Assembly (NCBI GenBank): GCA_041632295.1
Contig: JBFKII010000001.1
Span: 1-40,319, forward strand
DNA from: Anaerolineales bacterium
Lineage (GTDB): Bacteria > Chloroflexota > Anaerolineae > Anaerolineales > JABWBV01
Direction of reading: 5' to 3'
Length of the DNA stretch: 40,319 bases
The notes under the pieces: generated by a model
Told to the model about the DNA's origin: nothing
The model's input: the letters and a program-made list of their open reading frames with translations, nothing else
Database searches by the model: none
Shown here: piece by piece, positions 1 to 40,319 of the stretch
Layout of the letters: the number at the start of each line of letters is the position of its first letter
Position numbering within the stretch: the first letter of the stretch is position 1
Translations under genes and position numbers: made by a program

Positions 1-59
1 TAATGATACCGACGGCCATGTGCGTTTAGGGTGGTGATCACCCGACTGGTTTCTCCAAG

Positions 60-65
60 TATAAT
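60..65 (+). promoter_or_regulatory. -10-like hexamer TATAAT, 7 nt upstream of ATG 73 (possible leaderless promoter)
   Basis: TATAAT at 60-65, then TTTCTCC (7 nt), then ATG 73-75. No purine-rich SD in the gap. The -35 region is weak. Confidence 0.35.
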
Positions 66-72
66 TTTCTCC

Positions 73-726
73 ATGAATAACACAAGAGCATGGGTTTTCA
101 CGATCGGGATCCTGGTGATCGCTGCAATTGGCATGTTCCTGATCGTCAATACCGTGCGCAACTCCATGCTCGACGCAGTTGCGGATTCCACCGGCCCGAT
201 CGGGACCCAGGTGTCCGAAATCCTCAACCCTACGCCCACCATTTTGCCGGACCCGGTCGCGATCGTGCATGATGTTCGCGCCCTGGCCCGATTGGAGACG
301 GTCCAATACAGTATCGAGCGAGTGATCACCGCCGAGAGTGGCCAGGGCATTTTCGCCAACCTGTTCGGCGACAAGCTCCTTTTTGTGGCGCACGGTGTCG
401 TCATCGCCGGGACCGATCTTCAGAAATTGGGTCCGGAAGACATGTGGGTTGAAAATAACGTCCTGTATGTGCGCCTGCCGCCGCCGGAGATCTTCATCGC
501 CACGTTGGACAACGAAAAATCTTATGTTTACGATCGGGAAACCGGGCTCCTGACCAAGGGGGATGTCAACCTGGAGACGGAAGCTCGCCGGGTGGCAGAA
601 GAGTCGATCGAACAGGCCGCTTTGGAAGACAATATACTGGTAACCGCCGGAAAGAACGCGGAATTGTATTTTTCACTGCTCCTGCGAGACCTGGGCTATC
701 CGGAGGTCATTTTCGTCGAGCAGTAG
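73..726 (+). CDS. DUF4230-family membrane-anchored protein
   Basis: ORF 31..726. It has an N-terminal hydrophobic anchor (WVFTIGILVIAAIGMFLIV) and a core resembling DUF4230 (LETVQYSIERVIT, FVAHGVVIAGTDL). ATG 73 is preferred over GTG 31 because of the TATAAT at 60-65; the start is uncertain. Confidence 0.7.
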   Translation: MNNTRAWVFTIGILVIAAIGMFLIVNTVRNSMLDAVADSTGPIGTQVSEILNPTPTILPDPVAIVHDVRALARLETVQYSIERVITAESGQGIFANLFGDKLLFVAHGVVIAGTDLQKLGPEDMWVENNVLYVRLPPPEIFIATLDNEKSYVYDRETGLLTKGDVNLETEARRVAEESIEQAALEDNILVTAGKNAELYFSLLLRDLGYPEVIFVEQ

Positions 727-792
727 CGCCCAGAGCGAAAAGGTAGCCAGCCTCGAAGTGGGTCCACGGACCGCCAGTTTTTGCAGTTTGCC

Positions 793-1623
793 TCACCTGC
801 GCATCGTCCAGGCTTCATTCCCATATTTTTCCGCGCACAGTGCCTCCGCCCGGAGGCGCTCTTCGTCTGTCAGAGGTCCCCTTGACAGGTTCAGACCGAG
901 TGCTGTACTGAAACCCTGTGCAAATGCCTGCACGGCAAGATCCCAGTCAACCCGGCGCCCCAGGGCGCGTTCGACGGTCGTGGCGCGCGCATTGAGCCGG
1001 TCCTGCGCCTCCACTCTGGCGCTGCTGTCCGGGAAGGCCAGCGCCCGCGTGATGCGGCCGAGGTCTCCGTGCAGCGGCAAAGTGCCGTGCTGAAGAACTC
1101 CGTTCTTTCGACGGACCTGTGCGCTTCCGATCAGCTTTTTGCCGTCCACGGTGATTTCCCAGTTTGCCGGCAATTCGAAACACACGGGCCCGGGGGATGC
1201 CCCCTCGGCGGGGCGGTCGTAATGCGATTCCCCGACGGCCGGAACAGCGAGCCGTTCCAGGGCAGCCAGCAGCCCTTTTGATATCCGTTCGTAGCTGGTC
1301 AGGATATCCCCCCTGACCAGTGGGTGTTCGCCGTGAGCGATGACGGCGTATGTCAACTCATCGACATGCAGGATAGCTCGCCCGCCTGTCGGTCGACGGA
1401 CGATATCCCAGCCATGGGAGGACAACCCATCCAGGTCGGCGTCCCGGACGCGCTGCCCGTATCCCAGCGAGAGGCAGGCCGGTTGCCAGGCATACAGCCG
1501 CAGCGTTGGAGGGGCGTCCCCTGCACCGACCGATTCGAGGATGGCCTCATCGACGGACATGTTCCAGGCGCCATGGGATGCCGGTGTGATCAGCAGGCGC
1601 CAGATCGAATTTTGCTCTTCCAT
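793..1623 (-). CDS. lipoate-protein ligase / octanoyltransferase (BPL/LPL catalytic domain, LplA/LipM-like)
   Basis: ORF 793..1641. Motifs RRPTGGRAILH and GKKLIGSAQVRR (KxxGxAQ lysine motif) are typical of LplA-family catalytic domains. ATG 1623 (MEEQNSIW) is preferred over TTG 1641. Confidence 0.8.
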   Translation of the reverse strand: MEEQNSIWRLLITPASHGAWNMSVDEAILESVGAGDAPPTLRLYAWQPACLSLGYGQRVRDADLDGLSSHGWDIVRRPTGGRAILHVDELTYAVIAHGEHPLVRGDILTSYERISKGLLAALERLAVPAVGESHYDRPAEGASPGPVCFELPANWEITVDGKKLIGSAQVRRKNGVLQHGTLPLHGDLGRITRALAFPDSSARVEAQDRLNARATTVERALGRRVDWDLAVQAFAQGFSTALGLNLSRGPLTDEERLRAEALCAEKYGNEAWTMRR

Positions 1624-1630
1624 GAGCGTA

Positions 1631-1636
1631 ATTGTA
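1631..1636 (-). promoter_or_regulatory. -10-like hexamer TACAAT, 7 nt upstream of ATG 1623 (possible leaderless promoter)
   Basis: The minus strand reads TACAAT-TACGCTC-ATG. There is no SD in the gap. Confidence 0.3.
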
Positions 1637-1857
1637 CCCAATCCATCTCTCGAGGGTACTCGGAATCATAAAACGGCGAAGCCGACATGCAAAGTTCACC
1701 CTATGGGCCAGGACTACCATCCCATTCCTGTTGCAGTCGAAGAAGTGGAAGAATGACTTTTTTCGCCTTCCTGGCCAGTGAAACCTGCAGCATTGCGTTC
1801 TGGAACTCTCATTCGGGCAGCAGTTTTTATAAAGCCATATCGATTTTCTGAACTTGC

Positions 1858-1886
1858 TTGACAAATTATGGACTTCAAAATACAGT
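1858..1886 (+). promoter_or_regulatory. sigma-70-type promoter of the marR operon (TTGACA, 17 nt, TACAGT)
   Basis: TTGACA at 1858-1863, an exact 17-nt spacer, then TACAGT at 1881-1886. It lies 31 nt upstream of the marR ATG (1917), in an AT-richer divergent intergenic region. Confidence 0.5.
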
Positions 1887-1899
1887 TGACGGGTCAACT
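1884..1899. promoter_or_regulatory. perfect palindromic operator AGTTGAC-GG-GTCAACT (probable MarR autoregulatory site)
   Basis: A 7+7 bp perfect inverted repeat that overlaps the -10 hexamer and the predicted TSS, 18 nt upstream of marR. Confidence 0.55.
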
Positions 1900-1916
1900 A
1901 ATCCCCACCCTTTTCC

Positions 1917-2351
1917 ATGAATAACGACGCCCTACAGCTTTACAACACGCTCAAAGAAATCTACTTTTGCCTGGACAACGGGGACCGGCAGCTTTTCGAT
2001 ACATACCAGCTGACCGTTCCCCGTTTTTATGCCCTTCGGAATATCGCCGAGAATCCCGGCCTCTCGATGACGGAGCTGAGCACACGGATGCTCAGTGACA
2101 AGAGTAATATCACCCGCCTGGTGAAGAGTATCGAAGACGAAGGGCTGGTATGCCGAAAACAGGGCGAACGGGATAAGCGCAAACAGCGCCTGTATCTCAG
2201 CGAAAAAGGAGAACGGATCCTTAATCAGGCTACCAACGCCCACAACCGGCTGATACTGGCCCGGTTCTCCGATTTTTCGAATGGAGATGAGGAACTGCTC
2301 CAGCAACTGGGGGAGATCAAGCAGCGCCTGGAAGCCAGCCTCCAAAAATAA
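1917..2351 (+). CDS. MarR-family transcriptional regulator
   Basis: 144 aa with a winged-HTH pattern: LSMTELSTRMLSDKSNITRLVKSIEDEGLVCRKQGERDKRKQRLYLSEKGE. Confidence 0.85.
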   Translation: MNNDALQLYNTLKEIYFCLDNGDRQLFDTYQLTVPRFYALRNIAENPGLSMTELSTRMLSDKSNITRLVKSIEDEGLVCRKQGERDKRKQRLYLSEKGERILNQATNAHNRLILARFSDFSNGDEELLQQLGEIKQRLEASLQK

Positions 2352-2378
2352 AATCCAATCCAGGAGTTTTTTCGTACA

Positions 2379-3848
2379 ATGTCCGAAATTCAAACGCCGG
2401 AATGGGTCAAGCACGCAGTTTTTTACCAGATTTTTCCGGACCGCTTCGCCCGTTCCCCCCAAACCACGCACCCGCCCGGCGTGGTGTTCAAGCCCTGGGG
2501 AAGCCCCCCGCAGGAGCAGGGATTCCAGGGGGGGAATTTGTACGGAATTGTGGAAAAGCTGGATTATCTGGCCGATCTGGGGATCAATGCGATTTATCTC
2601 AACCCGATTTTCGCCTCGGCCGCCAACCACCGCTACCACACCTTTGATTACATGAAAATCGACCCCCTTCTCGGGGGCGAAGCGGCATTCCGCGCTTTGT
2701 TAGACAGCGCCCACGCCCGTAACATGCGGGTCGTGATTGATGGGGTTTTCAACCATGCAAGCAGAGGATTTTGGGCTTTTCATCACATCCTTGAGAATCA
2801 GGCCAACTCGCCGTATGTCAACTGGTTTCACGTCTACGGGCAGCCACTGCGCCCTTATTCCAGTGATGCCAACAATCCGGCCAACTACGGGGCCTGGTGG
2901 GGCAACCCGGCACTTCCTAAGTTCAACACTGACGATCCGGGCGTGCGGGAGCACCTCTTCCAGGTTGCCCGCCATTGGATCGAGTTCGGGGCCGATGGCT
3001 GGCGCCTGGACGTACCCGGCGAGATCGACGATGATAGTTTCTGGCAGGAATTCCGCGCGCTGGTAAAAGGGGTCAACCCCGATGCGTATATCGTGGGGGA
3101 GATCTGGCACGACGCTCGCCGCTGGTTAAAGGGAGACCAGTTCGACGCGGTGATGAATTATTATTTTGGAATGGCCGCCCTCGGTTTTTTCGCCCGCCGC
3201 AGCCTGCGCCCGGACCTGGAGCATCAGGAATTTTCCCACGTAAAGCCCCTCAGCGGGATGGAATTTGTCCAGCGAATTCAGGAGGTCATGGGCTGGTATG
3301 ACTGGCGGATCAACCAGGTCCAGTTAAACATGGGGGACAGCCATGATACCCCTCGCCTGCTCTGGATGATGGGAGAAGAGAAGTCCGCGCTCGAACTGTT
3401 CGCGCTTTTCCAGATGACCATGCCGGGTGCACCTTGCATCTATTACGGCACAGAGATCGGCATGTCCTCCCGCGGTGACCCGTACTGCCGCGAGGCTTTC
3501 CCATGGGATTGGGAAGAGAAAATTGATCGCCAGCTGCATGCTTTCTACCGCCGCGCCATCGATTTGCGAAGGACCCATCCGGTGCTGCGCATAGGCCAGT
3601 TGGAGTTCCTCTCAGCGAGCGAAGACCAGGTGATCTTCCGCCGAAGCCTGGGGCAGTCGGAGGCCCTGGTGGTTCTGAACAACGCCGACACCCCATCCGA
3701 GCACAGCCTGCCGTCCGCAGACCTTGCCGCCCGGGCCTATTACCGGGTCTGGCCCGAAAACAACGGAGCGATCACGTTTGTAGAATCCGACCGGCTGGTG
3801 CTCCAGGTTCCTGCCCGTTCCGGGATCGTGATGGTAAACCAGTCCTGA
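2379..3848 (+). CDS. GH13 alpha-amylase-family glycoside hydrolase (cytoplasmic, cyclomaltodextrinase/alpha-glucosidase-like)
   Basis: All four GH13 conserved regions are present: VIDGVFNH, DGWRLDVPGE (nucleophile Asp), VGEIWH (acid/base Glu), GDSHDTPR. No signal peptide. Confidence 0.9.
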   Translation: MSEIQTPEWVKHAVFYQIFPDRFARSPQTTHPPGVVFKPWGSPPQEQGFQGGNLYGIVEKLDYLADLGINAIYLNPIFASAANHRYHTFDYMKIDPLLGGEAAFRALLDSAHARNMRVVIDGVFNHASRGFWAFHHILENQANSPYVNWFHVYGQPLRPYSSDANNPANYGAWWGNPALPKFNTDDPGVREHLFQVARHWIEFGADGWRLDVPGEIDDDSFWQEFRALVKGVNPDAYIVGEIWHDARRWLKGDQFDAVMNYYFGMAALGFFARRSLRPDLEHQEFSHVKPLSGMEFVQRIQEVMGWYDWRINQVQLNMGDSHDTPRLLWMMGEEKSALELFALFQMTMPGAPCIYYGTEIGMSSRGDPYCREAFPWDWEEKIDRQLHAFYRRAIDLRRTHPVLRIGQLEFLSASEDQVIFRRSLGQSEALVVLNNADTPSEHSLPSADLAARAYYRVWPENNGAITFVESDRLVLQVPARSGIVMVNQS

Positions 3849-3905
3849 GGCAGTTTGGGCGAGCCTGATCCGATTTACGGCAAGCAGTCCCGCCTGGAGT
3901 TCCGC

Positions 3906-5630
3906 ATGCAGGCGCACATCCGGGATTTCGCGGGCATTCGGCATGCCCGAATGCGCATCCCTGCCCGCCCTCAGCCAGGCACCTCCCTGAAACTATACGC
4001 CACGACGTCCGGCCCACTGCCATTCGAGCGGCTGGTTTGCCGCTACCGGATCGGTTCCCTGCCGGCAATTGAGCTCCCTTTCGAAAGGACAGCGGTCGAA
4101 TATGACGACTTGATCTGGGATTACGTCAGCTGCTGGGAGACCGAACTGCCCCCAATGTCCGAAGAAACCTTGCTGTGGTACCAGGTTGCCGGGCGCTTAT
4201 CCTCCGGGTCCTGGATCTACGCAGATAACCAGGCAACAGACGAAAAACAGGGAACCTTGTTTGCGGTTTCATTCGAGGACTTCCGCCCTCCACTCTGGTC
4301 CCGGAAAGCCATGATTTACCATGTTTTCGTGGACCGGTTTTACCCCGGAGATGGCGCCAGCTGGAATCCATCCACCTCCACATCCGGGTTCTTCGGTGGC
4401 ACGCTGGCAGGCGTCCGGCAGAAACTGGATTACATCCAGAGCCTGGGATTCAACACGGTCTGGCTTTCCCCGGTTTTCGAGAGCCCCTCGCACCACGGCT
4501 ATGATTCCACTGATCTGTTTACGGTTTCCGGCCGTTTCGGCGGTGGCCCGGCTTTGGAAGGCATGATTGCCGATGCCCACAACCGGGGCATGCGGGTTTT
4601 GCTCGATTTCGTTCCGAACCATTGGTCTGACCGGCACGCTACCTTTCTCCATGCTCGCAGCCATCGGGACAGCCCTTTCAAGGATTGGTATTTGTGGCGA
4701 GATTGGCCCGAAGATTATGAATGCTATTTCGATGTCCGCTCGATGCCCAAACTCAATCTCAATCCCGGGAGTCCGGCACGAAGGCATCTGATCGAGGCCG
4801 CCCAATACTGGCTTCAGGCGGGCGTGGATGGTTTTCGCCTGGACCATGTGGAAGGGCCGGTGGCGAATTTCTGGGTCGAATTTCGCCGGGCCTGCCTTCA
4901 TGTCCGGCCGGACTGCTGGCTATTCGGGGAGGTCGTGCGGCCGCCCTCACGCCAGCAGGCGTATGCCTACGATCTGCATGGCAGCCTGGATTTTGCTCTG
5001 GCCCGTGCCCTGCGCCAGACGTTCGGCCTCGGGCGTTGGAATCTGGGTCGCTTTGAGGCTTTTCTCCAGGCCCATGAACGCTTTTTCGATGCCGACCTTT
5101 CCCGCCCTGCATTTCTGGACAACCACGATATGAACCGCTTCCTGTACCTCAGCGGCGGCGATCGGCAGCGTTTGAAGCTCGGGGCCCTGGCGCTGTACAG
5201 CCTTTCCGGTCAGCCCGTGCTGTATTACGGCACGGAGACCGGGCTCAGCCAGGACCTGGATATCGCCGATGGTACCGGGCTGGACGAAGCGCGGCTTCCA
5301 ATGCCCTGGGGGGGTGCACAGGACTCGGAGCTCGTGGACTATTTCTCCCGGCTGGCCAGCCTGCGGAGTTCGCACCCGATACCTGAGGCGGCCAAGCGCC
5401 GATTGCTCCGGGTTGACTCTCCAAGTGGATTGTACGCATACTGTTGGGAGGCGGGGCGGACCCTGTTCCTGGTAGCGTTCAACACCGGGCCGCAAACGCA
5501 AACCCTGTCGCTAGAAAACCCTTTTGAACGCTCCATCGGCGATCGATTGAACGGATGCCGGGTGGAATCGAGCGGTGATTTCCTGGAAATCGAACTGGCG
5601 CCGCAAAGCGGGGCCTGGGTGGCGCCATGA
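3906..5630 (+). CDS. GH13 alpha-amylase-family glycoside hydrolase with an N-terminal extra domain
   Basis: GH13 regions LLDFVPNH, DGFRLDHVEGP, LFGEVV and FLDNHDMNRF are present. The listed ORF starts at TTG 3855. ATG 3906 has GGAG 6 nt upstream and is preferred, but the start is uncertain. Confidence 0.85.
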   Translation: MQAHIRDFAGIRHARMRIPARPQPGTSLKLYATTSGPLPFERLVCRYRIGSLPAIELPFERTAVEYDDLIWDYVSCWETELPPMSEETLLWYQVAGRLSSGSWIYADNQATDEKQGTLFAVSFEDFRPPLWSRKAMIYHVFVDRFYPGDGASWNPSTSTSGFFGGTLAGVRQKLDYIQSLGFNTVWLSPVFESPSHHGYDSTDLFTVSGRFGGGPALEGMIADAHNRGMRVLLDFVPNHWSDRHATFLHARSHRDSPFKDWYLWRDWPEDYECYFDVRSMPKLNLNPGSPARRHLIEAAQYWLQAGVDGFRLDHVEGPVANFWVEFRRACLHVRPDCWLFGEVVRPPSRQQAYAYDLHGSLDFALARALRQTFGLGRWNLGRFEAFLQAHERFFDADLSRPAFLDNHDMNRFLYLSGGDRQRLKLGALALYSLSGQPVLYYGTETGLSQDLDIADGTGLDEARLPMPWGGAQDSELVDYFSRLASLRSSHPIPEAAKRRLLRVDSPSGLYAYCWEAGRTLFLVAFNTGPQTQTLSLENPFERSIGDRLNGCRVESSGDFLEIELAPQSGAWVAP

Positions 5631-6823
5631 CCGATTTTGAGCTGGTGGTTGTCGGAGCCGGCCCCGGCGGTTCTTCCGCCGCGCTTTACGCTGCGAAAGC
5701 CGGCATTCGAACGCTCCTGCTGGACCGGTCCACGTTTCCCCGGGACAAGACCTGCGGAGACGGCCTGACGCCACGCGCTGTTTTTGAGCTCGCCGGGATG
5801 GGCCTGTATGAAACGCTTTCCACGCAGGCCCATCTCGTCCGGCAGGTGCGGGTGGTTTCCCCGCACGGTTTCGACACTCGCGTCACCCTCCCCGAGATAG
5901 GAAAGTTTCCGCCACACGCCTGGGTGATACCGAGGGTCATTTTGGATGCCGCCATCCTTGAGAAGGCCGTCCTTGCGGGGGCGGAATTTGCGGCGCCGGT
6001 GCAGGCCGTTGGGTTGGAGCAGGCCGCGGGCGGGGTACTCGTGCGGACCCGCACGCCGGCAGGAGAACGGGTTCTCCGGGCGAAAATGGCCATCCTCGCG
6101 ACCGGAGCGTCTATGCCCCTGCTGAAGCAGGCCGGCTTTTTGAATGAGATTCCAGCGGTCATCCGGGCCGTGCGAGGATATTTCGAATTCGAACGCCCGA
6201 TTGGAGAACGGATGGAGTTCCGTTTTGACCATGTGCCCTTGCCAGGCTACGGTTGGCTGTTTCCGGTCGAAAAGGGGGTGGTGAATATCGGCCTGGGCTA
6301 CTGGCCCGCGGGCCGCCGCGACCGGCGAACCGCCTCCGTCCGCCGCGCCCTGGACGACTTCCTGCACTCTCCCGCCCTGCAGCAGGAAGTGGGGACCCTG
6401 AAACAGGCCGGGGAGATCAAAAGCTACCCGCTACGGACCGATTTTGCCACCGCCCGGACGTATCAGGGGCGGGTGATGCTCGTGGGGGAGTCTGCCGGCC
6501 TCGTCAACCCACTGACCGGCGAAGGGATCGACTACGCCCTGGAATCCGGGCGCATCGCCGGCACCTTTCTGGCGGAAGCTGGCCTCTCCGCCGACCTTTC
6601 GCAATACGATGCCAGGCTTCGGAAAGCTTTCCAGCCGATATTTGAATTCAGTGGTCGCGTCCAACGGATTGGGATGCGTCCTTTTTCGCTGGATTTGCTG
6701 ACCCGCTGGGCGGAGCGGCGCGCCGATCTCAAGCGGCTGCTCACAAACCTGATGCTCGGTACGATGGCGATCCCCGAAAATATTTCACCACTGCATGTCT
6801 TTCGGACCCTGACAGGGATCTGA
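5627..6823 (+). CDS. geranylgeranyl-reductase-family FAD-dependent oxidoreductase
   Basis: N-terminal Rossmann motif VVVGAGPGGSSAALYAAKAGIRTLLLDR followed by CGDGLTP. About 400 aa. ATGA overlap with the upstream GH13 gene. Confidence 0.75.
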   Translation: MTDFELVVVGAGPGGSSAALYAAKAGIRTLLLDRSTFPRDKTCGDGLTPRAVFELAGMGLYETLSTQAHLVRQVRVVSPHGFDTRVTLPEIGKFPPHAWVIPRVILDAAILEKAVLAGAEFAAPVQAVGLEQAAGGVLVRTRTPAGERVLRAKMAILATGASMPLLKQAGFLNEIPAVIRAVRGYFEFERPIGERMEFRFDHVPLPGYGWLFPVEKGVVNIGLGYWPAGRRDRRTASVRRALDDFLHSPALQQEVGTLKQAGEIKSYPLRTDFATARTYQGRVMLVGESAGLVNPLTGEGIDYALESGRIAGTFLAEAGLSADLSQYDARLRKAFQPIFEFSGRVQRIGMRPFSLDLLTRWAERRADLKRLLTNLMLGTMAIPENISPLHVFRTLTGI

Positions 6824-6904
6824 GGTTTGAAAATCGGGTAAGTTTAGGGCCGGTCTTTGCGTCGATTTAACACATTGAACTGGAAAACCGAAAAAGGATA
6901 AACG

Positions 6905-7252
6905 ATGAAAATGCAGGCTATATGGAACGGCCAAGTCGTGGCCGAGAGCGAAAAAACCGTGGTGGTGGAAGGGAACCATTATTTTCCGCCCGATTCCATC
7001 CGCCGGGATTATTTTGAGGAAAGCAGCAGGCGGACGGTGTGTCCCTGGAAGGGCGTTGCCAGCTATTTCGACATCGTGGTGGAAGGTGAAAGAAATTCAG
7101 GGGGGGCCTGGTATTATCCGGACGCCAGTGCAGCCGCAAAACAGATTGAAAATTACGTCGCCTTCTGGCAGGGGGTTAAAGTCCAGAAAGCCGGTGACGG
7201 CGGAGAAAATACGGCCGAAGAGGGCCTTTGGAGCAGGCTGTTCGGAAAATAA
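6905..7252 (+). CDS. DUF427 domain protein
   Basis: WNGQVVAESEKTVVVEGNHYFPPDSI ... CPWKGVASYFDIVV ... AWYYP ... VAFW matches the DUF427 pattern. AAGGA lies 6 nt upstream of the ATG. Confidence 0.75.
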   Translation: MKMQAIWNGQVVAESEKTVVVEGNHYFPPDSIRRDYFEESSRRTVCPWKGVASYFDIVVEGERNSGGAWYYPDASAAAKQIENYVAFWQGVKVQKAGDGGENTAEEGLWSRLFGK

Positions 7253-7279
7253 TACCGGGCCCACGCTAACGGCGGGCTT

Positions 7280-7684
7280 TTAGGACCCTCCCCAGCCGAT
7301 CTCCTCCGCGGCGATAAATATATCCTTATCCGAGATCATCCCGACGATCTCGCCATGTTCACCCGCAACAGGCAAATGGTGAAAACCGCCCTCCTGCATG
7401 GTGATCGAACACTGCTTCAAGGTCCAGTCCTGGCTGGCTGTGATGACCGGCGCGGTCATGATCTGGCTGACGGTCGTTTCTGCCGGACTGGCCTCCTGGG
7501 CAATGATCTTGTCTCGAATGTCGGTGGACGTGACGATCCCATAACCTTTGCCCTCCGCGCTCAAGTCGACGACCAGGCTGTGAATCCGCCTGCGGCGCAT
7601 CAAAGTCAGCGCATGGGACACACTGCTGTCGGGATCGATCACTATCACGGGGGTGCTCATCCAATTTCGTACCAGGTAATTCAT
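7280..7684 (-). CDS. CBS-pair domain protein
   Basis: 134 aa with two CBS motifs (WMSTPVIVIDPDSSVSHALTLM...; IMTAPVITASQDWTLKQCSITM...HHLPV). Strong SD AGGAGGAG upstream. Confidence 0.8.
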   Translation of the reverse strand: MNYLVRNWMSTPVIVIDPDSSVSHALTLMRRRRIHSLVVDLSAEGKGYGIVTSTDIRDKIIAQEASPAETTVSQIMTAPVITASQDWTLKQCSITMQEGGFHHLPVAGEHGEIVGMISDKDIFIAAEEIGWGGS

Positions 7685-7734
7685 TGCCAGCTCCTCCTGA
7701 AATGGGGAAATTCGTCCGTTCGCCGGACCGTAAA

Positions 7735-10700
7735 TTATGGGGCGTTTCTTAAGCAGTCGATATTGCCGATCGAGGTCTGGTTGACCAGGCTGAACCTTCC
7801 GTTCTGCCAGATGTAGTCGAGATCGGTCTGGACGCAGTAGGAAAGTGTCGCGTTCAAGGTGAGTCGGGTGGTCCGCATTGTGAGCAGGCCATCCGCGTTA
7901 ATGGTGTCGATGCCGCCGTTCAATGCGCCGGCGGAGTTCAGAATAGGCTGCATCCTTCGGCCCGTCCACTGAAAGACACTCAGCCCGGCTTCCCTTCCGC
8001 CGCCTCCGTACCCGTTGATGGCGATCAGTACCTGGCATTCCCCAGGTGGTGAGAACAGGATCGGTTCGGTGAAATATTCCACATCGTGTTCCACGATCGA
8101 ATATCTCCAGACCTCGGCGTAAAACCCCGAATCCTGAACCGCACCGGACGTGAGCGCTTTGAGAAGAATTCCGAAGATCAAACGCTGGTCGTCCACGCTC
8201 TGGTTGGCCGGGATCAGCTGGATGATCTCGGGGACCCCGTCACAGTTGAGATCGGTCTGGGCGATGGTCTCCGGATCTGTTTCCAGCCTGACGAGCAGTT
8301 CCTGTCCGATAGAAAGCAGGCTGCAGTCATCAAGGCCGTTGATCGCCTCAATTTCGGCCACTGTCGTTCCGTAGCGGGCGGCGATGCTGCTGCAGGTGTC
8401 ACCGTCCATTACCAGGTAGCGCAGGGTGTTCTGATTGATCCCGCCGGCGATCACTGCGCTGGCGATCGGCTGGATAACCCTCTGCCAAAGCGATTCGAGG
8501 TCGGCAACTTCGCCTTGGCTGCCCACCTCGACCAAAAAGCCATCCTGTATCCACCGGAATCGAGTCCAGCCTGAGGGCATCCAGCGGAAAACACCATCAG
8601 GATCGATCGGCGCCTCAATCCACTCCCCCTGGACCAGCTCACCGAACGTGCCGCCGATTTCCACCGGCTTGATCACAGCCCGGGCCCCGATGTAGTCATC
8701 GATCATCGGCTGGTCGTGCAAGTCCTCAAGTGGCCGGATGTGCACCGCCACGCCTGCGGTGTCTTCTCCTCTGCGATTGAGTACATAAAAATACTGCTCC
8801 GATCCAATGCTGGTCGTCGAACTGCCGTAATAGCGGTAATCGAGCGGGATGTTCTGGAGCCATGGGTGGGCAGGTCGCAGCAGGATGGTGGTATCGCTGC
8901 GGCTGGGAGCTGTGATGGCTAGAAAATCACCTGACGGAATGCCGGTGATACGGTTGTCGAAAAGGTCAGTCTCGCGGCGAAAATAATGCAACGAGAGGGG
9001 AGAATCCTGACCGGAGAGGTTTTGCCAACGGTAAATGCTGCCATTGAAAGAACCGGTCAGCAGCTCGCCGTCGGGGGTCAGAGCCAGGCGGTTGGTGCCG
9101 AAATCGTCGTTGTTGACCAGCGGCAGGGAGGCGGGCAGACCGGTGCTCATTTCCCAGGTAAAGACCCCTCGGGCTGTCCCCGGCACGCCGGCCGCGCCAC
9201 CCACGGCGGAACTGCTCGCCAGGTAAGCGCCGTCCTCCAGCCAGGCGACGTCACTTACCCATGAAGGGTGCTCCAAGGTGTAGATCAGGGTGCCGCTGAG
9301 GACGTCGTTCGTGGACCGGACCAGGCCGATCACCTGCACGGTGCCGTCAAAACCGGCGACGGCCAGCCGCCTGCTGTTGGGGGAAAAAGCCAGTTCCGTG
9401 GTGTAGTGCTGGCCGGTGCGGAAGCGCCCTAAAAAACCAAAAGATTCCAGGTCCCAGACAACGATACTGCGATCGCGATCCGCCGCCGCCAGAGACCGTC
9501 CATCCGGGGAAATCGCCAATACCCGGATCCAATCCCAGGACAGATCCATCACCCGGACGATCGCGTCCACCCCGACCTCGTAAATCCAGACCCCGCGATT
9601 GCCTCCCGCTGCCAGTGTGCGCCCGTCGGGAGCAAACGCCAGACTGTGGACCGGGCCCGGAAAATCGTCGATAGAATAGCGCCCGGCCAGGTCCTCCAGT
9701 GACCAGATCCGGAGAACGCCATGCTCATTTCCGGAGGCAATCAGCTGTCGATCCCCTCCCGAAAATGCAAGCGTGGTGATCACCCCTTCCTGGGAGGCCA
9801 GGTGCGTCCGGATGTTCGCCTGCAGGTCGAGCAAGATGAGCTCCTCCTCAACACCGTACGCCGCGTAGCGGCCTTCCGGGGAGAATTCGATCCCGGTGGT
9901 TGGATTATCGGTCGTTTCCAACACTTCGGCCCGGGCCCAGACCGGAGCGGGGTTTTCGTTCAGAATGGAGATCAGGTTTTCGTAGCTCGTCTGGCGGATT
10001 TGCACCTCCAGCCGGCTGGCGGGAGCAGCGGTAGGCCGTACATGGACAGCGGGATTGGATGCCCACAACGGGGACAGGCCCTGAAATAAAAGCAGGAAAC
10101 CCACGACCACCGCGAGCATCCAGGCCAACTCTTTTAACGGCAGGCTGGCCGTGCGAATTCTTTCGTTTTCCGGGATGCCCATCTGGACGATCTCCCGGAT
10201 GCGTTTTTTCTCTTGCGGGTCCAGCGGGCGCTGCAAGGGTTGAAGCGCCTTATGAAGTTCCGAATCGAGCGCCTGCAGCGCCCGTTCCGCTTGCAGGCAG
10301 GCAGCGCATCCTTCCAGGTGGGCCTCCAGAACGGTACTTCGGGCAGGACCACCTATTTCCAACAATGAATGCAGTTCTTCCCACCGGTGAACTTTGGGGA
10401 GGGGTTCGTCGAGCAGGGCTTCGCGGGCGCGCTGCATGCGTTTCCGCACCTTGGCTTCGCTGGTTTTCAGCAGGGCGGCCATGTCCGTGACCGGAATTCC
10501 CTGGTTGTAATGCAGGAGCAAAGGCAGACGCAAGCGGTTGGGGAGCGCCTGGACCCGTTCCTCCAGCGAAGCCGCCCCCTGGGCACTGGCACGACCCGAT
10601 GAACGCCTGGTAACTTTCAGCAGTTCGGAGAGCAGCCAGGTGTGCAGGCTGTCAAAATGGTGTGCGTTGCGGGTGTTTCGGACGGCCTGGTGAAATGCCA

Positions 10701-10887
10701 ATCCGGTAAGGTCAACGGCTTCCCGTTCGCGGGCGGTGTCGGGCGGAACCAGGCCAAAGGCCAAACGAAAAACCGCTACTCCGTATTCACGGATCAGCGC
10801 GCGCAACACCTCCGGTTCCTGGGCCATGCCTTCCTGAATCAGGTAACCGAGTGTGGTGTTGTTTGCGCCGCTTTCGGAGCCTTCCAT
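7735..10887 (-). CDS. membrane-spanning fusion protein: ECF-like sigma-70 regions 2/4, ZAS-type anti-sigma motif, TM helix, 7-blade WD40 propeller, DUF4367-like segment, LysM and a C-terminal domain
   Basis: aa 25-160 are sigma-like (AVDLTGLAFHQAV...TWLLSELLKV; region-4 HTH IPVTDMAALLKTSEAKVRKRMQRAREAL). H190-x3-C194-x2-C197 (AHLEGCAAC) lies at nt 10297-10320. The TM helix is aa 254-272. Seven repeats of the LAFSPDGR..W type span nt ~9000-9900. LysM (YLVMDGDTCSSIAARYGTTVAEIEAINGL...IGQELLV) is at nt ~8284-8424. An alternative ATG lies at 10827. Confidence 0.7.
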   Translation of the reverse strand: MEGSESGANNTTLGYLIQEGMAQEPEVLRALIREYGVAVFRLAFGLVPPDTAREREAVDLTGLAFHQAVRNTRNAHHFDSLHTWLLSELLKVTRRSSGRASAQGAASLEERVQALPNRLRLPLLLHYNQGIPVTDMAALLKTSEAKVRKRMQRAREALLDEPLPKVHRWEELHSLLEIGGPARSTVLEAHLEGCAACLQAERALQALDSELHKALQPLQRPLDPQEKKRIREIVQMGIPENERIRTASLPLKELAWMLAVVVGFLLLFQGLSPLWASNPAVHVRPTAAPASRLEVQIRQTSYENLISILNENPAPVWARAEVLETTDNPTTGIEFSPEGRYAAYGVEEELILLDLQANIRTHLASQEGVITTLAFSGGDRQLIASGNEHGVLRIWSLEDLAGRYSIDDFPGPVHSLAFAPDGRTLAAGGNRGVWIYEVGVDAIVRVMDLSWDWIRVLAISPDGRSLAAADRDRSIVVWDLESFGFLGRFRTGQHYTTELAFSPNSRRLAVAGFDGTVQVIGLVRSTNDVLSGTLIYTLEHPSWVSDVAWLEDGAYLASSSAVGGAAGVPGTARGVFTWEMSTGLPASLPLVNNDDFGTNRLALTPDGELLTGSFNGSIYRWQNLSGQDSPLSLHYFRRETDLFDNRITGIPSGDFLAITAPSRSDTTILLRPAHPWLQNIPLDYRYYGSSTTSIGSEQYFYVLNRRGEDTAGVAVHIRPLEDLHDQPMIDDYIGARAVIKPVEIGGTFGELVQGEWIEAPIDPDGVFRWMPSGWTRFRWIQDGFLVEVGSQGEVADLESLWQRVIQPIASAVIAGGINQNTLRYLVMDGDTCSSIAARYGTTVAEIEAINGLDDCSLLSIGQELLVRLETDPETIAQTDLNCDGVPEIIQLIPANQSVDDQRLIFGILLKALTSGAVQDSGFYAEVWRYSIVEHDVEYFTEPILFSPPGECQVLIAINGYGGGGREAGLSVFQWTGRRMQPILNSAGALNGGIDTINADGLLTMRTTRLTLNATLSYCVQTDLDYIWQNGRFSLVNQTSIGNIDCLRNAP

Positions 10888-10933
10888 CGCTTTCGTATTG
10901 TATCGAAGATCGATGCTTCCCGCTCACCCGAGT

Positions 10934-12031
10934 TCAGGGGCCCCAGCGAGGCTGCCAATCGGAAATGGGGGAGTTGGTCAGGCGGGTGGTTCCGCTGCCG
11001 TCCGGGTGGGCGATGTAGATCTCATTGTTTCCATCCCGGAACGAGGTGAAAGCGATCCAGCTGCCATCCGGCGACCAGCTTGGCCCCAGGTTGTCCCCTC
11101 CGCGGGTCAGTTGGACCAGATTGCGGCCGTCCGCATCGATCACGTATACATTCCTGTCTGGCAGTGGACCGGCGTAAAATGCCAGGCGCCGCCCATCCGG
11201 GGCCCAGCTGCTGCGGCCTCCCATTTCCGGCAGATCCGTGAGCCGGCGTACATTGCCGCCGTCTGCGTCCATCACGTACAATTGCCGCAGCCCCTGCCGG
11301 GAGGAAGCAAAGGCGATCTGCGATCCATCGGGGGACCAGGTGGGATCGATATCGTCCCAAAACCCCGAGGTGATCGGCCGTGGATTGCCCCCATCTGAGT
11401 CCATCACCCAGATCGATTGGCTGCCCCCTGTGGCGTTGGCAAAAACGATCTTGTTCCCGTCGGGGGAAAATTCGGGGGCGAACAGGCTGCCGATCCCGGA
11501 GGTCAGACGTTTGGTTTTCCCGCTGGCGATCAAATACTGGTAAATCTCAAAATTTCCCGTCCGCCGGGAAGAGAACAGGATCCGGTCCCCATCCGGCCCG
11601 ATCGAAGCGTAGAAATTGGTCGCTTCGGCGTTGGTCAACTGGGCCCGGCCGCTGCCGTCCGCGGACATCAAACATATCTGGTCAAAACCCCCGATGTAGC
11701 AGGTGAAGGCGATCTTGCCCGCCGGGCTGGAATCGGACCAGATAGAGGGAAAAAGGGTCGGGGTCGGCAACGCCTGTTGTGGGCTGGCCGTTGGCGACGG
11801 GGTGGTTGTTTCTTGTGGGGTGGCTGAGGCCGGGACCGGGTCGGTTGGGGAACTGGCAGTTGTTTGCGGAGATGATTCGATTTCAGCGGGGGAGGGTTCG
11901 ACCGCTGTCGGGGCCCCGGATTCGGGATAGAGCATCAGGCCGACAAGCGCGGCGACCAGGGTGCAGAACCCCAGAAAGGCGCAGCCCAGGGCGGCCGCTG
12001 GGATCCGCTCCCTAGCGCTGATCTCCATCAC
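10934..12031 (-). CDS. membrane-anchored PD40 (TolB-like) beta-propeller protein
   Basis: N-terminal TM helix, a Pro/Thr/Ser-rich linker, then repeated PD40 motifs (FSPDGNKIVFA, WSPDGSQIAFAS, WAPDGRRLAF, WSPDGSWIAFTS). Confidence 0.8.
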   Translation of the reverse strand: MMEISARERIPAAALGCAFLGFCTLVAALVGLMLYPESGAPTAVEPSPAEIESSPQTTASSPTDPVPASATPQETTTPSPTASPQQALPTPTLFPSIWSDSSPAGKIAFTCYIGGFDQICLMSADGSGRAQLTNAEATNFYASIGPDGDRILFSSRRTGNFEIYQYLIASGKTKRLTSGIGSLFAPEFSPDGNKIVFANATGGSQSIWVMDSDGGNPRPITSGFWDDIDPTWSPDGSQIAFASSRQGLRQLYVMDADGGNVRRLTDLPEMGGRSSWAPDGRRLAFYAGPLPDRNVYVIDADGRNLVQLTRGGDNLGPSWSPDGSWIAFTSFRDGNNEIYIAHPDGSGTTRLTNSPISDWQPRWGP

Positions 12032-12350
12032 CCTGGATCTGCCCGCGTTCCAGCCGGTCGAACAGCTTGGTCAAATTGTATTCGGCGACATCCTCCAGGC
12101 TGAGATCCAGCTCGGTGCAGATCTGGGCCAGGTACCAGAGCACGTCACCCAGCTCGGATTTCAGCTGCTGCCGATCTGTTTCGTTGATGCGACCCTGCCG
12201 GTCGCGGAAGATTTTCTTGATCTTTCCGGCGACCTCGCCGGCTTCATTGACCAGCCCCATGGTGGGGTAAACGATCGGATGGTCCATCGGAATCAGGTTC
12301 CAGGTTTCACGGGATCGTGCCTGGTATTCGTTGAAATCAAAAGCTTTCAT
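12012..12350 (-). CDS. MazG-like nucleotide pyrophosphohydrolase domain protein
   Basis: 112 aa. LVNEAGEVAGKIKK ... ELGDVLWYLAQIC ... NLTKL is typical of the all-alpha NTP-PPase (MazG) fold. Confidence 0.75.
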   Translation of the reverse strand: MKAFDFNEYQARSRETWNLIPMDHPIVYPTMGLVNEAGEVAGKIKKIFRDRQGRINETDRQQLKSELGDVLWYLAQICTELDLSLEDVAEYNLTKLFDRLERGQIQGDGDQR

Positions 12351-12368
12351 GGGGAGCGCCTTGCCCGT

Positions 12369-13001
12369 TCAGGTGTAGGGCAAAATGGTGGCTTCGTCAC
12401 TGGCGACGATTTCAGCCTGCAGGGACCCGTGGGACAGTTCCTGCAGGTCCTCGCGGAACGCAGACGCCTTCTTTTGGGAAAGGCGGGCTGTGATCGTCAC
12501 ATCGGAGGTGAAGGATTCGTCCAGAATTACGCCGCCGAAAGACTCGACCAGCACACGGGCCCGCTCGAAAAAAGAATAGGGCATGGTGACGCGCAGCGTG
12601 TGCGTGGCGGTTTTCTGGGCCAGGGGCAGGCCGGAGAGCGCATCCTTGACCGCATCCCCGTAGGCTCGAACCAGCCCGCCCTTGCCGAGCTTCGTCCCGC
12701 CGAAATACCGGCTGACCACGGCGACGATATCCCCGATCCCGCTGCCGCGCAGGACCGCCAGCGCAGGCCGCCCGGCGGTGCCGGAGGGTTCGCCGTCATC
12801 ACCGCAATGCTCCACCACCGACCGGCCGTGGCCGATGATAAAAGCAGGGACGTTGTGGGAGGCGTCCTCAAATTCCTCTCGGATGCGGAGGATGAATGCC
12901 CGGGCCTCATCGGCGGTAAAGGCGGGTGCGATGCTGGTCAGGAAGCGCGAGTTGGCGACCGAGATTTCGGAACGGTGCTCGGAAGCTGGGATCAATTTCA
13001 T
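12369..13001 (-). CDS. YigZ/IMPACT-family protein (UPF0029)
   Basis: SRFLTSIAP..., DASHNVPAFIIG, DDGEPSGTAGRPAL and VVSRYFGGTKLGKGGLVRAY are hallmark YigZ motifs. Confidence 0.85.
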   Translation of the reverse strand: MKLIPASEHRSEISVANSRFLTSIAPAFTADEARAFILRIREEFEDASHNVPAFIIGHGRSVVEHCGDDGEPSGTAGRPALAVLRGSGIGDIVAVVSRYFGGTKLGKGGLVRAYGDAVKDALSGLPLAQKTATHTLRVTMPYSFFERARVLVESFGGVILDESFTSDVTITARLSQKKASAFREDLQELSHGSLQAEIVASDEATILPYT

Positions 13002-14341
13002 GAGCTTTCTGAGGCCTCCTCGTCCTGAGCGTTGCGTTTATTCAGATGGATAATGACGCTTTGTACTGCCAATCGCTCGGTCGACTCGACTTCAAAACGC
13101 ACCCCCTGCGCGTCCACCGTGTCATTGGACTGCGGGATCCGCCCTAAAAGTTCCATCACCAGCCCCCCGACCGTGTGTGCTTCGGTTTCTTCGAAGTCCA
13201 GTGCGTAATGCTGGGATAATTCATCCAGCAGCAGATCGCCGCGCACCCGCAGAACGTTGGCGCTGATCTCCTGGATCGGAAGAATTTCCTGGTCAAATTC
13301 ATCCTGAATTTCCCCGACCACTTCTTCCACCAGGTCTTCCATGGACAGCACCCCGGCTGTGCCGCCGAATTCGTCGATCACGATGGCGAGCTGGATGTTT
13401 TCCTTCTGCAGACGCAGGAGCATGCGGTCCAGAATCAGGTTCTCGGGGACAAAAGCCGCCGGGCGAAGGATAGATTTCAGATCCAGGGGACCGTTCTGCG
13501 AACTTCGTGCCCGGGCCAGGTCCTTGATATGGAGGATGCCGATGATGTGGTCGATGTCCTCATCGTAGACCGGGTAGCGCGATTTGCGCGTCTCGCAGAT
13601 CCGCCGCAGGATGGTCTTTTCGTCTGAACCGAGCGGGATTCCGTGGACCTGAGTGCGAGGGGTCATGATCTGCTCTACCGTCCGGTCCGAGAGATCGAAA
13701 ATATTTTCGATGAAAAGCTGTTCGGAGGAATCGAGCATGCCGCCTTCCAGGCTTTCTTCGACGATAAATTCCAGCTCCTCTGGTGTAAACAGCCGGTCGC
13801 TGCCCTGCGCGGGGGGGATTCCCATCAGCCGCACGATCCAGTCTCCCAGGTAGTTGAGTCCCCAGACAAAAGGAAAAAACAGGATTTCAAAGAATGCCAT
13901 CGGCCGTGCCAGGGCCAGCACGGTCGGTTCAGAGGACTGCAACGCCATGGATTTGGGGATCATTTCCCCGATCACGACGTGCAAGTAGGTCATCGATACG
14001 ACCGCAAGCACGGTTGCCAGGGTGTGAGCCAGCGCTTCGCTCCCGATGCCGGCGTTTTCCAGGAAGTGCAAGATCCAGTCAGCGATGACATGCTCGCCGT
14101 AGGAGCCCAGCCCCAGGGTGACGATCGTGATGCCGACCTGGGCGGTGGCGATGTAGCGGTTTTGAAGGACAGGCTCCAAAAGGATTTTCAGGGTGCGCTG
14201 GGCGGCCCCGTCGCCGCGGTCTGCGCTCTGGGCGATGCGTGTCCGCGGGGCAGAGACGATCGCAAATTCCGCCGCCACGAACAGGCCGTTGAAAAAGATC
14301 AGGGCCAGAATAATCCCGATCGGAATGACCACTTCCGTCAT
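12998..14341 (-). CDS. CNNM/HlyC/CorC-family transporter (DUF21 + CBS pair + CorC_HlyC)
   Basis: 447 aa. Four-TM DUF21 N-terminus (NGLFVAAEFAIVS), a CBS pair and a C-terminal CorC_HlyC-like domain. ATGA overlaps at both ends. Confidence 0.85.
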   Translation of the reverse strand: MTEVVIPIGIILALIFFNGLFVAAEFAIVSAPRTRIAQSADRGDGAAQRTLKILLEPVLQNRYIATAQVGITIVTLGLGSYGEHVIADWILHFLENAGIGSEALAHTLATVLAVVSMTYLHVVIGEMIPKSMALQSSEPTVLALARPMAFFEILFFPFVWGLNYLGDWIVRLMGIPPAQGSDRLFTPEELEFIVEESLEGGMLDSSEQLFIENIFDLSDRTVEQIMTPRTQVHGIPLGSDEKTILRRICETRKSRYPVYDEDIDHIIGILHIKDLARARSSQNGPLDLKSILRPAAFVPENLILDRMLLRLQKENIQLAIVIDEFGGTAGVLSMEDLVEEVVGEIQDEFDQEILPIQEISANVLRVRGDLLLDELSQHYALDFEETEAHTVGGLVMELLGRIPQSNDTVDAQGVRFEVESTERLAVQSVIIHLNKRNAQDEEASESS

Positions 14342-15669
14342 GGCTCCCCCTCCCGGATCTTGCGGATGTATTCCGGCTGCGCCGCCATGTGGACCGCGGT
14401 GATCCCGCGGCCGCGCATCTTGGCGACCTCGAATGTCTGCCGGTTGATTTGAATTTCCTCTCCCACTTTCGGGACATGGCCGATGGAATTGAGGACCAGC
14501 CCCCCGACCGTATCGACATCCTCCTCCGGAAGCTCCAGGTTAAACCATTGGTTCAGGTCAGATACCAGCGTGTCCCCGCGGATCCACAGCCGGTCTTCGG
14601 AGAGGATCCGGACGGAGGGAATGTAGGTGTCAAATTCGTCCTGTAATTCCCCGAAAATCTCCTCGATCAGGTCCTCCAGGGTAACCATTCCAGCCGTGCC
14701 ACCAAACTCATCCAGCACGATGGCGACCTGAAGGTGGCGCCTTTGCAGCAGGGAAAATACGGTCTTAATCGGGGTGGTCTCCGGGACGAAGGGGACCGGC
14801 TTGATGATCGTTTCAACGGAAGCCTGGGAATCGCCCCCCAGGCAGAGCAGGTCCTTGAGATGGACAACGCCGACGATATTGTCGATGTTGCCACGGAACA
14901 CGGGCAGGCGGGAATAGGGGGAGGCGACCAGTGCCGCCAGCAGCTCGCCCCGGCTGTGGTTTGCCGGAGAAGTGAGCATGTGAGGGCGTGGAATCATCAC
15001 CTCTCGCACTTTGGAATTGCGCATTTGCAGCGTGTTTTTCAGCAGGCGGCGCTCTTCCTTCCGCAGGAGCCCTCCCTTGCCGCTCTCATCGACCAGCATG
15101 ACGATTTCATCGGGCGAGTGGATATGGGCGTGTTCGGCGATGATTTCCCGGCCAAACAGCCGCATGATCAGCTGCCCGCTGCCGATGAAAAACCAGATCA
15201 GCGGCGTGAAGGCGATCATCGACCAGCGCATGGGCGCCGAAGTTGTCAGCGCCAGGCGTTCGGGGTATTGCAGCCCGATGTTTTTAGGGACAAGCTCCCC
15301 AATCAGGACCTGCAGTGCGGTCAGGAACAGCAGCATGGTCGTCGCGCTGATCGATTGTGCCGCAACCAACGAAAAGTTTCCCCACTCGGCAACCAGCGGG
15401 TACACCATGTCCGTCAGGCGCGGCTGCCCATAGAAACCGACCATCAGGCTGGTTGCCGTAATCCCCAACTGGCAGGTGGCCACATAGGCATCCAGCTTGA
15501 CCGGATCATCCACGATGTCCAGGATCCAGCCGGCCAATGTGCCGCCATTCTCTGCCATCTGGGTCAATCGGGCTTTCCGTGCGCTGACGGCCGAAAATTC
15601 TGCTGCCACGTAGAGCGAATTCAGCAGGATCAGGATCAGCAGAATCAGTGAAACGATAAACAGGTCCAT
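14338..15669 (-). CDS. CNNM/HlyC/CorC-family transporter (paralog of the downstream gene)
   Basis: 443 aa with the same architecture (NSLYVAAEFSAVS; CBS pair; CorC_HlyC-like C-terminus). Confidence 0.85.
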   Translation of the reverse strand: MDLFIVSLILLILILLNSLYVAAEFSAVSARKARLTQMAENGGTLAGWILDIVDDPVKLDAYVATCQLGITATSLMVGFYGQPRLTDMVYPLVAEWGNFSLVAAQSISATTMLLFLTALQVLIGELVPKNIGLQYPERLALTTSAPMRWSMIAFTPLIWFFIGSGQLIMRLFGREIIAEHAHIHSPDEIVMLVDESGKGGLLRKEERRLLKNTLQMRNSKVREVMIPRPHMLTSPANHSRGELLAALVASPYSRLPVFRGNIDNIVGVVHLKDLLCLGGDSQASVETIIKPVPFVPETTPIKTVFSLLQRRHLQVAIVLDEFGGTAGMVTLEDLIEEIFGELQDEFDTYIPSVRILSEDRLWIRGDTLVSDLNQWFNLELPEEDVDTVGGLVLNSIGHVPKVGEEIQINRQTFEVAKMRGRGITAVHMAAQPEYIRKIREGEP

Positions 15670-15825
15670 TCGATATGCCGGGAGGTCCGGCAGCAGGGTT
15701 TCTTTTCCTTTTCTCCGGGGCGTTCGTTACGCGCCGGGACGATCATACCTTAATCCACCCTGATCCGGCTGCTTTTCGATTTTATCCAGCAGCCGGACCG
15801 GCCGGGCGGGGAACCCGGAAGCGGG

Positions 15826-15845
15826 CTCCGCTGCGAAAAGCGGAG
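15826..15845 (-). terminator. GC-rich hairpin immediately after the kinase stop codon (possible terminator or attenuator; no U-tract)
   Basis: CTCCGCT-(6 nt)-AGCGGAG, a 7-bp stem, 1 nt from the TGA at 15847-15849. No T-run follows on the minus strand. Confidence 0.3.
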
Positions 15846-15846
15846 G

Positions 15847-17517
15847 TCAATTTTGGGGCAGGTCGATACAGTTGCCGCTTTCCAGGATAATCGAGTGGTC
15901 ATTGTGGGCGACGAGTGCGCAGATCTGGGTGGCATTCTGCGGCCGGGCGCCCACAGTCAACTGGGTGAAGGGGCTGGGCACATCATACAGGACCCAGGAT
16001 CCGCCACCCGTCGAATCACCAATGCCGTTGACGCCGACCGTGATCGGATCGTAGATGTTCCAGAAGAAATGGATGTGCATGCTGCCGGAAGCCGAGGAGA
16101 TGACCGGCTCGTAATTGAAAGTTTCGTAGGTGACTGCGTAGCTGCCCCCCTGGACCATGATGTCGGAGATGAAAACATAAGGTCCTTCCGGCACGGTAGC
16201 GGTCGGTGTGGGCGTGATTGTCGGCGTTCGGGAAGGAGTAGGGGTTAGAGTAGGGGGCGGGGTGTTCGTGGCCGTTGCTGAGGGCGCCGGAGTATCCGTG
16301 GCCGGGTCGACGATCGCTACGGCCTCGGTGGCGGTCGCCAGGACTTCCTGCGTGCCGTCCCCGCCAGAAAGCAGGCCTGGCAGGAAAATGGCCCCGAGGA
16401 TGATGCAACCCAACAGGAGCAGCGCGGCGGCTCCACCTCCAATCAGCAAAGTGCGGTTGATCCCTTTTCCGGTAGCGGATGGCTGGGGTCGGGAGGCTGG
16501 GGGCGGCTGGGTGGAGGGGGCTTGAGTCTGCGGACTGGCTGCAGGTTGGGCAGGTTCCACGTACGTGCCGGCAGGGGTCGGGGCGGGGGTCTCGACGTAC
16601 GTGCCCTCCGGGGTCGGTGCCTCAACCATCGTGCCTTCCACCATCGTGCCGGCCGGCTGTTCTTCCGTGGCTGGGGCGTCCTTGACGGCCCGCAGTGCGG
16701 CAGCCATTTCGGCCGCGCTCTGGTACCGTTGGGCCGGGTCCTTGGCCAGGGCCCGCTCGATCACCCTTTTGAACCCCGGGTGGGTGCCGGGCGTCAGACT
16801 GAGCACGTCCGGGATGGGGTCATTGAGGTGCATCATCATAATCGTCATGGCTGAGTCCGCTTCGTAGGGCGGCTTGCCGCTGACCATTTCGTACAGCATG
16901 ACCCCGAGGGAGTAGATATCCGCCCGGTGGTCCGGCCTTTCACCGCGGATCTGCTCGGGGGACATGTACAGAGCGGTGCCGACCACCGCGCCGGTGGCAG
17001 TGTGCTGCTTTTCCCCGACGATCTTGACGATCCCGAAGTCCATCAGGACGGGCTCGCCCTGGACGTTGATCATCAGGTTGGCGGGTTTGATATCGCGGTG
17101 GATCAGCCCGCGTTTGTGCGCATAGTCAACCGCATCGCAGGTCTTGGCGATTAAATCCGCGATTTCTGATGGGCTGTGCTTGCGGTTTTGTTCGTTGTAG
17201 CGCCGCAGGCGCTGCTGCAGCGATTCGCCGGGGACAAACTCCAGCACCATGTAATATGTGTCCCCATCGTGGTCGAAATCGTATACCTGGACGATGTTGG
17301 GATGGCGTAGCTGGGCGACTGCCGCGGCCTCGACCTCAAACCGGCGGACAAACTCCCCATCCTTGGACAGGTGCGGATGGATCAGCTTCACGGCCACGAT
17401 CCGCTTGAGATTGGGGTCGTTGGCCTTGTACACCGCAGACATCCCGCCCGAACCGAGCTCCTGCTCGATTTCGTAGCGTTCGTTGAGTTTGTAACCTATC
17501 CAGGAGGGCTGTGCCAT
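15847..17517 (-). CDS. Hanks-type Ser/Thr protein kinase with a TM helix and an uncharacterised ~115-aa ectodomain
   Basis: Kinase motifs GSGGMSAVYKA, VAVKL, HRDIKPANL, DFG and SPEQ. Pro/Thr-rich linker, TM helix aa ~357-383, extracellular C-terminus. AAGGAG lies 6 nt upstream of the ATG. Confidence 0.9.
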   Translation of the reverse strand: MAQPSWIGYKLNERYEIEQELGSGGMSAVYKANDPNLKRIVAVKLIHPHLSKDGEFVRRFEVEAAAVAQLRHPNIVQVYDFDHDGDTYYMVLEFVPGESLQQRLRRYNEQNRKHSPSEIADLIAKTCDAVDYAHKRGLIHRDIKPANLMINVQGEPVLMDFGIVKIVGEKQHTATGAVVGTALYMSPEQIRGERPDHRADIYSLGVMLYEMVSGKPPYEADSAMTIMMMHLNDPIPDVLSLTPGTHPGFKRVIERALAKDPAQRYQSAAEMAAALRAVKDAPATEEQPAGTMVEGTMVEAPTPEGTYVETPAPTPAGTYVEPAQPAASPQTQAPSTQPPPASRPQPSATGKGINRTLLIGGGAAALLLLGCIILGAIFLPGLLSGGDGTQEVLATATEAVAIVDPATDTPAPSATATNTPPPTLTPTPSRTPTITPTPTATVPEGPYVFISDIMVQGGSYAVTYETFNYEPVISSASGSMHIHFFWNIYDPITVGVNGIGDSTGGGSWVLYDVPSPFTQLTVGARPQNATQICALVAHNDHSIILESGNCIDLPQN

Positions 17518-17547
17518 TTCCTGCTCCTTGCTCTCGAATTGGGGCTG

Positions 17548-17576
17548 ATTCTACCCGAACCGGGCGCAGATGCCAC
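17548..17576 (-). promoter_or_regulatory. possible internal promoter for the kinase gene (GTGGCA, 17 nt, TAGAAT)
   Basis: The minus strand reads GTGGCA (17576-17571), a 17-nt spacer, then TAGAAT (17553-17548), in the 63-nt gap upstream of the kinase. Confidence 0.25.
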
Positions 17577-17580
17577 GGGG

Positions 17581-18609
17581 CTATTCCTCGATCAGGAACA
17601 GCCAGGCGTTGTCAAACTGGCAGATGGTGCGGCCGGACTCGCTCAACGCCACAAGGACCACGAAGCCCTTCTCGAACTCCACATCCGCTTCGCGGAAGGC
17701 CTGTTCGCTGGCCCGAAACTGGGCGTTGATCTGTCCCACGATATTGTCGTATTCCGCCTTGGCCGCATCATACGCTTCCTTGGCATCCGGATTGGTTTCG
17801 ATGTCGGGCGGGGGCGTTGGGGCGGGGGGGATGAAGGGCCGCTGGGGAGGGTCGTTGACGTTAAATTGGGCGATCTGGGTGTCGTTCGTGAATAAGGTGA
17901 CGATCGGCCCCCGCATGACCACAGTCATGCGGTTGGTGGTGTCGTTTCGCCAGTCAAAGTTCGGATCCAGGCCGTAGGCGAAAAAATCCTTGTTGTTCAA
18001 TATTTCCCCTTCCACCATGATGGCAAACTGCACCCGGCCGGACCCGCCGCGCGTGGCGATCAGCAGGTATTGGTCAAAAGCTTCCTGGATGCCGTTGTTG
18101 CGCAGGGCGAAGCCGCAGCCCGAGGTGCCGAACTGTGTGTTCCAGGTGATGTCCGCCGACATGACGAAATCGGTCACCACCGTGCCCAGAAACTGGTTGG
18201 CATAATCGTATTGCAAATATCCGTCGATATCGAGCGTCACGGGTGGATGGATCCAGGCCGGACGGCCTTTTTCCGGATCGACACCGTATTTGGGCAGCTC
18301 AGCCAGGATCGGGGCGAACGCCTGCCGGGTCGCTTCGATTTGCTCAGCGGACAGGGCGGCGATCGCTTCTGCAGTGGCCTGGGCGTTCAGCGCTTGCTGG
18401 GTGGCCTGGGCCTCCGCCGTGGCCAGGTTTCCGGCTGTATCGAAACCCTGATCGGGCGACTCGCCAGCCCGGGCGGTGGCGGTCTGGGCGACTTTCAAGG
18501 CCAGTGCCTCTGCAGTGGCTTGTGAATCGCTTTGCCCTCCGCCGCCTAAGCATGCCATGGCGGCCAGCAGAAGTGCCCCTAGGATCCATGCGATCTTTCG
18601 GCCTGCCAT
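17581..18609 (-). CDS. probable lipoprotein with a concanavalin/LamG-like (DUF1080-like) jelly-roll domain and an aromatic-heptad helix
   Basis: The true start is probably ATG 18609 (MAGRKIAWILGALLLAAMAC, signal peptide plus Cys), which overlaps the upstream TGA by 1 nt (TGATG). The core FVMSADITWNTQFGTSGCGFALRN...WRNDTTNRMTVVMRGPIVTLFTND resembles lectin-like jelly rolls. The fold assignment is tentative. Confidence 0.6.
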   Translation of the reverse strand: MAGRKIAWILGALLLAAMACLGGGGQSDSQATAEALALKVAQTATARAGESPDQGFDTAGNLATAEAQATQQALNAQATAEAIAALSAEQIEATRQAFAPILAELPKYGVDPEKGRPAWIHPPVTLDIDGYLQYDYANQFLGTVVTDFVMSADITWNTQFGTSGCGFALRNNGIQEAFDQYLLIATRGGSGRVQFAIMVEGEILNNKDFFAYGLDPNFDWRNDTTNRMTVVMRGPIVTLFTNDTQIAQFNVNDPPQRPFIPPAPTPPPDIETNPDAKEAYDAAKAEYDNIVGQINAQFRASEQAFREADVEFEKGFVVLVALSESGRTICQFDNAWLFLIEE

Positions 18610-21600
18610 CAGTTGTCTTTCCGCTTTTGCATGATCAGAGTGCCGGTCAGAAGTACACCGATGATTAACCCCTGGGCGGCCCAGGTTGAGAGCACACGGC
18701 CGTAGTATTCGCCGGTGTTTCCTTTGTCCACCCAGGCCCAACCGAAGCTGTCCCTGATCTGGTATACAGCCCCCTCGGCAGCGCTGACCGGAATTTCAGC
18801 CGCAGCGGCCGCAGCAAAGCGCTGGAACTCCTGCTCCACGACGGCCTCCTGGTAAGCTGCAAATTCCGCCGCGTAGATATCTGCTTCCGCCTGATAGGCT
18901 TCCAGGTCGGCTTTGTATTGTTCCTGGATACCTTCCACGAGCACCTGGTACTCTTGCAGGGCCGCCAGGTATTCGGCGACGGCGACCGTGTCCGCCTGGT
19001 TTTCAGGCTCGATCGGGGGCGGCGGGACGTCCGGCTCGGGCGGCGGGTCCCGCAGCGGAGCGGGCTCAGGAGGCAGCTCGGTTTCCTCGAACGTCCCCTC
19101 CACGTAGAACTGGCCCATGCCGGGGAAGTGGCAGGCGCTTTGGTCGATGATGTTCAGGCCCATGCAGCTGCATTCCTGGGTGCGCTGTTCCAGGTCCATG
19201 AGGGAGATGGTCTCCGGAGGCAGGTCCCAGCAGGGATCCGCCGCGATGTCCGAGCCCACTCCGGTGATCGCCATGAAGGCTTCGAAGCCCCAGCGAGTCG
19301 AAAACGGCGCGCTGATGAACTCCGGAACCGGAACCAATGCGCCCCCCAGCACGATTTGAGGCAGCATAAAAACGATCACGATCAGCGGTGCGGCATTCGA
19401 GGATGGGGCCAGCGCAGAGGCGAACAACCCCAGCATCATGCCCCCCATGGTCGCCAGGGCCATGCTGATGTACATCAGCACGAATTCGGTCGCGCCTCCG
19501 GGCATGTCGAAGGCGAAATAATGGATACCGATGTACCAGATGGCCTGGTAAAGGGCCAGCAGGCCTGCGACCCAGACCTTGGAGAAAATGTACGGGATGA
19601 TCTTCAGGTTGACCAGCCGCTCCCGCTTGTAGATCTCCCCCTCCTTGACGATCTCTCGCATCTGAGAAATGCCACCCAGCATCACTCCGTAAATGGTGAG
19701 GATAAACAGAGTGATGATGACCGCAAAGGCATCCCCATCCGCCCAGGCGAACGGATCGCGGCCCATCAGGCTGGCCAGCAGGATGTCGAGGGAGCCGATC
19801 ACCGGCGGTGCCAGAAGCATCAGCGCCAGGCTGAAGCGGTCGCGGGTCAGGATTTTCAGGTTGCGCGCCGATAGGATGAAGAACTGGCGCAAGGCGGAGA
19901 CTTGTTTGCGGGCCCGAGAATCGCCCGCAGTGGCCGCCCGCCCGGTTTCCGGCGTTTGCCGCCCCCCCTGCTGCATCATCTGGCTGCGGTCGGCCAGCGG
20001 GGTGGCCACGTAGCGGTTGTATGCCGGGTGGCGCATGTAGCGTTCGGCCCATTCCTGGGGACTGCCCTTTTGGGAATCGTCCAGCAGGGCGTAGATCTCG
20101 TCGAACTCCATCTCCCCGGCGCGCTGGTCGCGCTCGGAACGGTACTGGTTGAAATAGGAGAGCGCTTCATCCGGCGCCCCAAACCAGACCAGGTAGCCGC
20201 CGCGCGCCAGGAAGACCACCTTGTCGGCCAGCATGACGTTCTTGGTGGCATGCGTGATCAAAACGATGGTGCGTCCCTGGTCCGCCAGACGCCGCATGAG
20301 CTGCATCAGGGCGGTCTCCGTTCCAGGATCAAGCCCGGAGGATGGCTCGTCCAGGAAAAATAGCCCGGGTCGCGTCAGCAGCTCCACGCCGATGCTGACG
20401 CGTTTCTGCTGGCCGCCGGAAAGCTGGCTGATGGCCGTGTCCTTCCGGTGGGCGATGTCCAGGTCTTCCAACGTTTCCATCACTCGCTGGTGGCGCTCTG
20501 CCTTGCTGGTGTCCGGCGGCATGCGCAACTGGGCGGAGTAATCCAGGGCTTGAAAAACCGTCAATTCTTTGTGGATGATGTCCTTCTGCGGAACGTAGCC
20601 CAGGTTGTTGCGGATGGCGTCGAAATTCTCGTAAACGTCGATCCCGTTGACGAACACCTTGCCGTGCGTGGCAGGCCGGTAGCCGGCGATCGAGTCCACC
20701 AGGGTGGACTTGCCGCCTCCCGATTGGCCGACGACGACGATGAACTCGCGCGGCTCAAAATTGAGCGATATGTTCTGCAGGATGTTGAGGTCTTTGCGAA
20801 CCCACTTGTTCAGCCCCACGGCCTCGACTTCCAAACTGCCGCTCTCATCGATCTGAGACAGCTCGTCCTCCCCCATGACGAAATTGTAGGAACCGATCCG
20901 CACCGTGTCCTGGGCATTCAGCCACATTTCGCCTTCCACCGGACGGTTGTTGACGAACGTGCCGTTCGAACTGCGCAGATCGCGCACCCGGTAGCGTTTG
21001 CCCACCCTTTCAATCAGGGCGTGGTGCCGGGAAACCTGCGGGATGTCCAGGACGATATCGTTGGTAGGGTCGCGACCGATCTGCAGCACCGACTTTTCTC
21101 CAAAGCGCACCGTTTCCACCCGGCTCAAAGCTTCCGACGGGGCCAGGTAGGTCATGGTGACCATCAGTCCGGGGTCGTTGCTGCCGATGCGGATTTTGGC
21201 GCCGTGGTGCAGGCGGGTCGGCCTGGTGACCGTCGCGCCGTCCAGGAAGGTGGGGTTGCTGGCAGTGGGTTCCACGACCAGGTTGTATCCGCCGTCTTCC
21301 CGCTTTTCCAGCCGCGCGTGGTTGCGCGAGACGATCTTGGACCCGATCACGATATCGTTCCCCTGCTCCCTGCCGATGGTGACCTGCAGCCGGTTCAGGG
21401 GATACGTCTGGGAAGGACCGCCGGCCACGCTGACGGACAGCTCGGATGGTCCGGTCTGGCCGCCGATTTCCCCGATCACGGTCGCGGCTGCCCCGGAGGG
21501 GCCTGGGGGAGGCGGCGCCGGCTTGGGGGGTGGAGGGGGGTCGGCGCTGGGACGGCCGATCGGCCGTGGCGGGGAAGGCATTGCGGGCGAGGCCTCCACC

Positions 21601-21950
21601 CGGGTTCCACCTGCGGCGGAATCGGTCACTTCGGTCGATACGCCGGGCTGCGCCTCGATGCTGCAGACCAGGCGGACATTTTGACCCAGACCGATCTGAT
21701 CGCCGTTGCGCAGGGTGACCGCTTCGCTGATGCGCTGGCCGTTGACGAATGTGCCGTTGGTGCTTTCCAGGTCTTCGATCCGGAGTTTGCCGTCCTGGTA
21801 CAGGAGCCTGGCATGGCGGCTGGAGACGCCGCTCCCGGGGATCAGAAGGTCCGATGGTGCGACGCGCCCGATGATAGTCTCTGGCTGCGTGATTTCAAAT
21901 TCCATCCGGCGAGCAGAGACGCTGTCTAAAATAAGTTTAGGATTGCTCAA
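18609..21950 (-). CDS. triple-FHA-domain ABC transporter (FHA x3, NBD and ABC-2/ABCG-type permease fused), Rv1747-like
   Basis: Three FHA cores (IIGR..SSRHARL..STNGTFVNG; TIGRE..VSRNHARL; IGRD..VSRHHALI..SSNGTFVNN). Walker A GQSGGGKST, signature LSGGQQKR, Walker B LFFLDEPSSGLD. Six predicted TM helices. TTG start at 21950 with GGAAGG upstream. Confidence 0.9.
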   Translation of the reverse strand: MSNPKLILDSVSARRMEFEITQPETIIGRVAPSDLLIPGSGVSSRHARLLYQDGKLRIEDLESTNGTFVNGQRISEAVTLRNGDQIGLGQNVRLVCSIEAQPGVSTEVTDSAAGGTRVEASPAMPSPPRPIGRPSADPPPPPKPAPPPPGPSGAAATVIGEIGGQTGPSELSVSVAGGPSQTYPLNRLQVTIGREQGNDIVIGSKIVSRNHARLEKREDGGYNLVVEPTASNPTFLDGATVTRPTRLHHGAKIRIGSNDPGLMVTMTYLAPSEALSRVETVRFGEKSVLQIGRDPTNDIVLDIPQVSRHHALIERVGKRYRVRDLRSSNGTFVNNRPVEGEMWLNAQDTVRIGSYNFVMGEDELSQIDESGSLEVEAVGLNKWVRKDLNILQNISLNFEPREFIVVVGQSGGGKSTLVDSIAGYRPATHGKVFVNGIDVYENFDAIRNNLGYVPQKDIIHKELTVFQALDYSAQLRMPPDTSKAERHQRVMETLEDLDIAHRKDTAISQLSGGQQKRVSIGVELLTRPGLFFLDEPSSGLDPGTETALMQLMRRLADQGRTIVLITHATKNVMLADKVVFLARGGYLVWFGAPDEALSYFNQYRSERDQRAGEMEFDEIYALLDDSQKGSPQEWAERYMRHPAYNRYVATPLADRSQMMQQGGRQTPETGRAATAGDSRARKQVSALRQFFILSARNLKILTRDRFSLALMLLAPPVIGSLDILLASLMGRDPFAWADGDAFAVIITLFILTIYGVMLGGISQMREIVKEGEIYKRERLVNLKIIPYIFSKVWVAGLLALYQAIWYIGIHYFAFDMPGGATEFVLMYISMALATMGGMMLGLFASALAPSSNAAPLIVIVFMLPQIVLGGALVPVPEFISAPFSTRWGFEAFMAITGVGSDIAADPCWDLPPETISLMDLEQRTQECSCMGLNIIDQSACHFPGMGQFYVEGTFEETELPPEPAPLRDPPPEPDVPPPPIEPENQADTVAVAEYLAALQEYQVLVEGIQEQYKADLEAYQAEADIYAAEFAAYQEAVVEQEFQRFAAAAAAEIPVSAAEGAVYQIRDSFGWAWVDKGNTGEYYGRVLSTWAAQGLIIGVLLTGTLIMQKRKDN

Positions 21951-21992
21951 GGGAAAAACCTTCCTTCATTCTGGAAGTGAAGCATGCTTGAG

Positions 21993-21998
21993 ATTATA
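21993..21998 (-). promoter_or_regulatory. perfect -10 hexamer TATAAT upstream of the FHA-ABC gene
   Basis: TATAAT on the minus strand, 42 nt upstream of the TTG start. No convincing -35. Confidence 0.3.
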
Positions 21999-22043
21999 GC
22001 CCTATTGAATGATTCCCGCTACAAAAGACCGTTTTTCCAATAA

Positions 22044-23303
22044 TCACCGCTCCACCAACCGCACCGGGTCGAATAAGCCTGCCAAACGCGCCCCCCAGCC
22101 AAGCAGGGCCTCGTCCCGGTACCAGGAACCGGTCAGCTGGAGGCCGAGCGGGAGACCTGCAGGGTTCCTCCCGGAAGGGATCGTCAGCGTCGGCAGTCCG
22201 GCCTGGGTCCAGGGCAGGTTCATGACCGGGTTGCCGGTGCTCTCCAGCCCGAGTGGGGCTGCTCCTGGAGCAGAAGGGGAGATCCACAGGTCAATGCCTT
22301 CGCTTTCCATGACCGTTACCAGGTCCTGCCGGAATTGGGAGATTTCCAACCGGGCGGCGGACAGTTCCTCGTCAGAAATTTGGGATCCGGTTTCGATCAG
22401 TTCGGCAGTTTTCGGGTGGTAGCGGGCGTGATGCTGTTCGAACCATTCCCGGTGGGTGCGGGCGGCCTCGGCAGCCACCACCAGGTTGTGGCGGGAAACT
22501 ACCCGATCAAAATCTGCAAACATCGGCACCTCTCGGACCGCAAAACCCGCCGATTCCAGCCGCTGCCGGTCCTTCTCAAATTGGGCTTGACCCTCTTCAT
22601 CCGACCGGAGAAGATAGGGCCCTGCAGGTACGCCCAGGACGGGTCCGGTCTTTGCCTCGCCCGGCCGCCAGTCACGGCATAGGATGGAAGCCAGATTGGA
22701 GAGGGTTTCGAAGTCTGCGGAAAGCAGCCCGACATGGTCCAGCGAAACCGACAGGGGGATGACCCCCTGTGTGGAAATGCGATCCCGGCTGGGCTTGAAC
22801 CCGAACACCCCACAAAAAGCCGCGGGCCGGTTGATCGAGCCGATCGTCTGGGTGCCCAGCGCCGCATCGCACAGACCGGCCGCGGCTGCAGCCGCCGAGC
22901 CGCTGGATGAGCCGCCCGGGGTGTGCCCGGGGTTGTGTGGGTTGCGAGTCGGACCCGGCCCGAAATAGGCAAATTCAGTCGTTACGGTTTTTCCGACGAT
23001 CAAAGCGCCCGCATGGCGCAAAAGGCGGACGGATTCGGCCTGAGGTCCGTGCAAGAGTTCCGGGGGCAACCGGCTGCCTGCCCGGGTCGGAAACCCGTCC
23101 ACGTGAAAAATATCCTTGACACCGACCAGACTTCCGTACAGGGGCGGCCGGGAATCCGGGGAAGGGTAGGTCTCCGCCAGCGTTCGGGCCTCGCGCCGCA
23201 GGCGCGAAAAGCGCCCGTTTTCAGGAGCGTAGGCATGGATCTCCCCTTCAAAGATGTGAAAGCGGCGCTCGAGCTCGTCGATTTTGGAGGACAGGTCTGT
23301 CAT
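22044..23303 (-). CDS. amidase-signature (AS) family amidase
   Basis: VGVKD (catalytic Lys) and GGSSSGSAAAAAAG (Ser-cisSer). 419 aa, so shorter than GatA. Confidence 0.85.
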   Translation of the reverse strand: MTDLSSKIDELERRFHIFEGEIHAYAPENGRFSRLRREARTLAETYPSPDSRPPLYGSLVGVKDIFHVDGFPTRAGSRLPPELLHGPQAESVRLLRHAGALIVGKTVTTEFAYFGPGPTRNPHNPGHTPGGSSSGSAAAAAAGLCDAALGTQTIGSINRPAAFCGVFGFKPSRDRISTQGVIPLSVSLDHVGLLSADFETLSNLASILCRDWRPGEAKTGPVLGVPAGPYLLRSDEEGQAQFEKDRQRLESAGFAVREVPMFADFDRVVSRHNLVVAAEAARTHREWFEQHHARYHPKTAELIETGSQISDEELSAARLEISQFRQDLVTVMESEGIDLWISPSAPGAAPLGLESTGNPVMNLPWTQAGLPTLTIPSGRNPAGLPLGLQLTGSWYRDEALLGWGARLAGLFDPVRLVER

Positions 23304-23364
23304 GGTTTTGAGGCTTTCCTCAGCGGACTCTAATACGAAATAAGCCTGGGGGCAAGTCGCACCA

Positions 23365-23374
23365 GGGCGACCGT
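23365..23374. repeat. target-site duplication, left copy (GGGCGACCGT)
   Basis: Identical 10-mer at 23552-23561, directly abutting the other end of the element. Confidence 0.8.
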
Positions 23375-23551
23375 CATGGCTTTCTCAAAGTCGCGAAACC
23401 TGGCGGAAAACGCTGGTTGAACGTGCCCTGAGTGCAATCGAAGGGCCTGTCGAGACCCAGTTTTCCGCCTTTCTCGGTTTCGATACGGCTGCTTCGCGGC
23501 CTACTCGACCAGCGAAAGGCTCTTTTGTCAACGGACTTTGAGAACGCCTTG
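23375..23551 (-). mobile_element. MITE-like non-autonomous element, copy A (177 bp, 18-bp imperfect TIRs)
   Basis: TIRs are CATGGCTTTCTCAAAGTC (23375-23392) and the reverse complement of 23534-23551 (CAAGGCGTTCTCAAAGTC), matching 16/18. Flanked by a perfect 10-bp direct repeat. The interior is self-complementary. About 90% identical to the reverse complement of 28219-28417. Confidence 0.8.
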
Positions 23552-23561
23552 GGGCGACCGT
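23552..23561. repeat. target-site duplication, right copy (GGGCGACCGT)
   Basis: Identical to 23365-23374. Confidence 0.8.
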
Positions 23562-23620
23562 AAGTTTGAAAAGAGTGGGATCGTCAAAAAAAGACCCCGA
23601 AACCGAACGAGGACCTGCAC

Positions 23621-24925
23621 ATGCAAAAAAAATATCGATTGCCAGTCGTGATCGGATCCATATTTCTCTTTTTTTTGGCGGCCTGCACCCCGGCGGGTGC
23701 CGGTCCGGCTGCGGAGGAGACCGATCCGGTGGAAGCGACCGAAGCGGCCCAGCCGACAACCGAGCCGCTTCCCACGGAGACGAACGAAGCGACTGAGGCG
23801 CCTGGCCCTGTCGAAAACTCGACCGCTACGCACTCGGAGGCTGCTTCTTGTGAAGATCCATTTGAGGGGGAATCGTTGCGCTTCAACCCCTCGTTCTGGC
23901 GCGAGACCAATTTTTGCCTGCACAGTGTGGACTTTAGCGAGTTCCTTTCCGGCGGGCCGCCTCCGGACGGCATCCCGCCGATAGACGACCCGGTGTTCGA
24001 TTCCGTGGATGCGGCAGATGAGTGGCTTGGGGACCACTGGCCGGTGATGTTTTTCGAATGGGATGGGGATGCACGAGCGTATCCGCTGGCCATCCTGATG
24101 TGGCACGAGATCGTCAACGATGAGGTCGGCGGCCTGCCGGTCACACTGACTTTCTGCCCGCTATGCAATGCCACCATCGCTTTCAACCGCACCCTCCCGG
24201 ACGGCGCCGTGCTCGATTTCGGCACATCCGGCAACCTGCGCAATTCGGACCTGGTCATGTACGACCGCCAGACTTTTTCCTGGTGGCAGCAGTTCACCGG
24301 TGAGGCGGTGGTCGGGGATATGACCGGCACGGTCCTTGAATTTCTGCCCTCCCAGATCATTGCCTGGGAGGATTTCAAGAACAACCACCCCGAAGGCATG
24401 GTGCTCTCGAGGGAGACCGGCCACGTTCGCAGCTACGGCACCAACCCTTACGGTGGATATGATGATATTTTGACCAACCCCTTCCTGTTTGACGGCGAAT
24501 TGGACGGCCGGCTGGCCGCAAAGGAACGGGTTGTGGCGGTCGAGTTGAACGGGGTCGATGTAGCCTATCCATTCCTGGAGCTGGAAGTCGCCCAGGTTGT
24601 TAACGACGAGATCGGCGGCGAGCCGGTGGTTGTGCTGTGGACCGGCAACACCGGATCCGCTCTCGATAGCCGCAGTTTCGATGACGCCCGGCTGGTCGGC
24701 TCGACGGCCGTCTTCCACAGGACCGTGGACGGGCAGGTGCTGACCTTTGAGGCTGCTGAGGAAGGTTTCCTGGATTTGGAAACAGGAAGCCGATGGAATA
24801 TATTCGGTGAGGCGATCGATGGCCCGCTGGCCGGTACGAAACTTGACCAGGTGGTCTCTGCGGAGCACTTCTGGTTTGCCTGGGCGGTCTTCAAGCCGGA
24901 TACGATCATTTGGACGGCGGAGTAA
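23621..24925 (+). CDS. DUF3179-domain lipoprotein
   Basis: Lipobox FFLAAC. DGIPPIDDPVF, ARAYPLAILMWHEIVNDEVGGLPVTLTFCPLCNATIAFNR and HFWFAW are hallmark DUF3179 motifs. GAGGA lies 7 nt upstream. Confidence 0.85.
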   Translation: MQKKYRLPVVIGSIFLFFLAACTPAGAGPAAEETDPVEATEAAQPTTEPLPTETNEATEAPGPVENSTATHSEAASCEDPFEGESLRFNPSFWRETNFCLHSVDFSEFLSGGPPPDGIPPIDDPVFDSVDAADEWLGDHWPVMFFEWDGDARAYPLAILMWHEIVNDEVGGLPVTLTFCPLCNATIAFNRTLPDGAVLDFGTSGNLRNSDLVMYDRQTFSWWQQFTGEAVVGDMTGTVLEFLPSQIIAWEDFKNNHPEGMVLSRETGHVRSYGTNPYGGYDDILTNPFLFDGELDGRLAAKERVVAVELNGVDVAYPFLELEVAQVVNDEIGGEPVVVLWTGNTGSALDSRSFDDARLVGSTAVFHRTVDGQVLTFEAAEEGFLDLETGSRWNIFGEAIDGPLAGTKLDQVVSAEHFWFAWAVFKPDTIIWTAE

Positions 24926-26187
24926 ACGCTTTTCCGGTCTTAACCATCCGCGCCTGGAGCCTGTTGTTCCTGCTGGCGCTCGCAGCCTGCACACGGCTTG
25001 GGGAAAGCGCGACTCCAGAAGCGACACCGATTACGCCCTCCGCTTTCAATCCAACACTGGCTGCACCCACCCCGGTCGAGCCGGGCCTCGATCTACCGCT
25101 TGATCTGGCCCCGCAAATCCCAGAATCGATCCCACCTCCGGATACCAGCCGGCACCGGGTGCCGCTCGACCGGATCTATTTCGACACCTTTCAGCCTGTA
25201 AACCGGTCCGTCCCGCTGAGTTCGGCTTCCCCCGAGCTGATCGAAAGGCTGCTGGACGCCATCCCCCCGATCCACGATCCCCGCTTTGTAAGCGCGGCTG
25301 AAAGCGATTGGCTGGAAAGCGATTCGATGGTGCTCGGTTACGCCACGGCGGAAGGGGCCTGGGCTTTTCCAGTCCGGATTCTGAATTTCCACGAGATCGT
25401 CAACACGGTGATAGGCGGGGAGCCGATCCTGGTTTCTTATTGCCCGCTGTGCTACAGCGGCATCGTCTACAGCCGCCGGATGGCAGGGGGGGTCCTCACC
25501 TTTGGCAACACCAGCGCGCTGTACGAATCGGACATGGTCATGGTGGATTACCAGACCGGCAGCTACTGGTGGCAGGTAGCGGGGTCCGCCATTGTGGGCC
25601 CGTTGACCGGTTCGCAGCTGACCGTGCTCCCCGGCGTGATGTCGTCCTGGGGAGCCTGGCGGAACCTGTACCCTGACACCCTGGTGATGTCTCGCGATAC
25701 GGGCTACGCCCGCAATTACGACCGGGACCCTTTTTCCTCATATGCCGAGTTCATCAACGGCGGCACCTGGGCGTTCCCGGTCAGCCAGGCAGCCCGCGAC
25801 CCGCGGCTTCGGCCCGCCGACATCGTTGCTGCCATACGGGTCGGCGACACGGTACGCGGATATCCGATCGCCGGTGAGGTACCGGTTGTCTTCAACGATA
25901 CGATCGAAGGCCAACCCGTACTGGTGGTCGGGGTGCCCGCCGATGGTTTTGCGGCAGCTTACAGCCCGGTAGTGGACGCTTTGCGGCTCGAATTCCGGTT
26001 TGAAAATGGGGGGATCGCAGACCGCCAGACTGGGAGTACCTGGACAATAACCGGGAAGGCAACTTCCGGCCCGATGTCCGGGCAGATGTTGCAGCCGCTG
26101 GCGATGAAGACCACGTACTGGTTTGCGATCGCGGCGGCTGAACCCGAAATCACCCTGGCGGTTCCGGATTCAGGTTCCACTCGTTAA
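24910..26187 (+). CDS. DUF3179-domain lipoprotein (tandem paralog)
   Basis: Lipobox LALAAC. IPPIHDPRF, AFPVRILNFHEIVNTVIGGEPILVSYCPLCYSGIVYSR and TYWFAI. The TTG start at 24910 overlaps the upstream gene by 16 nt; the start is uncertain. Confidence 0.8.
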   Translation: MDGGVNAFPVLTIRAWSLLFLLALAACTRLGESATPEATPITPSAFNPTLAAPTPVEPGLDLPLDLAPQIPESIPPPDTSRHRVPLDRIYFDTFQPVNRSVPLSSASPELIERLLDAIPPIHDPRFVSAAESDWLESDSMVLGYATAEGAWAFPVRILNFHEIVNTVIGGEPILVSYCPLCYSGIVYSRRMAGGVLTFGNTSALYESDMVMVDYQTGSYWWQVAGSAIVGPLTGSQLTVLPGVMSSWGAWRNLYPDTLVMSRDTGYARNYDRDPFSSYAEFINGGTWAFPVSQAARDPRLRPADIVAAIRVGDTVRGYPIAGEVPVVFNDTIEGQPVLVVGVPADGFAAAYSPVVDALRLEFRFENGGIADRQTGSTWTITGKATSGPMSGQMLQPLAMKTTYWFAIAAAEPEITLAVPDSGSTR

Positions 26188-26646
26188 GGAGACGATCTCC
26201 GCTTTTTCCAGTGCGCCGATCAGATCGCTCACTTGAAGAAAGATCGTGGTGCCCGGCAGGCCGGACCCGAGGGAAATTTCTTGCTGCTCGAGCACGCTTG
26301 AGTCAACCAGAATGCGCAGAGGATGCGGCAGACCGAAGGGGGAAACCGCGCCGATTTCGTATCCGGTCACCTGCCGGACCTCCTCCGGACTGGCCATCGT
26401 GAGCCGGGATTGGCCCAAATATTTTCGCAGCCCAGACCAGTCGATCTGCTGAGGCCCGGCGACCAGCACCATGACATAAACCTGCTCCGAGATCCGGAAC
26501 ACGATCGACCGCACCACCTGCTCCGGCAGCTGGCCGCGTTCCCGGGCGGCCTGCTCGAGGGAGAATATCCTGCCGGGATGCCGGAACTCCCGATAGGTAA
26601 TGCCCAGGGCTTGAAGCTGGGCTGCGACAGGGGAAGCCACGCTCAT
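26170..26646 (-). CDS. YbaK/EbsC/ProX-type aminoacyl-tRNA deacylase domain protein
   Basis: 158 aa. GYEIGAVSPFG and ISLGSG motifs. ATGA overlap with dinB. Confidence 0.8.
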   Translation of the reverse strand: MSVASPVAAQLQALGITYREFRHPGRIFSLEQAARERGQLPEQVVRSIVFRISEQVYVMVLVAGPQQIDWSGLRKYLGQSRLTMASPEEVRQVTGYEIGAVSPFGLPHPLRILVDSSVLEQQEISLGSGLPGTTIFLQVSDLIGALEKAEIVSLTSGT

Positions 26647-27728
26647 TCTGCGTCCAGGAACGTCATCTGCCTGGGTGGATCGACCAGTCCGCTGACCCCA
26701 ACACCGATCAAGCGAACCGGTCTGCCCGGCTGCCAGACTGCCGAAAGCAGTTGCCAGGCATGGCCGGCGATGGCCTCCCCGCTGGCTGTGGGAATGGAAA
26801 AAGTAACCTGGCGGGTCAGGGTCTGAAAATCCGGCCAGCGGACCTTAATGCGGACTGTGACCGCGGCCTTACCGCGTCGCTGCAGGACGCGGCCCAGGTG
26901 CAAGGCCTGCCGGTTCACCTCTGCCTGCAAGCGCGTGGCCGAACGTACGTCTTTTGAAAATGTGACCTCCTGGCTGAAGGATTTTGCCTCCCGATCCACC
27001 ACGACAGGGGACTCGTCGATCCCCTGGGCCCGCTGGACCATGTCGCGGCCGTGCTTTCCAAAGATTTCTGCTAGCAGTCCTCGATCTGAGGCCGCAAGGT
27101 CGCCGATCGTGCGGATTCCCAGCTCGGCAAGGCGCGCCTCCGTCTTCGGCCCGATTCCCCAGAGCGACCGCACGGGCAGCGGGGCCAGGAATTCGGCCTC
27201 CGTTCCCTTGGGGACGATGGTCAGCGCGTTAGGGGGAGATCCGCCCACCGCCTGGCTTTTTCCGAAATCGTTGGCGATCTTGGCCAACAGCTTGTTAGAC
27301 GCCAGGCCCAGGGAACAGGGCAGCTCCAGTTCCGTACGGATCTGCTGCTGCAGGCGCCGGGCAAGGATCTCCGCCGGTTCATCAATTTCCGTCACATCCA
27401 GGAAGGCCTCATCGATGGAAAGTTGCTCCACGAGCGGCGTCACATTTTCCAGCCGGGCCATCACTTTTTTAGACTCTTTGGCATACGCGGCGAAGTCCCC
27501 GGAGAGGACCTCCAGGTCCGGGCACAGGCGGAGTGCGCGCCCCATCGGCATCGCCGACCGAACGCCGAAACTCCGTGCGGGGTACGAGCATGACGCAACC
27601 ACTCCGCGTTGCTCGGGGCGTCCACCCACCGCGAACGGCTTGCCCCGCAGGTCAGGGCGACGCTGCTCTTCAACGGCGCAGTAAAAGGCATCCAGGTCGA
27701 GGTGGATGATCCGCCGGTCTTTTTTCAT
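26643..27728 (-). CDS. dinB: DNA polymerase IV (Y-family translesion polymerase)
   Basis: IIHLDLDAFYCAVEE, KPFAVGG, ASCSYPARSFGV, SIDEAFLDV, SLGLASNKLLAKIA and LWGIGPKT are canonical DinB motifs. Confidence 0.95.
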   Translation of the reverse strand: MKKDRRIIHLDLDAFYCAVEEQRRPDLRGKPFAVGGRPEQRGVVASCSYPARSFGVRSAMPMGRALRLCPDLEVLSGDFAAYAKESKKVMARLENVTPLVEQLSIDEAFLDVTEIDEPAEILARRLQQQIRTELELPCSLGLASNKLLAKIANDFGKSQAVGGSPPNALTIVPKGTEAEFLAPLPVRSLWGIGPKTEARLAELGIRTIGDLAASDRGLLAEIFGKHGRDMVQRAQGIDESPVVVDREAKSFSQEVTFSKDVRSATRLQAEVNRQALHLGRVLQRRGKAAVTVRIKVRWPDFQTLTRQVTFSIPTASGEAIAGHAWQLLSAVWQPGRPVRLIGVGVSGLVDPPRQMTFLDAE

Positions 27729-28198
27729 TCAAAAATATCCATCCCCTCCGGGATCTGGAAAACGGTCACTTCGGCGCGCACGGTGATTTTGCCATCCGCA
27801 CTGACGGACACCGCAACTTTAACTTTCCTCCCGTCGACTTTATTGACCCAGGCGCGCAGCATGAGGGTCGAATCGATCGGGGTGGGCGCCTCAAAGCGCA
27901 CGTTCAGCGAGCCGGTCACGAAGCGAAATGGCGGTTCGCTGTCCATCGACCGGTTTTCCTGGCGGTACATGGCGGCTGCGGCCGTGCCGGTGGCATGGCA
28001 GTCGACCAGGGATGCCAGCAGCCCGCCGTAGGTATACCCCGGAACCGCGGTGTGGTATGGGCGCGGGCGGAAATGGCACACTACTTCATCGCCTTCCCAG
28101 TAGCTCTTGATCTGCAGCCCCTGGGGGTTGAGCCGGCCGCAGCCGTAACACACCGCGTATTTCCCTTCATAAAAATCCTGGACGGCTTTTTCGCTCAT
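27725..28198 (-). CDS. PaaI-family hotdog-fold thioesterase
   Basis: CYGCGRLNPQGLQI N-terminal motif and GGLLASLVDCH. 157 aa. ATGA overlap with dinB. Confidence 0.75.
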   Translation of the reverse strand: MSEKAVQDFYEGKYAVCYGCGRLNPQGLQIKSYWEGDEVVCHFRPRPYHTAVPGYTYGGLLASLVDCHATGTAAAAMYRQENRSMDSEPPFRFVTGSLNVRFEAPTPIDSTLMLRAWVNKVDGRKVKVAVSVSADGKITVRAEVTVFQIPEGMDIFE

Positions 28199-28205
28199 GG
28201 GGGAA

Positions 28206-28211
28206 AGTATA
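28206..28211 (-). promoter_or_regulatory. -10-like hexamer TATACT, 7 nt upstream of ATG 28198 (possible leaderless promoter of the thioesterase-dinB-ybaK operon)
   Basis: The minus strand reads TATACT-TTCCCCC-ATG with no SD. MITE copy B starts 7 nt upstream of the hexamer. Confidence 0.35.
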
Positions 28212-28218
28212 ATCCCTG

Positions 28219-28417
28219 CAAGGCGTTCTCAAAGTCCGTTGACAAAAAGGCCTTTCGATGGTTGAGTAGGCCGCGAAGCGGCCGTATCGAAATCGAGAAA
28301 GGCGGAAAATTGGGTTTTGACAGGCCCTTCGACAGGCCCTTCGACAGGCTCAGGGCAGGCTCAGGGCATGCTCAACCAGCGTTTTCCGCCAGGTTTCGCG
28401 ACTTTGAGAAAGCCATG
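28219..28417 (+). mobile_element. MITE-like non-autonomous element, copy B (199 bp)
   Basis: TIRs are CAAGGCGTTCTCAAAGTC (28219-28236) and GACTTTGAGAAAGCCATG (28400-28417). The flanking 10-mers ATAATCCCTG (28209-28218) and ATTATCCGTG (28418-28427) match 8/10. Identical runs of 29 nt and 47 nt are shared with copy A. Confidence 0.8.
28321..28367. repeat. copy-B-specific tandem micro-duplications (12 bp x2, then 11 bp x2)
   Basis: CAGGCCCTTCGA x2 at 28321-28344 and AGGCTCAGGGC x2 at 28346-28367. Copy A has each unit only once. Confidence 0.85.
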
Positions 28418-28436
28418 ATTATCCGTGCGGAGACGG

Positions 28437-28465
28437 TTGACGCCAGCCGCCGGCGCGGCTAAAAT
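28437..28465 (+). promoter_or_regulatory. sigma-70-type promoter of rplY (TTGACG, 17 nt, TAAAAT)
   Basis: TTGACG at 28437-28442, an exact 17-nt spacer, then TAAAAT at 28460-28465. It lies about 90 nt upstream of the ATG at 28555. Confidence 0.55.
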
Positions 28466-28554
28466 TGCCCCCGCTGTCCGACCTGGACGGCGAATCGACC
28501 GGTAGGGCGAGGGTAACCGAAATCCGTCGGTGAGAGGCGCCCGAGGAAGGAAAC

Positions 28555-29214
28555 ATGTCAGAAAGGATTATCTTACCCGCTGACCACCGCAAAGTGATCG
28601 GCAAAAAAGTTAAAGTCTTGCGCCGGGAGGGGAAGCTGCCCGCCATTGTTTACGGCAGCGGCATCGAGCCGACCCCGATCGTCATGGACATGCACGAAGC
28701 CACCAAGTCCCTGCGCACCGTGACTTCATCAACGCTGGTTTTGCTCGATATCGAAGGCAAGGAGCAGCTGGCCCTGGTGCGGGATCGCCAGGTGGATCGA
28801 TTGAAGAACATGATTCTGCACGTCGATTTTTTGGCGGTCTCCATGGGGCAAACCCTGCAGGCTACGGTCCCCATCCGGCTGGTCGGCCACGCACCGGTCC
28901 TGGATGATTTTGACGCCCTGGTGATGCAGGATACCGAGAGCCTGGAAGTCGAGGTGCTGCCGAAGGACCTGCCGGAGGTCATCGAAGTGGATGTCTCCGT
29001 GCTGACTGAACTGGGCAGCAGCATATCGATCACCGATCTGGACCTGCCAGAGGGGGTCAATGTTCTGACCGACCCCGATACGCTGATCGCAGTCGCCTTA
29101 TCCGCCGCCCGCGAAGAAGAAGAGGAAGAGGAAGAAGAGGAACTGCTGCCGGAGGATGCCGAGCCGGAACTGATCGAACGCGGCAAGCAGGAAGAAGACG
29201 AAGAAGAGGAGTAA
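28555..29214 (+). CDS. rplY: 50S ribosomal protein L25 / general stress protein Ctc form, with a poly-acidic C-terminal tail
   Basis: LPADHRKVIGKKVKVLRREGKLPAIVYG N-terminus, RDRQVDRLKNMILHVDF, and a two-domain Ctc-length protein. The tail is EEEEEEEEELLPEDAEPELIERGKQEEDEEEE. GGAAGG SD. Confidence 0.9.
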   Translation: MSERIILPADHRKVIGKKVKVLRREGKLPAIVYGSGIEPTPIVMDMHEATKSLRTVTSSTLVLLDIEGKEQLALVRDRQVDRLKNMILHVDFLAVSMGQTLQATVPIRLVGHAPVLDDFDALVMQDTESLEVEVLPKDLPEVIEVDVSVLTELGSSISITDLDLPEGVNVLTDPDTLIAVALSAAREEEEEEEEEELLPEDAEPELIERGKQEEDEEEE

Positions 29215-29242
29215 GCCCGGCTTCTTTCCCCCTAAGAGAACG

Positions 29243-29272
29243 AAAAAAAGAGCGCCTCAGGGCGCTCTTTTT
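29243..29272. terminator. bidirectional intrinsic terminator
   Basis: AAAAAGAGCGCC-TCAG-GGCGCTCTTTTT: a 12-bp stem with a 4-nt loop, with an A-run and T-run on either side. It sits between the convergent rplY and NUDIX genes. Confidence 0.85.
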
Positions 29273-29281
29273 CATGGTTGC

Positions 29282-29899
29282 TCATCCGTCCAGGCCCAGA
29301 GCCTCCAGCAGGTTGAGGGTCAGGCGGGCGGTGAAGCCCCACAACAGCTCCCCGTCGTAATGGTTGAAGTAGATCACCGGCCGGGGGTCCCGATTAGAGA
29401 GCGACCGGTACCGGATTTCGTGGTTTCCCCGGTCCGCCAACCAAGAAAGTGGGATGGAAAATACCCGGGCCACTTCTCCGGGTTCGGGTTGGAAACTGAC
29501 GGGCCAGTCGAACGAGCCGACGATCGGGGTGACGACGTAATTGGTCACCGAGTGGGCCCGGGGAAGTTCGCCCAGGATTCGAACCCGTTCCGGGGGCAGG
29601 CCGATCTCTTCATGGGCCTCGCGCAATGCCGCCCGGGCCGGGGTGCGGTCCCCTGGATCGATCCCACCCCCGGGAAACGCTACCTGGCCGCCGTGATGAT
29701 CGTGTTCGTGCTCAGTCCTGCGGATAAAAACCAGGTGCCAGTCATCTTTAAAACGTGTCATCGGGATCAGCACGCCCGCTTCCCGGCGCGGCCGATTAAA
29801 CAGGTTGACCGGCCTGGGGGCTTCTTTCCGGGGTCCCTGCCAGGCTTCAAGAGACGCCCGGATCGCTTCCTCTGACAGATCTCGGATGGCCATGATCAC
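29282..29899 (-). CDS. NUDIX hydrolase, CoA-pyrophosphatase-like
   Basis: LVFIRRTEHEHDHHGGQVAFPGGG followed by the Nudix box ALREAHEEIGL. GTG 29899 overlaps the trmI stop; an alternative ATG lies at 29893. Confidence 0.75.
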   Translation of the reverse strand: MIMAIRDLSEEAIRASLEAWQGPRKEAPRPVNLFNRPRREAGVLIPMTRFKDDWHLVFIRRTEHEHDHHGGQVAFPGGGIDPGDRTPARAALREAHEEIGLPPERVRILGELPRAHSVTNYVVTPIVGSFDWPVSFQPEPGEVARVFSIPLSWLADRGNHEIRYRSLSNRDPRPVIYFNHYDGELLWGFTARLTLNLLEALGLDG

Positions 29900-30699
29900 T
29901 GTTGGATTGTCGGCTGGAACACGGGGCGGCCAAAAACCAGAAAACCGGTGTGGGCAATCATTCTGTCCGTGGGTCGCAAACGGCGCGGGTTCGGCCGGTA
30001 ATAGCGTAGCAGGATTTCAACCACTTCAACAAATGCAAATTTGTTTTTTTCCAGGGCGGTCAGGAGTGCCATCACCTGGTTGGCGGTAGGCACCAGGGAA
30101 CCGAAATGGCCGCCGGGCCTCAGGGCTGCACGTACTTGGGGGACGTAGTCCTGCGGTGTGGGCACATCCAGGAAAAATGCATCCAGATTGACCAGCTCCA
30201 GTCCCTCAAAAATATCGTGCTGGCGAAACGTGACCCGCTCGGGATAACCAAAACGCTGCAGGTTTTTTTTAGCCAGGTCCAGGCTGTCAGGATGGTTTTC
30301 GAACGAGTACAGGTGCCCGCTGGATCCGAGCGCAGTGGACAGTGCCAGAGTCATGGCCCCAGATCCGGTACCCGCCTCGCCGACAATTTTTCCGGGCTCG
30401 ATGCCCATCGCCATCAACAAAAACCCGATATCTTTGGGGTACATGATCTGCGTCCGCCTGGGAAGCTCGTTGATCAGATCGGCCACCGTGGGCAGCAGAA
30501 GGTGGAATGTGCGCCCGATGTGGCTTTTTACGATGCTTCCCCAAGGCAGGCCGATCAGGTCGTCGTGAGGGATCTCCCCCCGGTGCGTCTGCATCGACTG
30601 GCCGGCAGCCAGGCGGAAGATGTGGTTCTTGTGTTTGACCCCGACGAGCATTACGACATCGCCTTCAGCAGCGGTCGGGGCTTGTGTGGCAGACATCAT
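29896..30699 (-). CDS. trmI: tRNA (adenine-N1)-methyltransferase (TrmI/GCD14 family)
   Basis: PRRTQIMYPKDIG, the SAM motif VGEAGTGSGAMTLAL, FLDVP and AHTGFLVFGR. ATGATG start, so either ATG is possible. Confidence 0.85.
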   Translation of the reverse strand: MMSATQAPTAAEGDVVMLVGVKHKNHIFRLAAGQSMQTHRGEIPHDDLIGLPWGSIVKSHIGRTFHLLLPTVADLINELPRRTQIMYPKDIGFLLMAMGIEPGKIVGEAGTGSGAMTLALSTALGSSGHLYSFENHPDSLDLAKKNLQRFGYPERVTFRQHDIFEGLELVNLDAFFLDVPTPQDYVPQVRAALRPGGHFGSLVPTANQVMALLTALEKNKFAFVEVVEILLRYYRPNPRRLRPTDRMIAHTGFLVFGRPVFQPTIQQ

Positions 30700-30703
30700 G
30701 AGG

Positions 30704-30709
30704 AAAATA
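30704..30709 (-). promoter_or_regulatory. -10-like hexamer TATTTT, 7 nt upstream of the second ATG of trmI (possible leaderless promoter)
   Basis: The minus strand reads TATTTT-CCTCATG-ATG with no SD. Confidence 0.25.
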
Positions 30710-30786
30710 GGTGGTGAGCAAGGGAGTGATTGTCACCCTGGTCCTGAGCCGTGCGAAGGAACTGGTGACAGTCATTCACGGAAAAA

Positions 30787-32691
30787 CTAAGGCTGCAGGT
30801 GTTTCACGAAGAAATCGGTGATGGCATTGTAGCAGCGCACCTTGTTTTCGAACTTGAGCACGTCATGGCCCTCGTTTTCGAACATCAGGTATTCCACCTC
30901 TTTCCCCTGGGAATTGAGATAGTCAACGAGGTCGCGCGATTCCTGCTCCACCACACGCGGGTCGTTTTTTCCCTGGATCACCAGCATCGGCGCACGGATC
31001 TGCTCCAGGTAAGTCCTGGGGGAGCGCTCGACCAGGAACGCCTTCTCCTCGGGGATCTCCGGGTCTCCCAGGGCGATCTTGAAATACGGTTTCCAGGTTG
31101 CGGGGATGCGATCCGAGAAGGTCAACAGGTCGTACGGCCCGAACATATCGCACGAAGCTGCCCATAATTCAGGATGCCTGCCGGCCAGAGTCAGGGTCAT
31201 GTAGCCGCCGTACGAGCGCCCAACGACCCCGGCCCTTTTGGTATCCAGGCGATCGTCATTCGGCAGCACTTCGGTCATGGCATGGACGTGGTCCAGCCGG
31301 TCCTGCCCGCCCCAATCGCGGTCGACCATCTTGGTGTATTTCAGGCCGTAGCCGGTACTGCCGCGCACGTTGGGGACGAAAACCGCAAAACCATTGAGCG
31401 TCAGGAACTGGATCAGCGGCATGGAGAACCAGGCGAAGTCCGGCCGCTCCTGGCTCTGCGGCCCGCCGTGAATGTAGTAGATCAGCGGCCGCGGCCCTTC
31501 GTACCCCAACTTCTCTGCCGGCAAATACAGCCTGGCCGAGCAGCGCAGGCCGTCGTGGGACACGAACGGATAGTCTTCGCCTGCGGAGAGCAGGTTGGTA
31601 TCCAGTCCGAGCAGCCGTTCGCTGGTGTGGCTTTCCAATTTGCGCTCCGCATCCAGGGTGTAGATCTGGGTTGGCGAAACGGCGGTGGAAAAAGAAACCG
31701 CCATCGAGTCAACGGTTTTGGAGTAGCGCAATGACTCGATCACCCCGCCGGCCAGCTCCCCCTTGCCGATCAGCACTTTGTCGCAATGGAAGGAAAGCCT
31801 ATTCTCGTCGAAACGACCTTCGTAGACCCAGTCGGCGCCATCGATGTTGAAATGCGCCAGGTAACGGTCGTCCTTGAGGTGGCTGAGGCCGTTGAACTCG
31901 CCCTCCCCGGTGTGCATCTGCCCCACGATAGCTGCCGGCTGCACCTCCGCAGGGCCATCGAGGTCCAGGAAGCCCAGCCCCCCACCGTCTTCGAACAAGG
32001 TGGTGTGAAACATCAGGCCTTTTTCGTCGCAGACAAAATGGGTGCTGTGGATGGCGTTCAACTCGACTTTGTGATCAGGCCCGCGCTTTTCGATCGGCGT
32101 CCCATAGATATTTTGGACCTCACCGCTGGCTTTGTCCCACAAGTACAGGACGTTGTCCGCCACCGCATAGCCCTGGATCAGGACGGCTTTGGTATGGTCA
32201 TCGTTGTGGCTGCCGACCCCTGCCCCGTACGTAGATGTGAAGATATGGGTCCGCTCGCCGGAACGCAGGTCGAGCTGGTATGCATCGTTGCGCGGCTCGG
32301 AATGCGAAGCGGCGCCGATATAGGCCAGGTTTTTTTCACGGTCGACTTTTCCCAAAAAAAAGCGCGCCTCCGCCAGCCCCTCGGTAAACACCGGTTCCGG
32401 ATAGCCTCCGTCCAGCGGGATAAACATCGGCTTGTAATCCTCGTTGCCGTCCTGGTCGAGCATGAGCAGGATCTTTCCCAATTTGGGCAAAACCTGGTAA
32501 AGGTTTCCGATCAGGTGGGGGTTCTGCAGGGCGATCTCGGGCGGAAGCAGCGGTTCGGGCAGTCCTCCGCCGCGCTGCATGCGGTACAGACTCAGCCGCC
32601 CGCTCATATTGCTGACAAAATAGATCTGGTCTCCGGCCAATTGGGGCACGAGAAACTGGCGTGCCGAAAGGAACGACTCAATCCGGTGCAT
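30787..32691 (-). CDS. S9-family serine peptidase (prolyl oligopeptidase/dipeptidyl aminopeptidase-like; beta-propeller plus alpha/beta hydrolase)
   Basis: Nucleophile elbow GRSYGGYMT, IHGGPQ and QGKNDPRV. ATG 32691 (MHRIESF) has AAGGA 8 nt upstream and is preferred over the TTG at 32805. Confidence 0.85.
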   Translation of the reverse strand: MHRIESFLSARQFLVPQLAGDQIYFVSNMSGRLSLYRMQRGGGLPEPLLPPEIALQNPHLIGNLYQVLPKLGKILLMLDQDGNEDYKPMFIPLDGGYPEPVFTEGLAEARFFLGKVDREKNLAYIGAASHSEPRNDAYQLDLRSGERTHIFTSTYGAGVGSHNDDHTKAVLIQGYAVADNVLYLWDKASGEVQNIYGTPIEKRGPDHKVELNAIHSTHFVCDEKGLMFHTTLFEDGGGLGFLDLDGPAEVQPAAIVGQMHTGEGEFNGLSHLKDDRYLAHFNIDGADWVYEGRFDENRLSFHCDKVLIGKGELAGGVIESLRYSKTVDSMAVSFSTAVSPTQIYTLDAERKLESHTSERLLGLDTNLLSAGEDYPFVSHDGLRCSARLYLPAEKLGYEGPRPLIYYIHGGPQSQERPDFAWFSMPLIQFLTLNGFAVFVPNVRGSTGYGLKYTKMVDRDWGGQDRLDHVHAMTEVLPNDDRLDTKRAGVVGRSYGGYMTLTLAGRHPELWAASCDMFGPYDLLTFSDRIPATWKPYFKIALGDPEIPEEKAFLVERSPRTYLEQIRAPMLVIQGKNDPRVVEQESRDLVDYLNSQGKEVEYLMFENEGHDVLKFENKVRCYNAITDFFVKHLQP

Positions 32692-32791
32692 GACGAAATC
32701 CTTGTGGGTTGGTGTGTTTCGCAATTTTACTTGTTTTTGATCATCGCCAAACCCCCTACTTCCTTTCACCTTATCAGCAGTCGTCGTCCGG

Positions 32792-33244
32792 TCAAACGTC
32801 CACAAAGCCGTTCATCCACTCGTGCTCCGGATCCGGGTTTCGCAGGTCGATATTAAAATCTACGGCCCCCTTGAGGGTCAGCAAAACGGTCACCCAACCG
32901 GCGCGCTGCTCGGCATACCAATCCTCGGGCACCCCCGTTTCGATCACAGTCAGCAATGTCCCGCCGCCTTCCCAGGGCTCAAGCCGGAATTCCACTCTGC
33001 TGCCCCCAAAATACTCCAGCGCAAAATACTTAGGCGCTTCCTGCGCCAGGATTTTTCCCTGGTGTGTCATGCCGTTGCTGAAGCGAAAATGGACCACGCC
33101 ATCGATTTCATCGGCGCTGTCCGCCCAGAAAAGCGCCCGTCCCGCTGCGGTCGAAAGCGCCCGGTACACTGTATTTTGAGATGAGGCCAGCTGCACCCGC
33201 AACAGGATGGGTTTCTGGACCTGTGATTCGGACACAGAACTCAC
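32792..33244 (-). CDS. SRPBCC/AHSA1-family protein
   Basis: 150 aa. LASSQNTVYRALST..GRALFWA...FEL/RLEP..GGTLLTV is typical of Activator-of-Hsp90-ATPase-homolog-like START folds. The GTG start directly abuts the upstream TAG. Confidence 0.7.
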   Translation of the reverse strand: MSSVSESQVQKPILLRVQLASSQNTVYRALSTAAGRALFWADSADEIDGVVHFRFSNGMTHQGKILAQEAPKYFALEYFGGSRVEFRLEPWEGGGTLLTVIETGVPEDWYAEQRAGWVTVLLTLKGAVDFNIDLRNPDPEHEWMNGFVDV

Positions 33245-34855
33245 CTAATCGGGTTCCAGGGAGCTGAAATAGTCCCGGATCAGGTCCCGGAACTGGGGCG
33301 GTATCACGCCGCTGTCGATGGCCTCAAAAGCTGCGTCCTGGTAAAAGGGCAGCACCTCGGTGTAAGGGACCCTGGATGGGCTGGTGCTGCCGAGGTCCGC
33401 CGGCCCCAGGCCGACCACATTTTCCCCCTCGAGCCCGGAAGGGGGCAGTGTGACCGTTTCGGACCCGCCGCCGGCGATACTGGAAGGTGTGATCGGCTCA
33501 AACCCGGCCGTCCCGCTTCCATCCGGCAGATTCCCCTGGGAGATCGGCCCTTCCCCCGCTTCCTGACCGCCTCCAGGTTGGTTTTGGCCGCCTTCCCCTG
33601 TGCCTGCCCCGCCGCCGGATTCGCCGGATTGCCCGTTATCGCCAGCGCCCGGCTGTTCCCCCTGGCCGGGTACCCCCGCAACTTCTCCAGGTTGGCCTTC
33701 CCCCTGCTGGCCGGCATCGACCAGGGTCTGCTGGCCTTCTTCCAGCGATTGTGCTGCCCCTTCCGCCGCCTGGGCCTGGGCACCAGCTTCTCCGGCCTGC
33801 TGGATGGCCTGCGCGGCTTGCTCGAGGGCTTGCTGAGCTTCACCGGGGTCCCCCTGGCGAGCCGCCTGGGCGGCCTCCTGCAGTTGCTCCGCGAGCGCTG
33901 GGTCTGAGGACGCCAGGGCCTCGGCCAGCGATTCGAGCTGCTCTGCCAGCCTTTCCCTTTCCGCCTGCTCCATCGCAGAAGCATCGACTTCGCGCAGGTC
34001 CTGGGCTGCCTGATCAAAATTGCCCTGGGCCAGGTTCTCGGCGAAAGGCTCCAGGGGGCCTACGTCCTGGGCCAGCTGGCTGCCGGCGTCCTGAAGGCTC
34101 TGAGCCAGCGCTTGCGCCTCCGGGTCTGCCAGCTCGTTGAGGGCCTGGGCAGCCTCTTCCAGCGCGTTGACCGCATCTTCCAAGGTGGCGGCCTGCTGCA
34201 GGGCCTCCAGCGCCTCCTCCAGCGGGGCGGTCAGCTCGTCTTTCTGCACCTCGCTGAGCTCCGGCGAGGACTCGATCGCCTCGATCAATTCTGCCAGGTT
34301 CTCCGCCTGGGAGGCGATGGCTTCCTGCACCTGGCGCCGCTGGGCGGCGCGGGTGAACGAGTCCACGGCGGCGAACCAGATCCCGATGCAGACCGCCAGC
34401 AGCAGTGCTGCGGCCAGCAGCTCCCGGCCCGGCCACCGGAGGGGCATTTGATTCCGAATGCGTACTGCCCTCGCAGTGGCAAGGGCGTCGGCTGCCTGGA
34501 TGGGCGCAAAACGCGAGTTCCCTGTTCCTGAAGCGCCCTCCAGTTCGAAAGCTGTGGACACCCGCTCTTTCAAATCCAGGCGGCGATCGAAAAAGCGGGC
34601 TGCTGGCTGCCGGCTGTACGGCCAGGCGAGCCCGGCCACAAATCCCAGCACCGGTCCGGCAGCGATCAAAATGGCCAGGCCCACCCGGTATTCGGACTGA
34701 AGGACGTTTTTTCCTACCAGCGCGTAGACCCCGAACAGCGCGGCAGCGCCGGCTCCCACGGCCAAGCCTCGCCCGGCCCAGATCAGGGACCGGCGAAAGC
34801 GGAACCAGCGCAGCCAGCTTTCGAACAGGCGGTGGAGTTCGGTATTGGGGCTCAT
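33245..34855 (-). CDS. membrane-anchored acidic coiled-coil / low-complexity protein (uncharacterised)
   Basis: ATG 34855 forms an ATGA overlap with the permease stop, so it is preferred over 34894. Three N-terminal TM helices, about 200 aa rich in Ala/Glu/Gln, a Gly/Gln/Glu tract, and a C-terminal block VPYTEVLPFYQDAAFEAIDSGVIPPQFRDLIRDYFSSLEP. Confidence 0.6.
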   Translation of the reverse strand: MSPNTELHRLFESWLRWFRFRRSLIWAGRGLAVGAGAAALFGVYALVGKNVLQSEYRVGLAILIAAGPVLGFVAGLAWPYSRQPAARFFDRRLDLKERVSTAFELEGASGTGNSRFAPIQAADALATARAVRIRNQMPLRWPGRELLAAALLLAVCIGIWFAAVDSFTRAAQRRQVQEAIASQAENLAELIEAIESSPELSEVQKDELTAPLEEALEALQQAATLEDAVNALEEAAQALNELADPEAQALAQSLQDAGSQLAQDVGPLEPFAENLAQGNFDQAAQDLREVDASAMEQAERERLAEQLESLAEALASSDPALAEQLQEAAQAARQGDPGEAQQALEQAAQAIQQAGEAGAQAQAAEGAAQSLEEGQQTLVDAGQQGEGQPGEVAGVPGQGEQPGAGDNGQSGESGGGAGTGEGGQNQPGGGQEAGEGPISQGNLPDGSGTAGFEPITPSSIAGGGSETVTLPPSGLEGENVVGLGPADLGSTSPSRVPYTEVLPFYQDAAFEAIDSGVIPPQFRDLIRDYFSSLEPD

Positions 34856-35778
34856 TGACGCGCCGTCCGCCGTACGATCCGGACCGTCAGCCACATCACC
34901 AGCACGGTCAGCAAAGGATAAAGCGCCACGAATCCCAGCCAGGGTGAGGGCGTCAAGACCCCGTTGCCGGAGCCGATCGGCACCCGGATAAAGAACAGGG
35001 ACTGTTCCTCGATCAGGATCAGTTCGGTAACGACGGCAGTCGCCACCGGGCTGGCGATGGCGATCAGCCAGCCGAAGATGAGCAAAATGGTCTCCCGGAT
35101 GACGGAGTTGGGGCTGCTGAAGGTCGAGACTTCGATGATCGAGATCGACATGAGGGCGAAAATGGGGAGCCCGATGGTGATTAAGACCACCGTTCCCTGG
35201 GAAAGCACGGTGGCGATCCGGGCGCGGGTGATGAAGCTGGAATAGAAGAGGCCGATCGCGCCAAAAAACAGGGCGGTCAGGATGAGAATGAGAGTCCCGA
35301 CCAGCAACTCAGAAACCGTCACTCCCCCGAACATGAAGGCGATGCTCAGGATGGGCAGCGTGGCGAACAGCAGCAGCAGCACAAACGAGATCGCCGCCAG
35401 CAATTTTCCGGTTACCAGGGCCCGGGCGGAGAGCAGGGTGGTGCGCAGGAGGTCGAAGGTCTGGCTCTCCTTTTCGGAAGCTATCCCTCCTGCCGTCAGC
35501 GAGGGCGAAATCAGGCATACGGCCACCAGCTCGATCGAATAAATCGTGTAGAACAAGGCCTGCCCGAACTCTTTGCGTGCGTTGATGCCCGGAAAGGCGT
35601 TGTTGGCGCTGGCGAAAGTCATGTAGATCGTCCCGACGAAGCTTCCCAGCAGGATGATGAATCCGGTCAGGGACAAAAATGACCGCCAGCCCCGCATCCG
35701 GCTGCGCATCTCTTTCAGGATGACCGGGTTTTCACGGATCCAGCTTACGGGGCGAAACCTTCGCAACAAAGCGCTCAT
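34852..35778 (-). CDS. ABC-2-type transporter permease (NosY/GldF-like)
   Basis: N-terminal NPVILKEMRSRMRGWRSF motif followed by six predicted TM helices. Confidence 0.8.
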   Translation of the reverse strand: MSALLRRFRPVSWIRENPVILKEMRSRMRGWRSFLSLTGFIILLGSFVGTIYMTFASANNAFPGINARKEFGQALFYTIYSIELVAVCLISPSLTAGGIASEKESQTFDLLRTTLLSARALVTGKLLAAISFVLLLLFATLPILSIAFMFGGVTVSELLVGTLILILTALFFGAIGLFYSSFITRARIATVLSQGTVVLITIGLPIFALMSISIIEVSTFSSPNSVIRETILLIFGWLIAIASPVATAVVTELILIEEQSLFFIRVPIGSGNGVLTPSPWLGFVALYPLLTVLVMWLTVRIVRRTARQ

Positions 35779-35785
35779 GATGACC

Positions 35786-36739
35786 TCAGCTTACCAGCCC
35801 TTTGGTGATCCGCATGAAAACTTCTTCCAGGTCGCGGGTTTCTTCGCTGAAATGGATCAGGCGCACCCCTCCGCCAATCAGCTCGGAAAGCAGCCCGCTC
35901 AGGGCTTCGTCATCGCCGACGAACTCGAATTCGATCCGGTTGCGGTTGGCGCCGGATGCGCCGTTCAATACGATCTCCGAGACCGCCGGATGTTCTTTCA
36001 AAAGGGTCCCTGCGGACTCGGCCGGGCCGAGCGTGGTGATCCGAACCTGCCGGTGTGGCATCACCAGCTGCTGCAGGTCTTCGATTCCTCCGGTTGCGAC
36101 CATCTCGCCGTTTTCGATAATGCCGACGCGGGTGCAGATTTCCGACACGTCGGACAGGATGTGGGTTGAAAAAAAGATCGTTTTCCCCATCCGGGAAAGC
36201 TCGCGCATCAGCTCACGGATCTCGACCCGGGCGCGTGGGTCCAGCCCGGAGGCGGGTTCGTCCAGGATCAGCACCTTGGGGTCATGGACCAACGTGCGGG
36301 CCAGGCTGAGGCGCTGTTTCATGCCGCGCGAGAGCTGGTCGACCATGTCGTCCCTGCGATGGGAGAGGTCAACCAGTTCGAGAAGGTCTTCGATCAGCTT
36401 TTGTCGTTCGACCGCCGGGATGTGGTAGCAGGCGCCGAAAAAATCAAGGTACTCCCAGACTTTCATATCATCGTAGACGCCGAAAAAATCCGGCATGTAG
36501 CCGATCAGGCCACGGACATCCCGGGGTTCCCTGAGCACGCTGTGGCCGTCGACGAAAACCTCTCCACCATCCAGTTGAAGGAGCGTGCAGATCACGCGGA
36601 TGGTAGATGTTTTGCCTGCCCCGTTCGGGCCGACAAATCCGTAAATATCGCCTTCTTCGACGATCAGATTCAGGCGGTTTACGGCAGTGCGCAGGCCGTA
36701 TTTTTTCGTCAGGTCTTTTATTTCAATGATCGGAGCCAT
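35786..36739 (-). CDS. ABC transporter ATP-binding protein
   Basis: Walker A GPNGAGKTS, signature LSRGMKQRLSLA, Walker B VLILDEPASGLD, H-loop STHIL. Confidence 0.95.
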   Translation of the reverse strand: MAPIIEIKDLTKKYGLRTAVNRLNLIVEEGDIYGFVGPNGAGKTSTIRVICTLLQLDGGEVFVDGHSVLREPRDVRGLIGYMPDFFGVYDDMKVWEYLDFFGACYHIPAVERQKLIEDLLELVDLSHRRDDMVDQLSRGMKQRLSLARTLVHDPKVLILDEPASGLDPRARVEIRELMRELSRMGKTIFFSTHILSDVSEICTRVGIIENGEMVATGGIEDLQQLVMPHRQVRITTLGPAESAGTLLKEHPAVSEIVLNGASGANRNRIEFEFVGDDEALSGLLSELIGGGVRLIHFSEETRDLEEVFMRITKGLVS

Positions 36740-36741
36740 GA

Positions 36742-39153
36742 TCAGCGCCGGACGGCGAGTGTGAAATCGGATCGTTCGATCACGATTCTATCATTCGGGT
36801 TGCGGTTCTCGATTTTCAGACGGATTTCAGCCCCCGCGCTGACGTATTTTTCCGGATCCGGAACCTGGAATGTGCCCCAGACCAGGCCTTCTTGCTGGAT
36901 CCAGTCCTCCAGGGTGAAATCCCACAGGGAAATTTCGTACGGGACTGCGCCCTGCCCGCCATAGCTTTCCAGATTGAGCTCCAGGGTAAGCACTTCCTCG
37001 TACTGGAAAGGCTGGTTGAGGCTGAACCGCAGGCTGTATGATCCGATGCCATGGTTGCTGTAGGCTTCGTAAGCACCCACCTGTCCTGAAACCGTGGGCA
37101 CTTCAAAGACGCTCCAGCTGAACATCGAGGGGGGGATGGAGATCTGGCCTTCCATCTGTCCGATCGAGGCCTCCAACTGGACGATGTACAGGGTGTTGTA
37201 CACCCGGATTGGCCTTTCACTGACCAGGTCGGCCGGATTGAGTGGTTGCGTCGACCAGGCAAACAGGTAAATTCCGTTCCCGCGCGTTCCGTTGAGCAAG
37301 ATCGAGCGCACCAGATGAAACCGCTGAATTTCCGTGGGCTCCTGCAGGGAGTATACGGATGTGGTACCAAAAAGGTCCCGCAGGGTGGTGTCCGCTGCGG
37401 GGGCGAGGTTCAGCGGGTTCACGCCAAGCGGAATGGCCCCGGAATTCGGCACGAAGGACAGGTTGACCAGCCGGCTTTCTCCCGGACCCAAAGTGCCCAG
37501 GTGCTGGGCGCCGGATGGGGCAAGGATATAGGCATCTTCGAGGGTCAGTGCGCTCTGGTTGGTGACCTGCCCGCGAACGCCGAGACCCAGCCCGCTGCCG
37601 GCCTCGTAAGCCAATGAATGGGTGATGCGCGGCGCAGGCAGGCTGCCGCTGGTCACGGTCGCCTGGATGCCGCCCACGTCGACCAGCATCTCGGGAATGA
37701 GAAATCCATTCTCCCGTTGGACCACCTGCCAATCCTGGGTGATGTTTCCGGCCACCCCCTGGGAAATAATTGGGTGAGCCACCTGCCCGCCTTCCATCTG
37801 GAGGCGATAGTCCACGCGTGAAGGCGAAAAGACCCCCACAAGGCCGTGGCTCAAGGCGTTTTCCATCTCCGGCCAGACTTCGACAACGCTTAGCTGGGAC
37901 ACGATCGGCCGGTTGCCGCGGATCTGGGAGCCGATCAGAAATGCAGCCCCGGTAAACAGAATGGTGACCACCGGGATCGACACCCAGGCCATCTCCCGGA
38001 TTTTCAATGCCCTGAGCACGAAATAGTTGACCGGCCCAATCATCAGGACGTAAAGGACCAGGAAACCGCAGATCAGCCAGATCGGGGGCAGGGAAAGGCC
38101 GGGGATGTTCGCCAGCGCGTTCCCGGCGTCCCCCCAGCTGGTAAAACCACGGGTCCAAGCAGGTGGGTCCACGGTTGTGTCCAGCAGTCTGCGATACAGA
38201 TCTTCCATGCCGTCCCAATTTCTCAGAGGGGACAGGGCGGGGTCGGCGGCCATATAAATCACCCTGCCGAAACCAATTTGCTTTTCCACCACCAATGGGG
38301 TGCTGCCATCGGCAGCCAGGACGAACGCCTCGGGGTCGATCTCGCCGGTTGCGACCACCGCCTGGCCTTCCAGCGGCTGTTGGGTGTTCGCCATCGCCTG
38401 GATTCCGGGCAGGGCGTCAAGCGTGACCGTCCCGGACGGGTCGAGTGGCAACAGATCCGCAAGGCCGGCTGCGGTTTTTTGCCATCCCGGGCCGCCGGCC
38501 ACGATCAGCCTGCCGCCGTTGGCGATCCACAACCCCAGGGCTTCACGCTGGGCCGGGCTGAGCACCCCGGTGTCCACGTCTGAGATCGCCAGCGTGTCCA
38601 GCGATGCGAAACCCTGGAAATGGACCGGAAAATCAGCCGCCTGAAGCTGCGCCAGGGTGGCACGACCTCCGGGAGGGTCGACGGCCGTCAGGGTGTTGAA
38701 GATCGACGGGCTGGCGGCCCAAACGCCGTAGATCACGTCGTCCTGACCCAGGCAGGTCAGGCCGACCTCGTTTACCGAGAGCAGGTCGTTCCCGTCCCAA
38801 AGCTCGATCAGGACGGAGTCGACGCGATCCGGCGGAAAGGCGAACAGCGTGACTTCCTTGCGGGATACGGCGGGGAGTTCCACTTCGCTGGTATAGCGCC
38901 ACTCCCGCTGCCCGGCCTCAAACGCCGCAACCAGTGATCCATCAATATCCGGACCGTTGTTTTGTAAGGTCACCCGCAGCGGGATCCAGCGCTCGAATTT
39001 GCATAAACCGTCCAACCCCGGGTGCACCTCGATCACCGGAGCGGATTGGGGTAGTTGGCGGGCCAGGGCAGGCCGGGCTGATAGCCCGCTCAGGGTGGGC
39101 AGAAAAAACGCACTGAGGACCAGGATGGCGGTTAAAATCGAGAATTTTTTCAT
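36742..39153 (-). CDS. large exported/membrane protein (signal peptide, ectodomain, TM hairpin, second ectodomain), uncharacterised
   Basis: Signal peptide MKKFSILTAILVLSAFFLPTLSGLSA. Two central TM helices (IWLICGFLVLYVLMIGPVNYFVL; WVSIPVVTILFTGAAFLIGSQI). The segment LSPAQREALGLWIANGGRLIVAGGPGW is reminiscent of GldG/DUF4350-type GATase1-like modules; this is tentative. Confidence 0.6.
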   Translation of the reverse strand: MKKFSILTAILVLSAFFLPTLSGLSARPALARQLPQSAPVIEVHPGLDGLCKFERWIPLRVTLQNNGPDIDGSLVAAFEAGQREWRYTSEVELPAVSRKEVTLFAFPPDRVDSVLIELWDGNDLLSVNEVGLTCLGQDDVIYGVWAASPSIFNTLTAVDPPGGRATLAQLQAADFPVHFQGFASLDTLAISDVDTGVLSPAQREALGLWIANGGRLIVAGGPGWQKTAAGLADLLPLDPSGTVTLDALPGIQAMANTQQPLEGQAVVATGEIDPEAFVLAADGSTPLVVEKQIGFGRVIYMAADPALSPLRNWDGMEDLYRRLLDTTVDPPAWTRGFTSWGDAGNALANIPGLSLPPIWLICGFLVLYVLMIGPVNYFVLRALKIREMAWVSIPVVTILFTGAAFLIGSQIRGNRPIVSQLSVVEVWPEMENALSHGLVGVFSPSRVDYRLQMEGGQVAHPIISQGVAGNITQDWQVVQRENGFLIPEMLVDVGGIQATVTSGSLPAPRITHSLAYEAGSGLGLGVRGQVTNQSALTLEDAYILAPSGAQHLGTLGPGESRLVNLSFVPNSGAIPLGVNPLNLAPAADTTLRDLFGTTSVYSLQEPTEIQRFHLVRSILLNGTRGNGIYLFAWSTQPLNPADLVSERPIRVYNTLYIVQLEASIGQMEGQISIPPSMFSWSVFEVPTVSGQVGAYEAYSNHGIGSYSLRFSLNQPFQYEEVLTLELNLESYGGQGAVPYEISLWDFTLEDWIQQEGLVWGTFQVPDPEKYVSAGAEIRLKIENRNPNDRIVIERSDFTLAVRR

Positions 39154-39372
39154 GAATTCCAGCCGGTAACGCTGCTTATCATACCGCGTTTCTTTTTCGG
39201 GCCGGATGATGGTTGGCTGAGAGCTTTCCAGAACAGGACCCCCCAGTTTGCCCTGTTTGCAACAGCTTGAGAGTTACGAACAACATACCAGAATGAGGAG
39301 CCGGGCTCCAATTCGGCGTGAGGAAAATTATTAAGATTGCCTGATCGAATCGTTCCCGGACTTCACGCCTGC

Positions 39373-39381
39373 TGGTAAGAT
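39373..39381 (+). promoter_or_regulatory. possible extended -10 promoter (TGgTAAGAT) for the dioxygenase gene
   Basis: TG at 39373-39374 and TAAGAT at 39376-39381, about 38 nt upstream of the ATG at 39419. The -35 is weak. Confidence 0.3.
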
Positions 39382-39418
39382 CAAATGCAAAGAACTTCCT
39401 TCATAGCCAGGAGCTTCG

Positions 39419-40319
39419 ATGAGCATTCTCGGACTGCATCACATCACCCTGGGGTGTTCCGACGCACTGCGTACGGTGACGTTTTATACGCAGATTTTAG
39501 GTCTGCGGTTTGTCAAAAAAACGGTCAATTTCGACGACCCCACGACATACCACCTGTATTTTGGCAACCAGGCGGGCGATCCGGGTTCGGCGATCACGTT
39601 TTTTGAATGGCCCAACGCCAGGAAAGGGCGGCCCGGTATCGGCGGCACTCACCACTTTGCCCTTCAAGTGGCAGACCACGATGGGCTGCTGAAATGGAAG
39701 CGCCGGTTGGTCGACCTGGGGATCGCGGTAGATGGTCCCCTGGACAGGCACTATTTTGTCTCGATCTATTTTCAGGATCCGGACGGCACGATCATCGAAA
39801 TCGCCACCCGAGGCCCTGGCTGGACGGTCGACGAGGCGGCCGACATGCTTGGGGTCGAATACCGGCCGCCCCCGCCGGATATGCTGATCAGGAACCGGGA
39901 TGAAGCGCGGATCCAGGCGGAGATTTGGCAAGAGCCGGTGCCGGAAATCACCCCGGATATGGCCCTTGAAATGGGCATGCACCATATCACCGCCATCGGG
40001 TCGGATATCCACCGGACCCACGCCTTCTTTGGAGACCTGCTCGGGATGCGCCTTGTCAAACGGACATCCAATTTCGACGACCCGGACTCGGCGCATTGGT
40101 ATTGGGGGGTTGGGGAGGCGGCCCCGGGAACCCTGATAACCTATTTTGAACGCGACCCGGCCACCCGCAAGCGTGTGAAAATGGGCGTGGGCCAGACCCA
40201 TCATTTTGCCCTGGCGGTACCCGACGACGAAACCCAGCTTGCGTTTCGAGAAAAGCTGGTCCAGGCGGGGATCCCGGTTTCCCCCGTGATGGACCGGGTG
40301 TATTTCCGATCGATCTACA
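39419..40319 (+). CDS. ring-cleaving dioxygenase, two-domain VOC/glyoxalase family (MhqA/MhqO-like); 3' end truncated by the window
   Basis: Absent from the ORF track because no stop codon is reached. The ATG at 39419 has AGGAG 5 nt upstream. Translation reads MSILGLHHITLGCSDALRTVTFYTQILGLRFVKKTVNFDDPTTYHLYFGN...THHFAL, and a second repeat reads MHHITAIGSD...LVKRTSNFDDPDSAHWYWG...QTHHFALAV. Confidence 0.85.
   Translation, partial: MSILGLHHITLGCSDALRTVTFYTQILGLRFVKKTVNFDDPTTYHLYFGNQAGDPGSAITFFEWPNARKGRPGIGGTHHFALQVADHDGLLKWKRRLVDLGIAVDGPLDRHYFVSIYFQDPDGTIIEIATRGPGWTVDEAADMLGVEYRPPPPDMLIRNRDEARIQAEIWQEPVPEITPDMALEMGMHHITAIGSDIHRTHAFFGDLLGMRLVKRTSNFDDPDSAHWYWGVGEAAPGTLITYFERDPATRKRVKMGVGQTHHFALAVPDDETQLAFREKLVQAGIPVSPVMDRVYFRSIY

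What the first reader, a model, noticed from the sequence alone, without database searches (positions are those of the whole stretch)
15847..21950. Rv1747/PknF-like phospho-signalling export module, but with three FHA domains and an inserted lipoprotein gene
Three consecutive minus-strand genes encode this module. First, an 1113-aa fusion of FHA-FHA-FHA, an ABC nucleotide-binding domain and an ABC-2/ABCG-type permease. Second, a lipoprotein whose ATG overlaps the transporter's TGA by one base (TGATG at 18607-18611). Third, a Hanks-type Ser/Thr kinase with its own TM helix and ectodomain. In Mycobacterium tuberculosis the two-FHA ABC exporter Rv1747 is co-transcribed with, and regulated through Thr phosphorylation by, the kinase PknF; that is established knowledge. 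Here the same logic appears in an apparently non-actinobacterial context with an extra FHA domain. A Pro/Thr-containing disordered linker (aa ~100-175) is a plausible phospho-acceptor, and a dedicated lectin-like lipoprotein may define the exported or sensed substrate. The substrate and the role of the third FHA are unknown.
Basis: partly seen in the sequence, partly recalled or inferred. Interest (0 to 1): 0.65.

Follow-up and report, generated by a model that had tools for sequence, protein, structure and literature searches.

The report
Kinase-gated three-FHA ABC exporter with lipoprotein
An uncultured Anaerolineales (Chloroflexota) bacterium carries a three-gene unit: a membrane pump with three phosphothreonine-reading domains, an unstudied lectin-fold lipoprotein and a membrane Ser/Thr kinase; it resembles the Rv1747/PknF pair of Mycobacterium tuberculosis, is common in this bacterial group, and in many relatives sits beside a lipid-building PKS/NRPS enzyme that may make its cargo.

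Summary
Three co-directional minus-strand genes encode:
- a 1113-aa FHA-FHA-FHA-NBD-ABC2 permease (18609-21950);
- a 342-aa lipoprotein whose ATG overlaps the transporter's stop codon (TGATG, 18611-18607);
- a 556-aa Hanks kinase with a TM helix and an ectodomain (15847-17517).

All catalytic and phosphothreonine-binding motifs are intact. The arrangement is not unusual for this lineage.
- More than 1,800 full-length relatives exist. Of the 120 closest, 83 have three FHA domains and 37 have four.
- The lipoprotein follows the pump in 16 of 17 assessable close loci and in 6 of 6 further long contigs.
- The kinase follows in about two thirds of loci.

1. The lipoprotein has a ConA/galectin/DUF1080-like beta-sandwich fold.
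2. A motif, Thr-hydrophobic-hydrophobic-Glu/Asp, is repeated in the kinase juxtamembrane segment (4 copies here; 91 seen against 1 expected in 55 relatives). It recurs in the pump's FHA linker (121 against 6.4). Both copies are absent around distant FHA-ABC genes. These are likely shared phospho-acceptor and docking sites.
3. In about half of relatives the cassette lies head-to-head with a ~3,280-aa FAAL-PKS-NRPS-reductase. Its orthologue is on another contig of this genome. This suggests a lipid-like cargo.

Verdict: a new variant of a known kind, of moderate interest.

The parts
18609..21950 (-). Gene for the 1113-aa FHA-FHA-FHA-NBD-TMD half transporter (TTG start)
   Evidence: ORF; Pfam FHA x3, ABC_tran, ABC2_membrane; start supported by homologue N-termini; contiguous NBD+TMD alignment to ABCG2, residues 389-876 against 62-559, E 3.6e-33; TIGR00955, E 3e-59
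21651..21908 (-). FHA1 (residues ~15-100), with GR28-29, SSRH43-46 and STNGT
   Evidence: matches GarA and Rv1747 FHA chains in the PDB
21411..21650 (-). Pro-rich disordered FHA1-FHA2 linker (residues 101-180) with conserved T157 in ATVIGE (codon 21480-21482), the candidate phospho-acceptor
   Evidence: Linker statistics and motif in homologues
21135..21410 (-). FHA2 (residues ~181-272), with GR193-194 and SRNH208-211
20865..21116 (-). FHA3 (residues ~279-362), with GR292-293, SRHH307-310 and SSNGT
   Evidence: best PDB match is the EmbR FHA domain, E 6.5e-11
20151..20798 (-). Nucleotide-binding domain (residues ~385-600): Walker A GQSGGGKS, Q-loop YVPQ, signature LSGG, Walker B LFFLDE, H-loop TH566
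18636..19889 (-). ABC-2/ABCG-type membrane domain (residues 688-1105)
   Evidence: Pfam; hydrophobic segments; genome search hit at 19290-19889
18717..19262 (-). ~180-aa outer loop between TM5 and TM6: four invariant Cys (907, 927, 929, 940), a Pro-rich spacer and a helical segment
   Evidence: The Cys are 100% conserved in 61 homologues. The loop is 145-225 aa in all relatives measured (170-225 aa in all but one distant relative, L054), whether or not a lipoprotein is present
17581..18609 (-). Gene for the 342-aa lipoprotein, translationally coupled to the transporter (TGATG)
   Evidence: family of at least 481 'hypothetical' proteins with no Pfam domain; lies directly downstream of the pump in relatives
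18550..18609 (-). Signal peptide and lipobox (AAMAC, Cys20)
   Evidence: Sequence; Cys nearly invariant; Lgt present in the genome
17584..18276 (-). ConA/galectin/DUF1080-like beta-sandwich (residues 112-342). It carries a lineage-specific Pro-rich plus long-helix insertion (residues 251-312, nt 17674-17859) and invariant Cys165 and Cys330
   Evidence: AF2 model with pLDDT 82.9; Foldseek hits to GH43 C-domains, 8v31, CBM66 and galectins; weak PF06439 hits in 10/38 members; the insertion is absent in many homologues
15847..17517 (-). Gene for the 556-aa membrane Hanks Ser/Thr kinase; AGGAG lies 8 nt before the ATG
16678..17475 (-). Kinase domain (residues 15-280) with all catalytic motifs
16555..16647 (-). 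Four juxtamembrane G-T-[MY]-V-E repeats (T291, T296, T306, T318), candidate autophosphorylation and FHA-docking sites
   Evidence: 91 motifs observed against 1.0 expected in 55 related kinases; clade-specific
16369..16425 (-). Single TM helix of the kinase (residues 365-383)
15850..16197 (-). Kinase ectodomain (residues 441-556): a small beta-sandwich with invariant His481, His483, His541, Cys533 and Cys550
   Evidence: Alignment A2; AF2 pLDDT 85.9, pTM 0.80; no significant PDB match

Best explanation
The three genes form one functional unit: a phosphorylation-gated ABCG-type exporter.

Shown by sequence and comparison:
- The pump is an intact NBD-TMD half transporter, presumably a homodimer. 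It has three FHA domains that look competent to bind phosphothreonine.
- The lipoprotein is translationally coupled to the pump and almost always encoded with it.
- The kinase is catalytically intact.

Inferred:
1. The kinase ectodomain senses an extracytoplasmic cue.
2. The kinase autophosphorylates the four GT[MY]VE repeats in its juxtamembrane segment and the related Thr (T157, ATVIGE) in the pump's FHA1-FHA2 linker.
3. The FHA domains bind these phosphothreonines, both on the kinase and within or between pump subunits, as described for Rv1747/PknF. This switches or clusters the pump.
4. The lectin-fold lipoprotein sits on the outer face next to the pump's 180-residue disulfide-bonded loop. 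It acts as an accessory or acceptor subunit.
5. The cargo is most likely an amphiphilic lipid-like product of the FAAL-ACP-KS-AT-ACP-C-A-PCP-R megasynthase. That gene lies head-to-head with the cassette in many relatives and is present elsewhere in this genome.

Sub-confidences:
- Rv1747/PknF-like regulated exporter: ~0.85.
- Lipoprotein is a subunit or partner of the pump: ~0.75.
- T-h-h-E motifs are the phospho and docking sites: ~0.5.
- Cargo is the PKS/NRPS product: ~0.4.
For: Domains and motifs
- Domain architecture and intact motifs.
- TGATG coupling.

Synteny
- Pump followed by lipoprotein in 16/17 assessable loci with at least 46% identity, and in 6/6 further long contigs.
- Kinase adjacent in 10/15 and 5/6 of these.

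Motif
- T-[VILMFY]2-[ED] occurs 91 times against 1.0 expected in the juxtamembrane regions of 55 kinases that share the ectodomain.
- The same motif, allowing an optional G/A, occurs 121 times against 6.4 expected in the long FHA linkers of 120 pumps; 89/120 proteins carry it.
- It is present in 12 of 13 kinases in lipoprotein-type cassettes (at least one per cassette) and in 13/16 of their pumps. It is absent from 0/8 kinases next to distant FHA-ABC genes and found in only 1 of their 9 pumps.
- In this genome only the cassette kinase has four copies, out of 14 kinases.

Lipoprotein fold.

PKS/NRPS link
- Divergent neighbour in L004, L008, L041-L044, L046, L047, L056, L072, L075 and L078-L080.
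- The orthologue is in this genome at C12:5321-15151.
- The orthologue is present in 10/15 genomes with the core pump against 1/46 without (Fisher p = 3e-7).
- In the closest relatives, L001 and L040, the stand-alone KS that flanks the megasynthase in this genome lies directly upstream of the pump.

Rv1747/PknF mechanism: PMC3138270, PMC8339232.
Against:
- In this genome the megasynthase is on another contig, and an amidase gene lies upstream of the pump.
- About half of the cassettes have no PKS/NRPS nearby.
- A third of cassettes lack an adjacent kinase.
- The window's linker motif has Gly at +3 (TVIGE) rather than the TxxE of the kinase repeats.
- The co-occurrence counts are not corrected for phylogeny.
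- The genome has 14 kinases and 14 FHA proteins, so cross-talk is possible.
- No PP2C phosphatase is in the cassette.
Confidence: 0.6

Rival explanations
1. The pump exports or flips a cell-envelope glycoconjugate or glycolipid unrelated to the PKS/NRPS, as proposed for Rv1747. The lectin-fold lipoprotein recognises the sugar part. The PKS/NRPS adjacency is only a neighbourhood effect.
For: - The lipoprotein fold is that of sugar-binding and sugar-processing modules: CBM66, galectins and DUF1080.
- Variant locus L074 lies beside a glycosyltransferase cluster.
- Half of the cassettes have no PKS/NRPS nearby, and neither does this window.
- Rv1747 has been linked to glycolipid export (PMC8339232).
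Against: - The head-to-head arrangement with the same megasynthase recurs across several families and an additional order.
- Presence of the megasynthase and of the pump is strongly associated.
- No conserved glycosyltransferase neighbour was found in the clustering of flanking ORFs.
Confidence: 0.2
2. The ABC protein does not transport anything. It is a mechanotransmitter or sensor in the manner of FtsEX or BceAB. ATP-driven movements of the large outer loop would control the lipoprotein or the kinase ectodomain outside the membrane.
For: - A large, conserved, disulfide-bonded outer loop with a helical segment.
- An obligately coupled lipoprotein.
- Weak similarity between the loop and the lipoprotein's helical insertion (BLASTP E 0.007).
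Against: - The membrane domain is ABC-2/ABCG type, and it aligns contiguously with ABCG2. Characterised members of that type are exporters.
- The lipoprotein insertion is missing in many lineages while the loop is always present, so the two do not co-vary.
- No enzyme domain was recognised in the lipoprotein.
Confidence: 0.1
3. The genes are neighbours but not a dedicated signalling pair. The kinase mainly acts on other substrates, and the pump's FHA domains read phosphothreonines made by other kinases.
For: - The genome has 14 kinases and 14 FHA proteins.
- About a third of cassettes lack an adjacent kinase.
- The kinase gene has its own Shine-Dalgarno sequence and a promoter-like site upstream.
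Against: - Kinases that carry this particular ectodomain and juxtamembrane motif are found next to the pump whenever their context was examined.
- The motif co-varies between the kinase and the pump linker.
Confidence: 0.1

Closest known systems
Rv1747 (FHA-FHA-NBD-TMD ABC exporter) with its operon kinase PknF, Mycobacterium tuberculosis
   Same: - N-terminal FHA domains fused to an ABC-2/ABCG-type half transporter.
- A disordered Thr-bearing linker between the FHA domains.
- A membrane Hanks kinase encoded alongside.
- FHA1 matches the solved Rv1747 FHA chain 6cah_A (E 5e-8).
- Mechanism of Rv1747: PknF phosphorylates T152 and T210 in the linker, the FHA domains bind, and the transporter is positively regulated (PMC3138270, PMC8339232).
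   Different: - Three (or four in relatives) FHA domains rather than two.
- Only one long linker.
- Gene order is pump-lipoprotein-kinase.
- An obligate lectin-fold lipoprotein partner.
- A ~180-aa Cys/Pro/helix outer loop.
- A clade-specific T-h-h-E motif shared by the kinase and the pump.
- Frequent pairing with a PKS/NRPS.
- Phylum Chloroflexota.
- Direct orthology to Rv1747 was not tested, because no M. tuberculosis sequence was at hand.
Eukaryotic ABCG half transporters (ABCG2; White family, TIGR00955)
   Same: - NBD-then-TMD order.
- Contiguous alignment over both domains.
- TIGR00955 hit at E 3e-59.
- A Cys-bearing last outer loop.
   Different: - The score is far below the TIGR00955 cut-off (201 against 736 bits).
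- It has FHA domains.
- The outer loop is much longer.
- It is bacterial.
DUF1080 / 3-keto-disaccharide hydrolase (PF06439) and other ConA-like lectin modules (CBM66, galectins)
   Same: - The beta-sandwich fold of the lipoprotein (Foldseek E ~1e-5; TM-score up to 0.71 on CBM66).
- Recurrent weak PF06439 hits.
   Different: - Sequence identity is 5-13%.
- The window protein scores 12.8 bits against a cut-off of 26.8.
- It has an N-terminal helical stalk, a lipid anchor and a 62-aa Pro/helix insertion.
- There is no evidence for sugar binding or catalysis.
Triple-FHA ABCG pump plus DUF1080-like lipoprotein noted earlier in this scan in another Anaerolineae genome (e1-4374141)
   Same: The same module and the same comparison with Rv1747.
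   Different: That note, as far as shown, left the cargo open. A word search of the earlier notes for FHA/ABC together with polyketide/NRPS terms found nothing.

Membership tests
Rv1747/PknF-type FHA-regulated ABC exporter module | FHA domain(s) fused N-terminally to an NBD-TMD ABC-2-type half transporter | tested here: met
   Pfam FHA x3, ABC_tran and ABC2_membrane
Rv1747/PknF-type FHA-regulated ABC exporter module | FHA domains keep the phosphothreonine-binding residues: Arg of the GR loop, Ser/His of SxxH, and Asn of the beta6-7 loop | tested here: met
   GR28, GR193 and GR292; SSRH, SRNH and SRHH; TNG, SNP and SNG
Rv1747/PknF-type FHA-regulated ABC exporter module | Disordered inter-FHA linker carrying phospho-acceptor Thr | tested here: inconclusive
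   There is an 80-aa Pro-rich linker with conserved T157 and an enriched motif. Phosphorylation cannot be tested with these tools
Rv1747/PknF-type FHA-regulated ABC exporter module | Hanks kinase encoded in the same operon | tested here: met
   The kinase is adjacent, co-directional and syntenic in many relatives.
Rv1747/PknF-type FHA-regulated ABC exporter module | The kinase phosphorylates the transporter and this regulates transport | not testable with these tools
   Needs biochemistry
Rv1747/PknF-type FHA-regulated ABC exporter module | Orthology to Rv1747 | not tested
   No M. tuberculosis genome was among the searchable sets. The only evidence is a PDB FHA chain match at E 5e-8
ABCG-type half transporter | NBD precedes TMD, with contiguous similarity over both to ABCG proteins | tested here: met
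   ABCG2 residues 62-559 align with residues 389-876, E 3.6e-33; TIGR00955 positions 32-523, E 3e-59
ABCG-type half transporter | Reaches the curated score of the White/ABCG subfamily model | tested here: not met
   201 bits against a cut-off of 736: related, but not a member of that subfamily
Bacterial lipoprotein | Signal peptide with lipobox Cys, and Lgt in the genome | tested here: met
   MAGRKIAWILGALLLAAMAC; conserved Cys; four Lgt matches
DUF1080 / 3-keto-disaccharide hydrolase (PF06439) | Pfam gathering score | tested here: not met
   12.8 bits against 26.8; 10/38 homologues give weak hits, best E 9.5e-4
DUF1080 / 3-keto-disaccharide hydrolase (PF06439) | ConA-like beta-sandwich fold | tested here: met
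   AF2 model plus Foldseek hits to 8v31, 3nmb, 4hxc, 4b1m and galectins
Hanks-type Ser/Thr kinase | Gly-rich loop, VAxK, HRDxKxxN, DFG and SPE/APE motifs | tested here: met
PASTA kinase (PknB/Stk1, NF033483) | PASTA ectodomain and curated score | tested here: not met
   364.7 bits against a cut-off of 450. The match covers residues 8-381 only. The ectodomain is a different small beta-sandwich

The most novel reading that the evidence does not exclude
The cassette is the dedicated, signal-gated export arm of an undescribed lipid natural-product pathway of Anaerolineales, built around a FAAL-PKS-NRPS-reductase.
- The kinase's tandem phospho-TxxE repeats would act as a multivalent docking platform for the pump's three or four FHA domains.
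- This would cluster or open the pump.
- The lectin-fold lipoprotein would receive the amphiphilic product at the outer face.

That would give an FHA-ABC exporter a genetically defined candidate cargo.
Probability: 0.3. Interest if true: 0.72.

Novelty: new variant of a known kind. Interest (0 to 1): 0.55.

Why it matters
Rv1747/PknF is the only studied example of a pump that a Ser/Thr kinase switches through built-in FHA domains, and its cargo is still debated. This Chloroflexota family is large and offers several useful features.
- It is a natural series with three or four FHA domains.
- It has a clear candidate phospho-motif, shared by the kinase and the pump.
- It has a new obligate outer-face partner protein.
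- Through the recurrent head-to-head PKS/NRPS gene, it has a testable candidate cargo.

It also assigns a context to two protein families that have no annotation: the lipoprotein and the kinase ectodomain.

Tried and rejected
- **Insertion co-evolution.** I tested whether the lipoprotein's Pro/helix insertion and the pump's outer-loop insertion co-evolve. They do not. The loop is 145-225 aa in all relatives, while the lipoprotein insertion is 61-63 aa in some lineages and 5-14 aa in others. Their direct similarity is weak (BLASTP E 0.007).
- **Lipoprotein families.** Pfam and NCBIfam gave no hit for the lipoprotein at normal thresholds.
- **Kinase ectodomain.** The model is confident but has no significant PDB match (best E 0.025), so the sensed signal stays unknown.
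- **Comparison with Rv1747.** A direct sequence comparison was not possible.
- **Promoters and terminators.** The consensus scan gave only weak sites.
- **Literature.** Searches found no paper on three-FHA ABC transporters or on this module in Chloroflexota.
- **Class-wide sampling.** The lipoprotein appeared in only 3/401 genomes of an even class-wide sample. Sampling of relatives showed this reflects a clade-restricted distribution (19/61), not rarity.
Full report
**Observation**

The window (about 60% G+C) carries three co-directional minus-strand ORFs at 18609-21950, 17581-18609 and 15847-17517.
- Pfam finds three FHA stretches (E 2e-57), ABC_tran (residues 391-537) and ABC2_membrane (residues 688-887) in the first ORF, and Pkinase in the third. 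It finds nothing in the second. NCBIfam agrees.
- The stop and start overlap, TGATG, was read at 18611-18607.
- A 63-nt spacer with AGGAG precedes the kinase ATG.
- The TTG start at 21950 is right. Homologues begin MSNPKLIL..., which matches residues 1-10. The shorter database call from M16 would remove the first strand of FHA1.
- All functional motifs are intact: Walker A and B, Q-loop, signature and H-loop in the pump; GR / SxxH / N in each FHA domain; and the Gly-loop, VAVK, HRDIKPAN, DFG and SPE in the kinase.
- The neighbouring genes are ordinary chromosomal genes: an amidase upstream, and two CNNM/CorC genes and a UPF0029 gene downstream.

**Organism and family size**

The pump has more than 1,860 full-length relatives at E <= 0.001. 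The closest 120 share 53-68% identity. Where named, they come from Anaerolineales/Chloroflexota MAGs and are called only 'FHA domain-containing protein'.
- Among these 120, 83 have three FHA domains and 37 have four.
- More distant relatives in Chloroflexus- and Anaerolinea-type MAGs also have three.
- Three FHA domains are therefore the rule in this lineage, not a peculiarity of this genome.
- The genome has only this one FHA-ABC gene, among 14 FHA-containing ORFs and 14 kinase ORFs.

**Synteny**

In loci from species-representative genomes and in regions fetched from relatives, the lipoprotein gene directly follows the pump in 16 of 17 assessable loci whose pump is at least 46% identical. 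The kinase follows in 10 of 15.

I also examined six further homologues, chosen only because they lie on long contigs.
- All six have a 280-345-aa ORF with no Pfam match immediately downstream of the pump.
- Five have a kinase within 7 kb.

Starting instead from the kinase side led back to the same cassette.

Among 61 relatives, 19 genomes have the lipoprotein and 20 have the pump, and these are largely the same genomes. An even class-wide sample gave only 3 of 401, so the lipoprotein is restricted to a clade. Distant FHA-ABC genes (at most 43% identity) lack the lipoprotein but often have one or more kinases beside them. The pump-lipoprotein pair is thus the core unit, and the kinase is a frequent third member.

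**The lipoprotein**

The family has at least 481 members, all 'hypothetical' and without a Pfam domain.
- It has a signal peptide and lipobox. The Cys is nearly invariant, and the genome encodes Lgt.
- The AlphaFold model (pLDDT 82.9) shows Ala/Thr/Gln-rich helices followed by a beta-sandwich.
- Foldseek matches the sandwich to ConA-like modules: the C-terminal domains of GH43 enzymes, DUF1080/3-keto-glucal hydratase (8v31, 3nmb, 4hxc), CBM66 (TM-score up to 0.71) and galectins. E-values are about 1e-5 at 5-13% identity.
- Ten of 38 members give weak PF06439 hits (best E 9.5e-4).
- 'Lectin-like' is therefore correct for the fold. Sugar binding is not shown.
- A 62-residue Pro-rich plus long-helix insertion (residues 251-312) is present only in some lineages.

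**The outer loop of the pump**

The loop between TM5 and TM6 is about 180 residues. Its four Cys are invariant in 61 homologues.
- It is present, at 145-225 aa, in every relative measured (170-225 aa in all but the distant L054). This holds whether or not the lipoprotein is present or carries its insertion.
- The similarity between the loop and the lipoprotein insertion, which another first-stage note had flagged, is weak (E 0.007). The two features do not co-vary.

**A shared threonine motif**

The kinase juxtamembrane segment carries GTMVE, GTMVE, GTYVE and GTYVE (T291, T296, T306, T318).

| Test | Observed | Expected from shuffles |
|---|---|---|
| T-[VILMFY]-[VILMFY]-[ED] between kinase domain and TM helix, 55 kinases sharing this ectodomain | 91 (43 kinases with at least one) | 1.0 |
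| Same motif, optional G/A before the acidic residue, in long FHA linkers of 120 pumps | 121 (89 proteins with at least one) | 6.4 |
| Same motif in the rest of those pump proteins | about 2.5-fold enriched | - |

- The window's copy in the pump linker is T157 in ATVIGE.
- In lipoprotein-type cassettes, 12 of the 13 kinases have the motif, so every cassette has at least one kinase with it, and 13 of 16 pumps have it. Around distant FHA-ABC genes, 0 of 8 kinases and only 1 of 9 pumps have it.
- In this genome only the cassette kinase has four copies. One other kinase has two.
- This pattern is what one expects if the motif is the preferred phospho-acceptor of this kinase clade and the ligand of these FHA domains. 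That reading is an inference. It mirrors the Rv1747/PknF mechanism, in which PknF phosphorylates linker threonines T152 and T210 and the FHA domains bind them (PMC3138270, PMC8339232).

**The kinase ectodomain**

The 116-residue C-terminal domain is conserved in at least 65 kinases. His481, His483, His541, Cys533 and Cys550 are invariant. It folds confidently as a small beta-sandwich (pLDDT 85.9, pTM 0.80) but has no significant PDB match. What it senses is unknown.

**A candidate cargo**

Clustering the flanking ORFs of related loci showed one recurrent neighbour. It is a megasynthase of about 3,280 aa with the domain order FAAL-ACP-KS-AT-ACP-C-A-PCP-reductase (Pfam). It is transcribed divergently from the pump.
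- It is adjacent in L004, L008, L041-L044, L046, L047 and L056, in L072/L073, and in four of the six unselected long contigs.
- In this genome the orthologue (48-59% identical) lies on another contig, at C12:5321-15151. It sits with a sulfotransferase, a stand-alone ketosynthase, a GT-C-like membrane protein, an FkbM methyltransferase and an FAD mono-oxygenase.
- In the two closest relatives with upstream sequence (L001, L040), the orthologue of that stand-alone ketosynthase lies between the amidase gene and the pump. The window's arrangement, with the amidase directly next to the pump, therefore looks derived.
- Among 61 relatives the megasynthase orthologue is present in 10 of 15 genomes with the core pump and in 1 of 46 without (Fisher p = 3e-7). 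This count is not corrected for phylogeny.

From general knowledge of such assembly lines, the product would be a fatty-acyl, one-ketide, one-amino-acid compound released by a reductase-type domain. That is an amphiphilic lipid, and a plausible ABCG substrate. This step is a lead, not a demonstration.

**Comparison and verdict**

The unit works like Rv1747/PknF and meets all the sequence-level features of that kind of module. It differs in several respects:
- the number of FHA domains;
- the gene order;
- the obligate lectin-fold lipoprotein;
- the long disulfide-bonded outer loop;
- the shared T-h-h-E motif;
- the frequent PKS/NRPS partner.

No paper on it was found.

I rate it a new variant of a known kind, with interest 0.55.

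Not done:
- any biochemistry;
- a direct comparison with the Rv1747 sequence.

Noticed in passing
G000 contig C12:1-20000 (locus L060): The window's genome carries a FAAL-ACP-KS-AT-ACP-C-A-PCP-R megasynthase of 3,276 aa. Around it lie a sulfotransferase, a stand-alone KS, a TMEM260-like GT-C protein, an FkbM methyltransferase and an FAD mono-oxygenase. This is an undescribed biosynthetic cluster whose orthologues usually sit beside the FHA-ABC cassette.
   Followed up: partly
L049 (G418:C1:1503000-1522000): In a complete 6.4-Mb relative the pump gene is split. Residues 17-773 and 830-1112 lie about 2.6 kb apart. The lipoprotein gene reads in three pieces. The cassette looks interrupted or decaying there.
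   Followed up: no
L074:5532-12976: A variant cassette: the pump and kinase are followed by a 566-aa protein with two FHA domains fused to an LCAT-like lipase/acyltransferase domain. There is no lipoprotein, and the locus lies next to a glycosyltransferase/FkbM cluster.
   Followed up: no
L079:1759-6690 and L080:1519-6256: In two relatives a second kinase, small ORFs and a SpaA/Cna-B-like surface protein lie between the megasynthase and the pump.
   Followed up: no
window 21951-22043: The 93-nt spacer upstream of the pump holds a TATAAT-like box (about 21999-21994). It also holds a terminator-like hairpin with a T-run (21977-21960), which lies between that box and the TTG start. This could be the amidase terminator or a leader element.
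   Followed up: no
G000 contig C246:275-1816 (-): A second kinase of this genome carries two T-h-h-E motifs (TVVE, TVIE) just after its kinase domain. Its partners were not examined.
   Followed up: no
window 21905-21950: The public protein cluster for this pump starts at Met16 (1,098 aa). The homologue N-termini show that the TTG at 21950 is the better start.
   Followed up: yes
L040:2833-3930 and L048:4119-5132: A 340-366-aa ORF with no Pfam match recurs just upstream of the pump in two relatives from different families.
   Followed up: no

Follow-up and report, generated by a model that had tools for sequence, protein, structure and literature searches.

A probable miniature inverted-repeat element with ISAs1-type ends at two intergenic sites of an Anaerolineales genome

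Between the divergently transcribed amidase and DUF3179 genes of an Anaerolineales contig lies a short non-coding segment bounded by identical direct repeats. Is this segment a mobile element, and if so, which family of transposases recognises its ends, or is it a regulatory RNA or a chance palindrome? We addressed this question in a stretch of 40,319 nucleotides, called the window throughout, and by comparison with related genomes and metagenomes. Direct reading of the sequence showed a segment of 177 bp (copy A) in an intergenic position, flanked by 10-bp direct repeats that are identical at 10/10 positions. Its terminal inverted repeats (TIRs) match at 16 of 18 positions, with CATGGCTTTCTCAAAGTC at 23375-23392 opposed to CAAGGCGTTCTCAAAGTC, the reverse complement of 23534-23551, and the subterminal sequences at the two ends are GCGAAACCTGG and CCGTTGACAAAAG. 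The boundaries, repeats and TIRs were all found as an initial annotation of the locus had given them. The features of this site are listed below, where labels beginning with L denote loci in other genomes or metagenomes.

22044..23303, minus strand: amidase gene (context; Pfam PF01425), with its start codon 61 bp from the copy A duplication.
23365..23374, no strand: left 10-bp target-site duplication of copy A, GGGCGACCGT, read directly; a single decamer, CCGCAGCCGT, is found in L287.
23375..23551, plus strand: copy A of the probable MITE, a non-coding, hairpin-forming segment of 177 bp (sequence, BLAST, folding); absent from the orthologous intergenic region of L287.
23375..23397, plus strand: TIR of copy A with subterminal GCGAA, 23/23 against the transposase-distal (IRR-type) end of the insertion sequences L182 and L222.
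23522..23551, minus strand: TIR of copy A with subterminal TTGACAA motif, matching the transposase-proximal (IRL-type) end of the insertion sequence L215.
23552..23561, no strand: right 10-bp target-site duplication of copy A, GGGCGACCGT, read directly.
23621..24925, plus strand: DUF3179 gene (context; Pfam PF11376), with its start codon 59 bp from the copy A duplication.

The interior had been described as strongly self-complementary, and folding agrees. As RNA, copy A forms a long hairpin with a minimum free energy of -76 kcal/mol, compared with -54.5 for shuffled sequences (z = -5.2), and as DNA it also folds better than shuffles (z = -3.1). Exactly four termini (at most three mismatches) were found in the 40-kb window, whereas 0.03 were expected from dinucleotide shuffles, which excludes a chance palindrome. 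Directly 3' of copy A, two DUF3179 paralogues are arranged in tandem and overlap (23621-24925 and 24910-26187).

The four termini belong to two elements. BLAST confirmed that a second copy lies 4.7 kb away, as had been noted initially, and placed it on the opposite strand with a length of 199 bp (copy B). The two copies are identical at 161/177 ungapped columns (91%), close to the earlier estimate of about 90%, and differ in addition by one 22-bp insertion in copy B, which consists of 11-12 bp tandem units at the hairpin apex. The TIRs of copy B also match at 16 of 18 positions, and its fold is again better than that of shuffles (z = -4.5). Copy B is flanked by its own pair of 10-mers, identical at 8/10 positions, and is located between a divergent 4HBT thioesterase-dinB operon and the gene for ribosomal protein L25. 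The inverted orientation, the length gained by tandem expansion and the separate, degenerate duplication go beyond the initial annotation. Copy B escaped a scan of the window for direct repeats, owing to its inverted orientation and the indel. Since 22 bp is not a multiple of three, copies A and B have no reading frame in common, which agrees with the earlier statement that no open reading frame is preserved between them. The features of the second site are as follows.

27725..28198, minus strand: thioesterase (4HBT) gene, first of the 4HBT-dinB operon (context; Pfam PF03061), with copy B 20 bp upstream of its start codon.
28209..28218, no strand: first target-site duplication of copy B, ATAATCCCTG; L124 has a single ATAATCCGGA.
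28219..28417, minus strand: probable MITE copy B, 199 bp, inverted relative to copy A (BLAST, alignment); absent from the L25/thioesterase intergenic region of L124.
28418..28427, no strand: second target-site duplication of copy B, ATTATCCGTG, 8/10 against the first.
28437..28465, plus strand: promoter-like TTGACG-17-TAAAAT upstream of the L25 gene (context; consensus scan), 10 bp past the copy B duplication and conserved in L124.

Beside copy B, about 52 nt of the 5' leader of the L25 gene (28472-28554) are identical in L124, a relative at 77% identity, in an otherwise diverged intergenic region. The leader has no Rfam match and folds weakly better than shuffles (z = -1.5), and could be an uncharacterised autoregulatory leader of L25. 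Elsewhere in the window, no tRNA was found, and a Pfam scan identified the ten flanking genes as ordinary cellular genes. An open reading frame of 1113 aa at 18609-21950 combines three FHA domains, an ABC ATPase and an ABC-2 membrane domain in an unusual fusion that is conserved in related MAGs. Two pairs of direct repeats (13292-13411 with 14629-14748, and 13517-13582 with 14848-14913), 71-72% identical and about 1335 bp apart, most likely reflect two tandem paralogous genes.

To see the two sites without the elements, we used the nearest organism outside the species, found in JGI sample 3300045739, which shares 77% identity with the window in its DinB and DUF3179 proteins. At site A, the relative (L287) keeps the amidase/DUF3179 pair with an intergenic region of 120 bp, compared with 317 bp in the window, and holds one CCGCAGCCGT in place of the element and its two flanking GGGCGACCGT repeats. 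At site B, the relative (L124) keeps the divergent L25/thioesterase pair with an intergenic region of 149 bp, compared with 356 bp in the window, and one ATAATCCGGA replaces ATAATCCCTG, the element and ATTATCCGTG. Homology resumes on both sides of the decamer at either locus. The empty site that the initial annotation had proposed to look for was thus found at both loci. It had also considered that the 10-mer duplication might pre-exist in related genomes without the element; the single decamers of L124 and L287 indicate that the duplication does not predate the element. Synteny was lost at the other relatives of DinB (L125 and L126) and DUF3179 (L288), and no empty sites could be read there.

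Within the species, at least 10 NCBI MAGs (GCA_0415/0416 series) have contigs that encode identical copies of proteins of the window, and the homologues of these proteins carry the name Anaerolineales. Every related MAG contig that spans the two sites (ten contigs were read) carries both insertions there, so that they are fixed in the sampled population. The insertion had been called relatively recent, and this holds in a relative sense only, since both copies are fixed in these ten contigs. Several related MAG contigs end within the element, which is the usual behaviour of assemblers at repeats. The hairpin apex differs between strains by tandem duplications of 11-12 bp (window 28260-28345 for copy B and 23430-23440 for copy A, compared with L003, L006, L009 and L002), with indels of 11-23 bp. 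At site B the element measures 199 bp in the window and 176 bp in other MAGs, and at site A 177 bp in the window and 188 bp in L002.

We then asked how widely the termini occur. A scan of one genome per species with CAWGGCKTTCTCAAAGTC returned at least 113 stretches, mostly from Anaerolineales/Chloroflexota MAGs. Among the genome stretches listed, likeness to the element of the window is confined to the terminal 18-24 nt, and the interiors differ. Elements were defined as two inverted termini no more than 400 bp apart, which gave 50 in a first set among the matches listed. In this set the flanking repeats were perfect at a length of 10 bp in 24/50 elements, had one mismatch in 10 and two mismatches in 4; at 9 or 11 bp, none of these 50 was perfect. 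Displaced control positions always had at least five mismatches. With the metagenome scan added, at least 72 short elements were confirmed, with lengths of 66-374 bp and about 15 interior subfamilies; the 10-bp duplications of the 72 elements listed were perfect in 44, with one mismatch in 18 and with two in 10. All confirmed genome loci with visible titles among the matches listed (29/29) were from Anaerolineales/Chloroflexota. Within individual MAGs a given end is found next to several different flanks, with at least five sites in one MAG for other subfamilies, indicating that the elements are multi-copy per genome. The subfamily of the window itself is known from two copies, both in the window: its interior was found in no other genome locus among the matches listed, and the subfamily-specific 22-mer TTCTCAAAGTCGCGAAMCCTGG had no match in the JGI metagenome collection.

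Two sets of matches were set aside. The 31 hits of a scan of viral contigs, none of them paired or with a duplication, were treated as chance, as were 18-mer matches in Bacteroidales, Clostridia and other phyla, which were unpaired and in some cases within a conserved gene. At L066, L091, L105, L110 and L118, elements as short as 66-68 bp were observed that share the termini of the family and have perfect 10-bp duplications; 143-bp members of their subfamily occur alongside them in the MAGs concerned. These 66-68 bp elements consist of scarcely anything beyond two terminal repeats and rank with the smallest apparently mobile elements known to us.

Which transposase, then, do these ends belong to? 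The initial annotation had proposed a search for a full-length insertion sequence (IS) with the same termini, and such elements were found in metagenomes, 1307-1308 bp in length, at L215, L182, L222 and L210. Like the short elements, they create 10-bp duplications: that of L215 is perfect (CTCTCAGTTT), as are those of L278 and L286 (GGCTGCCCCC and CGGCTTAGGG), where 1307-bp elements are located inside long contigs. At L280 the duplication is 9 bp. Each full-length IS is filled by one open reading frame of about 400 aa. Against the NCBIfam model of the ISAs1 family transposase (NF033564, cutoff 70), the products of L215 and L210 scored 232 and 200 bits, respectively. More than 5000 relatives of the transposase were found at E<=1e-30, all of them with PF01609 and PF13808; the latter (DDE_Tnp_1_assoc) is the N-terminal domain throughout the ISAs1-named proteins that were compared. 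The sources name these relatives ISAs1-family or YbfD/YdcC, for example in Thermanaerothrix sp., and many of them are on contigs of about 1.3 kb, as expected of a repeat that assembles alone. TBLASTN with the 400-aa transposase of the 1307-bp IS found nothing significant in the window, in agreement with the transposase-free window described initially. The open reading frames beside unpaired termini in the genome loci were housekeeping genes and no transposases, and an all-against-all BLASTP of the open reading frames in these loci revealed no multi-copy transposase.

Traces of the IS were also seen in MAGs. In the contigs of L034, L048, L061, L085 and L117 (MAG JBBILY...bin_22) and of L047 and L067 (MAG CAYWIC...), the sequence breaks off 51-54 nt into the left end of the IS, and the flank differs from contig to contig, which shows that the IS is multi-copy and near-identical in those MAGs and fragments their assemblies. 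One further locus, L102 (5922-7237), has termini 1316 bp apart and was considered as a parent IS. It was rejected, as its open reading frame is of the IS110 family (DEDD) and there is no duplication. There, an IS110 transposase gene (PF01548 and PF02371) is located between two termini of the superfamily, and similarity to a MITE subfamily extends over the first 34 nt and then breaks off, so that L102 has the appearance of a MITE copy interrupted by an IS110 element. Elements of the IS110 type choose specific target sequences, and MITE repeats like those at L102 might serve as their landing sites.

The ends were initially called IS4-/ISAs1-type, and the two halves of this label fared differently. 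The IS231, ISH8 and IS4Sa subgroups of the IS4 family have CA or CAT ends and duplications of about 10 bp. The CAT ends and 10-bp duplications observed here are compatible with several IS4 subgroups, and the IS4 model NF033592 gives a faint match of 20 bits, although for L210 only and not for L215. This is far under the cutoff of 115, however, and the only full-length elements with these termini pass the ISAs1 equivalog model, and all close homologues of their transposases carry PF13808. We therefore retain the ISAs1 half of the label and regard an IS4 parent, for example one of the subgroups named above, as very improbable and close to refuted.

The ends of the window element further match those of the IS in a polarity-specific way. 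The left end of copy A is identical over 23/23 nt (CATGGCTTTCTCAAAGTCGCGAA) to the end of the IS that is distal to the start of the transposase, and its right end, CAAGGCGTTCTCAAAGTCCGTTGACAAAAG, resembles the start-proximal end of L215, GATGGCGTTCTCAAAGTTCCTTGACAATTG, including the TTGACAA motif. Two full-length IS, each decayed in place by internal deletion, would also leave ends homologous to those of an IS, and just two copies of the subfamily are known. Against this, copies A and B share an interior of about 130 bp in which no similarity to the full-length IS copies could be detected, and two independent deletions would not yield a common non-IS sequence at 91% identity; in other subfamilies, many short copies with the same interior are located at different sites with perfect duplications. 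The common interior thus supports descent from one transposed short element, and decay in place at both sites is highly unlikely. Because the interior is unlike the IS, the origin of the short element by internal deletion is a step that we infer.

A structured cis-regulatory or small RNA at both divergent promoter regions, flanked by incidental direct repeats, would account for the strong folding of both copies and for their location in the 5' regions of divergently transcribed genes. No known RNA family was recognised: the Rfam search suggested initially gave no match in the whole window at gathering thresholds, and none over 23250-28620 at E<=1. In the relative, both orthologous sites lack the element, with the flanking genes and promoter-like motifs conserved. 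Across species the termini are conserved and the interior is not, and between strains the hairpin apex tolerates the indels described above. Such an RNA is accordingly most unlikely as the primary nature of the segment, and a secondary co-option, which may have occurred, is compatible with the same evidence. A REP/BIME-like palindrome spread by a RAYT (Y1) transposase would likewise be a short, intergenic, palindromic repeat, but REPs to our knowledge make no target-site duplications, and this least probable reading is already refuted by the duplication statistics (exact in 44/72 elements listed and absent in controls) and disfavoured by the DDE-type IS with the same ends, just as its companion, a chance palindrome, is by the number of termini in the window.

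Taken together, we consider it highly likely that the segment is a non-autonomous DNA transposon, or MITE, with ends recognised by a DDE transposase of the ISAs1 family. The MITE reading of the initial annotation is upheld by the TIRs, the duplication, the empty sites, the terminus-defined family and the full-length IS, all of which are present. The anatomy, both empty sites, the family-wide 10-bp duplication, the autonomous IS with its family and the polarity-specific homology of the ends are observed, and from them we infer mobilisation in trans and the chemistry of transposition. A transposase made elsewhere, of the kind encoded by the 1307-bp ISAs1-family IS found in other Anaerolineales, would bind the termini of about 18-23 bp and excise or copy the element. 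On insertion the target would be cut with a stagger of 10 bp, whose repair would create the 10-bp duplication, and the chemistry would be that of DDE transposases. We know of no biochemical dissection of ISAs1 transposition. The two copies of one subfamily would have been inserted independently into two divergent intergenic regions after the split from the relative that is about 77% identical in protein, and would later have been fixed in the sampled population.

The positions of the two copies raise the possibility of effects on the neighbouring genes. Copy A splits the divergent control region of the amidase and DUF3179 genes. Within the terminal repeat of copy B, a TTGAGA is located by eye 15 nt upstream of a conserved TATACT beside the thioesterase gene. 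A consensus scan found no sigma-70-like promoter created by copy A or B, so the idea of a hybrid promoter comes down to this TTGAGA-15-TATACT arrangement as read by eye; the TTGAGA could act as an outward-facing -35 element, to which we attach little weight. A bolder reading, that this is the first documented radiation of MITEs mobilised by ISAs1, with at least 15 interior subfamilies on one pair of ends in Anaerolineales, and that the copies in the window have been co-opted for gene control, appears unlikely.

The finding provides a clean, fully footprinted MITE together with its parent IS for the Chloroflexota, a phylum known mostly from MAGs, and adds an example to the ISAs1 family, whose transposition has been little studied. 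As such repeats break short-read assemblies of Anaerolineales, known termini will help scaffolding and annotation. Insertions in divergent promoter regions, here near the dinB operon and the gene for L25, are candidate causes of expression differences at the strain level. The concept of how MITEs work is unchanged. In a literature search we found neither a MITE linked with ISAs1 nor an account of MITEs from Anaerolineae/Chloroflexi; judged from this literature, ISfinder aside, the MITE family of the window is provisionally regarded as undescribed.

The ISAs1 family has as its prototype ISAs1 of Aeromonas salmonicida and includes the H-repeat/YbfD-YdcC proteins of E. coli, and its direct repeats are generally given as 8-10 bp. 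Its inverted repeats have been described as 14-22 bp long and starting with CAGGG, with direct repeats of 10 bp (PMC11946415). The partner IS described here, with its 1307 bp, one open reading frame, match to NF033564, PF13808 and PF01609 domains, inverted repeats of about 18 bp and 10-bp duplication, resembles this family (PMC11946415). In place of CAGGG, the MITE ends start with CATGG or CAAGG and the IS ends with CATGG, GATGG or TATGG, with 4/5 bases matching and GATGG or TATGG at the transposase-proximal IS end. Unlike the members of the family, the element of the window is 177-199 bp long and has no transposase, and is a derivative rather than an IS. The hosts of the elements found here are Anaerolineales/Chloroflexota.

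In Microcystis aeruginosa NIES-843, the multi-copy inverted-repeat elements MaeMITEa-h are 176-429 bp long and have been assigned no parent IS family, and the same genome also holds ISMae35 of the ISAs1 family (PMC2779907). Their likeness to the element of the window in size, in inverted repeats and in the presence of an ISAs1-family IS in the genome is one of description and not of relatedness. MIC231 of Bacillus cereus and RUP of Streptococcus pneumoniae are said to derive from IS231 (IS4 family) and IS630-Spn1, respectively. MITEs of this type resemble the present ones in design: they keep both ends of the IS but no transposase, are shorter than 400 bp, have a hairpin-forming interior, lie between genes, make a duplication as long as that of the parent and comprise many subfamilies with one common set of ends. 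They differ from those described here, whose parent family is ISAs1 and whose interior is unrelated to the parent IS. Beside these systems, the element is a textbook MITE of the ISAs1 family, an ordinary mobile element that is not conceptually surprising.
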